DNA of 64,000 nucleotides from Eledone cirrhosa. Its lineage: Eukaryota. Of this stretch, positions 1 through 64,000 are shown one piece after another. The notes under the pieces are model-generated. The model was given only the letters and a program-made list of their open reading frames with translations. It was not told the DNA's origin and searched no databases. Numbering within the stretch: position 1 is the stretch's first letter; every line of letters begins with the position of its first letter. The stretch spans positions 169,074,001-169,138,000 of the forward strand of contig OZ024740.1 in the NCBI GenBank assembly GCA_964016885.1, written 5' to 3'. The position numbers were made by a program, and so were the translations under genes.

Positions 1-973
1 AAGTATATCACTAAAATTATAATGTAAAATATAAGTATTTCACTCGATAATTTGTATTGAGCTCTCTATCAGATAATATTACAGTTGCTATTAACATATC
101 TGTCTTTTATGATATCAGTATTTTTACACTGAGAATATTTCATTAAACAGACAAGCTACAATAGCTCTTTGGGATAATCCCAGAGGTAATTTAGTAATAG
201 ATAAACTGTAACATATAATTTACTTTGTATATGTGTCACATATGCACTTATTCTATTGACTGGTTCGTGTTTTATTGACATCTGGAAGGTTGAAAAACAA
301 GGTGGGTCTGAATTTGATTTGAATTCCTCTCAACACAAAGTGATGTAGCATAATACTATAAAGTAGCTTCGTTTAACCATTTTGATACCAACCTGTCTGA
401 TACTACCTCTGTCTCAATGAAACAAAATAACCTATTTTAAAAGATTTCTATTTAAATTTAATCTTCCAACAACATTTCATAGAAGAATCATATGTTAAGT
501 TACTATCTTAGTAATGAAATAATTAATAATATTAGTAAATCCTTACTTTGCCTTTCATCCTTACGGGGTCGATAAAATAAAGTACCAGTAATACACTGGG
601 ATAATTGCTAGCCTTATGCCAAAAGTAGAAACAATTAATTAATTAAAATCGAGTTTATTTCATAAGAAATGCAGTCATAAAAGGGGTCAGCATTCAACCA
701 ATTCTCTTATCTACTTGTTGCATATCTATCCAAATAAAAAAAAAGAGAAAAGAATAGTAGTTTCTAATTTTGGCAAAAGGCCAGCAATTTGGAGAACAGA
801 AAATTGATTATATTGACCCCAGTACTTAACTGGTACTTTTTTTATCAACCTTGGAAGGATGAAAGAGAAAGTTACCCTTGGTGAGATTTGAACTCAGCAA
901 GTTAAAGAGCCGGCACAAATACTGAAAAGCATTTGTTTGACACTAATGATTCAGCCAATCCACTGCCTAAGAA

Positions 974-1021
<48 letters not shown>

Positions 1022-1111
1022 TGTTTCTACTTTGGGCACAAGGCCAGCAATTACCCAGTGCATTACTGGTACTTTTATTTTATCGACCCCGTAAGGATGA
1101 AAGGCAAAGTC

Positions 1112-1141
<30 letters not shown>

Positions 1142-1145
<4 letters not shown>

Positions 1146-1490
1146 CGAGAGTGCAAGAGAAGGAGAGGGAGAAAATTAACCGATACCAGGACTTAAAGTG
1201 GGAGGTAAAAAGGATTTGGAACTGCCATGAAGTCAAAGTGGTCCCGATTGTCATAGGCGCACTGGGTACTATCTCAAAAAGTTTCCAGGGATGGTTAAAG
1301 AAAATTGGCCCCGCCACGCTTTTTGGAACGCTTCAAAAGGCATGCTTGCTGGGAACAGCAAGAACCCTTCGATACGTCCTGAATATCTGAGGCTGCAGGT
1401 AGTGGCTTGATATTCATTTCAACAAACTTCCAGTTAACTAACATCAATGACTGAGACTCAAAGAATTATAATAATAATAATAATAATAAT
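1142..1490 (+). mobile_element. R4/Dong-like RLE LINE, 3' fragment
   Basis: EKINRYQDLKWEVKRIW...VVPIVIGALG...LQKACLLGTARTLR is the RLE C-terminus; (AAT)n on both sides; near-identical to 10500-10890. Confidence 0.8.
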
Positions 1491-2797
1491 AATTATTATT
1501 TATTTTTTTATTTTTTTATTATAATCAATGTGCTGTATTAACTGACTTACCAATGCACACTGTGAATTTATTTGCCCTAGGTGTCAGGAAGACACTTGGC
1601 ATGTATCTCAGAAACAATAATGAAATAAAATAAAAATGATAATAATAATAATAATAAAATAATAATGAAAACAAAACAAATAATTTTAAGAACGATGAAT
1701 GGCATTTTTCAGTAGATAAGTGGGACAAGTACAAAACAAGGCATGACATGAACTTATTCAGGAGGTTTGTCAGAACAAGAAGTGCATGTAAAATACTTGA
1801 ATTAAGATTTAAAAGAAGTAATCATGATTTTTCACTGGAGGCACGTGGCCTTAGTGATAAGGCTGTTGGACTTAGGATCATAATATCAGGATCATAATGT
1901 CATGGGTCATGTTCTTGAGCAATACATTTCATTTCATGTTGCTCCAGTATACTCAGCTGTAAATGAGTACCAGCAATAGCTGGGGGTTTAATCCTGTGAT
2001 GGACTGACGTCCTATCCTGACATGTCTTGTACTCTCAGTTGTTTCATGCCATGAAAGCACCGGCCTAATGAGCTTTCTGGCTTAAGACAGACTTTAGATA
2101 GATTTTAGAAATACTGATTAATACACAGGTTCCAGATTGATTGTATGGTTAAGAAGCTCTCTTTGCAATCATGTTGTTCCAGGTCAATCCCATTGCATGC
2201 CATTTTATGTGTTAACCCAAACCTTGTGAGTGAAATTGGGTATATGGAAACTGTGCTTATAAATCAAAGAGCTATATTTGTCTCACACTGTGTAATGCTG
2301 AATCTCCCTTAGAATTGCATTAAGGATATATGTGTCAATTGGATGCTTTCTATCTATTCTTGTTGTTATCATAATCACTCACCCAGTTTAATTCTTAACA
2401 TCCTACAATGATTTGCAGAAAATATCTAAAAAGAGGTTTGTTAGTTTAGATATGTATAGTAATTTTACTATTGGAGTGATCATTATGAAAATTTGCAGGA
2501 AACTAAAGTAAAAACTTCAATGTTTAATGTGATGCAACCATAGCAGCGTTTTGTAATTTTAAAGAATGTCTTGCTAATGTAGTTTCATGCAGTAAAGAAT
2601 ATTAAAACCACCACCTGATCCTCAGGAGCCTTTAGCAGAGTCCACTTTGTTATAAGTTTTCAGACAAGATCTCCACTCAGAGGATAACTTACAGGTGTGA
2701 GACCAATAAGTTGAAATGCTGCTTTCAATGTGTTTCCCTTTCTGTCCTCTGGGGTAACGCTTTCTTATACGTATATTTATTTGGGTCACAGTTCATA

Positions 2798-4097
2798 TAC
2801 AAGGTGCATTAAACAAATATCCAATGTTTGGGCATGAAAAAAATTTTTTTTCACAACTTCGATTTAATCCCCTTCAAAATACTCACCTTGAAAGTTTACA
2901 TACTTCTCCCTGCACTTCTGCCACTGCTGGTAACAGCTCTGCAATGTATTCTCTGGAATGCTGTAGAACTCTGCCATTGCTTTTTTCATAATTTCCTCTT
3001 ATGTCAAAAATCACTTTCCTTTCAGTGTGGTTTTCAGATTGGAGAAGAGGCAGAAGTCACATCAAGAGAGTATAGAGCCTGTCAAATAAATGGTGTGTTG
3101 TTCTTGACCAGGAAAGCTTGGATTATGTGAACAGAAATGAGCACGCATTGTCGTGGTGAAGTTACCAATTCTTCACCATCCACATGTCCAGCCACTTTCG
3201 ACATACAACATCATGAAGGCAACAGATGACCTCCAGGTAGTATTCCTTATTGATTGTTTGGCCTTGTGGTGTGTATTCACGACACAATACTATGGAGTCA
3301 AAGAAATAGGTCAAATTTACCTTCACATTGCTGCGAACCGGTCATGCTTTTTTTGGCCTTGGTGATGAAAGATGTTTCCATTGCGAGGACTGGAACATGG
3401 TTTCCAGGTCATAACCATAAATCCATGTCTCATCATTAGTAATTATGGTTTTCATGATGTCTGAGTCATGGTTTGTACAGTCCAGCATGTCCTGAACGAT
3501 TTCCATGTAGAGTTGTTTCTGCTGCTCCACAAGCACCTTGGGGTTGAATTTCATTAATACTCTCTGCATGCACAGGTTCTCCGTTAGAATGGAATACACT
3601 GATCCTGTTCTTATTCCCACTTTGTGAGCAATTTCCTGGATTGTTCCATGATGGTGTTCCATGATAATATGCTGAACCTTCTCAATCGGCTCCTCACTTT
3701 GGCTTGTGGATGGCCTACCTGAGCATCTATGCTCGCCACTGAGGTGCAGCCATTTGAAGCACTTGTACCAGTCCTTGATCTGAGTTTTGCCCATAGCATC
3801 ATCACCAAAGGCCTGCTGAATTTTCTAGATGGTTTGAGCTTGAGTATCACCAAGCTTTTGGCAAAATGTGATGCAATATTTCTGCTTGATGTATTCAGTC
3901 ATTTTGCATGAAAAGGAAAATCCACTGCATGTGCACTATATGTCTGTACACTAGGCCTAACAGCTGGAAACTGATGAGGCCTACAGGCATGACAATTTTC
4001 ACACAGGAAGCATGGCATCACCACTCACCTAATGCACACAGAGCATTAGTTTTGACTGGAGAAACTAAATTTGGATACTTTTTGAATGCTCCTCATA
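2798..4097 (-). mobile_element. Degenerate mariner (Tc1/mariner) transposon, about 1.3 kb
   Basis: Frameshifted transposase (HTH ...GRPST..., TNDETWIYGYD catalytic motif); imperfect TIRs TACAAGGTGCATTAAACAAATATCCAA and TTGGATACTTTTTGAATGCTCCTCATA next to TA. Confidence 0.9.
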
Positions 4098-4509
4098 TGT
4101 ATATTTATATTCCCGTCCAGCCCATGTGAGCATGGAAAAGCAGACGTAAAAATGCTGATGATGATAATGATATCTCTCACATTCACATCCACACACACAC
4201 ACGTACACCTACACACATACACACACACCAACTTCCACCCTCCCCGCTCGGACACCCACATATATATACATATATATATATATATAAACATGCAAAGTAT
4301 TGCATGTATAAATGTTGAAAGTTTAAGTTCATCATAGATATTCTTGATCATATCATCATCATCATTATTACCATTTTACATCCATTTTTCCATGGTGACA
4401 TGGGTTAGACGAGTTTTCCTGTTGTGAGCAATGCCAGGTCAGGTGACCATGTCATGCTCATACAGAACCAATTTTGGCTTGTTTTCTACAGCTGGGTGCC
4501 TTTGTTTTT

Positions 4510-4978
4510 CAAAAAGTGCCCAGCCCACACTGTCAAGTGGTCATGTAGGTGTCATGACAAAAAGTGCTAAGCCCACACTATAAAGTGGTCATGTAGGTGA
4601 CATGAGAAAAAGCACCCAGCCCACATTGTAAAGTGGTTGTGTAGGTGATACAACAAAAAGCGCCCAGGCCACACTGTCAAGTGGTCATGTAGGTGTCACA
4701 ACAAAAAAGTACCCAGCCCACACTATAATGTAGTCATGTAGGTGACATGACAAAAAGTGCCCAGCCCACGTTGTAAAGTGTAGGTGTCATGACAAAAAGT
4801 ACCCAGCCCACACTGTAAAGTGGTTGTGTAGGTGTCATGACAAAAAATGCCCAGCCCACACTGTAAATTAGCTGTGTTGGTGATACGACAAAAAACGCCT
4901 AGTCCACACTGTAAAGTGATTGTGTAGGTGTCATGACAAAAAATGCCCAGCCCACACTGTAAATTAGTTGTGTTGGTG
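4510..4978 (+). repeat. About 49-bp minisatellite (roughly 10 copies) from the RTE-LINE 3' UTR module
   Basis: Unit aaaagtgcccagcccacactgtaaagtggtcatgtaggtgtcatgac; resumes at 5771 after a CR1 insertion and ends in the RTE tail with (GAT)n near 6012. Confidence 0.85.
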
Positions 4979-4979
4979 G

Positions 4980-5768
4980 GAACTGAAGCTAGCTGTGGAC
5001 AAGTGTACCACCATGCATTTTGGGAGGAAAAATCCAGCGTCCACATACTCCCTCCACAACACTGATATCAAGAAGTCATCTTGTGAACGTGACCTGGGCA
5101 TTATTGTCAGCAGCGATTTGCATTGGACAAAGCACATCTCTAAAATTGTCAAGAAGGCCGAGGGTGTCTTGGCATCACCAAGCAAGACCTTTGTTAGCCG
5201 CTCTCCAGCCATCTATTTAAAGCTGTATACAGCTATGGTAAGACCACACTTGGAATTCGCATCATCAGTCTGGAACCCCTATCTTGCTGAGAACATTGAC
5301 CTCCTGGAAACTGTTCAGAGACTTGCAACTAAGCGCATACCCTCCATCAGACACCTACCATACTCTGAATGCTCCGACGTCTGGCAATGGACTTGGTAAA
5401 CACCCACAAAGTTATTAACCATCTCGCCAACAACAACCCTGAGCACCTTTTTGATCTCCATGTGTCTAACACATGTGGACATGCCTACAAAGTCAGAAAA
5501 CAGCACAGCTCCCATGACTTTCGGAAACATTTTTTAACGCTTAGAGTTGCTGAAGCATGGAACAAACTGCCTGCGTCAGTTGTTAGCTGCCGAGACACTG
5601 CATCCTTTAAAACCCTCATGCTTCCCGAAATTCGCCAAAACTACACCTGATGTCCCCCTTCCATACTCATGCACTGTTCATTTTCCTTACCCTATGTACT
5701 ATATATACACTTTTGATGAGTTGTAGTGCACCTGAGCACTGTACACAATATTTTCATTATTATTATTT
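4980..5768 (+). mobile_element. CR1-clade LINE, 5'-truncated
   Basis: ERDLGIIVSSDL, LYTAMVRPHLEFASSVWNPY, TCGHAYKVRK, RVAEAWNKLP; 3' (ATT)n tail. Confidence 0.9.
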
Positions 5769-6711
5769 TTATACGACAAAAAGTGCCCAGTCCACACTGT
5801 AAAGTGGTTGTGTAGGTGTCATGACAAAAGCACACCCAGCACTCACTGTAAATGTGATTGGTGTTAAGAATCCAGCATCCAGCTGTGGAAACCAAGCCAA
5901 AATCGGTTCTGTATGAGCAAGACGTGGCATCGCACCTGCCTTTTCTCACAATGGGGCAAGTCATCTAACCCATGTTAGCATGAAAAAACGAACATTAAAT
6001 GGTGATGATGATGATATATAAAAGAATTCTACTTTGAAATTAGAGGGGATATTATTAAATCATCAAGGAGCAGGCTACACTTATGTACTAGCCCTAAATT
6101 ATGCCAACAGGGACATTGAGATTGAAGCCAAGTTCAAACAGGGATTTATTACCATTGACAACTGCAATGTTTAAAGTGTGGTGTTACTAGCATGGCTTTT
6201 TACCTAAGCTCTTATATCGTTTCCATGTGTATTAAATGTCATTAACCCTTCTGATAACAACCCACCTGAAACTGCCTCTGATTCTATGATACAAAACTAT
6301 TTATTTTAAATTGTCCATATCTATTTAAAACCTTTCATCATAACTTTATGCTAGAATCATTTTTAACTTAGGGTCAATAAAATAAATCACCAGTAATGCA
6401 CTGGGGTAATTGTTGGCATTGTACCAAAAGTAGAAACAATTATTATCATAAAGAGCATTGGATATTATTTATATTTTGTACTACTAAATTATGTCTCATT
6501 ATATTCTGAGTTAATATCCCACTAAAGTCAACTTAGCCTTTCATTCTTAGGGGTCAATGGATTAAATTGATTAACCCCACCCAACAGATTTGTGGCATTG
6601 TGGCTTTGTGCCTATCGTTAAAGAAACTTATTTCAATAAACAGCTGCATCTGCTTGGTGATCAGAATAAATGGAAACTTCATGGAACCATTTTGCATCAT
6701 ATGTTTGGTCT

Positions 6712-7065
6712 ATTATCATCATCATCATCATCATCATCATCATTTTACGTCCGCTTTTTCCTGCTTGCAAGGGTGGGACAGGAACTGATTCTGGCTTGAT
6801 TTCTACAGCTGGATGCCCTTCCTAACACCAACCTCATTTACAGTGAGTGCTGGGTGCTTTTTTTCCGTGGCGCTAACACGTCAACTTTGCAGTGGAATGA
6901 TAGGGACCCAGTTCTATCATCTCATTTCTACAGCTGAGTAAACTGGAGCAATGTGAAATAAAGTGTCTTGCTCAAGGAAACAACACATTACCCAGACTGA
7001 GAATTGAACTCACAACCTTTCGATTGCAAGCCCAATGCTCTAACCACTAAGCCATGTGCCTCCAT
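6712..7065 (-). mobile_element. CORE-type tRNA-SINE (octopus OR2-like)
   Basis: Reverse complement of the 28527-28875 element. Confidence 0.85.
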
Positions 7066-8019
7066 ATTATGAATTTAGGCTACAGTTGTAAAAGCTAGGG
7101 TTATTGAGGGGTAGGTCTCAGCAGGTGGGAGAAGAGGGGATTATTGGGAAACTGCAATGATTAGAGAGGCATTACATTGGAAGGGATGTCCCTGGAACAA
7201 TTGACACTGAACATTCCAGGAGGACATCAGACACAGGAACTAGCTGGAAAAGTTGGATAGGGGCAAATAGAAATGTGGTATACAACGTAACCACATGGTT
7301 ATAGAAACTACATAGATAAGCATAAGAGAAAGTTTATGAAATGTAGTATTTCTTTTCAGTTTAACTAAGTATATTCAACAATTATTGAGAATGCTATTAA
7401 CCATTTTGATTCTAAACTATCAGAAACTGACTCTGGATCTAGTGTACAAAACTCTCTATTTGAAAGTGTTTATATTTATCTAAAACCTTTTATCATATAA
7501 GAACCATTGTTAGGTTATGTTCCAAATACCAGCTTAATAAAATTGAAAATGAGTTATATTATTAAATCCCTCCAGGTTCTTTATCAGTTTCAAAATCATA
7601 GGTAGTGTTTTTCATTATAAATATGGTAATGAAAATGGTATTGATTATAACAGTTTCTGTGATATTTTAAAGCATATTCTGAAAAATTAAATGTTCTTTT
7701 AATATTGTTGTGTATTTTTTTCTTTTTCATTTAGGTAAACAATTCATCATTACTGTTTCCTACTGAAGTTTGCTGTTTCAATAGATGAGTAAGAAGGCTT
7801 GTGTTTCTTGATGCATTCCACAGTTTATTATATACTTTAAATGCACCAAGAATCACCAGTCTTCTGGCTCCTTCCATCATTGTACAACCAATGAATTCCA
7901 AGGAAGCTGAATAACCTCACCCAAATATAAATAAAATATGTACTACTACTACTACTACTACTACTACTTATGTGTATGTATGTACATATGTATGTGATGA
8001 TTATATATATATACATTAT

Positions 8020-8083
8020 TCTATATACTATATACTATACATGCACCTTTGATGAGTGCACCTGAGCACTGTACACAATCATT

Positions 8084-8133
<50 letters not shown>
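8020..8133 (+). mobile_element. CR1 3' tail with expanded (TTA)n
   Basis: gtgcacctgagcactgtacacaat...ttcattattatt matches the CR1 3' end at 5725-5768. Confidence 0.7.
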
Positions 8134-8137
<4 letters not shown>

Positions 8138-10490
8138 TTTGAGTCTTTTTCCAATTTCTATCTCCAGGTCTTTATACTTGCTCAATTTTTCAAATGTTTT
8201 TATAGATACATTCTTGTCTATTGGAATGGACATATCAATTAGCAGGCATACCCTCTTTTTAGAGTCCTTCAGTATTATATCAGGTCTATTTGCATCTATT
8301 TTTCGGTCTGTTTGGATGCTAAAGTTCCACAAGATTGAGATGTGATCTTTTTCAAGTATGGGAGGTGGTTGATGCTCCCACCAATTCTTTTGATGGGGCA
8401 GGTCAAATGCTTACACATTATCCAATGTATGTATTCTGCAGCTCTGTCGTGCCTGTTTAGGTATTCGGTTGGAGCTATAGGACTGCACATTGAAATTATA
8501 TGATCAATGGTCTCTGGTTGTTTTTTACATACACGGCATAATGGGTTGCATCCATTTTTTATTATGTTGGCTTGATATTTTTTTGTTGGCAGACACTGAT
8601 CTTGTGCTGATATAATCAGTCCTTCAGTCTCCGATTTCAGTCCAGAGGATGCCAACCACTGATGGGTTAAAGTTTTGTCAACATCAGGATTGTTAGCTCT
8701 TTCTGGGTATTTTCCATACAGAGGCTTTTCTTGCCATTTCTTAGGCAGTTTCTGTAGCAGTTCTTTCTTTGCAGTTACTTTTACCTGCTTTGCTTTTTCA
8801 ATGTTTTTCATTTCAGCAGTAAATGGAACTTCTGAAATTTGTAGTTCATTATTGTATCTTTGTGCATCTTTTGTAATGGAGTATGATCTTTTGGTGCTTT
8901 CGTGTTTCAAAATGAGTTTGATCATCCAATCATGTAATTCCCTTAGATATGTAGATAATCCAATTGTTGCAGTTTTCAAAGCAATATCTAACTGGATTAA
9001 CCCACGTCCTCCTTCTTTCCTAGGGAGATATATTCTTAGGGTGATGCATTCTGTGCATGGTTAAGAATTTTCTAATTTTTGTATCGAGCCTACGGATCTC
9101 TGAGTTTGACCAGTTGATGACATTGAAACTGTAGGTTACTACTGGTATGGTAAGCGTGTTTATGGCATCAACCTATTTCTTGCATTCAATTCCGTTCTTA
9201 TGATTGCTCTTACTCTATGGTAACATTCCTTCCTTATCCTTTCCCTCCGTCTCCTTCACAAACACCTAGATATTTGTAAGTTTCCTCTTGATCAAGTTCT
9301 CTTATCATATTTCCCCAATCAAGATTAGTGTCTGAACTTCTCAGCAGCTTTCCTCTGGTGAACGTGGCTTTGGCGCATTTGTCTAGTCCAAACTCCATTT
9401 TAATATCATCACTAAACTGCTTCACAGTCGATAATAGTCCTTGCAATTGCTTATCCTCTTTTGCAAATAGTTTCAGGTCATCCATGTAGAGCAAGTGATT
9501 AATGGTTTTGCCATAGACTTTATATCCATGTTTTGTTTCATTGAGCATTTTACTTAATGGTATAAGTGCAATGCAGAATAAGAGCGGTGATAAAGAGTCA
9601 CCCTGAAAAATTCCACAATTAATATTAACTTTTCCAGCTTCCAGTGATTTTTTTTCACTATTCAAAAGGAGTGTTGTTTTCCATGTCTTCATACTGAATG
9701 ACAGGAACCTCCTGACAATGGGAGATATTTTGAAAATCTCTAAACACTTTTCAATCTAACTGTGTGGCAAACTATCGAATGCTTTTTTATAATCTATCCA
9801 AGCAATTGATAGATTTTTGTGTCTATTATGACAATCTTCCAGTATCATTTTGTTAACCAAAAGCTGATCCTTACAGCCATATGAGCCACATTTACACCCT
9901 TTCTGATCATTGGGAAATAGATCATTTGTTATCAGGTGGTCATATGTATATTCAGTTAGGACTGATGTTAACATTTTATATATCGTGGTCAAGCAAATTA
10001 TCGGTCTGTAATTTTGGGGATTGTTTGTCTCATCATTCTTCGTAAGTAGGAATGTAACGCTGTTAACTAGCCATGATGGTATCTTTTATGGCTCCTTAAC
10101 CATTTCATTGTAATGTTGGGCTAACAGCTCATGAGACTCTGTGAAGGCATTTATCCAAAAATTTAGTATTTTGTCTTTCCCTGGGGATTTCCATTTGCTG
10201 GATTTTCTAAGAGCTAAACGCAGATGTTCAACTGTTATATTTTCCCATGTTTGTTCCTCAATATGAGCTGTATCTTTCATTTGTCTGTCTATCCATGGGA
10301 CATGTATATTATGAACTTTTTCTTCGGCCCAGATCTTTTCCCAGAATTCTTGCACTCCCTTCTTGGGTGGTATTGATTTAGCAATTATTGTTGACTTGCC
10401 AATTTTTCTGTAGAAGTTTCTTTGGTTGTTTTTGAACATATTATTGTCCTTATAGAATCTAGATCGTTTTTCAAATCGTCTTATACGTTA
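8134..10490 (-). mobile_element. R4/Dong-like RLE non-LTR retrotransposon, internal fragment with RT, CCHC knuckle and endonuclease
   Basis: WIDYKKAFDS, GIFQGDSLSPLLF, HLLYMDDLKL, CRVCKKQPETIDHIISMC, RPDIILKD...LIDMSIP; frameshifts and stops; (TTA)n at both ends. Confidence 0.92.
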
Positions 10491-10499
10491 TTATTATTA

Positions 10500-10890
10500 T
10501 TATTATTATTATTAGTAGTATTATTATTGTTCTTTGAGTCTCAGTCATTGATGTTATTTAACTGGAAAGTTTGTTGAAATGAATATCAAGTCACTACCTG
10601 CAGCCTCAGATATTCAGGACGTATCGGAGGGTTCTTGCTGTTCCCAGCAAGCATGCCTTTTGAAGTGTTCCAAAAAGCGGGGCTGGACTAATCTTCTTTA
10701 ACCATCCTTCGAAACTTTTTGAGATAGTGCCTAGTGCACCTATGACAATCGGGACGACCATGACTTCATGGCAGTTCCAAATCCTTTTTAACTCCCACTT
10801 TAAGTCCTGGTATCGGTTAATTTTCTCCCTCTCCTTTTCTTGCACTCTCGTGTCGAATGCGCAGGCTACATCCACAATCAGGCATGATCT
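10500..10890 (-). mobile_element. R4/Dong-like LINE 3' fragment
   Basis: CLIVDVACAFD...VVPIVIGALG...LLGTARTLRYVL plus 3' UTR, between (TTA)n tracts. Confidence 0.85.
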
Positions 10891-11415
10891 TCTTCTTCTT
10901 ATTATTATTATTATTATTATTACCAAACTTGAAAAAAGTAAGTATTGATTCGATTCAATATAGTTGACTAAATTCCTTCAGGCCAGTGCTCCAGAATAGC
11001 TGCAGCCTACTGGCTGAAACCAGTTAAAAAGTAAAAGATTAAAAGAGTATGCACCAGGTTTAAAATGTAAATATCGTATATACTCAAATATATGAATATA
11101 AGCAGACCCCACTATTTGATGTCTGAGAAATGGACAAAAATCCAAACCTTGTTTATGTAGAATTTGAAGTTGGTGTAAATCGTTAAAGTACTGACCTCAA
11201 ATATAAGCCAACTCCACTTCTACCATTGATTTTTGGGTCACGTATTCCTCGGCTTACATTTGAGTATATATAGTGTTTTTTTGTTTTTTCAGACGTAAAT
11301 CTTCAGATTTCTTGACTTGTTGCTTTCAAAGGCAAGTGATTTGGAACACATTTAGCAGTATGTTAAATCCTAAATGCGATCCAAATGACTTGTTCAGACC
11401 AGCACTACAACCATT

Positions 11416-11650
11416 TGATGATGACGACAATGATGATGATGATGGTGATGATGATTATGATAATAATGATGATGTTGATGATGGTGATTGTGTTGATGAT
11501 GGTAATGACAATTGTAATGGCGGTGATGATGATGATGACCCAACAACGATGATGACGATGATTGTAATGATGTTAGTGATGATGATGTTGAGAAGGAGGA
11601 AGAAAATGTTGAGAATGATGATGAGATAGTGATGATGATAATGATGATAC
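11416..11650. repeat. Degenerate (GAT)n microsatellite
   Basis: Visible trinucleotide repeat; source of spurious poly-D/H/M ORFs. Confidence 0.9.
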
Positions 11651-11992
11651 GTATACAGATGTAGCAATTAAACATGTTCACACTAGGCAAATATGAGTTT
11701 ATACCTCCCTACTCACTACCATCAGCACTGAGTTGGCTACCTGCAGGTGTTATCTTCGTGAGCTGGAATGGCTCTTCGATTGGAAGGGCATCCAGCTGTA
11801 GAAATCAAGCCAGAATCAGTTCCCGTCCCACTCTTACCATCCTCCAGGAAAATGCCTTCTCTATTCTGTTTGCCAGAGCTACAGGGCAACCAGCATATGG
11901 GCCCCCATTTGCTTATAATAGTGAGAGATAGGGAGAGGGAGAGAGAGATGAAGGCAATGACAATGGAAATTTGATTCCCTTATATTCAGACC

Positions 11993-12720
11993 TTATATAA
12001 AAAAAAAAATGGTAGAAAGGAAAAATATTTTTTCAGTAGAAAATGTTGAAGTGATTTTTTCAGTGAAATATCAAAACAATTTATTTACAATACTGGTTTC
12101 AGCATTATATGCATTGTCAATTGCAGATATGCAGAATATTGTTAAGTTGCATATTTGTGCAAATAGTGAAAATAATAATAATTAAAAAAATAGAAAGGGG
12201 AAGAAAAATTAATTTTCACATACATGTTCATTCAGAGAAGAAAGTTAATTTCTCTGTCCAACCTTCTCTGCTATTATTTTCACTATTTCTACAAATATGC
12301 AACTTAACAATATTCTGAATATCTGCAATTGACAATGCATATAATGCTGAAACCGATATTGTAAATAAATTAATGTTTTGATGTGTTGTTTCCTTGAGCA
12401 AGGCACTTTATTTCACATTGCTCCAGTTTACTCAGCTGTAGAAATGAGATGATAGGGACTGGGGTCCCTATCATTCCACTGTAAAGTGGTCGTGGAGGTG
12501 CCACGGCAAAAAAGCACCCAGCACACACTGTAAATGAGGTTGGTGTTAGGAAGGGCATCCAGCTGTAGAAATCAAGCCAGAATCAGTTCCCGTCCCACCC
12601 TTGCAAGCAGGGAAAAGTGGACGTAAAATGAAATGATGAGATGATGATATCTCACTGAAAAAATCTCTTCAACATTTTCTATTGAAAAAATCTTTTTCCT
12701 TTCTACTATTTGTTTATATA
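11993..12720. mobile_element. Foldback MITE with about 185-bp inverted arms; right arm interrupted by a SINE
   Basis: 12075-12180 is the reverse complement of 12270-12382; 11995-12072 pairs with 12646-12720; TA-rich ends. Confidence 0.8.
12380..12645 (+). mobile_element. CORE-type SINE, 5'-truncated
   Basis: Matches 28600-28860. Confidence 0.85.
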
Positions 12721-15700
12721 TATATCGACTCGTGTGTTACCTTTCTACATTCGATATATATATTATGTATATATATATATATTTATATATATTTATTCAT
12801 TATGTTAAAAAGTTGTAATTATTGAGTAAACATTATGAAAGCATTGACATTGCTGAAATCTGCCTGTTAAATGCTGTCAGCAATATTTCTAGACATTAGA
12901 CATATGACACATAGAGAGCCTCTAAATAAGACACTCCACCTATAAGAAATAGCAGTCAAATCTCTCTTAAATTACTGCCTTCAGTAGGTTGGCCAAAACA
13001 GTAGAGAATTACACATTGCTCTTTACAGTGTTTAGTCTTGTCCATCAATATACCAAGTTTGATTTTATACTCTGCCACTTGATTTTGACATTCCATTCTA
13101 CTGGAAGTTGTTGTTATTGTTGTTTAGCCCTTGGTTATGCTTAAGTGAGCAGAACTATGTTAAAAAAACCCATTCAACTCAAGACCAAGTTTAAAGTACT
13201 AATGGTTATATTATCTAATATAATTACTTTTATTAAGATGAGAGGAAGAGCATTCATCTGTAAGTATTCTGCCCAAACTGTGAGCAAGATGTGGATCCCA
13301 AGCCCATCTGGAAGGACTGTTTTGATCTGTAATGACCTATTCAACCCATGCTACCATGTAAGAGTGGATGTTAAATGATGTTGATTAGGATAGATAGTGA
13401 TGTGGGAGATTTGGCTGCTATCACTAATAAGCTGAGTGACCATGTAGAGGTTCCTGCATTGGCTTATCCACTGGAAGTTAATGCAATAAATATCCATAAT
13501 ACAGTGGATGCAGACATTGTTGAATGATTAAGAAGTTTGCTTCTCAATTATGAGGACTTGGCTTTGATCTCACTGTCTTGAGTTTTGTGTGAGTGTCATT
13601 TATCATTGACCCAAGCATTGTGAGTGAAACTGGGTAAAAATAAACCGTTTGGAAGCTTTAGACTGAACTGTACCTGTAATTCAAAGAGCCTACCTTCCCA
13701 CACACTGAGTCATGCTGAATCTCCATGGCAATTATGTTAAGAGTGCATGCTTGTAATTCAAACGTTCTGCCTTTTCAGATATTGTGTCATACTAATTCTA
13801 CCTGAGAGTTATTTTATGAAAGATGTACACATGTATGTGGAATGCTAAACCATTTAAACATTAATTTATTGAGTAGGGTGTGCAGTTGATAAAGCAACTG
13901 AATGTTTATCATCAAAATCAACAGTGGATCCATCACTTCTCTCCTACAAAAATTCATCTTGTATCAAAGAAACAAATCAGAAATATTGCAAACAGAGGAA
14001 GCAATTCTTGATGTATTTTACAGTAATTTAAAAAAATGTAAATGCGCCAAGATTTGCACTTCTTTGTTTGCTTCAAGCATCAAGGCTGGTGAATTTATGA
14101 GGATAGCAACATAACATCAACCCTTTTGTTCTTATATTTCTAAAGAAAAATTTAATGATCTAAAGTCTGTCTTAAGCCAGAAGACTTGTAAGGCTTGTGC
14201 TTATCCCAGTTTCATGGCATGAAGTGACTAAGAGTACAAGACTCCCCCACTGGACAGTACACCAGTCCATCGCAAGGTTAAAAGCCCAGCTATTGCTGGT
14301 ATTCATTCTCAGCTGAGTATACTGGAGAAACCTGAAATGAAGTATTTTGCTCAAGAACAAAATATGCAACCCAGCCCATGAATCGAATCCACAATATTAT
14401 GATCATAAATCCAACACCCTTACCACTAGGCCTCCATAAAGAAAGATGCTGCCTATAATTTTCAAATAATTTTGAAAATAATCAAGTATTTTGAGGATGG
14501 TGGATAAGAAGAATTATGAGGGAGCTGAACAAAATGATGCACAGTATTTAGTTATGGCTCTTTATGTTTCTGAATCCAAATCTCGCTGAAGTCAACTCTC
14601 TGGGGTTGAAAGATTAAAGTACTAGTCAATCACTTGGGTCAATATAATTGACTTTCCCTTCCCCACCAAAATTGCTGGCATTTTATTTAAATTAAAACCC
14701 TTATCAAGGCACTGTTTGGAATATAAAGTAACAAAGGTTCTTACATAGAATTATGGTGGTAAGTGTTTTGATAAATATAAACACTTTAAAATAAACAGTT
14801 TTGTATCACAGTTTCATGTGGTTTTGTGTCAGGTGTTGGTGGTGATGATTGTGGTTGTGTGGCATTCAGTGGTGGTGATAACAACGATGAAGGTGACAAT
14901 GATGATGATGGTGATGATGATGCTGACAATGATGGTAATGATCATATTTAATTATGATGAGGGCAAAAATGACAATAGGATACTCGTTGCTACCATAGTT
15001 GTCACATGATTCTCATTTTGGATAACATACTCATCTTTTTTCACTTATCACTTCTTTTATCCAAACAACTTGTTACCTACTTTTCTTCTCTGACTGAAGT
15101 AAATTGCAATAAGGTTGAATTAAGTTTCTTGCCAGGGAAGGAACAAATATGCTTGATATCATGAAGCAGAGTCATAAATGGTAATAAGAGAGAAGATTGA
15201 ATATGGGCAAATGAAATGCCACATCTTGAAATACAGGCTGCATGAAACAGTGAATAGGTAAGGATGAACAATAGATGAGAGGGTAACAAAGAAGGAAAGA
15301 GTAAAGTATATCGAGGATTAACAGGTCAGAGTCAATTTTACTATGCTTGTATGAACAAATAAATCTTCTCCATCACTTTGTGTCACCTCACTTGCTGTAG
15401 TCTTTTGTCATTTCTTTTGTGAAGTTCAGCTTCTTGAAATCAGTTTTTGTCACTTCATTCCATATCTTCCTTGTTCTCTCTCTCCTCAGGTTTCATTCAA
15501 TTGGAGTACTCAACACTTCTTTACATAATTGACATCATTGGCATCATTGGCATCATATATTTGTACTAGTGAAATTTTCTTTTCTTTACTATACCTGATT
15601 CCTCTTACATCCAGTTTTTCACTCATCTCATTTGTGCTTTGTCAGTCATGCACAAAAACATTCACATCTTGTAGAATATGTATGCTTTATTTCTTTCTTA

Positions 15701-16334
15701 TTTTTGCAAATCCTCGATATTTAATGCTTATACCTCACTACTGCATACCATTGCACTTCATACACTTCCATCATACACACTCCCCTTCACTCTGAGGGAG
15801 ACACCCTTTGTTATCAGCAGATGAAATAGCTCTCTGAATTTTCTTCATCCTGTTATAGCTCTAGCTATGTAACTTTCAGAAAAGCTACTTCCACTGCTAT
15901 CTAGATCACCTAAATACCAAAGCTATCAATAACTTCTATCAACTGTTCTAACTCTTTGTGTTGTGAATTCAGCTGGATAGTGAGACTTTGGTCAACTCGA
16001 ATAGTAAACTTAATCTATCACCTTGCTTTGGGGATTTTACCATAGAGTCCACTCTGTTACAAGCTTCTAATCCAAGTCTGAGGATTACTTCCTCTTTTCT
16101 TCTTGAAACTCTCAGATGAAAGGTTTTGGATTTGCTGTTCCTTCTGTGACTAAGCCATGAAAATAAATAAATGAATATATGTAGCAGCATTATTTCGTAT
16201 CTCACAACAACAATTTTTCATGCGCGATTTGGTTACTGGTTGACCAATCATGTATGTCACGCATGAATATACTGTTACTCCCATTCTAGAAAACGGGGTT
16301 GAGCAGAGAGAGTTTCTGACTGCCAACAGAAGAA

Positions 16335-16445
16335 GATGTACTGAATATTTTCTAAAATGTACTGAATATTTCCTACGATGAACTGCATATTTCCTACGAA
16401 GATGTACTGAATATTTCCGACAAAGATGTGTTGAATATTTCCTGC
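16335..16445. repeat. About 21-24-bp minisatellite (gatgtactgaatatttcctac)
   Basis: Five imperfect tandem copies visible. Confidence 0.75.
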
Positions 16446-17412
16446 ATTGTTCCAGGAAGTTTTTCTAGCCCTGGCTAATTTATCAAATGAATGGCTAGTT
16501 ACTGATTTTAATCCTCATGTGTGCTCATACATTTAGTCTACAGGACAATAAAATGTTTATATAATGTTACTGAGTGTTGAAGGCATAATTATTTGTATAT
16601 TGGTATCAGAAGGCCGTTTGTTGCATGCATTAAGGAGGAATCATCATGACAGTCAAAATGTATGATAACTCTGGACAAAGGTATTTCTTAGATGCCTTAT
16701 TTTACAATGATTAGATTGTATTCATATATGTAATATAAAAAGTATCGTTAAATGTCTCAACTTTTTCAACTCATCCAAAATAACTGGAAAGTATAAATAT
16801 GCATTCCTCACTCCTTTCATTATATATATGCCAAAGTGGCAAAACAACAAAAACCACCCATCCCACACTGTAAAGTGGTCATGTAGGTGTCACGGCAAAA
16901 AGTACCCAGTGCACACTATAAAGTGGTTGTGTAGGTGTCACGGCAAAAAACACCCAGTCCACACTGTAAAGGAGTCGAGTAGGCATCATCACAAAAAGTA
17001 CCCAGCACTCTCACTGAAAGAAGGAAGAGCATCCAGCTGTAGAAACCAAGCCAAAATTTGGTTCTGCATGAGCAAGACATGGTCACCTGATCTGGCATTA
17101 CTCATAATAGGATAACTCATCTAACCCATGCCAGTGTGGGAAAATGGATGTTAAATGGTGATGATGATGATGCCATGTCATTTTCTTCTTTTTTCTTATG
17201 ATAATAAAATTGTAAATACATGTACAACTGTAAATAAATAGCTAAAGCAACAATTACACTTTGATCATTTGTATCATCTATTAATGTCAATGAAGTTGCA
17301 TATAATTGGTAATTACAAATGATTTTAACATGGACTTTATTTCAAGGTAAAGGGGTTATGCAAGCATGAAAAAGTGAATGTAAAAACAATGACGATATAT
17401 ATAGATATATGA

Positions 17413-17760
17413 TGGAGGCACATGGCTTAGTGGTTAGAGCATTGGCCTTGCAATCGAAAGGTTGTGAGTTCAATTCTCAGACTGGGTGATGTGTTGTTTC
17501 CTTGAGCAAGACACTTCATTTCACATTGCTCCAGTTTACTCAACTGTAGAAATGAGATGATAGGGACTGAGGTCCTTATCATTCCACTGCAAAGTGGTCG
17601 TGGAGGTGCCACGGCAAAAAAGCACCCAGCACTCACTGTAAATGAGGTTGGTGTTAGGAAGGGCATCCAGCTGTAGAAATCAAGCCAAAATCAGTTCCCA
17701 TCCCACCCTTGCAAGCAGGTAAAAAGCAGACGTAAAATGAAATGAAATGGATGAAATGAT
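17413..17760 (+). mobile_element. CORE-type tRNA-SINE, full length
   Basis: A box TGGCTTAGTGG, B box GTTCAATTC, CORE-like ccttgagcaagacactt...ctgtagaaatgag, RTE-type tail. Confidence 0.88.
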
Positions 17761-18059
17761 ATATACATGTGGTGGGTTCATGATTGTAATGTCATGGATT
17801 CAATTCTTGAACTGGGTAGCATATTGTATTTTTCAATAAAACATTTAATTTCCTTTTACTTCAGTCAACTCAGCTGGAAATGTATATCAGCAACAGCTGG
17901 GGGTTATGCTTGTTATCAGAAGGTATCTCAATTGGGAAGAGACTTGTATTCCTAGTTGCTTAACATCAATGAAACTAGAATAAGCACTAGTCAGATGAGT
18001 CTCCTGGCTTGGGATATACTTTAACCTCAAATGGGTATCTATCTATCTATCTATCTATC

Positions 18060-19770
18060 TACTATCATAGAGAGGGTGGGGTGTAATCCCGGCTTCAGTG
18101 GGGCTCTGATAAATTTAGATCAGTCTAAGGCATTTGATAGGGTCGACTATCGATACTTGGAAGTGGTTCTCAAGGCGACCAGTTTCGGACCCGTCTTCAG
18201 AGGCTGGATCAAAGCAATGCACACCAACATCTGCTCAATGGTCAAGGTGAACGGCTACCTATCGGAGCCGTTCAATATCACGCGTTCCGTTCAACAGGGA
18301 TGCCCCCCCTCTTCCATTCTGTACGTACTAACTCTAGAGCCACTACTGCGGAAGTTGGAGCTTCTGCAGGGCATCCCGTTGGAACTGGGACTGCGGAAAG
18401 CGGCATCGGCTTATTCCGACGATGTGACAGTAATGGTGTCAGAAACCTCGGAAATTGGGGCAATCAGCAACTTACTGCAGGAATATGAAAGGCTCACGGG
18501 AGCAAAACTGAACCCGGACAAGTCCGTTGGTTTGCAACTTGGAACGTGGAGAGGCAAAGCGATGCCATCCGACAGCGTAGTCAGACACTGGACAGAAGGA
18601 CTGGGGAAATTGCTCGGGGTCTGGTTCGGTCCAAACCTCCAGGTGGAGAAAAACTGGAACGAGGTCACAGCCAAGGTATTTGCGCTCACCCAGAAGTGGG
18701 CAGAATACAAACTATCCTTGAAAGCTTGAGCGGAGGTAGCGAACACTTTCATAGTGTCCATCATCTACTACCGCTTGACCGTCGTGCCTTGTCCCTGTGA
18801 ACACCTCAGAAGATAGAACGCATGCTCTTCCAGTTCCTTTGGCAGAAGAAGGCTCCAATGGTGAGGAGATCCGTCTGCTGTCAGCACCCTTCCAACGGAG
18901 GGCTGGGAATGCCGTGGCTGATGATGCACAAACATGAGCTGAGGCTACGGCATCTCCAGGTATTCCTCACCGACCAACCGGTGTGGGCACCGTTTGTGAG
19001 ACAGGCCTTCCTGCAACTTGTCTTGCTGACGGAGCTGCAGTCCTGGGTCAAACGGAGACCGAAGAAGATGGGCGCCTGGCACATTGAACGTGCTCAGGTG
19101 CTCACAGTCCTCTGTCAAGCGGACACAGCAATCAGTGGAAACTCCACTTGACATTCTATAGAGGGTTAGTACGTCACAAGGGCAACGACGTGCTCAGAGA
19201 GACTCTGGGCGTCGAAGACGACGAACTCACCAGTCTGTTTGGTAGGACTTTCCGCCCGGGACCTATGGACAACTTCCAGAGATCCCTAGCCTGGCAGTGC
19301 TACCGAGGAACTTTACCAGTTCAAGACAAGATCTACAGGCACGGACATGTCCAAGATGCGAGCAGGACATTGAAACCATCTTGCACGCAATTGTACACTG
19401 CCCAGGCGTAACTGACCTGTGGAACTATGCAGAACAACTGCTGTCATGTATGGGACAAATCCAGTTGACTGCCGAGTCCATAGTAAGGATCAAACCGCCA
19501 ACTTCTTTCAAAAACGAAAGAGAGACGGTTTTCCTCTGTATAGTGGCTATGGTGAAAGAGGTTATATGGTGGATGAGATTGAGAGGACTGAGGACAGATG
19601 CCTTTCTCTCCGGACAACAACTCATTACCTTCTTTAGGTACTGCTTTAGAAGGAGAATCAGAGTGGAGAGAGAGGCACTGCACCCCAGTAAATTTACTGA
19701 AAGGTGGGTGAATCTAGCAAAAATGGCTCGAGTGATTGAGCCCTTCTCTGTATATAAACCTGTAGGTTGA
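18060..19770 (+). mobile_element. L1/Tx1-clade LINE ORF2 fragment (RT and C-terminal cysteine motif)
   Basis: INLDQSKAFDRVD, VQQGCPPS, AYSDD, GGLGMP, CPRCEQDIETILHAIVHC; interrupted by stops and frameshifts; higher GC than the flanks. Confidence 0.9.
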
Positions 19771-20179
19771 AGAAGAGAGCAAAAGGGAGAAACTTTTTGT
19801 AGTCAACAGTGGGAGTAGCTTTCTGAACATTTTCCATCCTATCCTTATTAGAGCTCTTATGCTCTCAGAGCACCCTCCTCCATTACTAATTGTATATATA
19901 ATCATCATCATCATTAACATCCATTTTTCCATGCTTGAATAGGATAGATGGTTTGTCAAGTTATAAGACAAGTCAGGTCTGGCGACCAACAGATCTATAA
20001 GAGAATGTAGTGGTAAACAGTTAAAACATAAAATGTTAAAACAAAGTAAACAAATAGTGAATAAACATTGTAAGAAAAAAAGACATGTTTGTTGACAAAA
20101 TATTTCTACAAATACAGGGACAATATGTGTACAGTAGAAATATTTAGGTTGAATTGAAGGTGAAGAATATATATATATA

Positions 20180-21426
20180 TGTCCCAAATGCAAAGTATGG
20201 GTGCATAAAAGATGTAGTGGGATCACAGGTAAGCTAACTAAGAACATAGATTTTACATGTGGCCGGTGCTCTGGTGCAATAAGTAGCAGCAAGTGCCCAC
20301 TAAATACTAGCTCCTTCAACTGCGCAGAGGGTTCTATAGAAATAGTGGACAGCTTCCGTTACCTGGGCGATAAAATCAGCAGTGGGGGAGGGTGCTCTGA
20401 AAGTACAGTAGCTAGAGTCAGAACTGGGTGGAAAAAGTTCAGAGAGCTTATACCACTATTAGCCGCTAAAGGGTTCTCCCTAAAAATGAAAGGCAGGTTA
20501 TACGATGCCTGCATACGAACAGCAATGCTGCATGGCAGTGAGACCTGGGCATTGTGTGCAGAGGATATACGCAGACTAGAGAGGAACGAAGCTTGCATGC
20601 TCCGCTGAATGTGCAATAGTAATATACGTGAACGGCAAAGCATAAACGAACTAAGGAAAAAATTAGAAATAAGAGGGATCAGATGTTGTTTACTCGAGAG
20701 AAGGCTACGTTGGTACGGTCACGTGATGCGCATGAAAGACGACAGCTGTATAACAAAGTGCAGGGCAATAAAGATAGACGGTAGCCACGGAGTAGGCAGA
20801 CCCAGAAAAACATGGGACGAGCTGATAAATTCCGACCTCACACGCTTACACCTCTCCAAGACAATGTCACTGGACCGAGACCTTTGGCGGTACTCAGTAA
20901 TAGAGAAGACCCGCCTTACCTAAATACAAAGTAAAAACCTACTACAGTCAGTAGGCATCTCTATCAAAACACACCCCCGTCCCACCACCTCCACCCCATC
21001 CACACCGCCCCTTTCAATGTAAAGTTATGTTGGTCCCACAACATCCAGGCCGAAACAAATGAGATCGTGTAGGTGTCACGACAAAAAAACACACAGTCCA
21101 CGCTGTAAATGTGGCCGTGTAGGCAACACGGTAAAAACCTCCCAGCCCCCACACTGTAAATGTGGTTGGTGTTAGGAAGGGCATCCAGCTGTAGAAAACC
21201 CGCCAGACAGTCCACGCTGTAATGTGGCCGTGTAGGCAACACGGTAAAAACCTCCCAGCCCCACACTGTAAATGTGGTTGGTGTTAGGAAGGGCATCCAA
21301 CTGTAGAAAACCCGCCAGACAGTCCTATGCAAGCAAGACAACCACTCTTGCCTCAAGTGGGAAAACCCCCCGTCCAAACCCATGCAAGCGTGGAACACGG
21401 ACGCTAAACCTGATGATGATGATGAT
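20180..21426 (+). mobile_element. RTE-clade LINE 3' portion with 3' UTR
   Basis: FRYLGD, GWKKFREL, MLHGSETW, RRLRWYGHVMRM, GRPRKTW; tail ends in (GAT)n. Confidence 0.88.
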
Positions 21427-21448
21427 ATAATTATTAGAGAAATAAGAA

Positions 21449-21640
21449 ATACGAGGTGGTATAAAAAGTTCCAGGACTAGTTATGTTTAAAAAAAACTAA
21501 TATATTTAAATAAGTTTTAACATCATCTTCAAAATAGTCACCTTGTGCAGCAATTCACCAGTCTCAGCATTCCTGCCACATTTGAAATCCAGCCTGGAAC
21601 TATTTTCAGCTTGGAGAAGAGATGGAAGTTCCGCATGTGC
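21449..21640 (-). mobile_element. Mariner 3'-end fragment
   Basis: TIR TACGAGGTGGTATAAAAAGTTCC; minus strand reads ...AAQGDYFE, typical of a mariner C-terminus. Confidence 0.65.
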
Positions 21641-22165
21641 TAAATCTGCATTGCATGTCTAAAATTACCTTATCTAATGTGCCTGTTATATATATATATT
21701 TATATGTATGATCATATATATTTATATATATGATCATATATATAAATTATATATGGAAATGTTCCAAAAGATTTGGAGCAGCTCAAGTTATAGAAGTTCG
21801 CTCCCTTGCTTGCTTCTCATAACCTGAATATCCTAAAAGATAGTATCATTTCAAAAATTGTGAGGATAATCTCAATTTATTGAAGATTTTTCCCACACAG
21901 CATATTCAGACAGTGAGGCTCTCTCTCTTTCTCTCTCCCTCTGAACACTAGTCCTTCATAAGAAGATAGCATAAGAGAGAGAAGAAAGGAGGGTTGTGAA
22001 AGAGAAGAAAAAAGGAAGATAAATGAGAGTAAAAAGAAAAAAACTATGAAAAGAGCAGCTAGGAGAGGAAACACATGTTGTTGATACAAGTTTCACCAAA
22101 GGGCTGATCCCAACTGGGATTTGAGATGGAGTTTGGAAGCTCTTAAATAGGGTTTGATTGTTATG

Positions 22166-22440
22166 GACCGGCAATTGCTCTGTATAATCAGTTCCTGATT
22201 ATTACTGGAATTCTATAAGAATCCAGCCTCTATAATTTTCGGCAGAGGTCGGCGAGTACGTTGCTCTGAGGAATACCAACAGTGTGAAACAGATCTGTCA
22301 GCTTCTCTCCCTTCCTTTGCTGAAAAAAGAAGTAAGTGACATCGTCACTACTTTAAAATAATAGCGCAAGGTCTTCAAAATGTTTTTAATTAAACATACA
22401 GTATATTACCAAATATACTATGCATACATATATATATATC
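22166..22440 (+). mobile_element. Hammerhead-bearing repeat family A, single partial unit in the opposite orientation
   Basis: Reverse complement of 42445-42722 (gaccggcaattgctctgtataatcagttcc...gtcactactttaaaataatagcgcaaggtcttcaaaatg). Confidence 0.7.
22263..22302 (+). ncRNA. Minimal type I hammerhead ribozyme (repeat family A)
   Basis: GCU-CUGAGGA-AUAC caaca GUGU-GAAA-CAGAUCUG-UC-AGC; core intact, palindromic stem III, short 3-bp stem I. Confidence 0.75.
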
Positions 22441-22720
22441 ATTCATTTCATTTCATTTTTCATTTCATTTTACGTCCACTTTTCCCTGCTTGCAAGGGTG
22501 GGACGGGAACTGATTTTGGCTTGATTTCTACAGCTGGATGCCCTTCCTAACACCAACCTCATTTACAGTGTGTGCTGGGTGCTTTTTTGCCGTGGCACCT
22601 CCACGACTACTTTGCAGTGGAATGATATGGACCCCAGTCCCTATCATCTCATTTCTACAGTTGAGTAAACTGGAGTAATGTGAAATAAAGTGTCTTGCTC
22701 AAGGAAACAACACATCACCC

Positions 22721-22722
<2 letters not shown>
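22441..22722 (-). mobile_element. CORE-type SINE, 5'-truncated
   Basis: Reverse complement of 28596-28875. Confidence 0.85.
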
Positions 22723-22759
<37 letters not shown>

Positions 22760-23022
22760 GGAAAAAATGAAACGATATTTCATTTCCCACTCTTAGTACG
22801 GCTGTTACTTAAATATAAGTATGTACACGTACATACACATATGTATACCGACGTACAGTAGTATGTATATATATATATACATACATGCACACATATATAT
22901 ATGCACGTATGGATTCACCGAACATTTATTATAATGCTCGGTGTGTTTGTAAACAAACATCCCGTATTAAGCCGTAGTGTCTAGCAACCACCGTTGCTCG
23001 TTTGTTCAACACTGACAAAGGA

Positions 23023-23065
23023 ACGCTGTACTAGTTTCAAGCTTGTTAGCTATCGTCAACAACGT
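23023..23065 (-). ncRNA. Minimal hammerhead ribozyme (family B, unit 1)
   Basis: Minus strand reads ACGUUG-UUGACGA-u AGCU aaca AGCU u-GAAA-CUAG-UA-CAGCGU; C3 changed to U, stems intact, GUA triplet. Confidence 0.7.
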
Positions 23066-23423
23066 ATACCTTCCTGCCAGATTGTTGAACGTATATACTT
23101 ACCTTATGCATATTAACGGCTGAGTAGCCCAATTTGCATATCGAGTGGGTTAATCGGTCGGATGCACCGAAAACGATATTTCATTTCCCACTCTTAGTAC
23201 GGCTGTTACTTAAATATAAGTATGTACACGTACATACACATATGTATACCGACGTACAGTAGTATGTATATATATATATACATACATGCACACATATATA
23301 TATGCACGTATGGATTCACCGAACATTTATTATAATGCTCGGTGTGTTTGTAAACAAACATCCCGTATTAAGCCGTAGTGTCTAGCAACCACCGTTGCTC
23401 GTTTGTTCAACACTGACAAAGGA

Positions 23424-23466
23424 ACGCTGTACTAGTTTCAAGCTTGTTAGGTATCGTCAGCAACAT
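23424..23466 (-). ncRNA. Minimal hammerhead ribozyme (family B, unit 2)
   Basis: Minus strand reads AUGUUG-CUGACGA-u ACCU aaca AGCU u-GAAA-CUAG-UA-CAGCGU; canonical core, one stem II mismatch. Confidence 0.72.
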
Positions 23467-23610
23467 ATACCTTCCTGCCAGATTGTTGAATGTATATACT
23501 TACCTTATGCATATTAACAGCTGAGTAGCACAATTTGCATATCGAGTGGGTTAATCGGCCGGGTGCACCGAAAACGATAAACGGAAAAAATGAAACGATA
23601 TTTCATTTCC

Positions 23611-23647
<37 letters not shown>

Positions 23648-23939
23648 GAACAAGACAATCACTCTTGCCTCAAGTGGGAAAACCCCCGTCCAAACCCATG
23701 CAAGCGTGGAACACGGACGTTAAACGTTGATGATGATGATGATATATATATATATATATATATATAGCAAGTTAATGGCATAGCCACACATATCTCCATC
23801 TCTTTTACTTTTAACTTTTGAAAATTGTGAAACTTGTGAAACTGGTAAAGTTATAAATTATTGTGAATAAACCTTCTTAAGGACTCCAATTGCATTTTCC
23901 ACTTCTTTTTCCTATATATTTATTATTGTTATTATTATT

Positions 23940-25480
23940 AGCATCCAACAGTCTTGAAAGACAATGGATCTGTGTCTGGAGAATTTTGTGTCAGCAGCAA
24001 CAGAGGTGCAGTGTCTGCTGTGGCTGTACAGGCCCACATGGGAGTGGCAGTCCTGTATACAGCAACTACATTTGAAGATGCTCTTTTCTTGTTTTTTTTT
24101 TAGCATGCTTTTCCTCAGAGGCAAGTTTCAGTTTCTCTTCCTCTCGCTCCATCCCCTTGCACACAGTACTCATCTTCATCATGGGTGATCGTTAATGACC
24201 TCCTCCAATCTTTGGATGTCCAGATCCATTGACTTCATATCTGTCCTGCAGTTGTTTTGTGTTTTTGTGCCAGTGGAGAGTTCCTCATTCAGTCGGTCTT
24301 TTGGGATTCTCTTGTCTGGCTTACAATGTACATGACCGAGACAGCGCAGACAACACACTTACAGTAGGGTGCATATGCTGGGTGTCTTGACATGGTTGAG
24401 GACTTCAGTATTGGTGACCTGGTTGGTCCACTTGATATCCAAAATGCATCTCAAGCTAAAAGCGTGGCAGTCATTGAGATGCTGTTCCTGTCTGAAGTAG
24501 TGTGTTGAGTGCACAAGCCTTGTAACCTGCAATCTTGGTGGTTGTAGTTGATTTTCTGTTCTCCCAAACTCCTTTCGTCAGCCTGGCAAAATCTGGAGGC
24601 TGCTTGTCCAACTCTCCTGCTGATCTCAGAGTCCAGGGAGAATTTGTCAGTGATGGTAGAGCCAAGGTAAATGAATTTGTGGACTGCCTCCAGCTCGTGA
24701 TTACTGATGGTGATTGTAGAGGTTGCTTGACACCTTGGCCCAGTATGTTGGTTTTCTTCAGACTAATGGTTCAGCTGAATTCCTGGCAGAACCTCATGAG
24801 TTGTCTTTACTCTCAGCACTTCTCCTGCAGCTGTGAAAAGGAGAAGATCATGTTGATGGTGGAGCATTCTGACTTGAAACCACAATGAGATTCAGCGACT
24901 TTCTGTAGTGTTCAAGACCGTGCGAGCAAAGACCTTCCTAACGATGCTTAGTAGCGAGATGCCCCAGTAGCTATTACATTCACTTCTGTCCCCTTTGACA
25001 ATGTTCCCCACACAACACATCTCCTCTCTCTGTGCCACTGGTGTTGTCTAAGGGAAGGGCACCAGTGAGGCCGCAGGAGTTGCCAGAATCAGGCTGGAAA
25101 TAGCATCAAACTGCCTGAGGGACTCCAGCTCTGGATTTCTCCTCAGGGTTTACTCCCAAAAGCTTTCTCATAAGTGGGTATAGCCGCAAGGCAGTGGAGG
25201 TTTAAGTTCAGAGTGTGCCTTCTCTTAAATGGACTGCTCGCATTGGCTGAAGAATTTCATCTACTCGGAGCACTGGTTTGAAGGCGCCAGAATCTACCTA
25301 TGCCTCTTCTCCTGTCAGTAGGGACAGTTCCACCAGGCTTACACATTAAGCCACACAAGAAGGCCAGGAGTTGGACTTGGTTGTCAGAAACTATTTGAGG
25401 CGCATGCCACAAGGAATATTTTTTAAACAGTTAGTGCTCATCCCCATTGCCACCCCTCAGCTTAGCTACGTAGAAACCAG
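23940..25480 (-). mobile_element. Internally deleted RTE/BovB-like LINE (5' UTR plus RT and C-terminal remnants)
   Basis: Minus-strand remnants KGDRSECNSYWGISLLSIVRKVFAR, FARLTKGVWEN, CHSHVGLYSHSRHC; structured GC-richer 5' region at 25020-25480. Confidence 0.75.
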
Positions 25481-26585
25481 TCCTATGGTCTGAGTGTTCT
25501 TACTTTTGGATATTTCTACCAAACTTCTGCAGTACATATATATATCTATATATATATAAAACTGATTTTCTTCAAATTTGGAACACACAAGCGTTATGTT
25601 CCCAGGGGTGTTTGGACTCATAAAATGTTCAAGTTTTTGTCTAATACGGCCCCTAGAAAAATATCGGTTGGTTGGTTACATGAAAACTACACACACACAT
25701 ATACATACGTATACATCTAAAGAGAGCGAGGGAGAAGTAGAGAGAGAGGTACAAGATATTCAGAGAGAGAGAATGTTGATGAATGGTGGTTTACACACAC
25801 ACACACACACACACATATATACATATATATATAAAGACAGCGAGAGAAATGCACATGTTTTATTGTTCTCCATTCTCCAGAGAAGGAGAGAGGGGGTTTG
25901 AGAAAGAGAGAGAAAGAGAGAGAGGATATCAGAAAAAAGAGAGAGAGGGTATCAGAAAAAAGAGAGAGAGGGTTGAGAAAGAAAGAAAGAGAGTGAGGGG
26001 GATTGGGGAGGGGAGAAAATTATAGCAGCGTTCAATAACTTTAACTTGTATTTATTTATTTATTCTCTACACACTGTTCAACTCTCATCTTTCCTCAACC
26101 TTATGTCTCTTTCTCTCTCTCTTTCACACAAGACTACTGTGACTGTGTGTGTGTGTGTTGTGTGTGTTGTGTGTGTTCAGGGAACTTACAATATTTGTAC
26201 ACACACACACACAAACACCCATCTAAATATATATATATGTGTATGTATGTTGTGCGTATACGCGTATGCATGTGTATGTACGTGTATATATATATGTATG
26301 TATATGAATGCATTGTATGTATATTTATACCATAAATGTGTTTTTCTCTTTGCCTGAAATTGTTCTCATCACTCCACATAACGACGTAATTATCCTCGCT
26401 TTTTTTCCGTTCATTGCCAGGGAATGTCTTCATGAACCAAAGAATCGTCTTCCTGTTTTCCTTCGGTTCTAACGTTTTTCAAAATATTTACTTCTGCGTC
26501 CACAGATTGATTTTTTTTAGTTTCAGAAGATCCTGTTAAGAGTGAAAGCAGCGATTCTTTGCTTAAACTTTAATCTGCTCTTATA

Positions 26586-26643
<58 letters not shown>

Positions 26644-26699
26644 TCATCATCGTCATCATCATCGTTTAACGTCTATCTTCCACGCTAGCATGGGTATAT

Positions 26700-27020
26700 A
26701 TATTCTAAATCATATGCTTTCAATTCCTTAGAGGGCTAACAACACACTCTTGATCTGAGCATATCAATGAATTAACAAGGTAAAATCCATTACAATAGAG
26801 ATCCCCCATTGATTGACAAATGGCGAGAGAGATAACCCCCTTTAACTGCTTCATTGGAGTTGCCTGAAGCACTGCAGTGCAATGCAACAAAATGTCATAA
26901 CTTCTGGAGTTCGCAACCGATTTTGGGAAAAAGCCGATGATTTTGTAGCTGAACTTTTGACATGAATGCTATACATGACTGCTATTTAATACCTGAGGAA
27001 TGTCGGGTACCTCTGCTAGT
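26700..27020 (+). mobile_element. Helitron-like non-autonomous 3' end
   Basis: Subterminal hairpin TACCTGA-ggaatg-TCGGGTA followed by ...GCTAG|T. Confidence 0.55.
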
Positions 27021-27025
27021 ATATA

Positions 27026-27084
<59 letters not shown>

Positions 27085-27094
<10 letters not shown>

Positions 27095-27410
27095 TGTTTC
27101 CTTGAGCAAGACACTTTATTTCACATTGCTCCAGTTTACTCAGCTGTAGAAATGAGATGATAGGACTGGGATCCCTATCATCCCACTGCAAAGTGGTCGT
27201 GGAGGTGCCACAGCAAAAAAAGCACCCAGCCCACACTGTAAAGTGGACGTGTAGGCACCATGGTAAATAAGCACCCAGCACTCACTGTAAATGAGGTTTG
27301 TGTCAGGAAGGGCATTCAGCTGTAGAAATCAAGCCAGAATCAGTTCCCGTCCCACCCTTGCAAGCAGGGAAAAGCGGACGTAAAATGATGATGATGATGA
27401 TGATGATGAT
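27085..27410 (+). mobile_element. CORE-type SINE, 5'-truncated, with an extra 49-bp module
   Basis: Homologous to 28600-28860. Confidence 0.82.
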
Positions 27411-27559
27411 ATAAATTCAACTACTTAAAAAGAATACTACCTTTTGATAATAATTGTCTGAAACTGTTCTATGTTTTATGATAAAAACTGCTCTTTTTAA
27501 AGTATTTTATTTATATTTATTTATTTGCGTTCCAGCCGAAGGGCTGAGGCCATGCTTAC

Positions 27560-28960
27560 ATTAAACCTTTCCATCATAATTTTATATAAGATGCTGAAAA
27601 CATTAACTCCATAATGAAAAAGGAGTTATTTTACTAAATCCTCCAAACTCTTGATTATTTTTCTTGTCATACGGCTACTAGGGCAGCTGAAATGTGATCT
27701 GAGCTTAAAATACCTATGGCAAAACTTATGTATGCCTACAAGACATTAACATATTGTATATACTATCATATGCCTTTATTCTGAATCACTGTGAGAGTGC
27801 TTCTGTTAATATATTTATATATAACTTATTTACTTCAGTTGAAAATTGACAAGGTGAAACGCACATCCTCGAAAATGGTTTAAACTGTTGTGGAACTAAC
27901 TTATATATATCATCACTGTCATCATTGATTCTTGGATGTGTTGACAGGTGTGGATGCATACATTAGCAAAAATATAGAATTTGAAAAATACACACACACA
28001 CACAAACATATATATGGGTTAGATGGGTTGTCCTGTTGTGGGCAATGTCAGGTCAGGTAACCATGTCTTACTCATTCAGAACTGATTTTGGCTGATTTCT
28101 ACAGCTGGATGCCCTTCCTAACACCAACCACATTTACAGTGAGTACTGGGTGCTTTTTTACCGTGGCACCTCCACAACCACTTTACAGTGTGGACTGGGT
28201 GATTTTTGTTGGGACACCTACACGACCACTTTACAGTGGGAAGGAGGTGGGGGCCATACTTGCATTAAACCTTTCCATCATAATTTTATATAAGATGTTC
28301 AAAACATTAACTCCATAATGAAAAAGGAGTTATTTTACTAAATCCTACAAACTCTTGATTATTTTTCTTGTCATACGGCTACTGGGGTAGCTGGAACGTG
28401 ATCTGAGCTTAAAATACCTATGGCAAAACTTATGTATGCCTACAAGACATTAACATATTGTATATACTATCATATGTCTTTATTCTGAATCACTGTGAGA
28501 GTGCTTCTGTTAATATATTTATATATGGAGGCACATGGCTTAGTGGTTAGAGCATTGGCCTTGCAATCGAAAGGTTGTGAGTTCAATTCTCAGACCGGGT
28601 GATGTGTTGTTTCCTTGAGCAAGACACTTTATTTCACATTGCTCCAGTTTACTCAGCTGTAGAAATGAGATGATAGGGACTGGGGTCCCTATCATTCCAC
28701 TGTAAAGTGGTCGTGGAGGTGCCACGGCAAAAAAGCACCCAGCACACACTGTAAATGAGGTTGGTGTTAGGAAGGGCATCCAACTGTAGAAATCAAGCCA
28801 GAATTAGTTCCCGTCCCACCCTTGCAAGCAGGGAAAAGCGGACGTAAAATGAAATAAAATGAATGAAATGAATGAATAACCCATTTACTCAAGTTGAAAA
28901 TTTACAAGGTGAAACGCACATCCTCGAAAATGGTTTAAACTGTTGTGGAACTAACTTATA
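27560..28960. repeat. Local direct duplication of about 350 bp (27560-27908 and 28263-28960); second copy split by a SINE
   Basis: cattaaacctttccatcataattttatataagatg...gtggaactaacttatata occurs twice. Confidence 0.85.
28527..28875 (+). mobile_element. CORE-type tRNA-SINE, full length (reference copy)
   Basis: tRNA-like head with A/B boxes, CORE-like body, hairpin ATGATAGGGAC-tggg-GTCCCTATCAT, 3' tail shared with the RTE LINE. Confidence 0.9.
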
Positions 28961-28982
28961 TATATATATAAATATATATATA

Positions 28983-29399
28983 TTAGTATCAGTGCTCTGA
29001 AATAGCGATGTATGTATGAATGTATATATAGTATATTTGATAATATACTGTATGTTTATTTAAAAACATTTTGAAGACCATTCGCTATGAGTTTTAAAGT
29101 AGTGACTATGTCACTTACTTTGTCTCGGCAAAAATAAAGGGAAGCAACCGACAGCTGTTTCTCGTTTGTTAACGGTTATCAAGATTGCTTATCCCCCACT
29201 TCTGCCGAGACTTATCGAAGCTGGATTCTTATAGAATTCCCGTGATGTTTAAGAGCTGATTAAGCAGAGCAGTTGCCGGTCCAGCAAAAATTAGAAATTA
29301 GTATCAGTGCTCTGAAATAGCGATGTATGTATGAATGTATGTATAGTATATTTGATAATATACTGTATGTTTATTTAAAAACATTTTGAAGACCATTCA

Positions 29400-29400
<1 letters not shown>
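28983..29400 (-). mobile_element. Hammerhead-bearing repeat family A: 315-bp unit plus about 100-bp direct terminal repeat
   Basis: ttagtatcagtgctctgaaatagcg at 28983 and 29298; homologous to 42418-42848; (TA)n on both sides. Confidence 0.75.
29142..29190 (-). ncRNA. Variant minimal hammerhead ribozyme (family A, U3-A8 core)
   Basis: Minus strand reads AAGCAAUC-UUGAUAA-c CGUU aaca AACG a-GAAA-CAGCUG-UC-GGUUGCUU; 8-bp stem I, palindromic stem III. Confidence 0.7.
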
Positions 29401-29433
<33 letters not shown>

Positions 29434-29867
29434 TCATCATCGATTAACGTCTATCTCTCACGCAAGCATGTAGCACAGATTAAAAATTTAAGCAAAGAAT
29501 TTCTGTTTTCATCCTAAAAGGGATCATCTGAAACTGAAAAGTATCAATCTGTGGAAACAGAAATAAATGTTAAAGAAAAAATGCCTTTGGAAAATAGAAA
29601 ATCATAACAGAAGTGTGTGAAGAGGTTCTCTTGAGATGCATTAAAATGTATGCAAGGAGAATTACATCATTAAGAGAAGCTTCAAGAACAAATTCTTGCT
29701 ATGAAAAATCAGGAGACTAATTTTCCTTTTAGAATAACCGAATATCTTCCAGTTACCACATAGGGAAAATTATATTAATAGAAGTATTATGATTAAACAT
29801 AAAGATAGTAAAGGTATTAATAATAGTAAATAATAATAATAATAATTAAAACAGTAATAATAATAAT

Positions 29868-30500
29868 AATTGTTTCTACTTTTGGCACAAGGCCAGCAAT
29901 TACCCAGTGCATTACTGGTACTTTATTTTATCAACCCCGTAAGGATGAAAGGCAAAGTTAACCTCGGCAGGATTTGAACTCAGAATAGCAAGGGCCGTAA
30001 TAATAATAATAATGGTTTCTGATTTAGGCACAAAGCCAACAATTTTATCGACCCCATAAGGATAAAAGGTAAAACTAATCTCAGCAAGATTTGAACTCAG
30101 AACATAAAGGGCCATAACTATATCTACAAAACATATCCGATACACTACTAATACTGTCAATTCACAAATCATAACAACAATAATGGTAACAATAAAAATA
30201 ATGATGATAATAATTGTTTCTACTTTTGGCACAAGGCCAGCAATTATCCAGTGTATTACTGGTACTTTATTTTATTGACCTCGTAAGGATGAAAGGCAAA
30301 GTTAACCTCGGCAGGATTTGACCATAACTCTATGCGTCAAAGCATGGCGTCCGACCCTCTACCGATACGGCCATGGCGCCCGACCCTCTACCGATACTGC
30401 CATGGCGTCCAACCCTCTACCGATACTGCCATGGCGTCCAACCCTCTACCGATACTGCCATGGCGTCCGACCCTCAACCGATACTGCCAATCCACCGCCC
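29868..30500 (-). mobile_element. Cluster of second-family tRNA-SINE copies (AAT-tailed), the last with an amplified head
   Basis: Repeated reverse complement of ttgcctttcatccttacggggtcgataaaataaagtaccag; five 29-bp tandem units at 30343-30488. Confidence 0.8.
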
Positions 30501-30689
30501 TTGATGGTAATAATGATAGCATTATAATAATAATTATTATTATTATATAATAATAATGGGCTAATAATAATAAGTGAGGTAAATATTTACAGAGTAAAGA
30601 CTAAAGGTGAGCTATTATTTTATGTGCTGACAGGTGTGGATGCATGCATTAGCAAAAAATATAGAATATGCAAAATACACACACACACA

Positions 30690-30732
<43 letters not shown>

Positions 30733-32199
30733 TCATCATCATCACCATTTTACATCCTTCCACACGAGCATGGGTTAGATGGGTTGTCCTGTATATATAT
30801 ATATCATCATCATCATCACCATTTTACATCCTTCCACACTAGCATGGGTTAGATGGGTTGTCCTGTTGTGGGCAATGTCAGGTCAGGTGACCATGTCTTG
30901 CTCTTTCGGAACTGATTTTGGCTTGATTTCTACAGCTGGATGCCCTTCCTAACACCAACCACATTTACACTGAGTACTGGGTGCTTTTTTACCGGGACAC
31001 CTACATGACCACTTTACAGTGGAAGCGGGGTACGGGCATACTGTCTATATGCTTCAGCTTCGGCTTGTACCCATGGGAAGTCGGGTCTTTTGTATTACTG
31101 TGTGACACCAAAGGTCTTGGTCCTGTGTCAATATATATATATTTATATATATATATATATATAGTAATAATAATAAATTTGAAGATTAAAATCCAAAGAG
31201 GGTTCGATAAGGATAAATATATATCAAATATATAAGAACCGTAGAGCAAATATTTATTTAAATAACAGATTAAAGTTTAAGCAAAGAATTGCTGCTTTCA
31301 CCCTTAACGGGATCTTCTGAAACTAACAAAGTCAATCTGTGAACGCAGAAGTGAATATTTAAAAAAACGTTGCAACCGAAGGAAGACAGGAAGACGATAC
31401 TTTGGTTCGTGGTAACGTTCCCTGGCAAAGAACGGGAAAAAACGAATATAATACGTCATTATTTGGAGCAGTGAAAAACAATTTCACGCAAAGACAAAAC
31501 CACGTTTATGGTATAAAAGAAGTCGTAGACTAATATTCTATTAGGTGGTTCATAGAGACGTTCTCTGGCAATGAACGGAAAAAACGAAGATAATATGTCA
31601 TATGTGGAGCGGGGAGAACAATTGCACGCAAAGACAAAACCACGTAAATGGTATAACTGAAGTCGTAGACTAAAATTCTAACTAGGAAACCGAAATCAAG
31701 CCAGCATCAGTTTCGTCCCACCCTTGCAAGCAGGGAAAAAGCGGACGTAAAATGAAATGATGATGATGATGAAACCTATTTAAAAACTCTAATTGCATTA
31801 TCAACTTCTTTTTCCTATATTTTTACTCGTGTGGGATATATTAAAAAAACCTTACTTTTGAATATATATATATTTTTTTTCAGTGTGGTCTACCCTTGGT
31901 GCTAGGGTCCGTACAGTAGATAGAACTCAATGTAATCTGATGGCGAGCAACCCAGTGAAATCCATAGAAAAGTTCCGTGTTCTGCTCAGTTAATTCCTTA
32001 GATACAGAATCAAATATTAGGTATTAAATTAACAATGAAAATAATAACAACAAAGTCGAATAGGTAAAATAACTCTTTGTTGTTATTATTTTCATTGTTA
32101 AGTTAATGCAGATCTTGGGTACACAAGAGATGTAGTGGGATAGCAGACAAACTAACAGGTGGCGAGAAATACGTATGCAGTAGATGTACAGAGAAATTT

Positions 32200-32530
32200 G
32201 ACATTAGAAGTTGCATTGATAGACACATTTTTCAAATGCAGGTGTGTGCTATAGAAATGGTTGATAGCTTCCGGTACCTAGGTGATCAGATTAGCATGGG
32301 AGGGGGTGTTCCGAGGCCATAGTATCTAAAATAAGGACGGGTTGGAAGAAGTTTAGGGAGCTGCTTCCTCTGCTGACGAAGAAGGGTTTCTCCCTGCGTA
32401 TGAAAGGCTGGTTATATGATGCCTGTGTGAGGTGTCCGATGCTTCATAGTAGTAAGACATGGGCTGCAACTGCAGAGGATATGCAATGGCTGGAGAGAAA
32501 TAAGGCAAGCATGCTCCGTTGGATGTGCAA
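32200..32530 (+). mobile_element. RTE LINE fragment
   Basis: DSFRYLGDQIS...GWKKFRELLPLL...ASMLRWMC, homologous to 20340-20615. Confidence 0.75.
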
Positions 32531-32589
32531 TATATATATATATATATATATAGAGATGGTGATTGCTTAATCTTTGCAGATGATTGCTG

Positions 32590-33330
32590 TCTCTCTATGC
32601 ACCCTCATCAACCATCACCAGCTCCAAACGTCCATCCATGGCCCCTTAGGTGGCTTTTAAGTCCAGCATTATATTTTGACGGTCTGCAGCAAATGTGACA
32701 AACAAAAGATGTGCCCTTTATTGGATTTATTGGGTCACTTTGTGGGATGTCATCCTTATGTACCCTCATATGCCGTTTAAGACCAGAGTTTGATTTGCAG
32801 ATCTTTTCGCACACAACACATGTCGTCTCACCTAACATTGGAAGGATAGAGCTGCATAAAGTTGGCTTTTTATGTGATTTTAAATGAGTGATGCACCCAG
32901 ATTTAGGGAGCATTAAACGACCAAACACCTTACAAATCTAGCTCACTATGTTCTTATTAAGGTTCATACTGTGACCTTTTCGAAGCTGACGTTTAAGTTT
33001 TTCATGATCAAGACGTCTCTCTTTAAACATTCTGCAGCCTTCCTTCACATGTCCTCTCCATTTACTACTCTTTAAAGCAAGCACTTCCCAGTTCTGAACT
33101 TCAAACTGTAGATCTTTAAGGTTGTTTTTTATGCAATCCTTATATCTTTTTCTTGGTTTGTGCTGAGGTCGTTTCTCAGGGTGCAATTGACTGCAAAATA
33201 GTTGTTTTGGGAGTCTTTCCTCATGCATGCGCACAATATGACCTACCCAACACATTTGAGAGGATATGATGGTAGATTCAATGCTCGTGCAACTAGCATC
33301 TATAAGGATTTGTGTGTCAGGTATTTTTTT
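32590..33330 (-). mobile_element. RTE/BovB-like LINE 3' end with C-terminal C2H2 fingers
   Basis: WVGHIVRMHEERLPKQL, PRKRYKDCIKNNLK, then CVVCEKICKSNSGLKRHMRVH and CHICCRPSKYNAGLKSHLRGH. Confidence 0.8.
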
Positions 33331-33770
33331 TTGACATTTGATGTTTATATATATAAACTGAGTATAAAGTTTCATTTTTCTTAGCTTCCACATCATGACA
33401 TATATCATTGGCATCTTCTACATACTATCCATTAGGACATATCACCATCATCACCATTTACGTCCATTTTCCACACTACCCTGGGTTAAATGGGTTGTCC
33501 AGTTGTGTGACAAGTCAGATTAGATGACTGTGTCTTGCTCATACAGAGCCATTTCTGGCTTCGTTTCTACAGCTGGATGGCCTTTCTAATGCCAGCTACA
33601 TTTACATTGTGGCATGAAAATACCACTTTACAGTTATAATATATATATATATATGCCATGCAAGCGTGGAAGATGGACGTTAAATGATGATGATGATGAT
33701 GATGCCAACCAGGAAAGGCTGGCTGTAGAAAGTGTAGCATCAATGGTGGTGCCCCAACATGGCTTATTAA

Positions 33771-33993
33771 CCCTTTAGCATTTAAACCGGGCATATCCAG
33801 CCAGAATTCTCTCACCTCTTTCTGTTCAAACCAGCCATAACTGACCGCTCATACTGACGTTAATGTATTTTTCTCAAAATAAATAACATCAATATCTCGT
33901 AGATTCAATATTATATGAGAAATAATTATATAAGATAAAGCCTTTACCACAAAAATACAATAGTATATATAGAGTAATGTAAATGCTAAAGGG
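33771..33993. mobile_element. piggyBac-like MITE
   Basis: TTAA|CCCTTTAGCATTTA ... TAAATGCTAAAGGG|TTAA. Confidence 0.88.
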
Positions 33994-34124
33994 TTAATAA
34001 AGGACTCTTTGGCACCTACAACTTCTCATTTTCCTCATTCTGATTATACTCTGTCATCCTTGTTTTGAAGAAGTAACATGACGTTGAGTGCTTGAATTGA
34101 ATTGCATCTATATCTACCGAATGT

Positions 34125-34639
<515 letters not shown>

Positions 34640-35059
34640 AGAGAGAGAGAGAGAGAGAGTAAGCCTGAGTGAGTGTGTGTGCATGTATCTATGTATTTGC
34701 TTGAGTGATAGATAAACAGACAGACCAACAGATAGATAGGTAGATAGATAGACAATAATTTTGGAAATCGTGTTTGATAAGCTATCAAATCTCAAAGTTC
34801 AGAGAAGAAACCAATGTATATTAAAATAGAAAACAATTGACAGCAGTTCAAGTACCTCATTTCACAAGGAAAAAAAATCCTCCTCTCTCACACAAACCAA
34901 AATTTTTATAAGGTTGGACCTCTTCTTTCTTTTTTTTTCTTTCCTCCTAGATTCCTTTCTTTCTTTCTCTTTTCTATTTATTTCTTTTTCTTTGTCTATA
35001 TTTATTCGTTTATTTCATTTTTAAATACATTCCCATTTTTGTTCCTTTTTTCTTTCCTG

Positions 35060-35118
<59 letters not shown>

Positions 35119-35409
35119 TACTTCTTTCTTGCTTTCTTTTTTATATTTTTTATCTCACATCTTTGTTTTTTTATTATTTTAATTTTTCTTGAACAGAAAT
35201 TATTTAGAAACAAAAAATACATGGACCAAATTAGTTTTCAACTTTTGACCAGGAAGGGGTTAATTTCTACAGAAAGATGAATTCAATTGCTTTTATATCA
35301 ACAGTTTGTTGTATATCAACAGTTTGTTGTATATCAACAGTTTGTTTATATAACAGACTTTCATACACTCAGTCACACACACATGATGTTAAACGATGAT
35401 GATGATGAT

Positions 35410-35821
35410 ATGTATATATATTAAATGATGATGATATATATATATATAAATATTTATTCATATACATATATTTATACACACACACACATATATATATATA
35501 TGTATAAATATATGTATATATAAACACAAATATATTACACAAAGAGAAGTGTGTATATAGAAACATATATATAAATATTTACATATATATATATATGTAT
35601 AAATATATGTATATATAAATATATGTATATGTAAATAAATATTTATATTTATATATACATACATTTATACACACACACATATATATATATATATACACAT
35701 ATAAATATTTATTTATATATACATATATTTATATATATATGTGTGTGTGTGTATGTGTGTGTGTGTATGTACGTGTGTGTATATATATATATATATATAT
35801 GTATTTATGTGTGTATGTATG

Positions 35822-35916
<95 letters not shown>
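35410..35916. repeat. Compound (TA)n/(CA)n/(TG)n microsatellite block
   Basis: Visible directly in the sequence. Confidence 0.95.
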
Positions 35917-37442
35917 CAGCAACAAGCCACAGGCACATATAGTAGGCCAGCTATCATTGTATCTGGTTATAGTAAATTCATCTAAAAAATCAATTACATT
36001 GGTTATCATAGTAAATTAATTATTTTTCTTCTAAGAGAGAAAAAAAAGAAGCTATTTTGAAGATATTCAAAATCAAAGCAGTTTTTTGATATTACCTGCT
36101 CAATACAGCTTAAAACAGCTCAGCCTATCTCAAGACAGAACAAGTCAGAAATAATTAAAAAAAATACCTTTGAACAAGTAAGTAACAAAATGTTAGCAAA
36201 CGTTCTTTTCCACTCAAGCCATTTTGTCTGTATTCTAGTTATAGTATGAAAAAACAACGAATAGGCTAATAGGCTACGTAGCCGCTAAACCTTAGGGACG
36301 CAACACACACATCGCTATAACGTTTCACCGGCCCCTTCCTTCCTCAATTATTACAGAGATGTGTGTGTATGTAATAATTATTTTGTATAATGTATCTATT
36401 TATGAATATGTATGAGTAGATATGTGTGTGCGTGTATGTATGTGTGGGTTTGCACTTCAGTTGTCTGTATCTGTTTATATATTTATGTGTAGATGTGTGC
36501 GTATGTAACTAAAGCATAATGTACATTACAAATGGATGACTAAATGATTTTAACTTGTTTTTTAACAATTGATGGTAGAAAAGATTTCAAATTGTCTTAA
36601 CTTAAAGGGTCACAACTCATGGTGTCTGACACTCTTACCGGCTACATAGTCTGGGAGTCTATTTTACCGGGACCAACTACATAGCCTCTTCCAAAAACAA
36701 ACTGTCAATTTTTTCTATATATATAATCTAACAAGATCCAGCATAAATCTTTGAAATTAAAATTTTATGAATTTTTATTATCTCTATAACTATAAAATAA
36801 ATATGAATTCAAATAAATACATTGATTTTATAATTGACAGTTGAATGTTTTTGATATGAAATATCAAGTAAAGTATAAAGTAGTTTCTCTCCCCTTCACA
36901 AAGATAAAACAAATGAACCAATCAGAATGAAGCCTGTTAAGAACAATAGGGTTTTTTTTTTTTTATTAGTGTCAACTTAACTTTTATGAAAGATTGTTGG
37001 ATGTCAATCGGCAGTTTCTCATAGATGGATTTGGTTCAGCCCCTGATCAACCCTGATTTAGCAGATATGATCAAATACATTTCAACTGAGATCACCCTGT
37101 ATATCTATAGGTATGTTGGCCTGAACTATCTGACATTTATTTCCATTATCTAATAAAGTAAGGTTGTGAGTTAATAGCAATTTGGCTGCTATTTTTAGCA
37201 AATTGAGTGACTATATAGATGCTCTCTCGTTTGCTTGTCAACCCATCAAATTCCACTCAAGGGTAGTAACAAAGAAAGCAATATTTTCTTGTAGTGAGAT
37301 CAGTTAAAATGTTTGGTTATCTTTTGAGCCTCTTTAAATGTCTTGGTCATACACTTATTTTAGAGAGATTTTATGTATTCATATGTTTGATATAAACACA
37401 CACTCATACAGACACACAACAGCACACACAGATATACATATA

Positions 37443-37768
37443 TCCACGGGTACAAGCCGAAGCTGAAGCATATAGACAATATGCCCCCACACCCTCCCAC
37501 TGCAAAGTGGTCATGGAGGTGCCATGGCAAAAAAGCACTCAGCCCACACTGTAAAGTGGACATGTAGGCGCCACGGAAAAAAAGTACCCAGCACTCACTG
37601 TAAATGAGGTTGGTGTTAGGAAGGGCATCCAGCTGTAGAAATCAAGCCAGAATCAGTTCCCGTATGAGCAAGACAAGGTCAGCCGACCGGACACTGCCCA
37701 CAACAGGACAACCCGTCTAACCCATGCTACCGTGGAAGAACAGACGTAAAATGGTGATGATGATGATA
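37443..37768 (+). mobile_element. RTE LINE 3' UTR fragment
   Basis: Near-identical to 43670-43990. Confidence 0.8.
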
Positions 37769-37889
37769 TATGTATACACTACATAATATGCATACATACC
37801 CATAAGCATAGTTCCATACATTTGTGTCATACCCCATCTCTATGTTTGTGTATTTATATTGTTCAGTATTGTATAATATTATTTGAAAA

Positions 37890-38080
37890 GTGCGGTGGAT
37901 TGGCAGTATCGGTAGAGGGTCGGACGCCATGCTTTCCAGCATAGTTACGTCCCTTTATGGTCTGAGTTCAAATCCCGCCGAGGTTGACTTTGCCTTTCAT
38001 CCTTACGGGGTCGATAAAATAAAGTACCAGTAATGAACTGGGTAATTGCTGGCCTTGTGCCTAAAGTAGAAACAATTATT
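37890..38080 (+). mobile_element. Second-family tRNA-SINE, near full length (AAT-tailed)
   Basis: A box TGGCAGTATCGG, B box GTTCAAATC, conserved body gaggttgactttgcctttcatccttacggggtcgataaaataaagtacc; further copies near 545, 1020, 41030, 50025, 55955, 62460 and 63770. Confidence 0.82.
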
Positions 38081-38379
38081 TGAAAAGTGCTGTTTTATTT
38101 CATTTGTCCCTGAGGCAAATAAAGAATATATTGTTGTTGTATGGCAGAATCAGCAGATCAGTGGATTTAAAGCTCTGTGGTATTTAGCTATGACCCGTTA
38201 AATTCAATTTCCAAATATTAATTATCCTGATTTAGAATGTCCTCCTCATGGGGTAAGTGATATTCACACACTGATATTGACAATGTCAATGTGAGAAACC
38301 ATTTTTTGCATGATTTAACTATACTACCGCGTGTTTTTACAACACTACTGCATATTTTTACTACACCACTACATATTTT

Positions 38380-38854
38380 TTGGAATAGGCTATGTAGCAG
38401 GTCCCAGTAAAATAGCCAAATATGCATTTAAACTTATTTTACCGGTAAACCTGAAAGGGATGCAACTCTAGCTGGGGGTCCCGGAAGCTTATTTTACTGC
38501 TAAATAATAGTGTTTTAGAACCCAGGTAGTGACTACTGTCTTTAACTCAGGTTATGACTTTCTGCTAAAATTTTTAATTTTGAAAATATTTAACTCTGTT
38601 AAAATTCTCATACCATGGAACTTAAGATGTGTGTGTATGTAACTAAAGCATAACGTACGCTATGAATGGGTGAAACACAAGCAGAATTATAAGATGATTA
38701 ATGATTTAAACTTGTTTTTTAACAATTGATGGTGGAAAAGATTTCAAATTGTCTTAACAATTGTCTTCACTCAGGCCTCAACTCATTGTGTCTGACACTG
38801 GCTAAATAGCCTGTGAGTCTATTTTCCTGGGACCGGCTACATAGTCTCTTCCAA
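38380..38854. mobile_element. Non-autonomous DNA element with about 35-bp imperfect TIRs
   Basis: tggaataggctatgtagcaggtcccagtaaaatag pairs with ctattttcctgggaccggctacatagtctcttcca; partial second copy at 36490-36695; flanked by a 20-bp tandem repeat. Confidence 0.6.
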
Positions 38855-39059
38855 ATTTTTACTACAATACTGCATGTTTTACTACAATACTGCATGTTTT
38901 ACTACATTATTGCATGCTTTTACAACACTACTAAATGCAGTTCTGTGCACTTTGTACCAATAGTACCTAGTAGTTCTATTTCCTATATGTTGTGTATATA
39001 TTAAATCTGGGAATTTTTGTTATGCATTTATATATTTTTAAATAACAACCTTGGCACCT

Positions 39060-39290
39060 ATAATCATAGGGATTGATTCTGTTTTCTGTGCCTACGTTTT
39101 ATTTCCAGATTTTTAGACTTGGATAATTTCTTCAATTCTTTGAGAGGTACATTATTACCTGTTGTTACTGATACTTCTATTAAGAGGCACTTACTATCCT
39201 GTTGGTCTCTAACAGCAATATCTAGCTGATTAGCATTTATCTCCATGTCTGTGAAGATTAGCATATCTCAGAGTATGGCTGCTCCTTTAT
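39060..39290 (-). mobile_element. Old R4/Dong-like endonuclease fragment
   Basis: INANQLDIAVRD...CLLIEVSV...KELKKLSK, homologous to 8134-8330. Confidence 0.65.
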
Positions 39291-39574
39291 CTATATATTT
39301 CTTCTTTTTTTTATTTTTTATTTTTTAGCCCTTGGTGTACTTCCTCATCCTTGCTTTACCAACTTGTGTATTTCCGGGTTCTTACTCTATATTGTTAGGC
39401 TACATAATTCTACCTCTAATCACATTCATTCTTATGTAGTTAACACAATAGTATACTTGCTCTAATTTAACCTTTCAAACTAGGGTTTAGTCTACATGTG
39501 ATATTATTCCTTATCTGTATGGGAAGCATGGTTTTCATAAATTTGGCTATTTGCATATTGTAGTATCATTTGTC

Positions 39575-40505
39575 TTTAGAGATAGAAGCCTTTTCCAAAG
39601 ATCTTGCTTGCAGTCTGACCTGGACACAATGCAACAATGGATCTCAGACTGGCAACTCAAGCTAGCTGTGGACAAGTGCACCACCATGCATTTTGGGAGT
39701 AAAAACCCAGCGTCCACATACTCCCTCCACAGCACTAATATCAAGAAGTCTTCTTGTGGACGTGACCTGGGCATTACGGTCAGCAGCGATTTGCGTTGGA
39801 CGAAGCACATCTCTAAAATTGTCAAGAGGGCCGAGGGTGTTTAGCATCACTCAGCAAGACCTTTGTCAGCCGCTCTCCAGCTATCTATTTAAGGCTGTAC
39901 ATGGCTATGGTGCGGCCACACTTAGAATTTGCATCACCAGTCTGGAACCCCCTATCTTGCTCAGAACATTGACTGCCTGGAAACTGTTCAGAGACGTGCA
40001 ACCAAGCGAATACCCTCCATCAGGCATCTACCATACTCTGCGCCTTGCTTCTCTGGGCATGGATACATTGAAGCTCCGACGCCTGGCAAGTGACTTGGTA
40101 AACACCCACAAAATTGTTAACCATCTTGCCAACAACAACCCTGAGTATCTTTTTGATTTCCATGTGTCTAACACACGTGGGCATGCCCACAAAGTCAGAA
40201 AACAGCACAGTTCCCATGACTTTTGGAAACATATTTTCACGCTCAGAGTTGCTGAAGCATGGAACAAACTACCTGCATCGGTTGTTAGCTGTCGAGACAC
40301 TGCATCCTTTAAGGCCTCCATGCTTCCCGAGATTCGCCAACACTACACCTAATGTTCCCCCTCCATACACATACACACATGTATATCATGACTATTCACT
40401 TCCCTGACATTTGTGTATTATTCTATGTACTATACATGCACCTTTGACGAGTTGTAGTGCACCTGAACACTTCACACAATAATTTCATTATATTATATCA
40501 TTATA
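39575..40505 (+). mobile_element. CR1-clade LINE, 5'-truncated
   Basis: LQSDLDTMQQW...DKC, same family as 4980-5768, TRGHAHKVRK, RVAEAWNKLP. Confidence 0.9.
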
Positions 40506-41844
40506 TAACCATTTTAAGTGCAAATAGTAGTTATTCTTGTTGGCAGGTAAACTAAAAATAAAGTAATTTTCTTCAACAAAATCATTTGATGAGTAGTCCA
40601 GAACATTAAACTAACTGTTGCCATGCCACTGTTTACAGAGCTACAAGCTAACTACTCTTCAGTCAAATGTTTAATACCTTACCTTATTTGTCTATTAATT
40701 CAATTTCTTCCTTCAGAACAATTGTCATAACACAAAAACCACATCGGAGAGAAAAAAGGAGAGTGTGATGCACAAGGCAACTGTTTTTTAATGTAACCTT
40801 GGGTTGATCAGTGCCTGCTGAATGGAATTTGGTAGATGGAAACTATATGAAAGACTGTTATATATATATAGTGACTCTCATGTAACAAATGATATTTTAA
40901 TCAGTCACTGTTTTGGGATAAGCATACTTGCAGCCACTATGGCTATGTAAACAGAACCCAAAACTGTTTAGTCATGCTTTAACAAAACGGCAGCAAGATT
41001 CTGCTTTTCTTTTCAGGTATTCTAAAATATTGGTTTCTGAATTAGGCACAAATCCAACAATTTTGGGGGAGGGGAAGGTCGACTGAATCGAACCAGTGCA
41101 TTACTGGTACTTTATTTTATCGACCCCATAAGGATGAAAGGCAAAGCTAATCTCAACAGGATTTGAACTCAGATCGTAAAGGGTCGTAACTCTTTGCCAT
41201 AAAGCATGTTGTCTGACGCCCCACTGATACTACCAATCCACTTGATTACACATTTGATTTTATAAACCGGAATATAAGCATATTTTTTTATCAATACATT
41301 TATATAAACTTTGTTTTTACTAATGGTGTAATTTGAAATTGATATTTTTCTAAGCATAAATTAATATCTATTTCAAATTTGAACTTCACAACTTTTGGAA
41401 GGAAAAATACTCTTTAACTACCAGGGCCAGATTTAGACCTGTGTGTGTGGGGGGAGGGGGGTCACTTCAGGTTCTCATATGCAAAAAATTATAATACACA
41501 GCAAACACCCAATTTTACATATTAAAGTTGGCTTGGTGCAAGTAATTGGAATTGAAAAGTTATACATACAAGTATTAAATTAAAAAAATCTAACCATCCT
41601 CTTTTTACGTCCACTTTCCATACTGGCATGTGTTGGTCAAGGATGTATGTGTCTGTGAGTTCGTGTTGGCTTTTCATCTTTAAATTAAAACAGTTCCAAA
41701 ATATCACTGACCTGTTGCTAAATTTGACTCTCTCACTTTCTCTTTCATTCCATCCAGAGTATCAGAACTCACTTCTTAGCCATAATAAAGAATATATACA
41801 TATGTATACATAATGAGAGAGACAGTATATATATATATATATAT

Positions 41845-42370
41845 CATCATTATCATTTTTATGTCCATTTTTCCATGCTTGCATGGGTTGGACGGGTCCT
41901 TCTCAGCATGGCATCTCTCCACATGTTACATTCCTTCGTCATCTCCTCTGCCAGTCTTAGTAATTTGAGGTCCGCTCTCACAACCTCTTCCCAGGTCATT
42001 CTCCGTTGTCCTCCATTGTGGCAGTTCTCTAAACTTCTTCCATCCTATCCTTATTCTAGCTATTATACTCTCAGTGCACTCTCCTCTGTTGCTAATGAGG
42101 TCACCGAGATAGCAGACACTATCAACCACGTCTATGGATCATTGCTGTGACTGGTAAAGGTTTATATCATTAGCAGTCTTCTTCACGATTTCTCCTGTGC
42201 ATCTTCTACAAGCAAGGTTCTCCTGTTAGTCTACTCGTTATCCCACTACATCTTTTGTGTACCCAAGATTTATATTGTGTACATTGTATGGAGTTTATGC
42301 CTACTCCTTTTCTGCATATTAAGCATGGTCCCTTAGGGAATGTGGGTGCTGTCTTCTCTCATACTCATTA
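41845..42370 (-). mobile_element. Deleted RTE LINE fragment
   Basis: Minus strand reads CLICRKGVGINSIQC...WVHKRCSG and VDSVCYLGDLIS...GWKKFREL. Confidence 0.7.
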
Positions 42371-42417
42371 CCACTTATATATATACATATGTGTGTGTGT
42401 GTATATATATATATATA

Positions 42418-42952
42418 TTAGAATTGGTGCTCTGAAATAGCGATATATATATGAATGTATATATATAGTGTATTTTGCAATATACTGTATGCTTAATTAA
42501 AAGCATTTTGAAGACCTTACGCTATTGTTTTAAAGTAGTGACAATGTCACTTACTTCTTTTTTCAGTAAACAAAGGGAGATAAGCTGACAGATCTCTGTT
42601 TCGTACTGATGGTACTCCTCAGAACTTACCATTCCCTTTGCCTGCTGAAAATTATGAATGTTGGATTCTTATAGAATTCCAGTAATAATTGGGAACTGAT
42701 TATACAGAGCGGTTGCCGGTCAAGCAAAAATTGAAAATTAGAATTGGTGCTCTGAAATAGCGATATATATATATGAATGTATATATAGTGCATTTTGCAA
42801 TACACTGTATGCTTAAGTAAAAGCATTTTGAAAACCTAACGCTATTGTGTGACATAGTCACTACTTTTAAACAATAGTGTAAGGTCTTCAAAATGCTTTT
42901 AATTAAGCATACAGTGTATTGCAAAATACACTACATACACATTCATATATAT
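42418..42952 (-). mobile_element. Hammerhead-bearing repeat family A: 320-bp unit, partial second unit and inverted segment
   Basis: ttagaattggtgctctgaaatagcg at 42418 and 42738; 42850-42950 is an inverted copy of the unit's first part; begins next to (TA)n. Confidence 0.75.
42579..42630 (-). ncRNA. Minimal type I hammerhead ribozyme (repeat family A), intact
   Basis: Minus strand reads GGUAAGUU-CUGAGGA-GUAC caUca GUAC-GAAA-CAGA ga UCUG-UC-AGCUUAUC: 8-bp stem I, complete core, 4-bp stem II, GUC cleavage triplet. Confidence 0.85.
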
Positions 42953-43989
42953 GGGTACACAAGAGATGTAGTGGGATCTCAGGAAGCTTAATTAAGAATG
43001 AAGGCTTCACATGCAGCAGCTGTACTGGGACAGCAAGCAGCAAACAGCCACAGGAAACAAGTACCACCAATCTCTGGGAGGGCCCTGTAGAAACAGTAGA
43101 CAGCTTCTGCTACCTAGGTGACCGAATTAGCAGCGGAGGTGGGTGTTCAGAAAGTACAATAACTAGGGTAAGAACGGGATGGAAGAAGTTTAGGGAACTA
43201 CTGCCACTGCTAGCTGCAAAAGGCTTCTCCCTCAGAATGAAAGGCAGACTGTATGATGCGTGTATCCGAACAGCGATGTTGCATGGTAGTGAGACCTTGG
43301 CGCTGAAGGTGGAAGACTTACGTAGATTAGAGAGAAACGAAGCCTGCATGCTCCGATGGATGTGTAACAGTAATATACGTGAACGACAAAGCATAAATGA
43401 ATTGAGAGAGAGACTGAGCATAAGAGGAATCAAATACTGTGTGCAGGAGAGGCGGTTGCGCTGGTATGGACATGTGATGCGTATGAAGGATGACAGCTGC
43501 ATAAAAAGGTGCAGAGCAGTAGAAGTCGATGGAAACCGCGGAGTGGGGAGACCCAAGATGACCTGGGATGAGGTGATAAAAGCCGACCTTACCCAATTAC
43601 ACCTCTCAAAGGCAATGACACATGACCGTGACCTCTGGCATCATGCAGTAATACAGAGTACCCGACCTCCCGTGGGTACAAGCTGAAGCATATAGACAAT
43701 ATGCCCCCCCCCCCACCGCAAGGTGGTCGTGGAGGGGCCACGGCAAAAAAGCACCCAGCCCACACTGTAAAGTGGACGTGTAGGCGCCACGAAAAAGCAC
43801 CCAGCACTCACTGTAAATGAGGTTGGTGTTAGGAAGGGCATCCAGCTGTAGAAATCAAGCCAAATCAGTTCCTGTATGAGCAAGGCATGGTCAGCCGACC
43901 AGACACTGCCCACAACAGGACAACCCGTCTAACCCATGCTAGCGTGGAAGAACGGACGTAAAACGGGGATGATGATGATGATGATGATG

Positions 43990-43990
<1 letters not shown>
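42950..43990 (+). mobile_element. RTE LINE 3' portion (open for about 245 codons) plus 3' UTR
   Basis: WVHKRCSGI...FCYLGD...RRLRWYGHVMRM...GRPKMTW; tail ends in (GAT)n. Confidence 0.9.
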
Positions 43991-44031
<41 letters not shown>

Positions 44032-45745
44032 AAAAGGTAAACAGAAATAACAAAGCAAACGACACAGTATATTGAAGAAATATATTAGTTTACTGCTTGA
44101 AATAGCAGGAAAAGAGTCTTAAAGTTTTAAATACTAGTCCTTCATCTGAAGATAGAATTTGAAATAGAAGATAAAAAGAAAGAGAAAGACTGAGAAGAGG
44201 AAGGGATGGAGGAAAAATGAGAAAAAAAGGGAAAAAAAACACACAGGAAAACAGACACATACACAAATACACACACACATGTGCACACACATAAATGATT
44301 GTTGATAACAATTTGATGTTTCTAAAGTTGAGAAAATTTAATGAATTTTGCCACAGTAAGGAAATTAGATACATTTTGTTAAAAATATAGTTCTCATTGT
44401 CAAATGAATAAAACTAAAAAGCCCAGCAGACGACACAAATAAATTGCTACGGCTGTTGTTGGTGAGGCCCCTTTGTTGCAGAGTGGGGGGTGGGAGCGAT
44501 TTCCCCCAGTAAATCCAGCCCTGTTAACATCATTAAAAATTAGTAACACACACTCTATCTCTTTTATCATATGTTACAAGAATGTTTTCCTATAACCTTC
44601 CTTCCTTGGTCCCTCAACTTTTGTTGGAGTTGTAGTGGTGCCATTGTAACATTATATGTCTGAACATTGCTGACCTTTAACTGTATGTCTTTTTTCTTTA
44701 TTTCATTTTTCATTTTCCATACTTTCATGCTCTTCACTTTTCTTCCTCGAACAATCCTCTTCTCTTTTCTATTGTTTGAAATTTACCTATCAATAAAAAA
44801 TATAACCTTCTTCTAATTGGCCATTTCCTGAAAACCTAATTTCTGATATTTTTCTGTGATAAGAGACAAGCTATGATAGCTGACCTGCATTCAGGATTAT
44901 GTTTTGTATCCTGCAGAGTTCTGATACTCATTGAAGCTATTTACATTTTGTTATGGAGGCAAAGGAGGGATGCCTAGTCACCTGCACCTGATGACCAAGT
45001 TAATCATGGGCAAACAATTTTCAGGCCTCATTTTCTTGACCCCTCCTCTAAAAAGGAAACCAATGTTATCCTAAAAAGGGTTGCTTTGTTGTGAAAAAAG
45101 GACACAAATCTAACAGTAGCCTCCTCTGCCTGCATCCATTGCAATTCCTTCATCCCCATAGTATTTAAGCGGCACACAAGATTATAAAGTATTTGCTGAA
45201 CAACCTGCTCAAATGATTTGCTTACAGTGGTCAGTTGTCTGTGCCACATAACGCGCACTCTTTCCATTATAATCATCAAGTCTTGTACTGGTGCACAATG
45301 TGTCACATGTCAAATGATGCTATAATCGCAGGCTTTAGGATTAAGAGTACCCCATCTCCTAGGCTGGTTGTCTTAATGAGACTAGAGTTCAGCCTACCCC
45401 ATCGAGAGCAAAAAAAAAAGTTTGAAATGTTTAGAAAGTTTAAAAATTATAAAAGTTTTCAAAGTTACAAATGTTTAAAAAAGTTATAGTAGTTTAAAAA
45501 GTTTTAATAAAAAAAAAATACCCACACGCCCACAACATACATATGTACATACAATGGGATGGCCGTTGACTCTCATGAGTTCCTCTGCTCTTTGAGGGGT
45601 TTTATTTTTCATCCGACAGAGTACCGAAAACCACCGTCTTTACCTAGCAGCTTGGTGGGGTTGCTGGTTTAGTTGCTGACAACCTGATCATGTGACAGGT
45701 TGTACTGGGTTATATGTTACCAGTAGCACTCAAGAGTGACCTGAC

Positions 45746-45794
<49 letters not shown>

Positions 45795-46739
45795 ATACTC
45801 TCAATACATGGTATAACGTATTTTGTTAATTTAAAATTAATTATTTTTCTTATGAGTTGAGTTTCACAAAAATGTGATCATCACACAAGAACTGAATTAT
45901 ATATATATTAGAGTGTGTTCATTCTTTTGTCTCTTGCTGTTGTTTTCATTTGTAGTTGATATTTAATATTACTCTGCTGATTTGAATTAGGGCTGGATGT
46001 TCAGGGAGCTGCTCACACAAACGGTCTTCCTCTGAAGTTATCATCGTTGTTTTTTTTATGTATACTTTTCCCATGCTTGTATGTGTTGGGAAGACTTTTT
46101 GAGCCAGGTTTTCTATGATCAGATGTACTTCCTGACACTAACTCAGACCTTATTTTTTTTAGTATTGTATATGCTGCTAACAATCATTGACCTACTGAGC
46201 TGTGGTATGTTAAAAAAATGTGCTGATGCCTGGGCATGAATGAGGGAAATCTATTGAAATTGGTGGGAAATGAGGTAGCCATGAACAAATGGATATGTAA
46301 TGTTAATCTACTGGAAAAACAGAGCAGAAGTGACCTATGAGAGTGGCTGATGTGCAACAGCATGTGAAAGCCGATGGCTTAGGGGTTAGCATGCTTGTCT
46401 CTCGATCGCAAGTATTACAAATAGTCGGCTTTGTCATACAGTGTCATGTTGAACCTCTGTGAACTACGTAAAGGATGCAAGTGTCTATTAAATGCTCAAC
46501 CACTTACATTTTAATTTCCTGAGCAGGTTGTTCCATTGTTCAAGCAATTTTAACACTTATCGCTAGAACTGACGGAGGTCTAACACAATGCAATACGCAC
46601 ACAGTTGGTGTCATCCAAATTTTAGTGTTTATATTATATTTATACAACTACACTTGTAAAGTAAACTAAAATAAAATTGATAAGAATTTGATAAAATTTG
46701 GAGAATTTAGTAGTTTCTTTTCATCAAGGGAGAGAACTC

Positions 46740-46908
46740 TATAATCTCGTTACGTTTTGATATTGACCTCTCTAATTTCCATAGACATCACAGCAATCAT
46801 ATGACTGAAACAATTCCGCCTAGTTACGGAAACGTGCTTCAACAGTTCTTTTCAAAGCTGTTGATTGCCACCCCGTACACTATTTAAGCAACATAATCTC
46901 ATTCCGTA
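46740..46908 (+). promoter_or_regulatory. Probable TMEM192 promoter/5' UTR at the start of a CpG-retaining region (about 46.7-49.8 kb)
   Basis: CpGs are visibly more frequent and transposons scarcer here than in the flanks; directly upstream of exon 1. Confidence 0.45.
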
Positions 46909-46944
46909 ATGGTTAGTTTAGCTGATAACACTGGGAACTCAGGG
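46909..46944 (+). CDS. TMEM192: TMEM192 coding exon 1 (MVSLADNTGNSG)
   Basis: ATG at 46909 followed by a strong donor GGG|gtaagt; phase 0 joins exon 2 in frame. It lies at the start of a CpG-retaining, repeat-poor region. Confidence 0.7.
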
Positions 46945-49900
46945 GTAAGTTACAGCCTGTCTTTATTTTTTCAATTCCTTGCACTTTAATTATTATTCTT
47001 ATCTATTATGTCCCGCGAATATTTTAGCCTTTTAAGAACTCACAAAACCTATTTCCTTCACTTTTCATTTATTTGTTAATAGGACAGTCTATTGTGAAAT
47101 GTCAAATTTATTTTCGCTTCTGCAACCTGGTCACCGACAAATTTCCACTATCTCTGACAAGTAACAAGCGAAAACAAAACAAAAAAAAAAGGAATAAAAT
47201 TCATTCAATATAAGTCATTAGTCTTTTTTTTTTACAGAAAAGAATGTTACTATGAGAGGAGCAGTATATCATCCAGAATGTAGAGTTGCAGTGGAATTGT
47301 CAGTGACCCGCTTGCAAAGTGCGACGAAACTTTTTGATATCTCATAAGAGACTGTACTGTTAAGAAACGAACGAAAAGTGAATGTAATATTTTTGTGTAA
47401 TATTGAAATTAGCTAAGTGACCCTTTCACGATGTAATTGAATGTTAAAGGAGTACAACTCTGTAATTCTTTCTTCCTTTCTATTTTATTGATGATTCTAA
47501 CCGTGTTGTTTCTATACGAAATATATTCTACCGCATGTTATAACGATGCTGAGTAATGCTTGATGTTGAAGGATCATAAATTATCATGTATTTATTATTT
47601 CTATTTTATTCGCTTTACATCGTTAATAAAGCATCTTGATATCGTGAGTGTTTTGATGTTTCTGAAGTAAATATATGCGGTGTTTTGTGAAATTATGAGA
47701 CGTAGACAACGAATTGATATAATAAACATTCGAAACAATACTACTGAATTAAAGAAACAATCACTTTTTGGTAATTAAGATTCGCGCCCCCATATAGTTA
47801 TATGTAAACGAATTAAAAGAACAGTATATAGTGCAATATTTGTTTTAAAATAAATGATTTTATTTTATTGGGTTTGCGAATTCCTATATACAGGGTCAGA
47901 AATGACGACTGGTATTGAATAAATTTTATTCTACATATTTTACTTGTTACTTGCTAAAAGGAGTGTTCTTTGTCAGATATATCCTGAAACGTGAATGTAA
48001 ATATATAAAAGCCACTTTGTTCTTCATTTAATATGGGATGTGAAACTTCATAACCTTTTTTTTGTTGATTAAAAAATTGTTTATATTTATATATATAAAG
48101 ATTCAGGACCCCGATGGCTGAGCTCCGGCCGTTTCGACAGCTAAATCCGAACATATACATAATGCTATATAGATAGTATTTCAAGTGTGGTTAACTGTAT
48201 CTTGTTTCACACTGGGACATTTCTCCACAATTTGTACTAACATTTCAACTTCAAGTTTGGACAATAGGTATTTTATTTGCCAAGAGGAACAAAATAAGCT
48301 ATTTGTTGCCATGTCCCCGGTAATAGCGATCCTGCTACTGCCACCTTTTTTACGAGAAAGATTATGACAATAACTTAATTGAATGACTCATTTCAGACAA
48401 ACCGCCCCTCCACCCCGAGGCGTCACTGTTCACATTACAATCTTTTGTTTGCACGTGAGATCTTATCCCCGATAACCTTTTATTTTAAAGGTCTTTTTAA
48501 AATAAATAAAACTTAGGAGGTCCTTATAGACCTCCACCTTCCTCTATTTAGTGGAAATCTCTACATAAACATGTAAATTTCGTCTACAAAGCCTCCACAC
48601 CAAAGATGTTTACATTTTATATCTTGGTGTCCTCTGTGTATACTACTGGTAAAGAAAATTTTCGTCTAATGATATATCTATCTTTCGATTTGTATGTAAA
48701 ACATATCTGCAAATCATTTTATTTGCAGTTGGGGCATGCCGTATATGTAGACATTGCAACTGAAGTGACATCTGTGTGTGTGAGATAAAGGACAATATAT
48801 TTATCCCACGCATTTTATCTGAAAGTAAATTGTTACTAATCTTTCTTAAGCGTCAACCATCAGTGAAGTGATTAGCGGTGTTAATTTTAGAAGGTAAACC
48901 CTATTGACAGTTGTTATGCTCATTACCTTTCTCAAGGACATAAGCATCTAGTGATATAGGGTTCGAAAGACGAATGTAGTGTCGGTGCGCTGGGCTGGGA
49001 GCTTGTCTTCTACTCTACAATGCGACTCATCGTGTATGTTTTAATTACACATTATTATAGAATTAAAGGGTTGGTTGTAAAAATAAACGAAAATAACCAC
49101 TAGTATGTTGAGAAACGAAGGAATGAGTCTATTATTTCTGAGATAATTAATATATTTTACAGATAAAGATTTAATTTATGAGGAAGGGAAAAATGATTTT
49201 GTGATGCTCATACTTGTTTTTCTCGAAGGTACTTGTATCATTATTGCAATGAAATTATTCTACTGCATTCATATCTTTTTTCGAAGTCAAGCTGTTGTAC
49301 GTGATTCGGTATTATTACGATAAAATGTTTCGACTCTCAGACATATTTGCGTGTATATGTATATATTACATTAGATTATATATTCAATACTATTTTGAGT
49401 ATTTTAGATAATCTACTATGATGCTAAAAACTGGCCGTTTATCTATTAAAACTAATCTATAACCGCAGCCAGTTCAGCTCTGATTGAACAGGCCTATGGG
49501 CAAATATATTCTTACCGTGACCATCCCATTCCCCTCCAATACTACATTATCCAGCGTGTTATTTTTCGAAAATGTCTGTGATCTGAAGACTTGGGTACTA
49601 TTTCTAACGGGCTGAACAACTTGGAGAATTCACTGTTGCTTTTACGCTTTGTTTTTAATGTTAGCGCGACTGACCTTTTAAACGCAATAGGTATTGTCCC
49701 GGGAATTACTAGATACGTACCATTTGTTTCTGACTTGAAATATCGCGATGTTTGACCGTATTTTACGGGTCGATAAATTACACATCAGTATTATAAATAT
49801 TTGAAATATTTATAAACCCCTATATATACTATACTGGCCCACACTTGTTTTATATATAGTTTTTTTTTTTTTTTTTTTTTTTTTTTATTCAAGAGACCTT

Positions 49901-50024
49901 TTTTTTCTCAGCCAGACTTCGGTCTGATTTTGATTTTAACAACCTATGGGAATGTCTTATTTTTACTTGGTGAAAAGTATTACTAAAAATATAATGATTT
50001 CTTTATTGGACACTATTAAAACTG

Positions 50025-50212
50025 ATTGGTAGATTGGCAGTATTGGTAGAGAGTCAGACACCATGCTTTGCACCATAGTTATGGGCCTTTATGTTCTGAG
50101 TTCTCCCGCCGAGGTTAACTTTGCTTTTCATTCTTACGGGGTCGATAAAATAAAGTACCAGTAATGCACTAGGGTAATTGCTGGCCTTGTGCCAAATGTA
50201 GAAACAACTATT
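50025..50212 (+). mobile_element. Second-family tRNA-SINE
   Basis: Homologous to 37890-38080. Confidence 0.8.
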
Positions 50213-53200
50213 AGGTTAGGCAGTTCCAGGTTGTTTGGCATAACATAATCTGATCTTAGCTAATTCAGTCATAGTGATTTTCTGAGTCATTAAAGAGTTG
50301 GACAAAATGCTTTGTGGCATTTCTTTCAGCCCTTAATGTTCTGAGTTCAAAACACACACACACACACTCACATACGCAAGCAAGTTCGCATACACACATT
50401 TTGCATCATCTCCATTCTGACATGAGTTGAACTTCAGTGTTGTGAAGGACATGACAGCCTCCCCAGTGTTGTTGATTTATACGATAAATGCACGCTGTAA
50501 AGTGGTTGGTGATAGGAAGGGCACCCGACCTTAGAAAACCTGTGAAAGAAAAGGCTGGAAGATACTTTAGCTATGCCAAAGACATGACAACTTCCTTAAT
50601 GTTGGTGCCATGATAAAATGCAATTGGTTGTGTGCAGGATCTAGGAACCACATCTGCCTTGGCTATTGACACCTAGGGCAGAGAAATTCTTCTACTGATG
50701 TAGTACTAATATCACCCCCTCACAGGAGGTCAGAAATGGGCTCCACTTGTATACTGACTGGTCTATTCCTTGCCAGCAGAGAAAACAAATGTTAAATTAT
50801 GATGATGATTACTGATTCAAGGCATCTTTGACAGAAGCCTCTCATTGTTACCTCAAACCTTCCAGTAAGATAGTGGTTTGATGGTGGCCTGCCTCCTTTT
50901 TCTTGGTGTATAGCCAAACAGTGTACAGTTCTACCCTGCCTGTGTTATTCATTCTATGTACTTAAGGATTTGTGGAATGATTTGATTATGGCTGTTATGT
51001 GTAGGGAGGAGGAGAGGTTATGTTTGGCAGATCATTAATTATTGGCCTTTTCATTGTAATTTGTCAGAAACTTTGCTGGTAAGTCAATACTAGTTCCTAA
51101 GTCTCTGGATAGCAGTATTGGAGATTCTTATTGGTAAATATTGTAAATTAAAACACCAGTTGGCAGAGTATGTAATGGAAGAATGGGCAGCATTGGGAGT
51201 GATTGTGTTGTTGATTAAAGGCTGGAGTATAGGTTGGGTGGGGGATGGGAAGGTGACTTAGTGATTTAAATGTATTGACTCTGATGTTGATATTGATTTC
51301 CTTTGGTTAATCTTTTGGGAGTTATTTTAAATCAGGTAGACTTGCTTGCTTATAATATGAGAATAGTATTGAAATCTAGAATGAGACAAAAAATATCAAT
51401 GTTAATCATGTTTTATAATGTTGAGGTCTTTAATCATGTGGATATGCTATGGAGGTTAGGTAAACTTTTATGTTCCTCCACTTGGCTATATGCTTGTGTA
51501 TACAACATATTGTTGAATTAAATTGCATGCACTTACATAATCTCACTTTTATTTATATCAATTGTTATAACTATTGAAAAAAACAAATGCCTTCACTTCA
51601 TGATTCCACTGAACATGGAATAAATGCTTAAAGGTTTGAACATCTGACATTTAAGTTGATAAATTTGTATGCCATAGAATTCTCTTACTGCCCACAGCAT
51701 ACAAGCTTTTACGACATAATTCTAACTGATGCAGTTTTCTCACACTGTTGTTTTTATTAGATTTTTAATAGTCCAGTATAAATTATAATACATTTTTTTT
51801 CTGAGTATTTTAGTGAATAACTAGTGTCTTTATTCTGATTCATAGTATGGGGTGAGACTAGCATACAACTGATGATTCTATTCAAAACAATATTAAAAAC
51901 ATTGTAGCACAATAGTGACATGAAGCATACAAGGGCTATATGTATCCCTCCTACATTCCTGCTATAGGATTGAAAATAGGTATCACTGACATTAGTTACA
52001 ATCATTTATACACCTTTGTCTGCCTTTTCATGCTGACATGAGTTGGACAAGACTTTTAAAAATAGTATTTTCTCTATAATTGAAAGCTCTTCCTTATGTC
52101 AACCCATCCTTTTTTTAAACTATAAATATGGTATGTACCACTCAGCTTTGTAAACCATTCTGCTGCAGGATGTGTTGTTTATACAAATGTCACTGGTTCT
52201 TTTGACTTGTTGATATGAAGGTGTTTGTAGTAAGCTGACTTACACACTGTGCACAATGTCTTGATAAATGGTGTCAATGTTATCTGATCTTCACAGGTAC
52301 TTTAGTGGGATTTCCAAACAGGCATTTGTTTGTCATGTACTGCTGTCACTTCAAATCAAGGGTCACTTGTAGTATCCTTTTTATTTGTTTGGTGAGTGTC
52401 CATGCTTCATTGGCATACAAATATACTCATTCAATAGTGACTAGGAACAACCTTATCTTTGTTTGTGGCTGTCTTGACTTCTAAATTTTCTACCATTTAT
52501 GTCTTGTAAGTACATTTTGGGAGTGGACAGCTCCTCAGTCCTCCTCCACATCTTAAAGCTCTTGTGTCTCTCTCCTAATGCCACACTCTGCTAGACCACT
52601 TCAGTTGGCAGGTTAAATGAAGTAAAAGCATGATGTTGATAGGGCATCACTTGGTGGATGAATATCCTTGTCTTAGGAATCAATGGCCAGGGCAGATGTT
52701 TCCTAGAAACTCATGGTCACTTGTCCATGACCAGAGGGACCACCTAGCGGGAAGATATCAGTTGTAGTTAAGCCTTGAAAAGGATGGGCTCCACCATGCT
52801 GTATATGACCTAGATATGATGCATAAACAAGCACCACCCATACCCTGGAGTGTCAAGTGAAAAGTGAACTAATATTTGGTAGATGGAAACTATGTGGAAG
52901 CTTGTGTGTGTGATTGCTGATATAGATAGTTATGTCCTTAAAGAGAAGTTATTAATTAAAAGTATATAACTTAATACATTTACTTAACCAGGGGGTAAAA
53001 AGATTGACAAAATGAGCTCTGGACTATAAAAGGGGTGGGTGAGGGCAATGTAATTGACTAAAACCCTTGAAGATGGTGCGCTTGCATGGCCACTATCCTA
53101 TAACTGAAACCATCAAACAATTGAAAGAATCTTATGAAATATCTTTGATACTAATGTGGTTAGGTTGTTATTCTCAATCATAAGGTGATGTTTTCTATTC

Positions 53201-53470
53201 TTGGACTGAGCAACATATATTCCTGAGCAAAGCACTTCATTTTGTGTTGCTTTTCATGATAGGACTGGGGACTCTATCATTAAAACTTCAGAAAAACTTA
53301 TGAGATGCAGCCTTATAGAGGGCCAGTTAAAACTGCAAATGTCTGAGCTGTAAATTGCACTTTTTTTTTTTTTTTTTTCAGTTTCATGTATAAATTTTTT
53401 TTCATGCAATAATTTTTTTTTTTTTTATTTTGTTCTGTATTTTGATGTTTATTTTTCTTTTTCTTTTTAG

Positions 53471-53608
53471 GGATTTTTCTTCCGTTCTGATCTATCTTCT
53501 GAATCTGACAACATGACCGATCGTCTTCACGTGTTTACTGATGAAGTGGAACCACCCTATCGTACCATTAAGACATTGTGGGCCACTCTCTTGCAAGCTG
53601 TTATATTG
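53471..53608 (+). CDS. TMEM192: TMEM192 coding exon 2 (GFFFRSDLSS...PYRTIKTLWATLLQAVIL)
   Basis: Long polypyrimidine tract plus ttttag acceptor; donor TTG|gtaagg; 138 nt open, phase 0/0. Confidence 0.85.
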
Positions 53609-53889
53609 GTAAGGTTTGTCTGTGTGTGTGAACTAGGATGTCAGTAACTTAATACTTTTATGACTACATTTCTAATGAAATTCACTGTTTTTGAATTAAG
53701 CATGGGAAAGTGGACATAAAAACGATGATGAAAATATATATATATATATATATGTGGTTGGTGTTAGGAAGGGCATCCAACTGTAAAATCTGGCCAAATT
53801 TACAGTCCTCATCGGAGCGAAGTGCGACATGGCCAACCATAGCCTGACTTGCCTCCTGGCATGGATGACCTGTCTAACTAGCTAGTCAT

Positions 53890-54680
53890 TTTCATGACAG
53901 GAAAAATGACTTGAGGTGGTGGACAGGTTTGTGAATCTCAGAAGTACACTTAGTAGAGATGGTAACTTCCATGCTGAAATAAATCACAGGATTGCAAAAG
54001 CAAGTCTTGCCTTTGGGAAGCTTGAGAAGTGAGTCTGGTCAGATCAGGGTATCACAAGAAACACAAAACTCTTTGCCACTGTTCTTACAGCCCTGCTATT
54101 GGTGGACAACTTACAGGCATCACATAAGGCAGCTGTAATATACATGAATGGCAAAGCATAAATGAACTGAGAAACCAGGCATAAGAGAGATCAGATGCAG
54201 TGTGCAGGAGAGAATGCATTGGTATGGCATGTGATGCATATGAAGAATGACAGCTGTATAAAAAGGTGCAGGGCACTCAAAGTTCAAGGAAGCTATGGTG
54301 TAGGAAGACTAGGGTAGAGGTGATAAAAGCTGACCTTGCACAATTGCATCCCATGAAGCGATGACACAGGATCAAGATTTTTGGTATTATGCAGTGATAC
54401 AGAAGACCTGCCTTCCCATGTGCATGAGTTGAAGCATACATCTTGTTTACTCTGTCCCTGACACACATCCCCAGATTTACCTCTCCAATTCCTACACACC
54501 TTCTCCACCCAAGTCCCCAGCCCACACTATAAAGTGGTCGTATAGGTGTCACAACAAAAAACGCCCAGTCCACACTGTAAAGTGGTTGTGTAGATGTCAT
54601 GACAAAAAGCACCCAGCACACACAGTAAATGTGGTTAGTAGAAACCAAGTCAAAATCAGTTATGTATGAACAAGACCTGT
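53890..54680 (+). mobile_element. Mosaic of RTE LINE fragments in TMEM192 intron 2
   Basis: EINHRIAKASLAFGKL-type remnant, then RTE 3' coding remnant and the 49-bp module. Confidence 0.65.
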
Positions 54681-54996
54681 ATATTACTATTACACATCCA
54701 TTGAAGCATAGAAGCTTCAATTCTTTCCAATCTTCGCAGGTCCTCTGCACACAGCGCTCAGGTCTCATGTATAGACATATTGTAAACCTGACTCACACAT
54801 TACACCTTAATTTTTGTGTTTTTGAAATTTTTTTATTTTGATGTTAGTCCCTATGATCAAAGATGTTGCAGCCATAACTATCCCATCTTTTTCATCAAAC
54901 ACAACGTACCTAGGCTTACATTATCCAATATGCCTTTTCTTCCCTCTAAGTTTGTAAAACCCCAAAAATGGATACAGTTGACAATGTAGTCATTAA

Positions 54997-55213
54997 CGCT
55001 TTAGCGTTTACATTACTCTATATACTATTATATTTCTGTAGTAAAGGCTTTATCTCATAATTATCTCGCATAATATTGAATCTATCAGATTTTGATATTA
55101 TTTATTTTGAGACCAATACCTTAACATCAGTATGAGCGACCAGTCACACCCAGTTTGAACAGAACGAGGTGAGAGAATTCTGGCTGGATACAGCCAGTTT
55201 AAATGCTAAAGGG
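54997..55213. mobile_element. piggyBac-like MITE (same family as 33771, opposite orientation)
   Basis: TTAA|CGCTTTAGCGTTTAC ... AAATGCTAAAGGG|TTGA. Confidence 0.82.
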
Positions 55214-55390
55214 TTGATATACAAAAAGACTGAATAGTCATGATTGGAATGTTTTAGATCATAGGTTTATTCAACCAGGAGTCTGTGATTCAAAGGTCCT
55301 GCTTTGTCACAAGGTTTCCTCCTGATTTGGCTTGGAGATTAAGTTAAAGGTATATGTATTTACGGAGTACTTTGTTACATGTTAATTTAA

Positions 55391-55585
55391 CCCGTTAGCA
55401 TTTACATTACTCTATATTTACTATTGTTTTTTCACGGTAAAGGCTTTACCTCATATAATATTGAATCTATGAGATTTTGATATTTATTTTGAGAACAATA
55501 CCTTAAACATAGTATGAGTGGCCAGTTACGGCTGAAAGAGGCATGAGAATTCTGATCAAATATGGTCGGTTTAAATGCTAAAGTG
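55391..55585. mobile_element. piggyBac-like MITE, second adjacent copy
   Basis: TTAA|CCCGTTAGCATTTAC ... AAATGCTAAAGTG|TTAA. Confidence 0.8.
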
Positions 55586-56682
55586 TTAATAAGTAGGACA
55601 TTCTTTTAATAGGATGGATAATTGAATACTTCTCATTGAAACTGATCAGTAGTCCATCATTCAATCAAGGTAGCTAAACAATAAAGGGATTTTGAATTTG
55701 TTTTAGTGGGCATTCAGCTTTGGTGCAGTTAGAATCACATTTGTTGTCTAGCAAACTTTTTATTAATCAGTCAAATCATACAGCATAGATTAGCAATGTC
55801 CAATGTGTTGCGAACATTTGAATAAGACCGCCACTCTGGGAATAGTTTTCTCCCTTCCTCTTATTTGCCTCAAGGTCTTTGCAAAAGGTCATGGGTACTG
55901 TCTTTCCTCCTCTAAGCCATGAAAAAGAAAATGAAAAAAGAAATATTATTTTATGGTGGTGGATTGACAGAATCATTAAAACATTGAACAAAGTGTTTTG
56001 CATTTAGTTACCACCCTTTACATTCTACTGAGGTTAACTTTGCTTTTCATCATTTCAGGGTTGATAAAATAAAGTACCTGTCAATTTAATCAACTTTGCT
56101 CTCCTCAAAATTACTAGCCTTGTGCCTAAAGGAGAAATCATTATTTTAGAGTAAAGCCCACCATCAGTGTCATTGTTTTTACATCTACTTTTCCAGGCTG
56201 GTATGGGCGAGGCAGGGCTTTTTGAGGTAGTGTTTTACTGCTGGATACCCTTCCTAATGCTATCTCTTTTAATTGAATAGTACTACATGCAGAGATACTG
56301 TGTGCCTATTTTAAAAATTCTGAGAGACATGGAAATATTCTTATATAAAAATTAATTATATATGTATGTTTGTGACTCAGCCAATTCCATATTTATTTTC
56401 TTACACTGTTTTGTACTGTTTTGATCTATTGTTGTTATAAAGAAACATATTGTACAAGGATTGGCATTACTTGCGTCCTTCCACTCTTTTAAGATGTTAG
56501 GTTTTGATTTGAGAGATTTATTTCTAGCTGATCAAGCAACTTCATAAAGACTCTTTTGTTGGCTTGTGGCGTAGCTGAAATATCTTACAAAAACAAAATA
56601 CAAAATTCTGAATTCAAACCACTCTGTAGTTGTTTTTACCTTTCATCTTCAATTTACTTGTATATTTTTCTTTTCTTTTTAG

Positions 56683-56908
56683 GTCACATTGTGTTTAATA
56701 ACATTCCTGTATCCTTGGTTATGTACCACTTGTCAGCCTGACCCAGTATCAATTGTAATATATTCACAAGTTCTCACATGGGCATTCATCATAGCCCTCC
56801 ATGTTTACATCTACATCCAGCATCATTACATCTACATCTCTGGTTATCTTGATTTCTCCCAGCGGATGCAGTACAAACGTCATGTACCAGCAGTCTGTGT
56901 AACATTAG
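56683..56908 (+). CDS. TMEM192: TMEM192 coding exon 3 (VTLCLITFLYPW...YIQHHYIYISGYLDF...VTLG)
   Basis: tttttag acceptor and G|gtatgt donor. Hydrophobic TM segments; YIQHH..I...GY resembles human TMEM192 YIQYHHSKIRNRGY (recalled, not aligned by tool). Confidence 0.9.
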
Positions 56909-57344
56909 GTATGTAGTTCACAAAATTCTTTTTTCTTTTTTCATTGATACATTTTTTGTTGTGTGTGTTCATTGCACTGTATTGTTGCTGTTGTTGTAGT
57001 TGTTTAGCCTTATGAACAGACCTATATGCAAAGGCATTCATACTGTGATCATTGTGACTTTGTCTGTGAATTAAACAAATGGGAAGAAAGGCCCTCAATA
57101 TAACAAAGAAAATATGGAATATAAACGCACGCACGTACGCACACGCGCGCGGTGGGTTTCCAACCAGTTTATTACATAAGGCATTCCTCAACTCAAGGTT
57201 ATGGTACAAAATCAATGGATTGAACCTGGAACTATGTGATCATGGAGCAAACTTCACACACCTATATCTGCATACTTTGTCACACCACTATTTGAATAAA
57301 CATCTTTCTGTTTGTGTCTATTGATCTCATTGACTTTGTTTCAG

Positions 57345-57497
57345 GCATGCTCTTGAAAATGCTAACCACCCAGATTTTTGCTGAATTCAAATGTGTATGG
57401 CATGAAAAATGTGGCATCCTGAAGCCATATGTCTACCTTCAAATCATTACAACAATTGAGGTGTTTGTTGCTTTTCTGTTTTTGGTGCAGTATGGCT
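57345..57497 (+). CDS. TMEM192: TMEM192 coding exon 4 (GMLLKML...YLQIITTIEVFVAFLFLVQYG)
   Basis: ttcag acceptor and T|gtaagt donor; 153 nt, phase 1/1; TM segment comparable to YLDLILAILALELIC. Confidence 0.88.
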
Positions 57498-58019
57498 GTA
57501 AGTTTTCATTTTGTTTATAAATTAAACAATTTAAGAGTTAGTTAGTTTATGAAACCTCATCTCATAAGGTCTTGTAGGGCCTCTGAAGGCTAAGGCCACT
57601 GCCATTACCTCCAGACTTATCAAGTGAAAAAAACCCCAATTGAAATAGATAAATATGCTTTCTCCAACTAGTTGTTATAATAACTGTAACTAAATCTATA
57701 TCAATATACTATCAGTGAAACAGCTTAAATATGTATGAAATACATTTCTGCTTCACTACAAAATTACTTTCTGATTTCAGTCAATGCTATATTTCAAAAT
57801 TACAATAATAGTACTAACAGTTGCAATAATATAATAATAGTTTCTAATTTAGGCACAAAGCTTGCAATTTGGGGATAATAATGATTTAAAAAAAAAAAAT
57901 CATGTCATCTCTGTAAAAAATAAAAACAATGTTTAAAATGAATTCATGAAGAATTACTATAATTCGCATTCAACAAATTGGTTAGAAACTTAGGGCTTTA
58001 CTTCTGGGGGAATGCCTGG

Positions 58020-58367
58020 TATCATCATCATCATCATTTTTACGTCCACTTTTCCCTGCTTGCAAGGGTGGGACGGGAACTGATTCTGGCTTGATTTCTA
58101 CAGCTGGATGCCCTTCCTAACACCAACCTCATTTACAGTGAGTGCTGGGTCCTTTTTTCCGTGGCACCTCCACGACCACTTTGTAGTGGAATGATAGGGA
58201 CCCCAATCCCTATCATCTCATTTCTACAGCTGAGTAAACTGGAGCAATGTGAAATAAAGTGTCTTGCTCAAGGAAACAACACATCACCCGGTCTGAGAAT
58301 TGAACTCGCAACCTTTCGATTGCAAGGCCAATGCTCTAACCTCTAACCACTAAGCCATGTGCCTCCA
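58020..58367 (-). mobile_element. CORE-type SINE, full length, in TMEM192 intron 4
   Basis: Reverse complement of the reference copy. Confidence 0.9.
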
Positions 58368-58597
58368 TTTCCAACTATTTCTAACACTCGTAGATAGGTA
58401 TAGTCTATTAAATCAAGTGAAGTACTCGATTATAAGGTATTTGAAGATAAACTAGACATTGGCAGGGCTTCAATTCAATATAGAGAGAAACTATCAAATA
58501 CAACCAGGCAATTTGTCTATCACTATACAAATTCTACCAATACGCTATCCCTCAGTAAGATGATAATTACTATTATATGTATTTTTTATTTTCACAG

Positions 58598-58706
58598 ATC
58601 ATGTTTCACAGTTCAATATTGCCAAGAAACTCCCAGATGTTATTGAGGATGAAACTCAGCAAAGTGGACTTCCTTATTCTCAGAATTTCCAGGACATTGG
58701 AGAACG
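58598..58706 (+). CDS. TMEM192: TMEM192 coding exon 5 (YHVSQFNIAKKLPDVIEDE...DIGER)
   Basis: ttcacag acceptor and CG|gtaaat donor; FN.AK..PDV.E matches TMEM192 FNKAKPEPDILEEE. Confidence 0.9.
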
Positions 58707-60429
58707 GTAAATTATACATTTCTCTACTTTTCCTTTTTATTCATATAATTTTTTTTTTCTTTCATAAAATACTTTCATTTCAGTTTTTCAAATTTTACAC
58801 TTGTCATACAGTCACTCACCAACACACTCCAATTTTTGGTCCATAGACATGTTGTTTCTTTAACAGTGGACTCTGCACCTCACAGCTGGCTGGTTTCATG
58901 CCAACTCATTTGCTTTTTCTTTTCATCATTTGCTATACTGTCTAACCACCAGTCCTTAATCCTCTACACTAGAATATCAGTCATCTTCAATTCCTTTCCT
59001 GCTCATGTTTCTCTTGCAGTTATTGACTGCAATTGTTCAAGAGCATCATCTGTATTCATATCACTTTGTCTTTGAGGGCCTTCAAAGGCTATGGGTATAA
59101 GGTTCTTCTTCCAGAATAAGTTAACAAATTCATTAGCATTTTATTTCTAGTAGTTACCTTTTGCTAGTTATTAAATACGTTTTAAGAGACAAGCAAAGTT
59201 TTTTTTGTAATATTTCCTCCTAACCAGAAGCAAGATATTAGTATGGATGGGTTGCTTGAAATCTCTGGGTGTGTGTCGCTATCATCTGTTAGTGGTTATC
59301 AGCTGGGTCTATTAAACTTCTACAACAGTAATTCACTACAAACAACAAATTAACCTGTTGAACTAATGAGTGAGTCTCTGAGGTTGCTGAACCTGTTAGA
59401 GATAGTAGTCAAACCTCCATGAAATCACAGCCTGCCATTTTAAAATAAGGAAAGAATACATAGGTTAATGTGGAGTGGTCATAGGTCTGCTTAGTCAGGG
59501 AAACCCTGAAGCTAAACAATAACTTAACATTTGTTGGCAATTTTGATTTCCCTTTTAGTGTTTGAATGTTTTTGTAGTAGCCATGTTATCTTTATTGTCC
59601 ACTGATATATTAGTATCTGATCCAGGAGTGAGATTTCATTGAGATGCAGAATCTCAGAAAAGCACTTCAGTAGCAGTCAAAATAGTTGAGTGGATGAACT
59701 TTGGACTATAAACTTCTAGTTTGTGTGTTCACTACAAGCTAGAAGTTAATAGTTTGTAAGCTCACCACGGGCATTTTGTTTTTCTGGGCAGGACAGTTTT
59801 TACTTTATGCTTCAGTTCATCTGTCAGGAATAAACACTAGGCCATCTGGGAATCATTTTACATTAATTTTTGTTTGTTTGCTGACATCAGATGGACAGGT
59901 TACTCAACATCCTTTGACCTGTCATGGGCCTTGGTCCTTGAAAATATATGAACTCTTTTAATATCAAACTGTCTGAAACTGCCTCTGGTTCTATGATGCA
60001 AGACTTTATTTTAAAGTGTTAAAACATTCAATCATAATTTTATGTGAGAACTTTTATGTTTCTAACACCAGATTAATAATAAGAAACTGCAGACTAGTCT
60101 CTTCTACATGCATGTTTCATCCTGGGCACATGGGAGTGTGGGTCTTCTGCAGTACAGCATAACCCTAGAGATCTCAAGTCCTAACATCATCATCATCATT
60201 GTGGACTATACCACAGAGCATTGCTTTTGGCCCAAGATTTTCCTGGACATATAGGACATACACAAATATTGTTTTATATATATATATATATATAATATAT
60301 ATATAATATATATAATATATATATAAATATATATAGCCCAACCCATGCAAGCATGGAAAGACAGATATAAAAATGATAATTGATATATGTATTGATATTC
60401 ATTCACTGTGTTTCTCTCTTTTGTTTCAG

Positions 60430-60634
60430 TGGATACTCATTCAACGAGAAGTTACTAGAGAAACAGGCTGATATGGTTCTCAGCTTGAAACGCCGTAATG
60501 AACAACTTGCTCGCCACGTGTTGACTTTGACAACTGAACTAAGATCTTTGAAACATGGTCACATTCAAGACAGCTTCCACGAATCTTCCAACATGTCGAG
60601 CAGCAACACAACTCAATCATTCCTTGGCCATTAA
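60430..60634 (+). CDS. TMEM192: TMEM192 last coding exon (GYSFNEKLLEKQADMVLSLKRRNEQLARHVL...GH*)
   Basis: tttcag acceptor, phase 2; LLEKQAD...LKR.N..L matches the TMEM192 C-terminal coiled coil IVEKQGDTIEYLKRHNALL; TAA stop at 60632-60634. Confidence 0.92.
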
Positions 60635-60757
60635 CCAGAACGTGTGTGTGTGTATGTATGTATGTATGTATGAATGTTTGTCTGTGTGTGTGTGCCTGTA
60701 TTGATGTGTGTATGCTTGCCTACTTGAGTGTTGAAGAATGCAGAATCTCTTGGAGTA

Positions 60758-60788
<31 letters not shown>

Positions 60789-61261
60789 GTTACTGCTAAT
60801 TTTTTTTATTATTATAATCCTCTCATTTCTTAGTTTTCTCTTGATCATTTACATTTTGCTCAACAATAAGATATCCATTTTGTCTTTCCTCCATCCTTTT
60901 TCCTCTCTTTTCTCCATTCTTTTCTCCTTCTCTTTCAATTAGCATTATTTGATCATGTCAATGATTTTGAAATGGCTACACCATACATTAGACTTGAATA
61001 TAACTATAAACACATACTGCCAAGAAACACACACATATACAATGAAAAAAATACATATAATTAAATAATCACTTTTTTTTTTTTTTTTTTTTTTTTTTGA
61101 ACATTTTTGTTGGTTTTCCAATATTAAAAAAAAAAATAAAACATGGTTCATTTAATTTACTGATAGCTTCCGTTTATTGTCTCGTAATTAATGAGGGGAA
61201 ACTAACTAGAAGGATGATTAACTGACACTGCTACTGAACCTTTATTGTGATATCCAATAGG

Positions 61262-61278
61262 AAATAAATAAATAAAAA
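61262..61278 (+). terminator. Candidate polyadenylation signals for TMEM192 (tandem AATAAA)
   Basis: AATAAATAAATAAA about 630 nt after the stop, with U-rich sequence downstream; another AATAAA near 61135. Confidence 0.35.
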
Positions 61279-61739
61279 ATGCTGATATGTATATATTAGG
61301 ACAAGGGACACTTTAGGTCCTTTACTTTTGATCAGTGTTTGAAGATCTGAAATCGATTCTCTTTTTTGTTATTTTTTTTTGTTCACTTCTCTTTTATTAT
61401 TAAATCGTGTATATTATTTATATATTTTGCATATGTACTTTTGTCTTATGTATTTGAATTTGACCAATGAAATGAATTATTAGACGATATTGTATTATTT
61501 TTTAATTTAATTTTTCTTTTTTGAATATATATATATTTTTTTCAATTTCATTTACTAAAATGGAATATTCTTTGTTCTGTGAGCGTTGCTGTTTGTACTT
61601 ACCTGCCTATTCTCATGTGTATATTTTATTTGAATTTTAATCCACTCCATCCTTTGATTATTCATACATAAACAGGTTTTGAGTGTCTTCATTTTTCATC
61701 AATGGCCCCTGTTAACATGGTTCTTATTCAGTTAACTGT

Positions 61740-62027
61740 CTGTAAGTTCAATTCTCAGACTGGGTGATGTGTTGTTTCCTTGAGCAAGACACTTTATTTC
61801 ACATTGCTTCAATTTACTCAGTTGTAGAAATGAGATGATAGGGACTGTGGTCCACAACATTCCACTGCAAAGTGGTCGTGGAGGTGCACAGCAAAAAAGC
61901 ACCCAGCACTCACTGTAAATGAGGTTGGTGTTAGGAAGGGCATCCAGCTGTAGAAATCAAGCCAGAATCAGTTCCCGTCCCACCCTTGCAAGCAGGGAAA
62001 AGTGGACGTAAAATGATGATGATGATG
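61740..62027 (+). mobile_element. CORE-type SINE (head truncated)
   Basis: Matches 28578-28850. Confidence 0.88.
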
Positions 62028-63119
62028 TCCTTTCTGGTAGGTCAGGAGACCACATCTTGCTCATACTTTCCACATTTGACATGGCATCCAGTTGTAGAAA
62101 CTAAGCTAAAAAAATACACGGTGTAAGATCTGGTCCTCCTGGTCCATCTAGCAGGTCAGTAACTTTAAGAACTGACTTGGATTGGTGCACCATTCTATAT
62201 CAGCATGGTGCACCATTCTATCCATATCAGCATGGAAAACAGGTAGACAATGGTGATATTCATGTTTGTCTGTAATTATTAAAGATAGTTGAATAAAATT
62301 CAAATAAATTGTGTATGTATGTGTGTGTGTGTGTGTGATGATGGATGCGACAGCGAGCACTCTGTACTGATAAATATTGTTTATGGCCAAATGATGAGTC
62401 TTGTTACATAATAATGACTATCATAGATATATAATACCTGGGTATTATATATATACATATAGTCTGAGTTCAAATCCCGCCGAGGTTAACTTTGCCTTTC
62501 ATCCTTACGGGGTCGATAAAATAAAGTACCAGTAATACACTGGAATAAGTGCTGGCCTTGTGCCAAAAGTAGAAACAATTATATATATATAATACCTGGG
62601 TATTTGTTGTTGTCTTTCATATGAGGTATATATACATATTGTCTTTGCCTTCTGTTCACAGCCCCCTTCAAATTTGAATAATTAACGAACTCATTTTGGG
62701 TATCATTAAGTGTTGATTGGGCTATTCCAGATAAATGGACCCGTGTTGCAAATATGACAATAGATTCCTTATATAGATAGATGTGTGTGTATTCCTGAGT
62801 CATTTTCAAAACTATTGAACTGACCATTTATCTGTATGGCTATTCTACATTTGCTATTTCCATAATAGGTTGCCATTGTTATATTTTTTTGTGCTAACAA
62901 GACTATATTCCATGTAGACTTGGTATGTGTATTTTTTACATGAACTTTATAAATATAAAACAACCCTTGCCTCACAAAATAGCTTACGCTTGTCTGTGCC
63001 CAGTTACAGCCCTTGATACAGTAAACATTTTTATTTCAAATTTTGTGTGTTCGTTTATTTTTTGTTTTTTACTGGGATGTTTACTTTAGAAGATAAAGAA
63101 AAGTAGTATGATATCAGTG

Positions 63120-63164
<45 letters not shown>

Positions 63165-63543
63165 TTATGATGAGGATAGATAAGGTTTTGTTTATCAAGA
63201 ATGAATGCTTAATCAGTATAACTGCTTGCCAGAGAATTTGACACTTTTTGCTGAAGTCTATATTTTACATGATGCTACACTTGCTTATATTATATATATT
63301 TAAGATTTATCCATTAGCCTATTTCTTTGATGTTTCCTCATACAGTATTCCACTTAGTCTTGAGTACTATTCGAGGAACCTGTGAAACGAAGGGAAATAA
63401 CAGGCCACTTGATCAGCCATAATTAACTACTAGTAAATACCCGATGTTAGAGAAATATTTGGCTCCTCTAGCAAACACCAATGTTGAGTTGCAGCAGTGT
63501 GCACCCACAATTGCACACAATCCAATGTAAGAGACCAAGGTAA

Positions 63544-63558
63544 CCACCAGATGGCAGC
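63544..63558 (+). promoter_or_regulatory. CTCF-like motif CCACCAGATGGCAGC
   Basis: Close match to the CTCF core consensus CCASYAGRKGGCRS in non-repetitive sequence downstream of TMEM192. Confidence 0.45.
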
Positions 63559-63769
63559 ACTGTGGGTTTTGCTTATTTGTGCTTCTACTGCAAACACTTC
63601 CCTATTATCTCAAACCATTGTTGATTCTTAAACTTACAATAAACTATAAGCATGACGTAAGTTATTTCCTTTCTCCTCTCGAGTTAAAAAGGAGGTTGAC
63701 TCTCCTTTTCACTCCTACAGTCATATATGCATGTGATGGACAGACACGGAGAAATAGCTGTTTTATAAT

Positions 63770-63965
63770 AGTTTCTGATTTAGGCACAAGGCCAACAATT
63801 TTGGTGGGAGGAGAAAGTTGATAAATCGACACCAGTGCATTACTGGTACTTTATTTTATTGACCCTGTAAGGATGAAAGGTAATGCTAACCTCGGTGGGA
63901 TTTGAACTCAGCGTAAAGGGCCATAGCTCTATGTCGCTAAGCATGTCTGATGTTCTACCAATTCT
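63770..63965 (-). mobile_element. Second-family tRNA-SINE
   Basis: Reverse complement of the 37890-38080 body. Confidence 0.75.
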
Positions 63966-64000
63966 GGTATTCACTTTTTTTTTTTTTTTTTTGCATCTAT

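What the first reader, a model, noticed from the sequence alone, without database searches (positions are those of the whole stretch)
22755..23614. Tandem double-hammerhead array predicted to release a 401-nt monomer
Seen: two hammerheads on minus exactly 401 nt apart (GUA triplets at 23029-23031 and 23430-23432). One unit junction lost 21 bp between aaacgata direct repeats, so the full unit is 422 bp. The copies carry different lesions (C3U versus a stem II mismatch), so their consensus is fully canonical. The palindromic ACUAGU stem III would let the two motifs pair as a dimeric hammerhead. Known: this is the layout of non-LTR retrozymes. Inference: a >2-mer with a short terminal redundancy fits rolling reverse transcription of a circular RNA.
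Basis: partly seen in the sequence, partly recalled or inferred. Interest (0 to 1): 0.85.

Follow-up and report, generated by a model that had tools for sequence, protein, structure and literature searches.

The report
Decayed Penelope-type hammerhead retrozyme dimer
Two head-to-tail copies of a roughly 420-base non-coding repeat, each carrying a self-cutting 'hammerhead' RNA motif, sit in a TA microsatellite of an animal genome; this is a known kind of many-copy parasitic element (a retrozyme) with the end structure of Penelope-like retrotransposons, and this copy has damaged ribozymes, so it probably releases little RNA circle.

Summary
On the minus strand lie a 422-nt unit, a 401-nt unit and a ~37-nt terminal repeat, between two (TA)n runs. 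Each unit has a type I hammerhead, with cut sites 401 nt apart (2 chance hits in 150 shuffled windows).

It belongs to a many-variant family present in all four runs laid. The listed variants spare the catalytic core except N7 and keep stem I paired, so it is a new member of the animal non-LTR retrozymes.

The rolling-circle inference is weak. The ~37-nt redundancy matches the 30-40-bp Penelope 'tail', and 33 contigs of one run join (TA)n at this same end, not at permuted ends. Both hammerheads carry lesions private to this locus: one misfolds, the other has C3U. In the double-hammerhead fold each active site keeps one lesion. The 401-nt size is a local deletion form, so efficient release of a 401-nt monomer here is unlikely.

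Unexplained: all 8 differences between the units lie 5' of the cut site, none in the next 258 nt (P about 0.002). Cleavage, circles and the helper element are not shown.

The parts
23614..23644 (.). (TA)n run at the element's 5' side (target microsatellite)
   Evidence: T23614 is shared with the element's first base
23193..23614 (-). Unit A, 422 nt, intact length
23578..23614 (-). First copy of the 37-nt tail segment (predicted hairpin); position 23577/8 is where other copies join (TA)n
   Evidence: table 7 (X1, 33 contigs)
23419..23473 (-). Hammerhead A (type I): core 23460-23454 and 23439-23430, stem II 23452-23441 with private C.C mismatch (23451), private U2.5 (23465); cut site 23430|23429; predicted to misfold
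23029..23429 (-). Cut-site-to-cut-site monomer, 401 nt, strongly self-paired
   Evidence: z -8.2, 0 of 100 shuffles as stable; 273 nt of unit B without the TA-rich arm: z -3.4, 1 of 150
23213..23313 (-). TA/TG-rich long hairpin arm within unit A (copy in unit B at about 22812-22912)
   Evidence: source of the sub-threshold miRNA-family matches
22792..23192 (-). Unit B, 401 nt; lacks 21 nt between 8-nt direct repeats (single remaining repeat at 23178-23171), which removes the 3' arm of the tail hairpin
23018..23072 (-). Hammerhead B (type I): private C3U at 23059, intact stem II; cut site 23029|23028; stems I and II predicted to form (pair probabilities 0.85-0.99)
22755..22791 (-). 3'-terminal 37-nt tail (intact form, identical to 23614-23578)
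   Evidence: tail concept
22723..22754 (.). (TA)n run at the element's 3' side

Best explanation
This is a decayed genomic copy of a multi-copy, non-coding, hammerhead-bearing tandem retroelement (animal non-LTR retrozyme) that is moved by the RT/GIY-YIG protein of an autonomous Penelope-like element (PLE), most likely a microsatellite-targeting one such as Neptune. SHOWN: the tandem structure, the family and its variants, the conserved hammerhead fold, a recurrent 3' end at the tail joined to (TA)n, and lesions private to this copy. INFERRED: tandem copies are transcribed on the minus strand; intact family members cut after GUA, probably as double hammerheads because helix III is only 2 bp with a 2-nt loop, giving ~422-nt monomers that a host ligase may circularise; the PLE protein nicks (TA)n DNA and starts reverse transcription at a fixed site at the end of the 37-nt tail hairpin, copying back through one or more units. 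For the template of this insertion I put about 0.45 on an uncut linear tandem transcript, 0.3 on a circle primed at the fixed site, 0.15 on several different monomers joined at the cut site, and 0.1 on later DNA-level duplication or conversion. This locus itself should self-cleave poorly, and its 401-nt monomer is a local deletion form, not the family's unit.
For: Motifs far above chance. Family: 5870 contigs laid in X1, 35,716 reads in X23, 11 contigs in X5, 4 in X4, covering three coded organism labels. Of the 40 variant rows shown (of 69), the only one in the catalytic core is N7. The loop II change keeps the RNnA motif. Stem I changes track each other: G1.3U 46%/93% against U2.3 to G or A 43%/94% in the two X23 read sets, and a loose-end consensus at 23462 carries several of the 5'-strand changes together. 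The family majority has an intact stem II (98-99%) and C2.5 (94-99%). C3U is not among X1's four G>A rows. U.U at the base of helix II occurs in the axolotl retrozyme HHR_Amex2. The recurrent (TA)n junction at 23577 is the largest X1 loose end shown (33 contigs). PLE tail of 30-40 bp, (TA)n bias and inverted 5' copies are described. An intact head-to-tail junction with the 21 nt present is seen in X5 record 20. A Neptune/Nematis-type PLE (RT + GIY-YIG, C-x4-C-x2-C linker) with an ACUAGU-helix-III hammerhead downstream was found in L079.
Against: No autonomous partner was found: no host genome is held, tblastn of the L079 protein found nothing in the window, and the unit shares no DNA similarity with L079. 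Only 17 of 388 loose-end rows were shown, so other (TA)n junctions may exist. Unit position 1 lay at the edge of the laid stretch, so its recurrence as a boundary is untested. In X1 the stem I pair frequencies do not match (51% against 19%). Covariation is read from frequencies, not from single reads. Three of X1's 32 variant changes and many of X23's were not shown and could lie in the core. A natural U3 core variant is reported as slower but presumably functional, so C3U need not be dead. RNAfold cannot score 2-nt loops or tertiary contacts. The one-sided clustering of substitutions is not explained by any simple version of this model.
Confidence: 0.75

Rival explanations
1. One reading: this dimer self-cleaves to a 401-nt monomer that circularises, and the locus arose by rolling reverse transcription of one circle from an arbitrary start.
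For: More than two units with a short terminal redundancy. Highly self-paired monomer. circRNAs are shown for coral, mussel and axolotl retrozymes, and circle-templated RT is the published hypothesis.
Against: Recurrent 3' end at the tail. One-sided substitutions (P about 0.002). The middle tail copy has the deletion while both end copies lack it. Each catalytic centre keeps a lesion. In Xenopus only 1 of 9 predicted dimers cleaved in vitro. For the anole PLE uncut RNA was the main RT substrate.
Confidence: 0.1
2. The locus is a mosaic of different RNA monomers: RT started at the tail of one RNA, reached its ribozyme-cut 5' end and continued on other monomers (template jump or a ligated hetero-multimer), so sequence classes change at the cut site.
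For: All 8 substitutions lie in the 148 nt between tail end and cut site (post hoc P 3e-4; 7e-4 weighted by G+C). Against X4 record 9, 5 are private to unit A and 3 to unit B, while 23320-23429 is unchanged. The unchanged segment has 12 CpG sites against 6 in unit A's changed segment.
Against: One locus and a post hoc test. Gene conversion between the units after decay, or assembly polishing, gives the same picture. The middle monomer would still need 3 substitutions and 1 deletion all in its 164-nt part (P 0.03-0.07).
Confidence: 0.15
3. The unit is simply the pLTR of an autonomous PLE, and the tandem is a by-product of truncated insertions, not a self-sustaining retrozyme.
For: Tail, (TA)n target and opposite-strand joints (13 of 15 joints) are PLE features. 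Retrozymes are sisters of pLTRs in Xenopus. Loose ends at 23402 and 23462 show diverged relatives whose context is unknown.
Against: The hammerhead has canonical helix sizes (6 bp + extension, 4 bp), not the min-HHR form of most animal PLEs. No ORF of 100 aa or more overlaps the element. A head-to-tail unit junction also occurs in X5.
Confidence: 0.1
4. Local duplication of unique sequence with a chance hammerhead-like motif, or an assembly artefact.
For: The two units are identical over 258 nt. No listed run held more than 0.70 of the words. The tandem at this locus was not checked against reads.
Against: A multi-variant family with core conservation; chance rate about 1e-4 per unit length; 8 substitutions and a deletion distinguish the units.
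Confidence: 0.03

Closest known systems
Animal non-LTR retrozymes (Cervera & de la Pena 2020, PMC7229834; parts 2-4 of 6 read; supplement unreadable)
   Same: Tandem non-coding repeats of 150-450 bp with a type I hammerhead, G+C below 50% (37.7% here), strongly self-paired monomer, many copies. A ~20-nt indel variant occurs in coral. U.U at the base of helix II with a 2-bp helix III occurs in axolotl HHR_Amex2.
   Different: Helix III loop is 2 nt here (tetraloop in HHR_Amex2). The unit is slightly longer than mussel's 350-390 bp. The parts read do not describe a PLE tail, a fixed 3' end or (TA)n targeting. Cleavage and circRNA are untested here.
Non-LTR retrozymes as non-autonomous PLE derivatives (Li, Clavereau & Pollet 2026, bioRxiv 10.64898/2026.07.22.740005; parts 1-3 of 5 read)
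   Same: Dimer of hammerhead-bearing units; PLE origin proposed.
   Different: Their evidence is co-occurrence and pLTR homology, mainly in vertebrates. Here the evidence is end structure (tail, fixed end, target) and no pLTR homologue could be sought. This locus fails their 'active' definition, because unit B lacks a complete core.
EN+ Penelope-like elements: anole Poseidon PAc (Frangieh et al. 2024, PMC11167929; parts 1-2 of 4); Neptune/Naiad (Craig et al. 2021, passages); Adineta Penelope (PMC3846280, passages)
   Same: 30-40-bp tail on one end, fixed RT start in a stem-loop downstream of the hammerhead, AT-rich or (TA)n target, inverted neighbours.
   Different: No RT/GIY-YIG ORF. Canonical rather than minimal hammerhead. 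The tail ends 274 nt after the cut site, further than in PAc (RT start 111-118 nt into an ORF whose cut site is at +26).

Membership tests
Type I hammerhead (canonical animal form) | Core CUGANGA, GAAA, UH | tested here: met
   Copy A complete; copy B has C3U, private to the locus; family rows shown vary only at N7 (40 of 69 rows shown)
Type I hammerhead (canonical animal form) | Helix I 6 bp, helix II 4 bp, helix III 1-2 bp with short palindromic loop | tested here: met
   against the definition; majority form folds stems I/II with probabilities 0.45-0.94 and 0.9-1.0
Type I hammerhead (canonical animal form) | G10.1-C11.1 closing pair | tested here: not met
   U.U in both copies; the same exception is known in axolotl HHR_Amex2
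Type I hammerhead (canonical animal form) | Loop 1/loop 2 contact motifs (RNnA loop 2; 5' U and 3' pyrimidine in loop 1) | tested here: met
   Loop 2 AACA or AAUA; internal loop 1 UAU; sequence match only, and one subfamily changes the last loop 1 base
Type I hammerhead (canonical animal form) | Self-cleavage after H17 | not testable with these tools
   Needs in vitro transcription
Animal non-LTR retrozyme | Tandem repeats of 150-450 bp, each with a type I hammerhead | tested here: met
Animal non-LTR retrozyme | Non-coding, G+C below 50% | tested here: met
   No stop-to-stop frame of 100 aa or more overlaps it; G+C 0.377
Animal non-LTR retrozyme | Absence of PBS and PPT | not tested
   Not searched explicitly; the ends abut (TA)n directly
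Animal non-LTR retrozyme | Many copies in the genome | tested here: met
   Many variants and subfamilies, and (TA)n junctions in 33 contigs; depth is not a copy number; no second copy in this window
Animal non-LTR retrozyme | Strongly self-paired monomer | tested here: met
Animal non-LTR retrozyme | Expressed as linear and circular monomer RNA | not testable with these tools
   Needs RNA data with ends or divergent RT-PCR
Animal non-LTR retrozyme | Target-site duplication | tested here: inconclusive
   Both flanks are (TA)n; the sequences beyond belong to two different repeats
'Active' retrozyme as defined by Li et al. 2026 | Two consecutive units with complete hammerhead motifs | tested here: not met
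   Unit B has C3U; unit A's stem II is broken
PLE-mobilised non-autonomous element | 30-40-bp tail on one end | tested here: met
   About 37 nt
PLE-mobilised non-autonomous element | Fixed 3' end (internal RT start) | tested here: met
   33 X1 contigs join (TA)n at 23577; only 17 of 388 loose-end rows were shown
PLE-mobilised non-autonomous element | Inverted neighbouring copies | tested here: inconclusive
   None at this locus; 13 of 15 joints are opposite-strand, 5 of the 13 at 23584-23588, mostly RAD reads with 1-5 starts that could be chimeras
PLE-mobilised non-autonomous element | Homology to the pLTR of an autonomous PLE in the same genome | not testable with these tools
   No genome held; no PLE ORF in the window
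Autonomous PLE | RT + GIY-YIG ORF | tested here: not met
PLE minimal hammerhead (min-HHR) | Unpaired base between 9 and 10.1, G10.1-C11.1, long helix II | tested here: not met
   Symmetric U.U plus 4 bp; definition

The most novel reading that the evidence does not exclude
The locus is a fossil of reverse transcription across ribozyme-cut RNA ends: a PLE protein primed at the tail hairpin, copied one RNA to its hammerhead-cut 5' end, and went on through monomers from other loci, so sequence classes switch at GUA|C. If that pattern holds over many copies, it would be direct genomic evidence that hammerhead-cut (or re-ligated mixed) monomers are the templates of retrozyme and PLE spread. That is an open question, since in vitro the anole PLE did not need cleavage.
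Probability: 0.15. Interest if true: 0.65.

Novelty: new member of a known kind. Interest (0 to 1): 0.32.

Why it matters
As a retrozyme it is one more family of a widespread, described kind. Its value is that a canonical-hammerhead retrozyme shows the insertion signature of Penelope-like elements (37-nt tail, fixed 3' end, TA-microsatellite target). This supports the PLE-helper hypothesis from the mechanism side, and it means 'permuted starts' is the wrong test for such elements. The family is abundant and has subfamily-diagnostic SNPs on both sides of the cut site. That makes it good material for asking whether cut monomers, circles or uncut tandem RNA are the RT template.

Tried and rejected
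No host genome was available, so copy number, end statistics and the helper PLE could not be obtained directly.

No RNA holder was listed; this is no evidence on expression.

Rfam has no hammerhead match; the miRNA-family rows are the TA-rich arm and are far below threshold.

Exact family patterns found 0 stretches in metagenome contigs and 0 in viral contigs. 80 of 123 motifs were bulged min-HHR-like, showing that ACUAGU helix III is a common design and not a family mark.

Intron idea: a perfect donor at 23506-23498, a branch-like motif in loop II and an acceptor-like motif at 23424-23413 would enclose the hammerhead (chance about 0.013 per unit for the donor). It is not supported, because the donor GT is GA in 36% of X1 depth and 32%/90% of X23 reads.

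A-to-I editing as the source of unit differences was rejected: none of the 8 private changes is A to G; 7 of 8 go from G/C to A/T.

The pile-ups of read ends in X23 at 23532-23535 and 23602 coincide with AATT sites and are read as RAD cut sites.

The 21-nt deletion was not among 15 joints or 6 indel rows, but it lies at the edge of the laid stretch, so that is weak.

The host lineage was not pinned. One LINE ORF gave 39-66% relatives, the named ones from Elysia, Priapulus and Ostrea. An octopod host is my recall of repeat style, untested.

Literature searches listed no paper that describes a cephalopod retrozyme. The O. vulgaris repeat paper has 0 main-text hits for ribozyme, hammerhead or retrozyme. 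The unreadable supplement of PMC7229834 and the closed bioRxiv supplements could list this family.

Look-ups of earlier findings by sequence, place and two word sets were empty.

Full report
OBSERVATION. On the minus strand the element runs 23614 to 22755: unit A (422 nt), unit B (401 nt) and a 37-nt repeat of the unit's start. It sits between two (TA)n runs, 23614-23644 and 22723-22756, which blur each end by 1-3 nt. The GUA triplets are at 23432-23430 and 23031-23029. Unit B lacks 21 nt between 8-nt direct repeats and differs from A by 8 substitutions. A relaxed type I hammerhead descriptor finds exactly these two motifs in the window, against 2 hits in 150 shuffled windows. Rfam does not pick them up. 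No frame of 100 aa or more overlaps the element. The window is AT-rich, microsatellite-rich animal-type DNA with RT fragments and a tRNA-headed SINE family. The host was not identified.

THE RIBOZYME. The fold is the canonical animal type I form: helix I of 6 bp, an internal loop, a 4-bp extension, helix II of 4 bp, and helix III of 2 bp around a 2-nt loop, palindromic. Helix II is closed by U.U, as in axolotl HHR_Amex2, which cleaved 22% in an hour as a monomer and much better as a dimer. Loop 2 fits RNnA and loop 1 has a 5' U and a 3' pyrimidine.

THE FAMILY. Nineteen of 24 listed runs hold the stretch or part of it, 4 with at least half of the words. I laid four runs on 23320-23614: X1 and X23 (organism A), X4 (B) and X5 (C). 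All four cover every bin: 5870 contigs, 35,716 RAD reads, 4 contigs and 11 contigs. Depth is not a copy number, but the spread of variants, indel subfamilies and diverged loose ends shows a multi-copy family. Of 40 variant rows shown (of 69), the only one in the catalytic core is the free position N7. The loop 2 change is C to U. In stem I, G1.3U (46% and 93% in the two X23 read sets) is matched by U2.3 to G or A (43% and 94%). In the extension, A-U to U.G and G.U to A-U changes rise together. X1 does not show the first match (51% against 19%), and these are frequencies rather than read-level linkage. By my tally 29 of X1's 32 changes are in the rows shown. All four G>A rows are accounted for, so C3U is under 4% there; the three unseen rows could lie in the core. 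X5 record 20 shows a head-to-tail junction with the 21 nt present, so 422 nt is the family's unit.

THIS COPY IS DAMAGED. The majority base at 23451 and 23465 is unit B's (94-99%). X4 record 9 differs from unit A at six places and has unit A's base where B differs. So five changes are private to A and three to B. Copy A is predicted to fold into a competing hairpin (stem I pair probability 0.01-0.02; penalty 5.4 kcal/mol). Copy B folds correctly but has U3 opposite G8. C3-G8 is a base pair that covaries to U3-A8 in nature, and C3G abolishes cleavage in the anole PLE. A natural U3 variant is said to be slower but presumably functional, so I call C3U weakening rather than lethal. In a double hammerhead, core A would cut site B and core B site A, so the lesions do not complement. 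That fold costs 13 kcal/mol over the MFE (tertiary contacts not modelled). As a base rate, 1 of 9 predicted Xenopus dimers cleaved in vitro. Efficient release of a 401-nt monomer from this locus is therefore unlikely.

HOW IT MOVED. PLE insertions usually carry a 30-40-bp tail on one end, and Neptune and Naiad favour microsatellites, (TA)n in Naiads. In the anole PLE the tail is the stretch between two fixed internal RT start sites in a stem-loop downstream of the hammerhead, the protein nicks AT-rich DNA, and uncut RNA is the main substrate. Here the redundancy is about 37 nt and folds as a hairpin. The largest X1 loose end shown is a (TA)n junction at 23577, the tail end, in 33 contigs (17 of 388 rows shown). 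Thirteen of 15 joints join opposite strands, five at 23584-23588, as inverted PLE neighbours would; most are few-start RAD reads and may be chimeras. A loose structural scan returned L079: a 685-aa RT + GIY-YIG frame (Pfam E 1e-8 and 2e-4, the second just under its cut-off) with a Neptune/Nematis-type cysteine linker and an ACUAGU-helix-III hammerhead about 940 nt downstream. It shows that such PLEs use this helix III, but it shares no DNA similarity with our unit and is not the helper. PLE mobilisation is thus inferred from end structure.

WHAT IS UNEXPLAINED. All 8 substitutions fall at unit positions 52-164, and the following 258 nt are identical (P about 0.002 for so long a run). They all lie between the tail end and the cut site (post hoc 3e-4 to 7e-4). 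Seven of eight go from G/C to A/T, as in genomic decay, yet the segment after the cut site has 12 CpG sites and no change. One circle copied twice and decaying evenly does not give this. Gene conversion, assembly polishing, selection on the downstream part (the protein-binding region in PAc lies downstream of the hammerhead), or RT joining different monomers at the cut site all could. I cannot separate them with one locus.

COMPARISON AND VERDICT. It works like, and meets the testable features of, animal non-LTR retrozymes (PMC7229834). Cleavage and circRNA are untested, and this locus fails the 'active' definition of Li et al. 2026. It is not an autonomous PLE and its hammerhead is not the minimal PLE form. 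My six literature searches listed no description of this family, but the supplement of PMC7229834 could not be read. An earlier, unchecked note of this scan describes a similar TA-targeted tailed repeat in another genome; it is a lead only. Verdict: a real, ordinary-in-kind element, a new member of a known kind; interest 0.32.

Noticed in passing
window 23506-23413 (minus) and the same in unit B: Perfect splice-donor consensus, a branch-like motif in hammerhead loop II and a pyrimidine-rich acceptor would define a ~90-nt intron around the hammerhead. The donor is lost in one subfamily, which instead has a perfect hairpin there and an 8-nt insertion.
   Followed up: partly
window 22501-22722; full copies at 6776-7061 (-), 17421-17703 (+), about 28530-28816 (+) and others: A tRNA-headed SINE family with at least 8 copies of the body in the window. 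The copy next to the element lacks its ~60-nt tRNA-like head, which is replaced by (TA)n plus the element.
   Followed up: partly
L029 1-1153: A metagenome contig with a ~1075-nt terminal repeat and a hammerhead at 753-783 whose core and U.U-closed stem II are 90% identical over 31 nt to ours but whose stem I is different and fully paired; short telomere-like repeats follow it.
   Followed up: partly
L079 2-3094: Autonomous-looking Neptune/Nematis-type PLE (RT, cysteine linker, GIY-YIG) with a type I hammerhead at 3001-3031.
   Followed up: partly
L001-L114: 80 of 123 motifs are minimal PLE-type hammerheads with a bulged base and ACUAGU helix III, several in inverted pairs, in what look like animal host DNA inside metagenomes.
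   Followed up: no
loose ends at 23402, 23462, 23490: At least two diverged subfamilies share the hammerhead region but differ up- or downstream; one could belong to a longer, autonomous element.
   Followed up: no
window 8296-10487 (-), 18025-19770 (+), 20153-20923 (+), 42907-43686 (+): Broken LINE-type ORFs (RVT_1 in two, a PHD finger in one); clade names such as R4/Dong, Tx1 and RTE are my recall, not tested.
   Followed up: partly
window 4510-4978, 16848-17005, 28125-28238, 54516-54655, 21093-21325: A dispersed 48-nt minisatellite family and a related 112-nt tandem, apparently tied to the SINE body.
   Followed up: no
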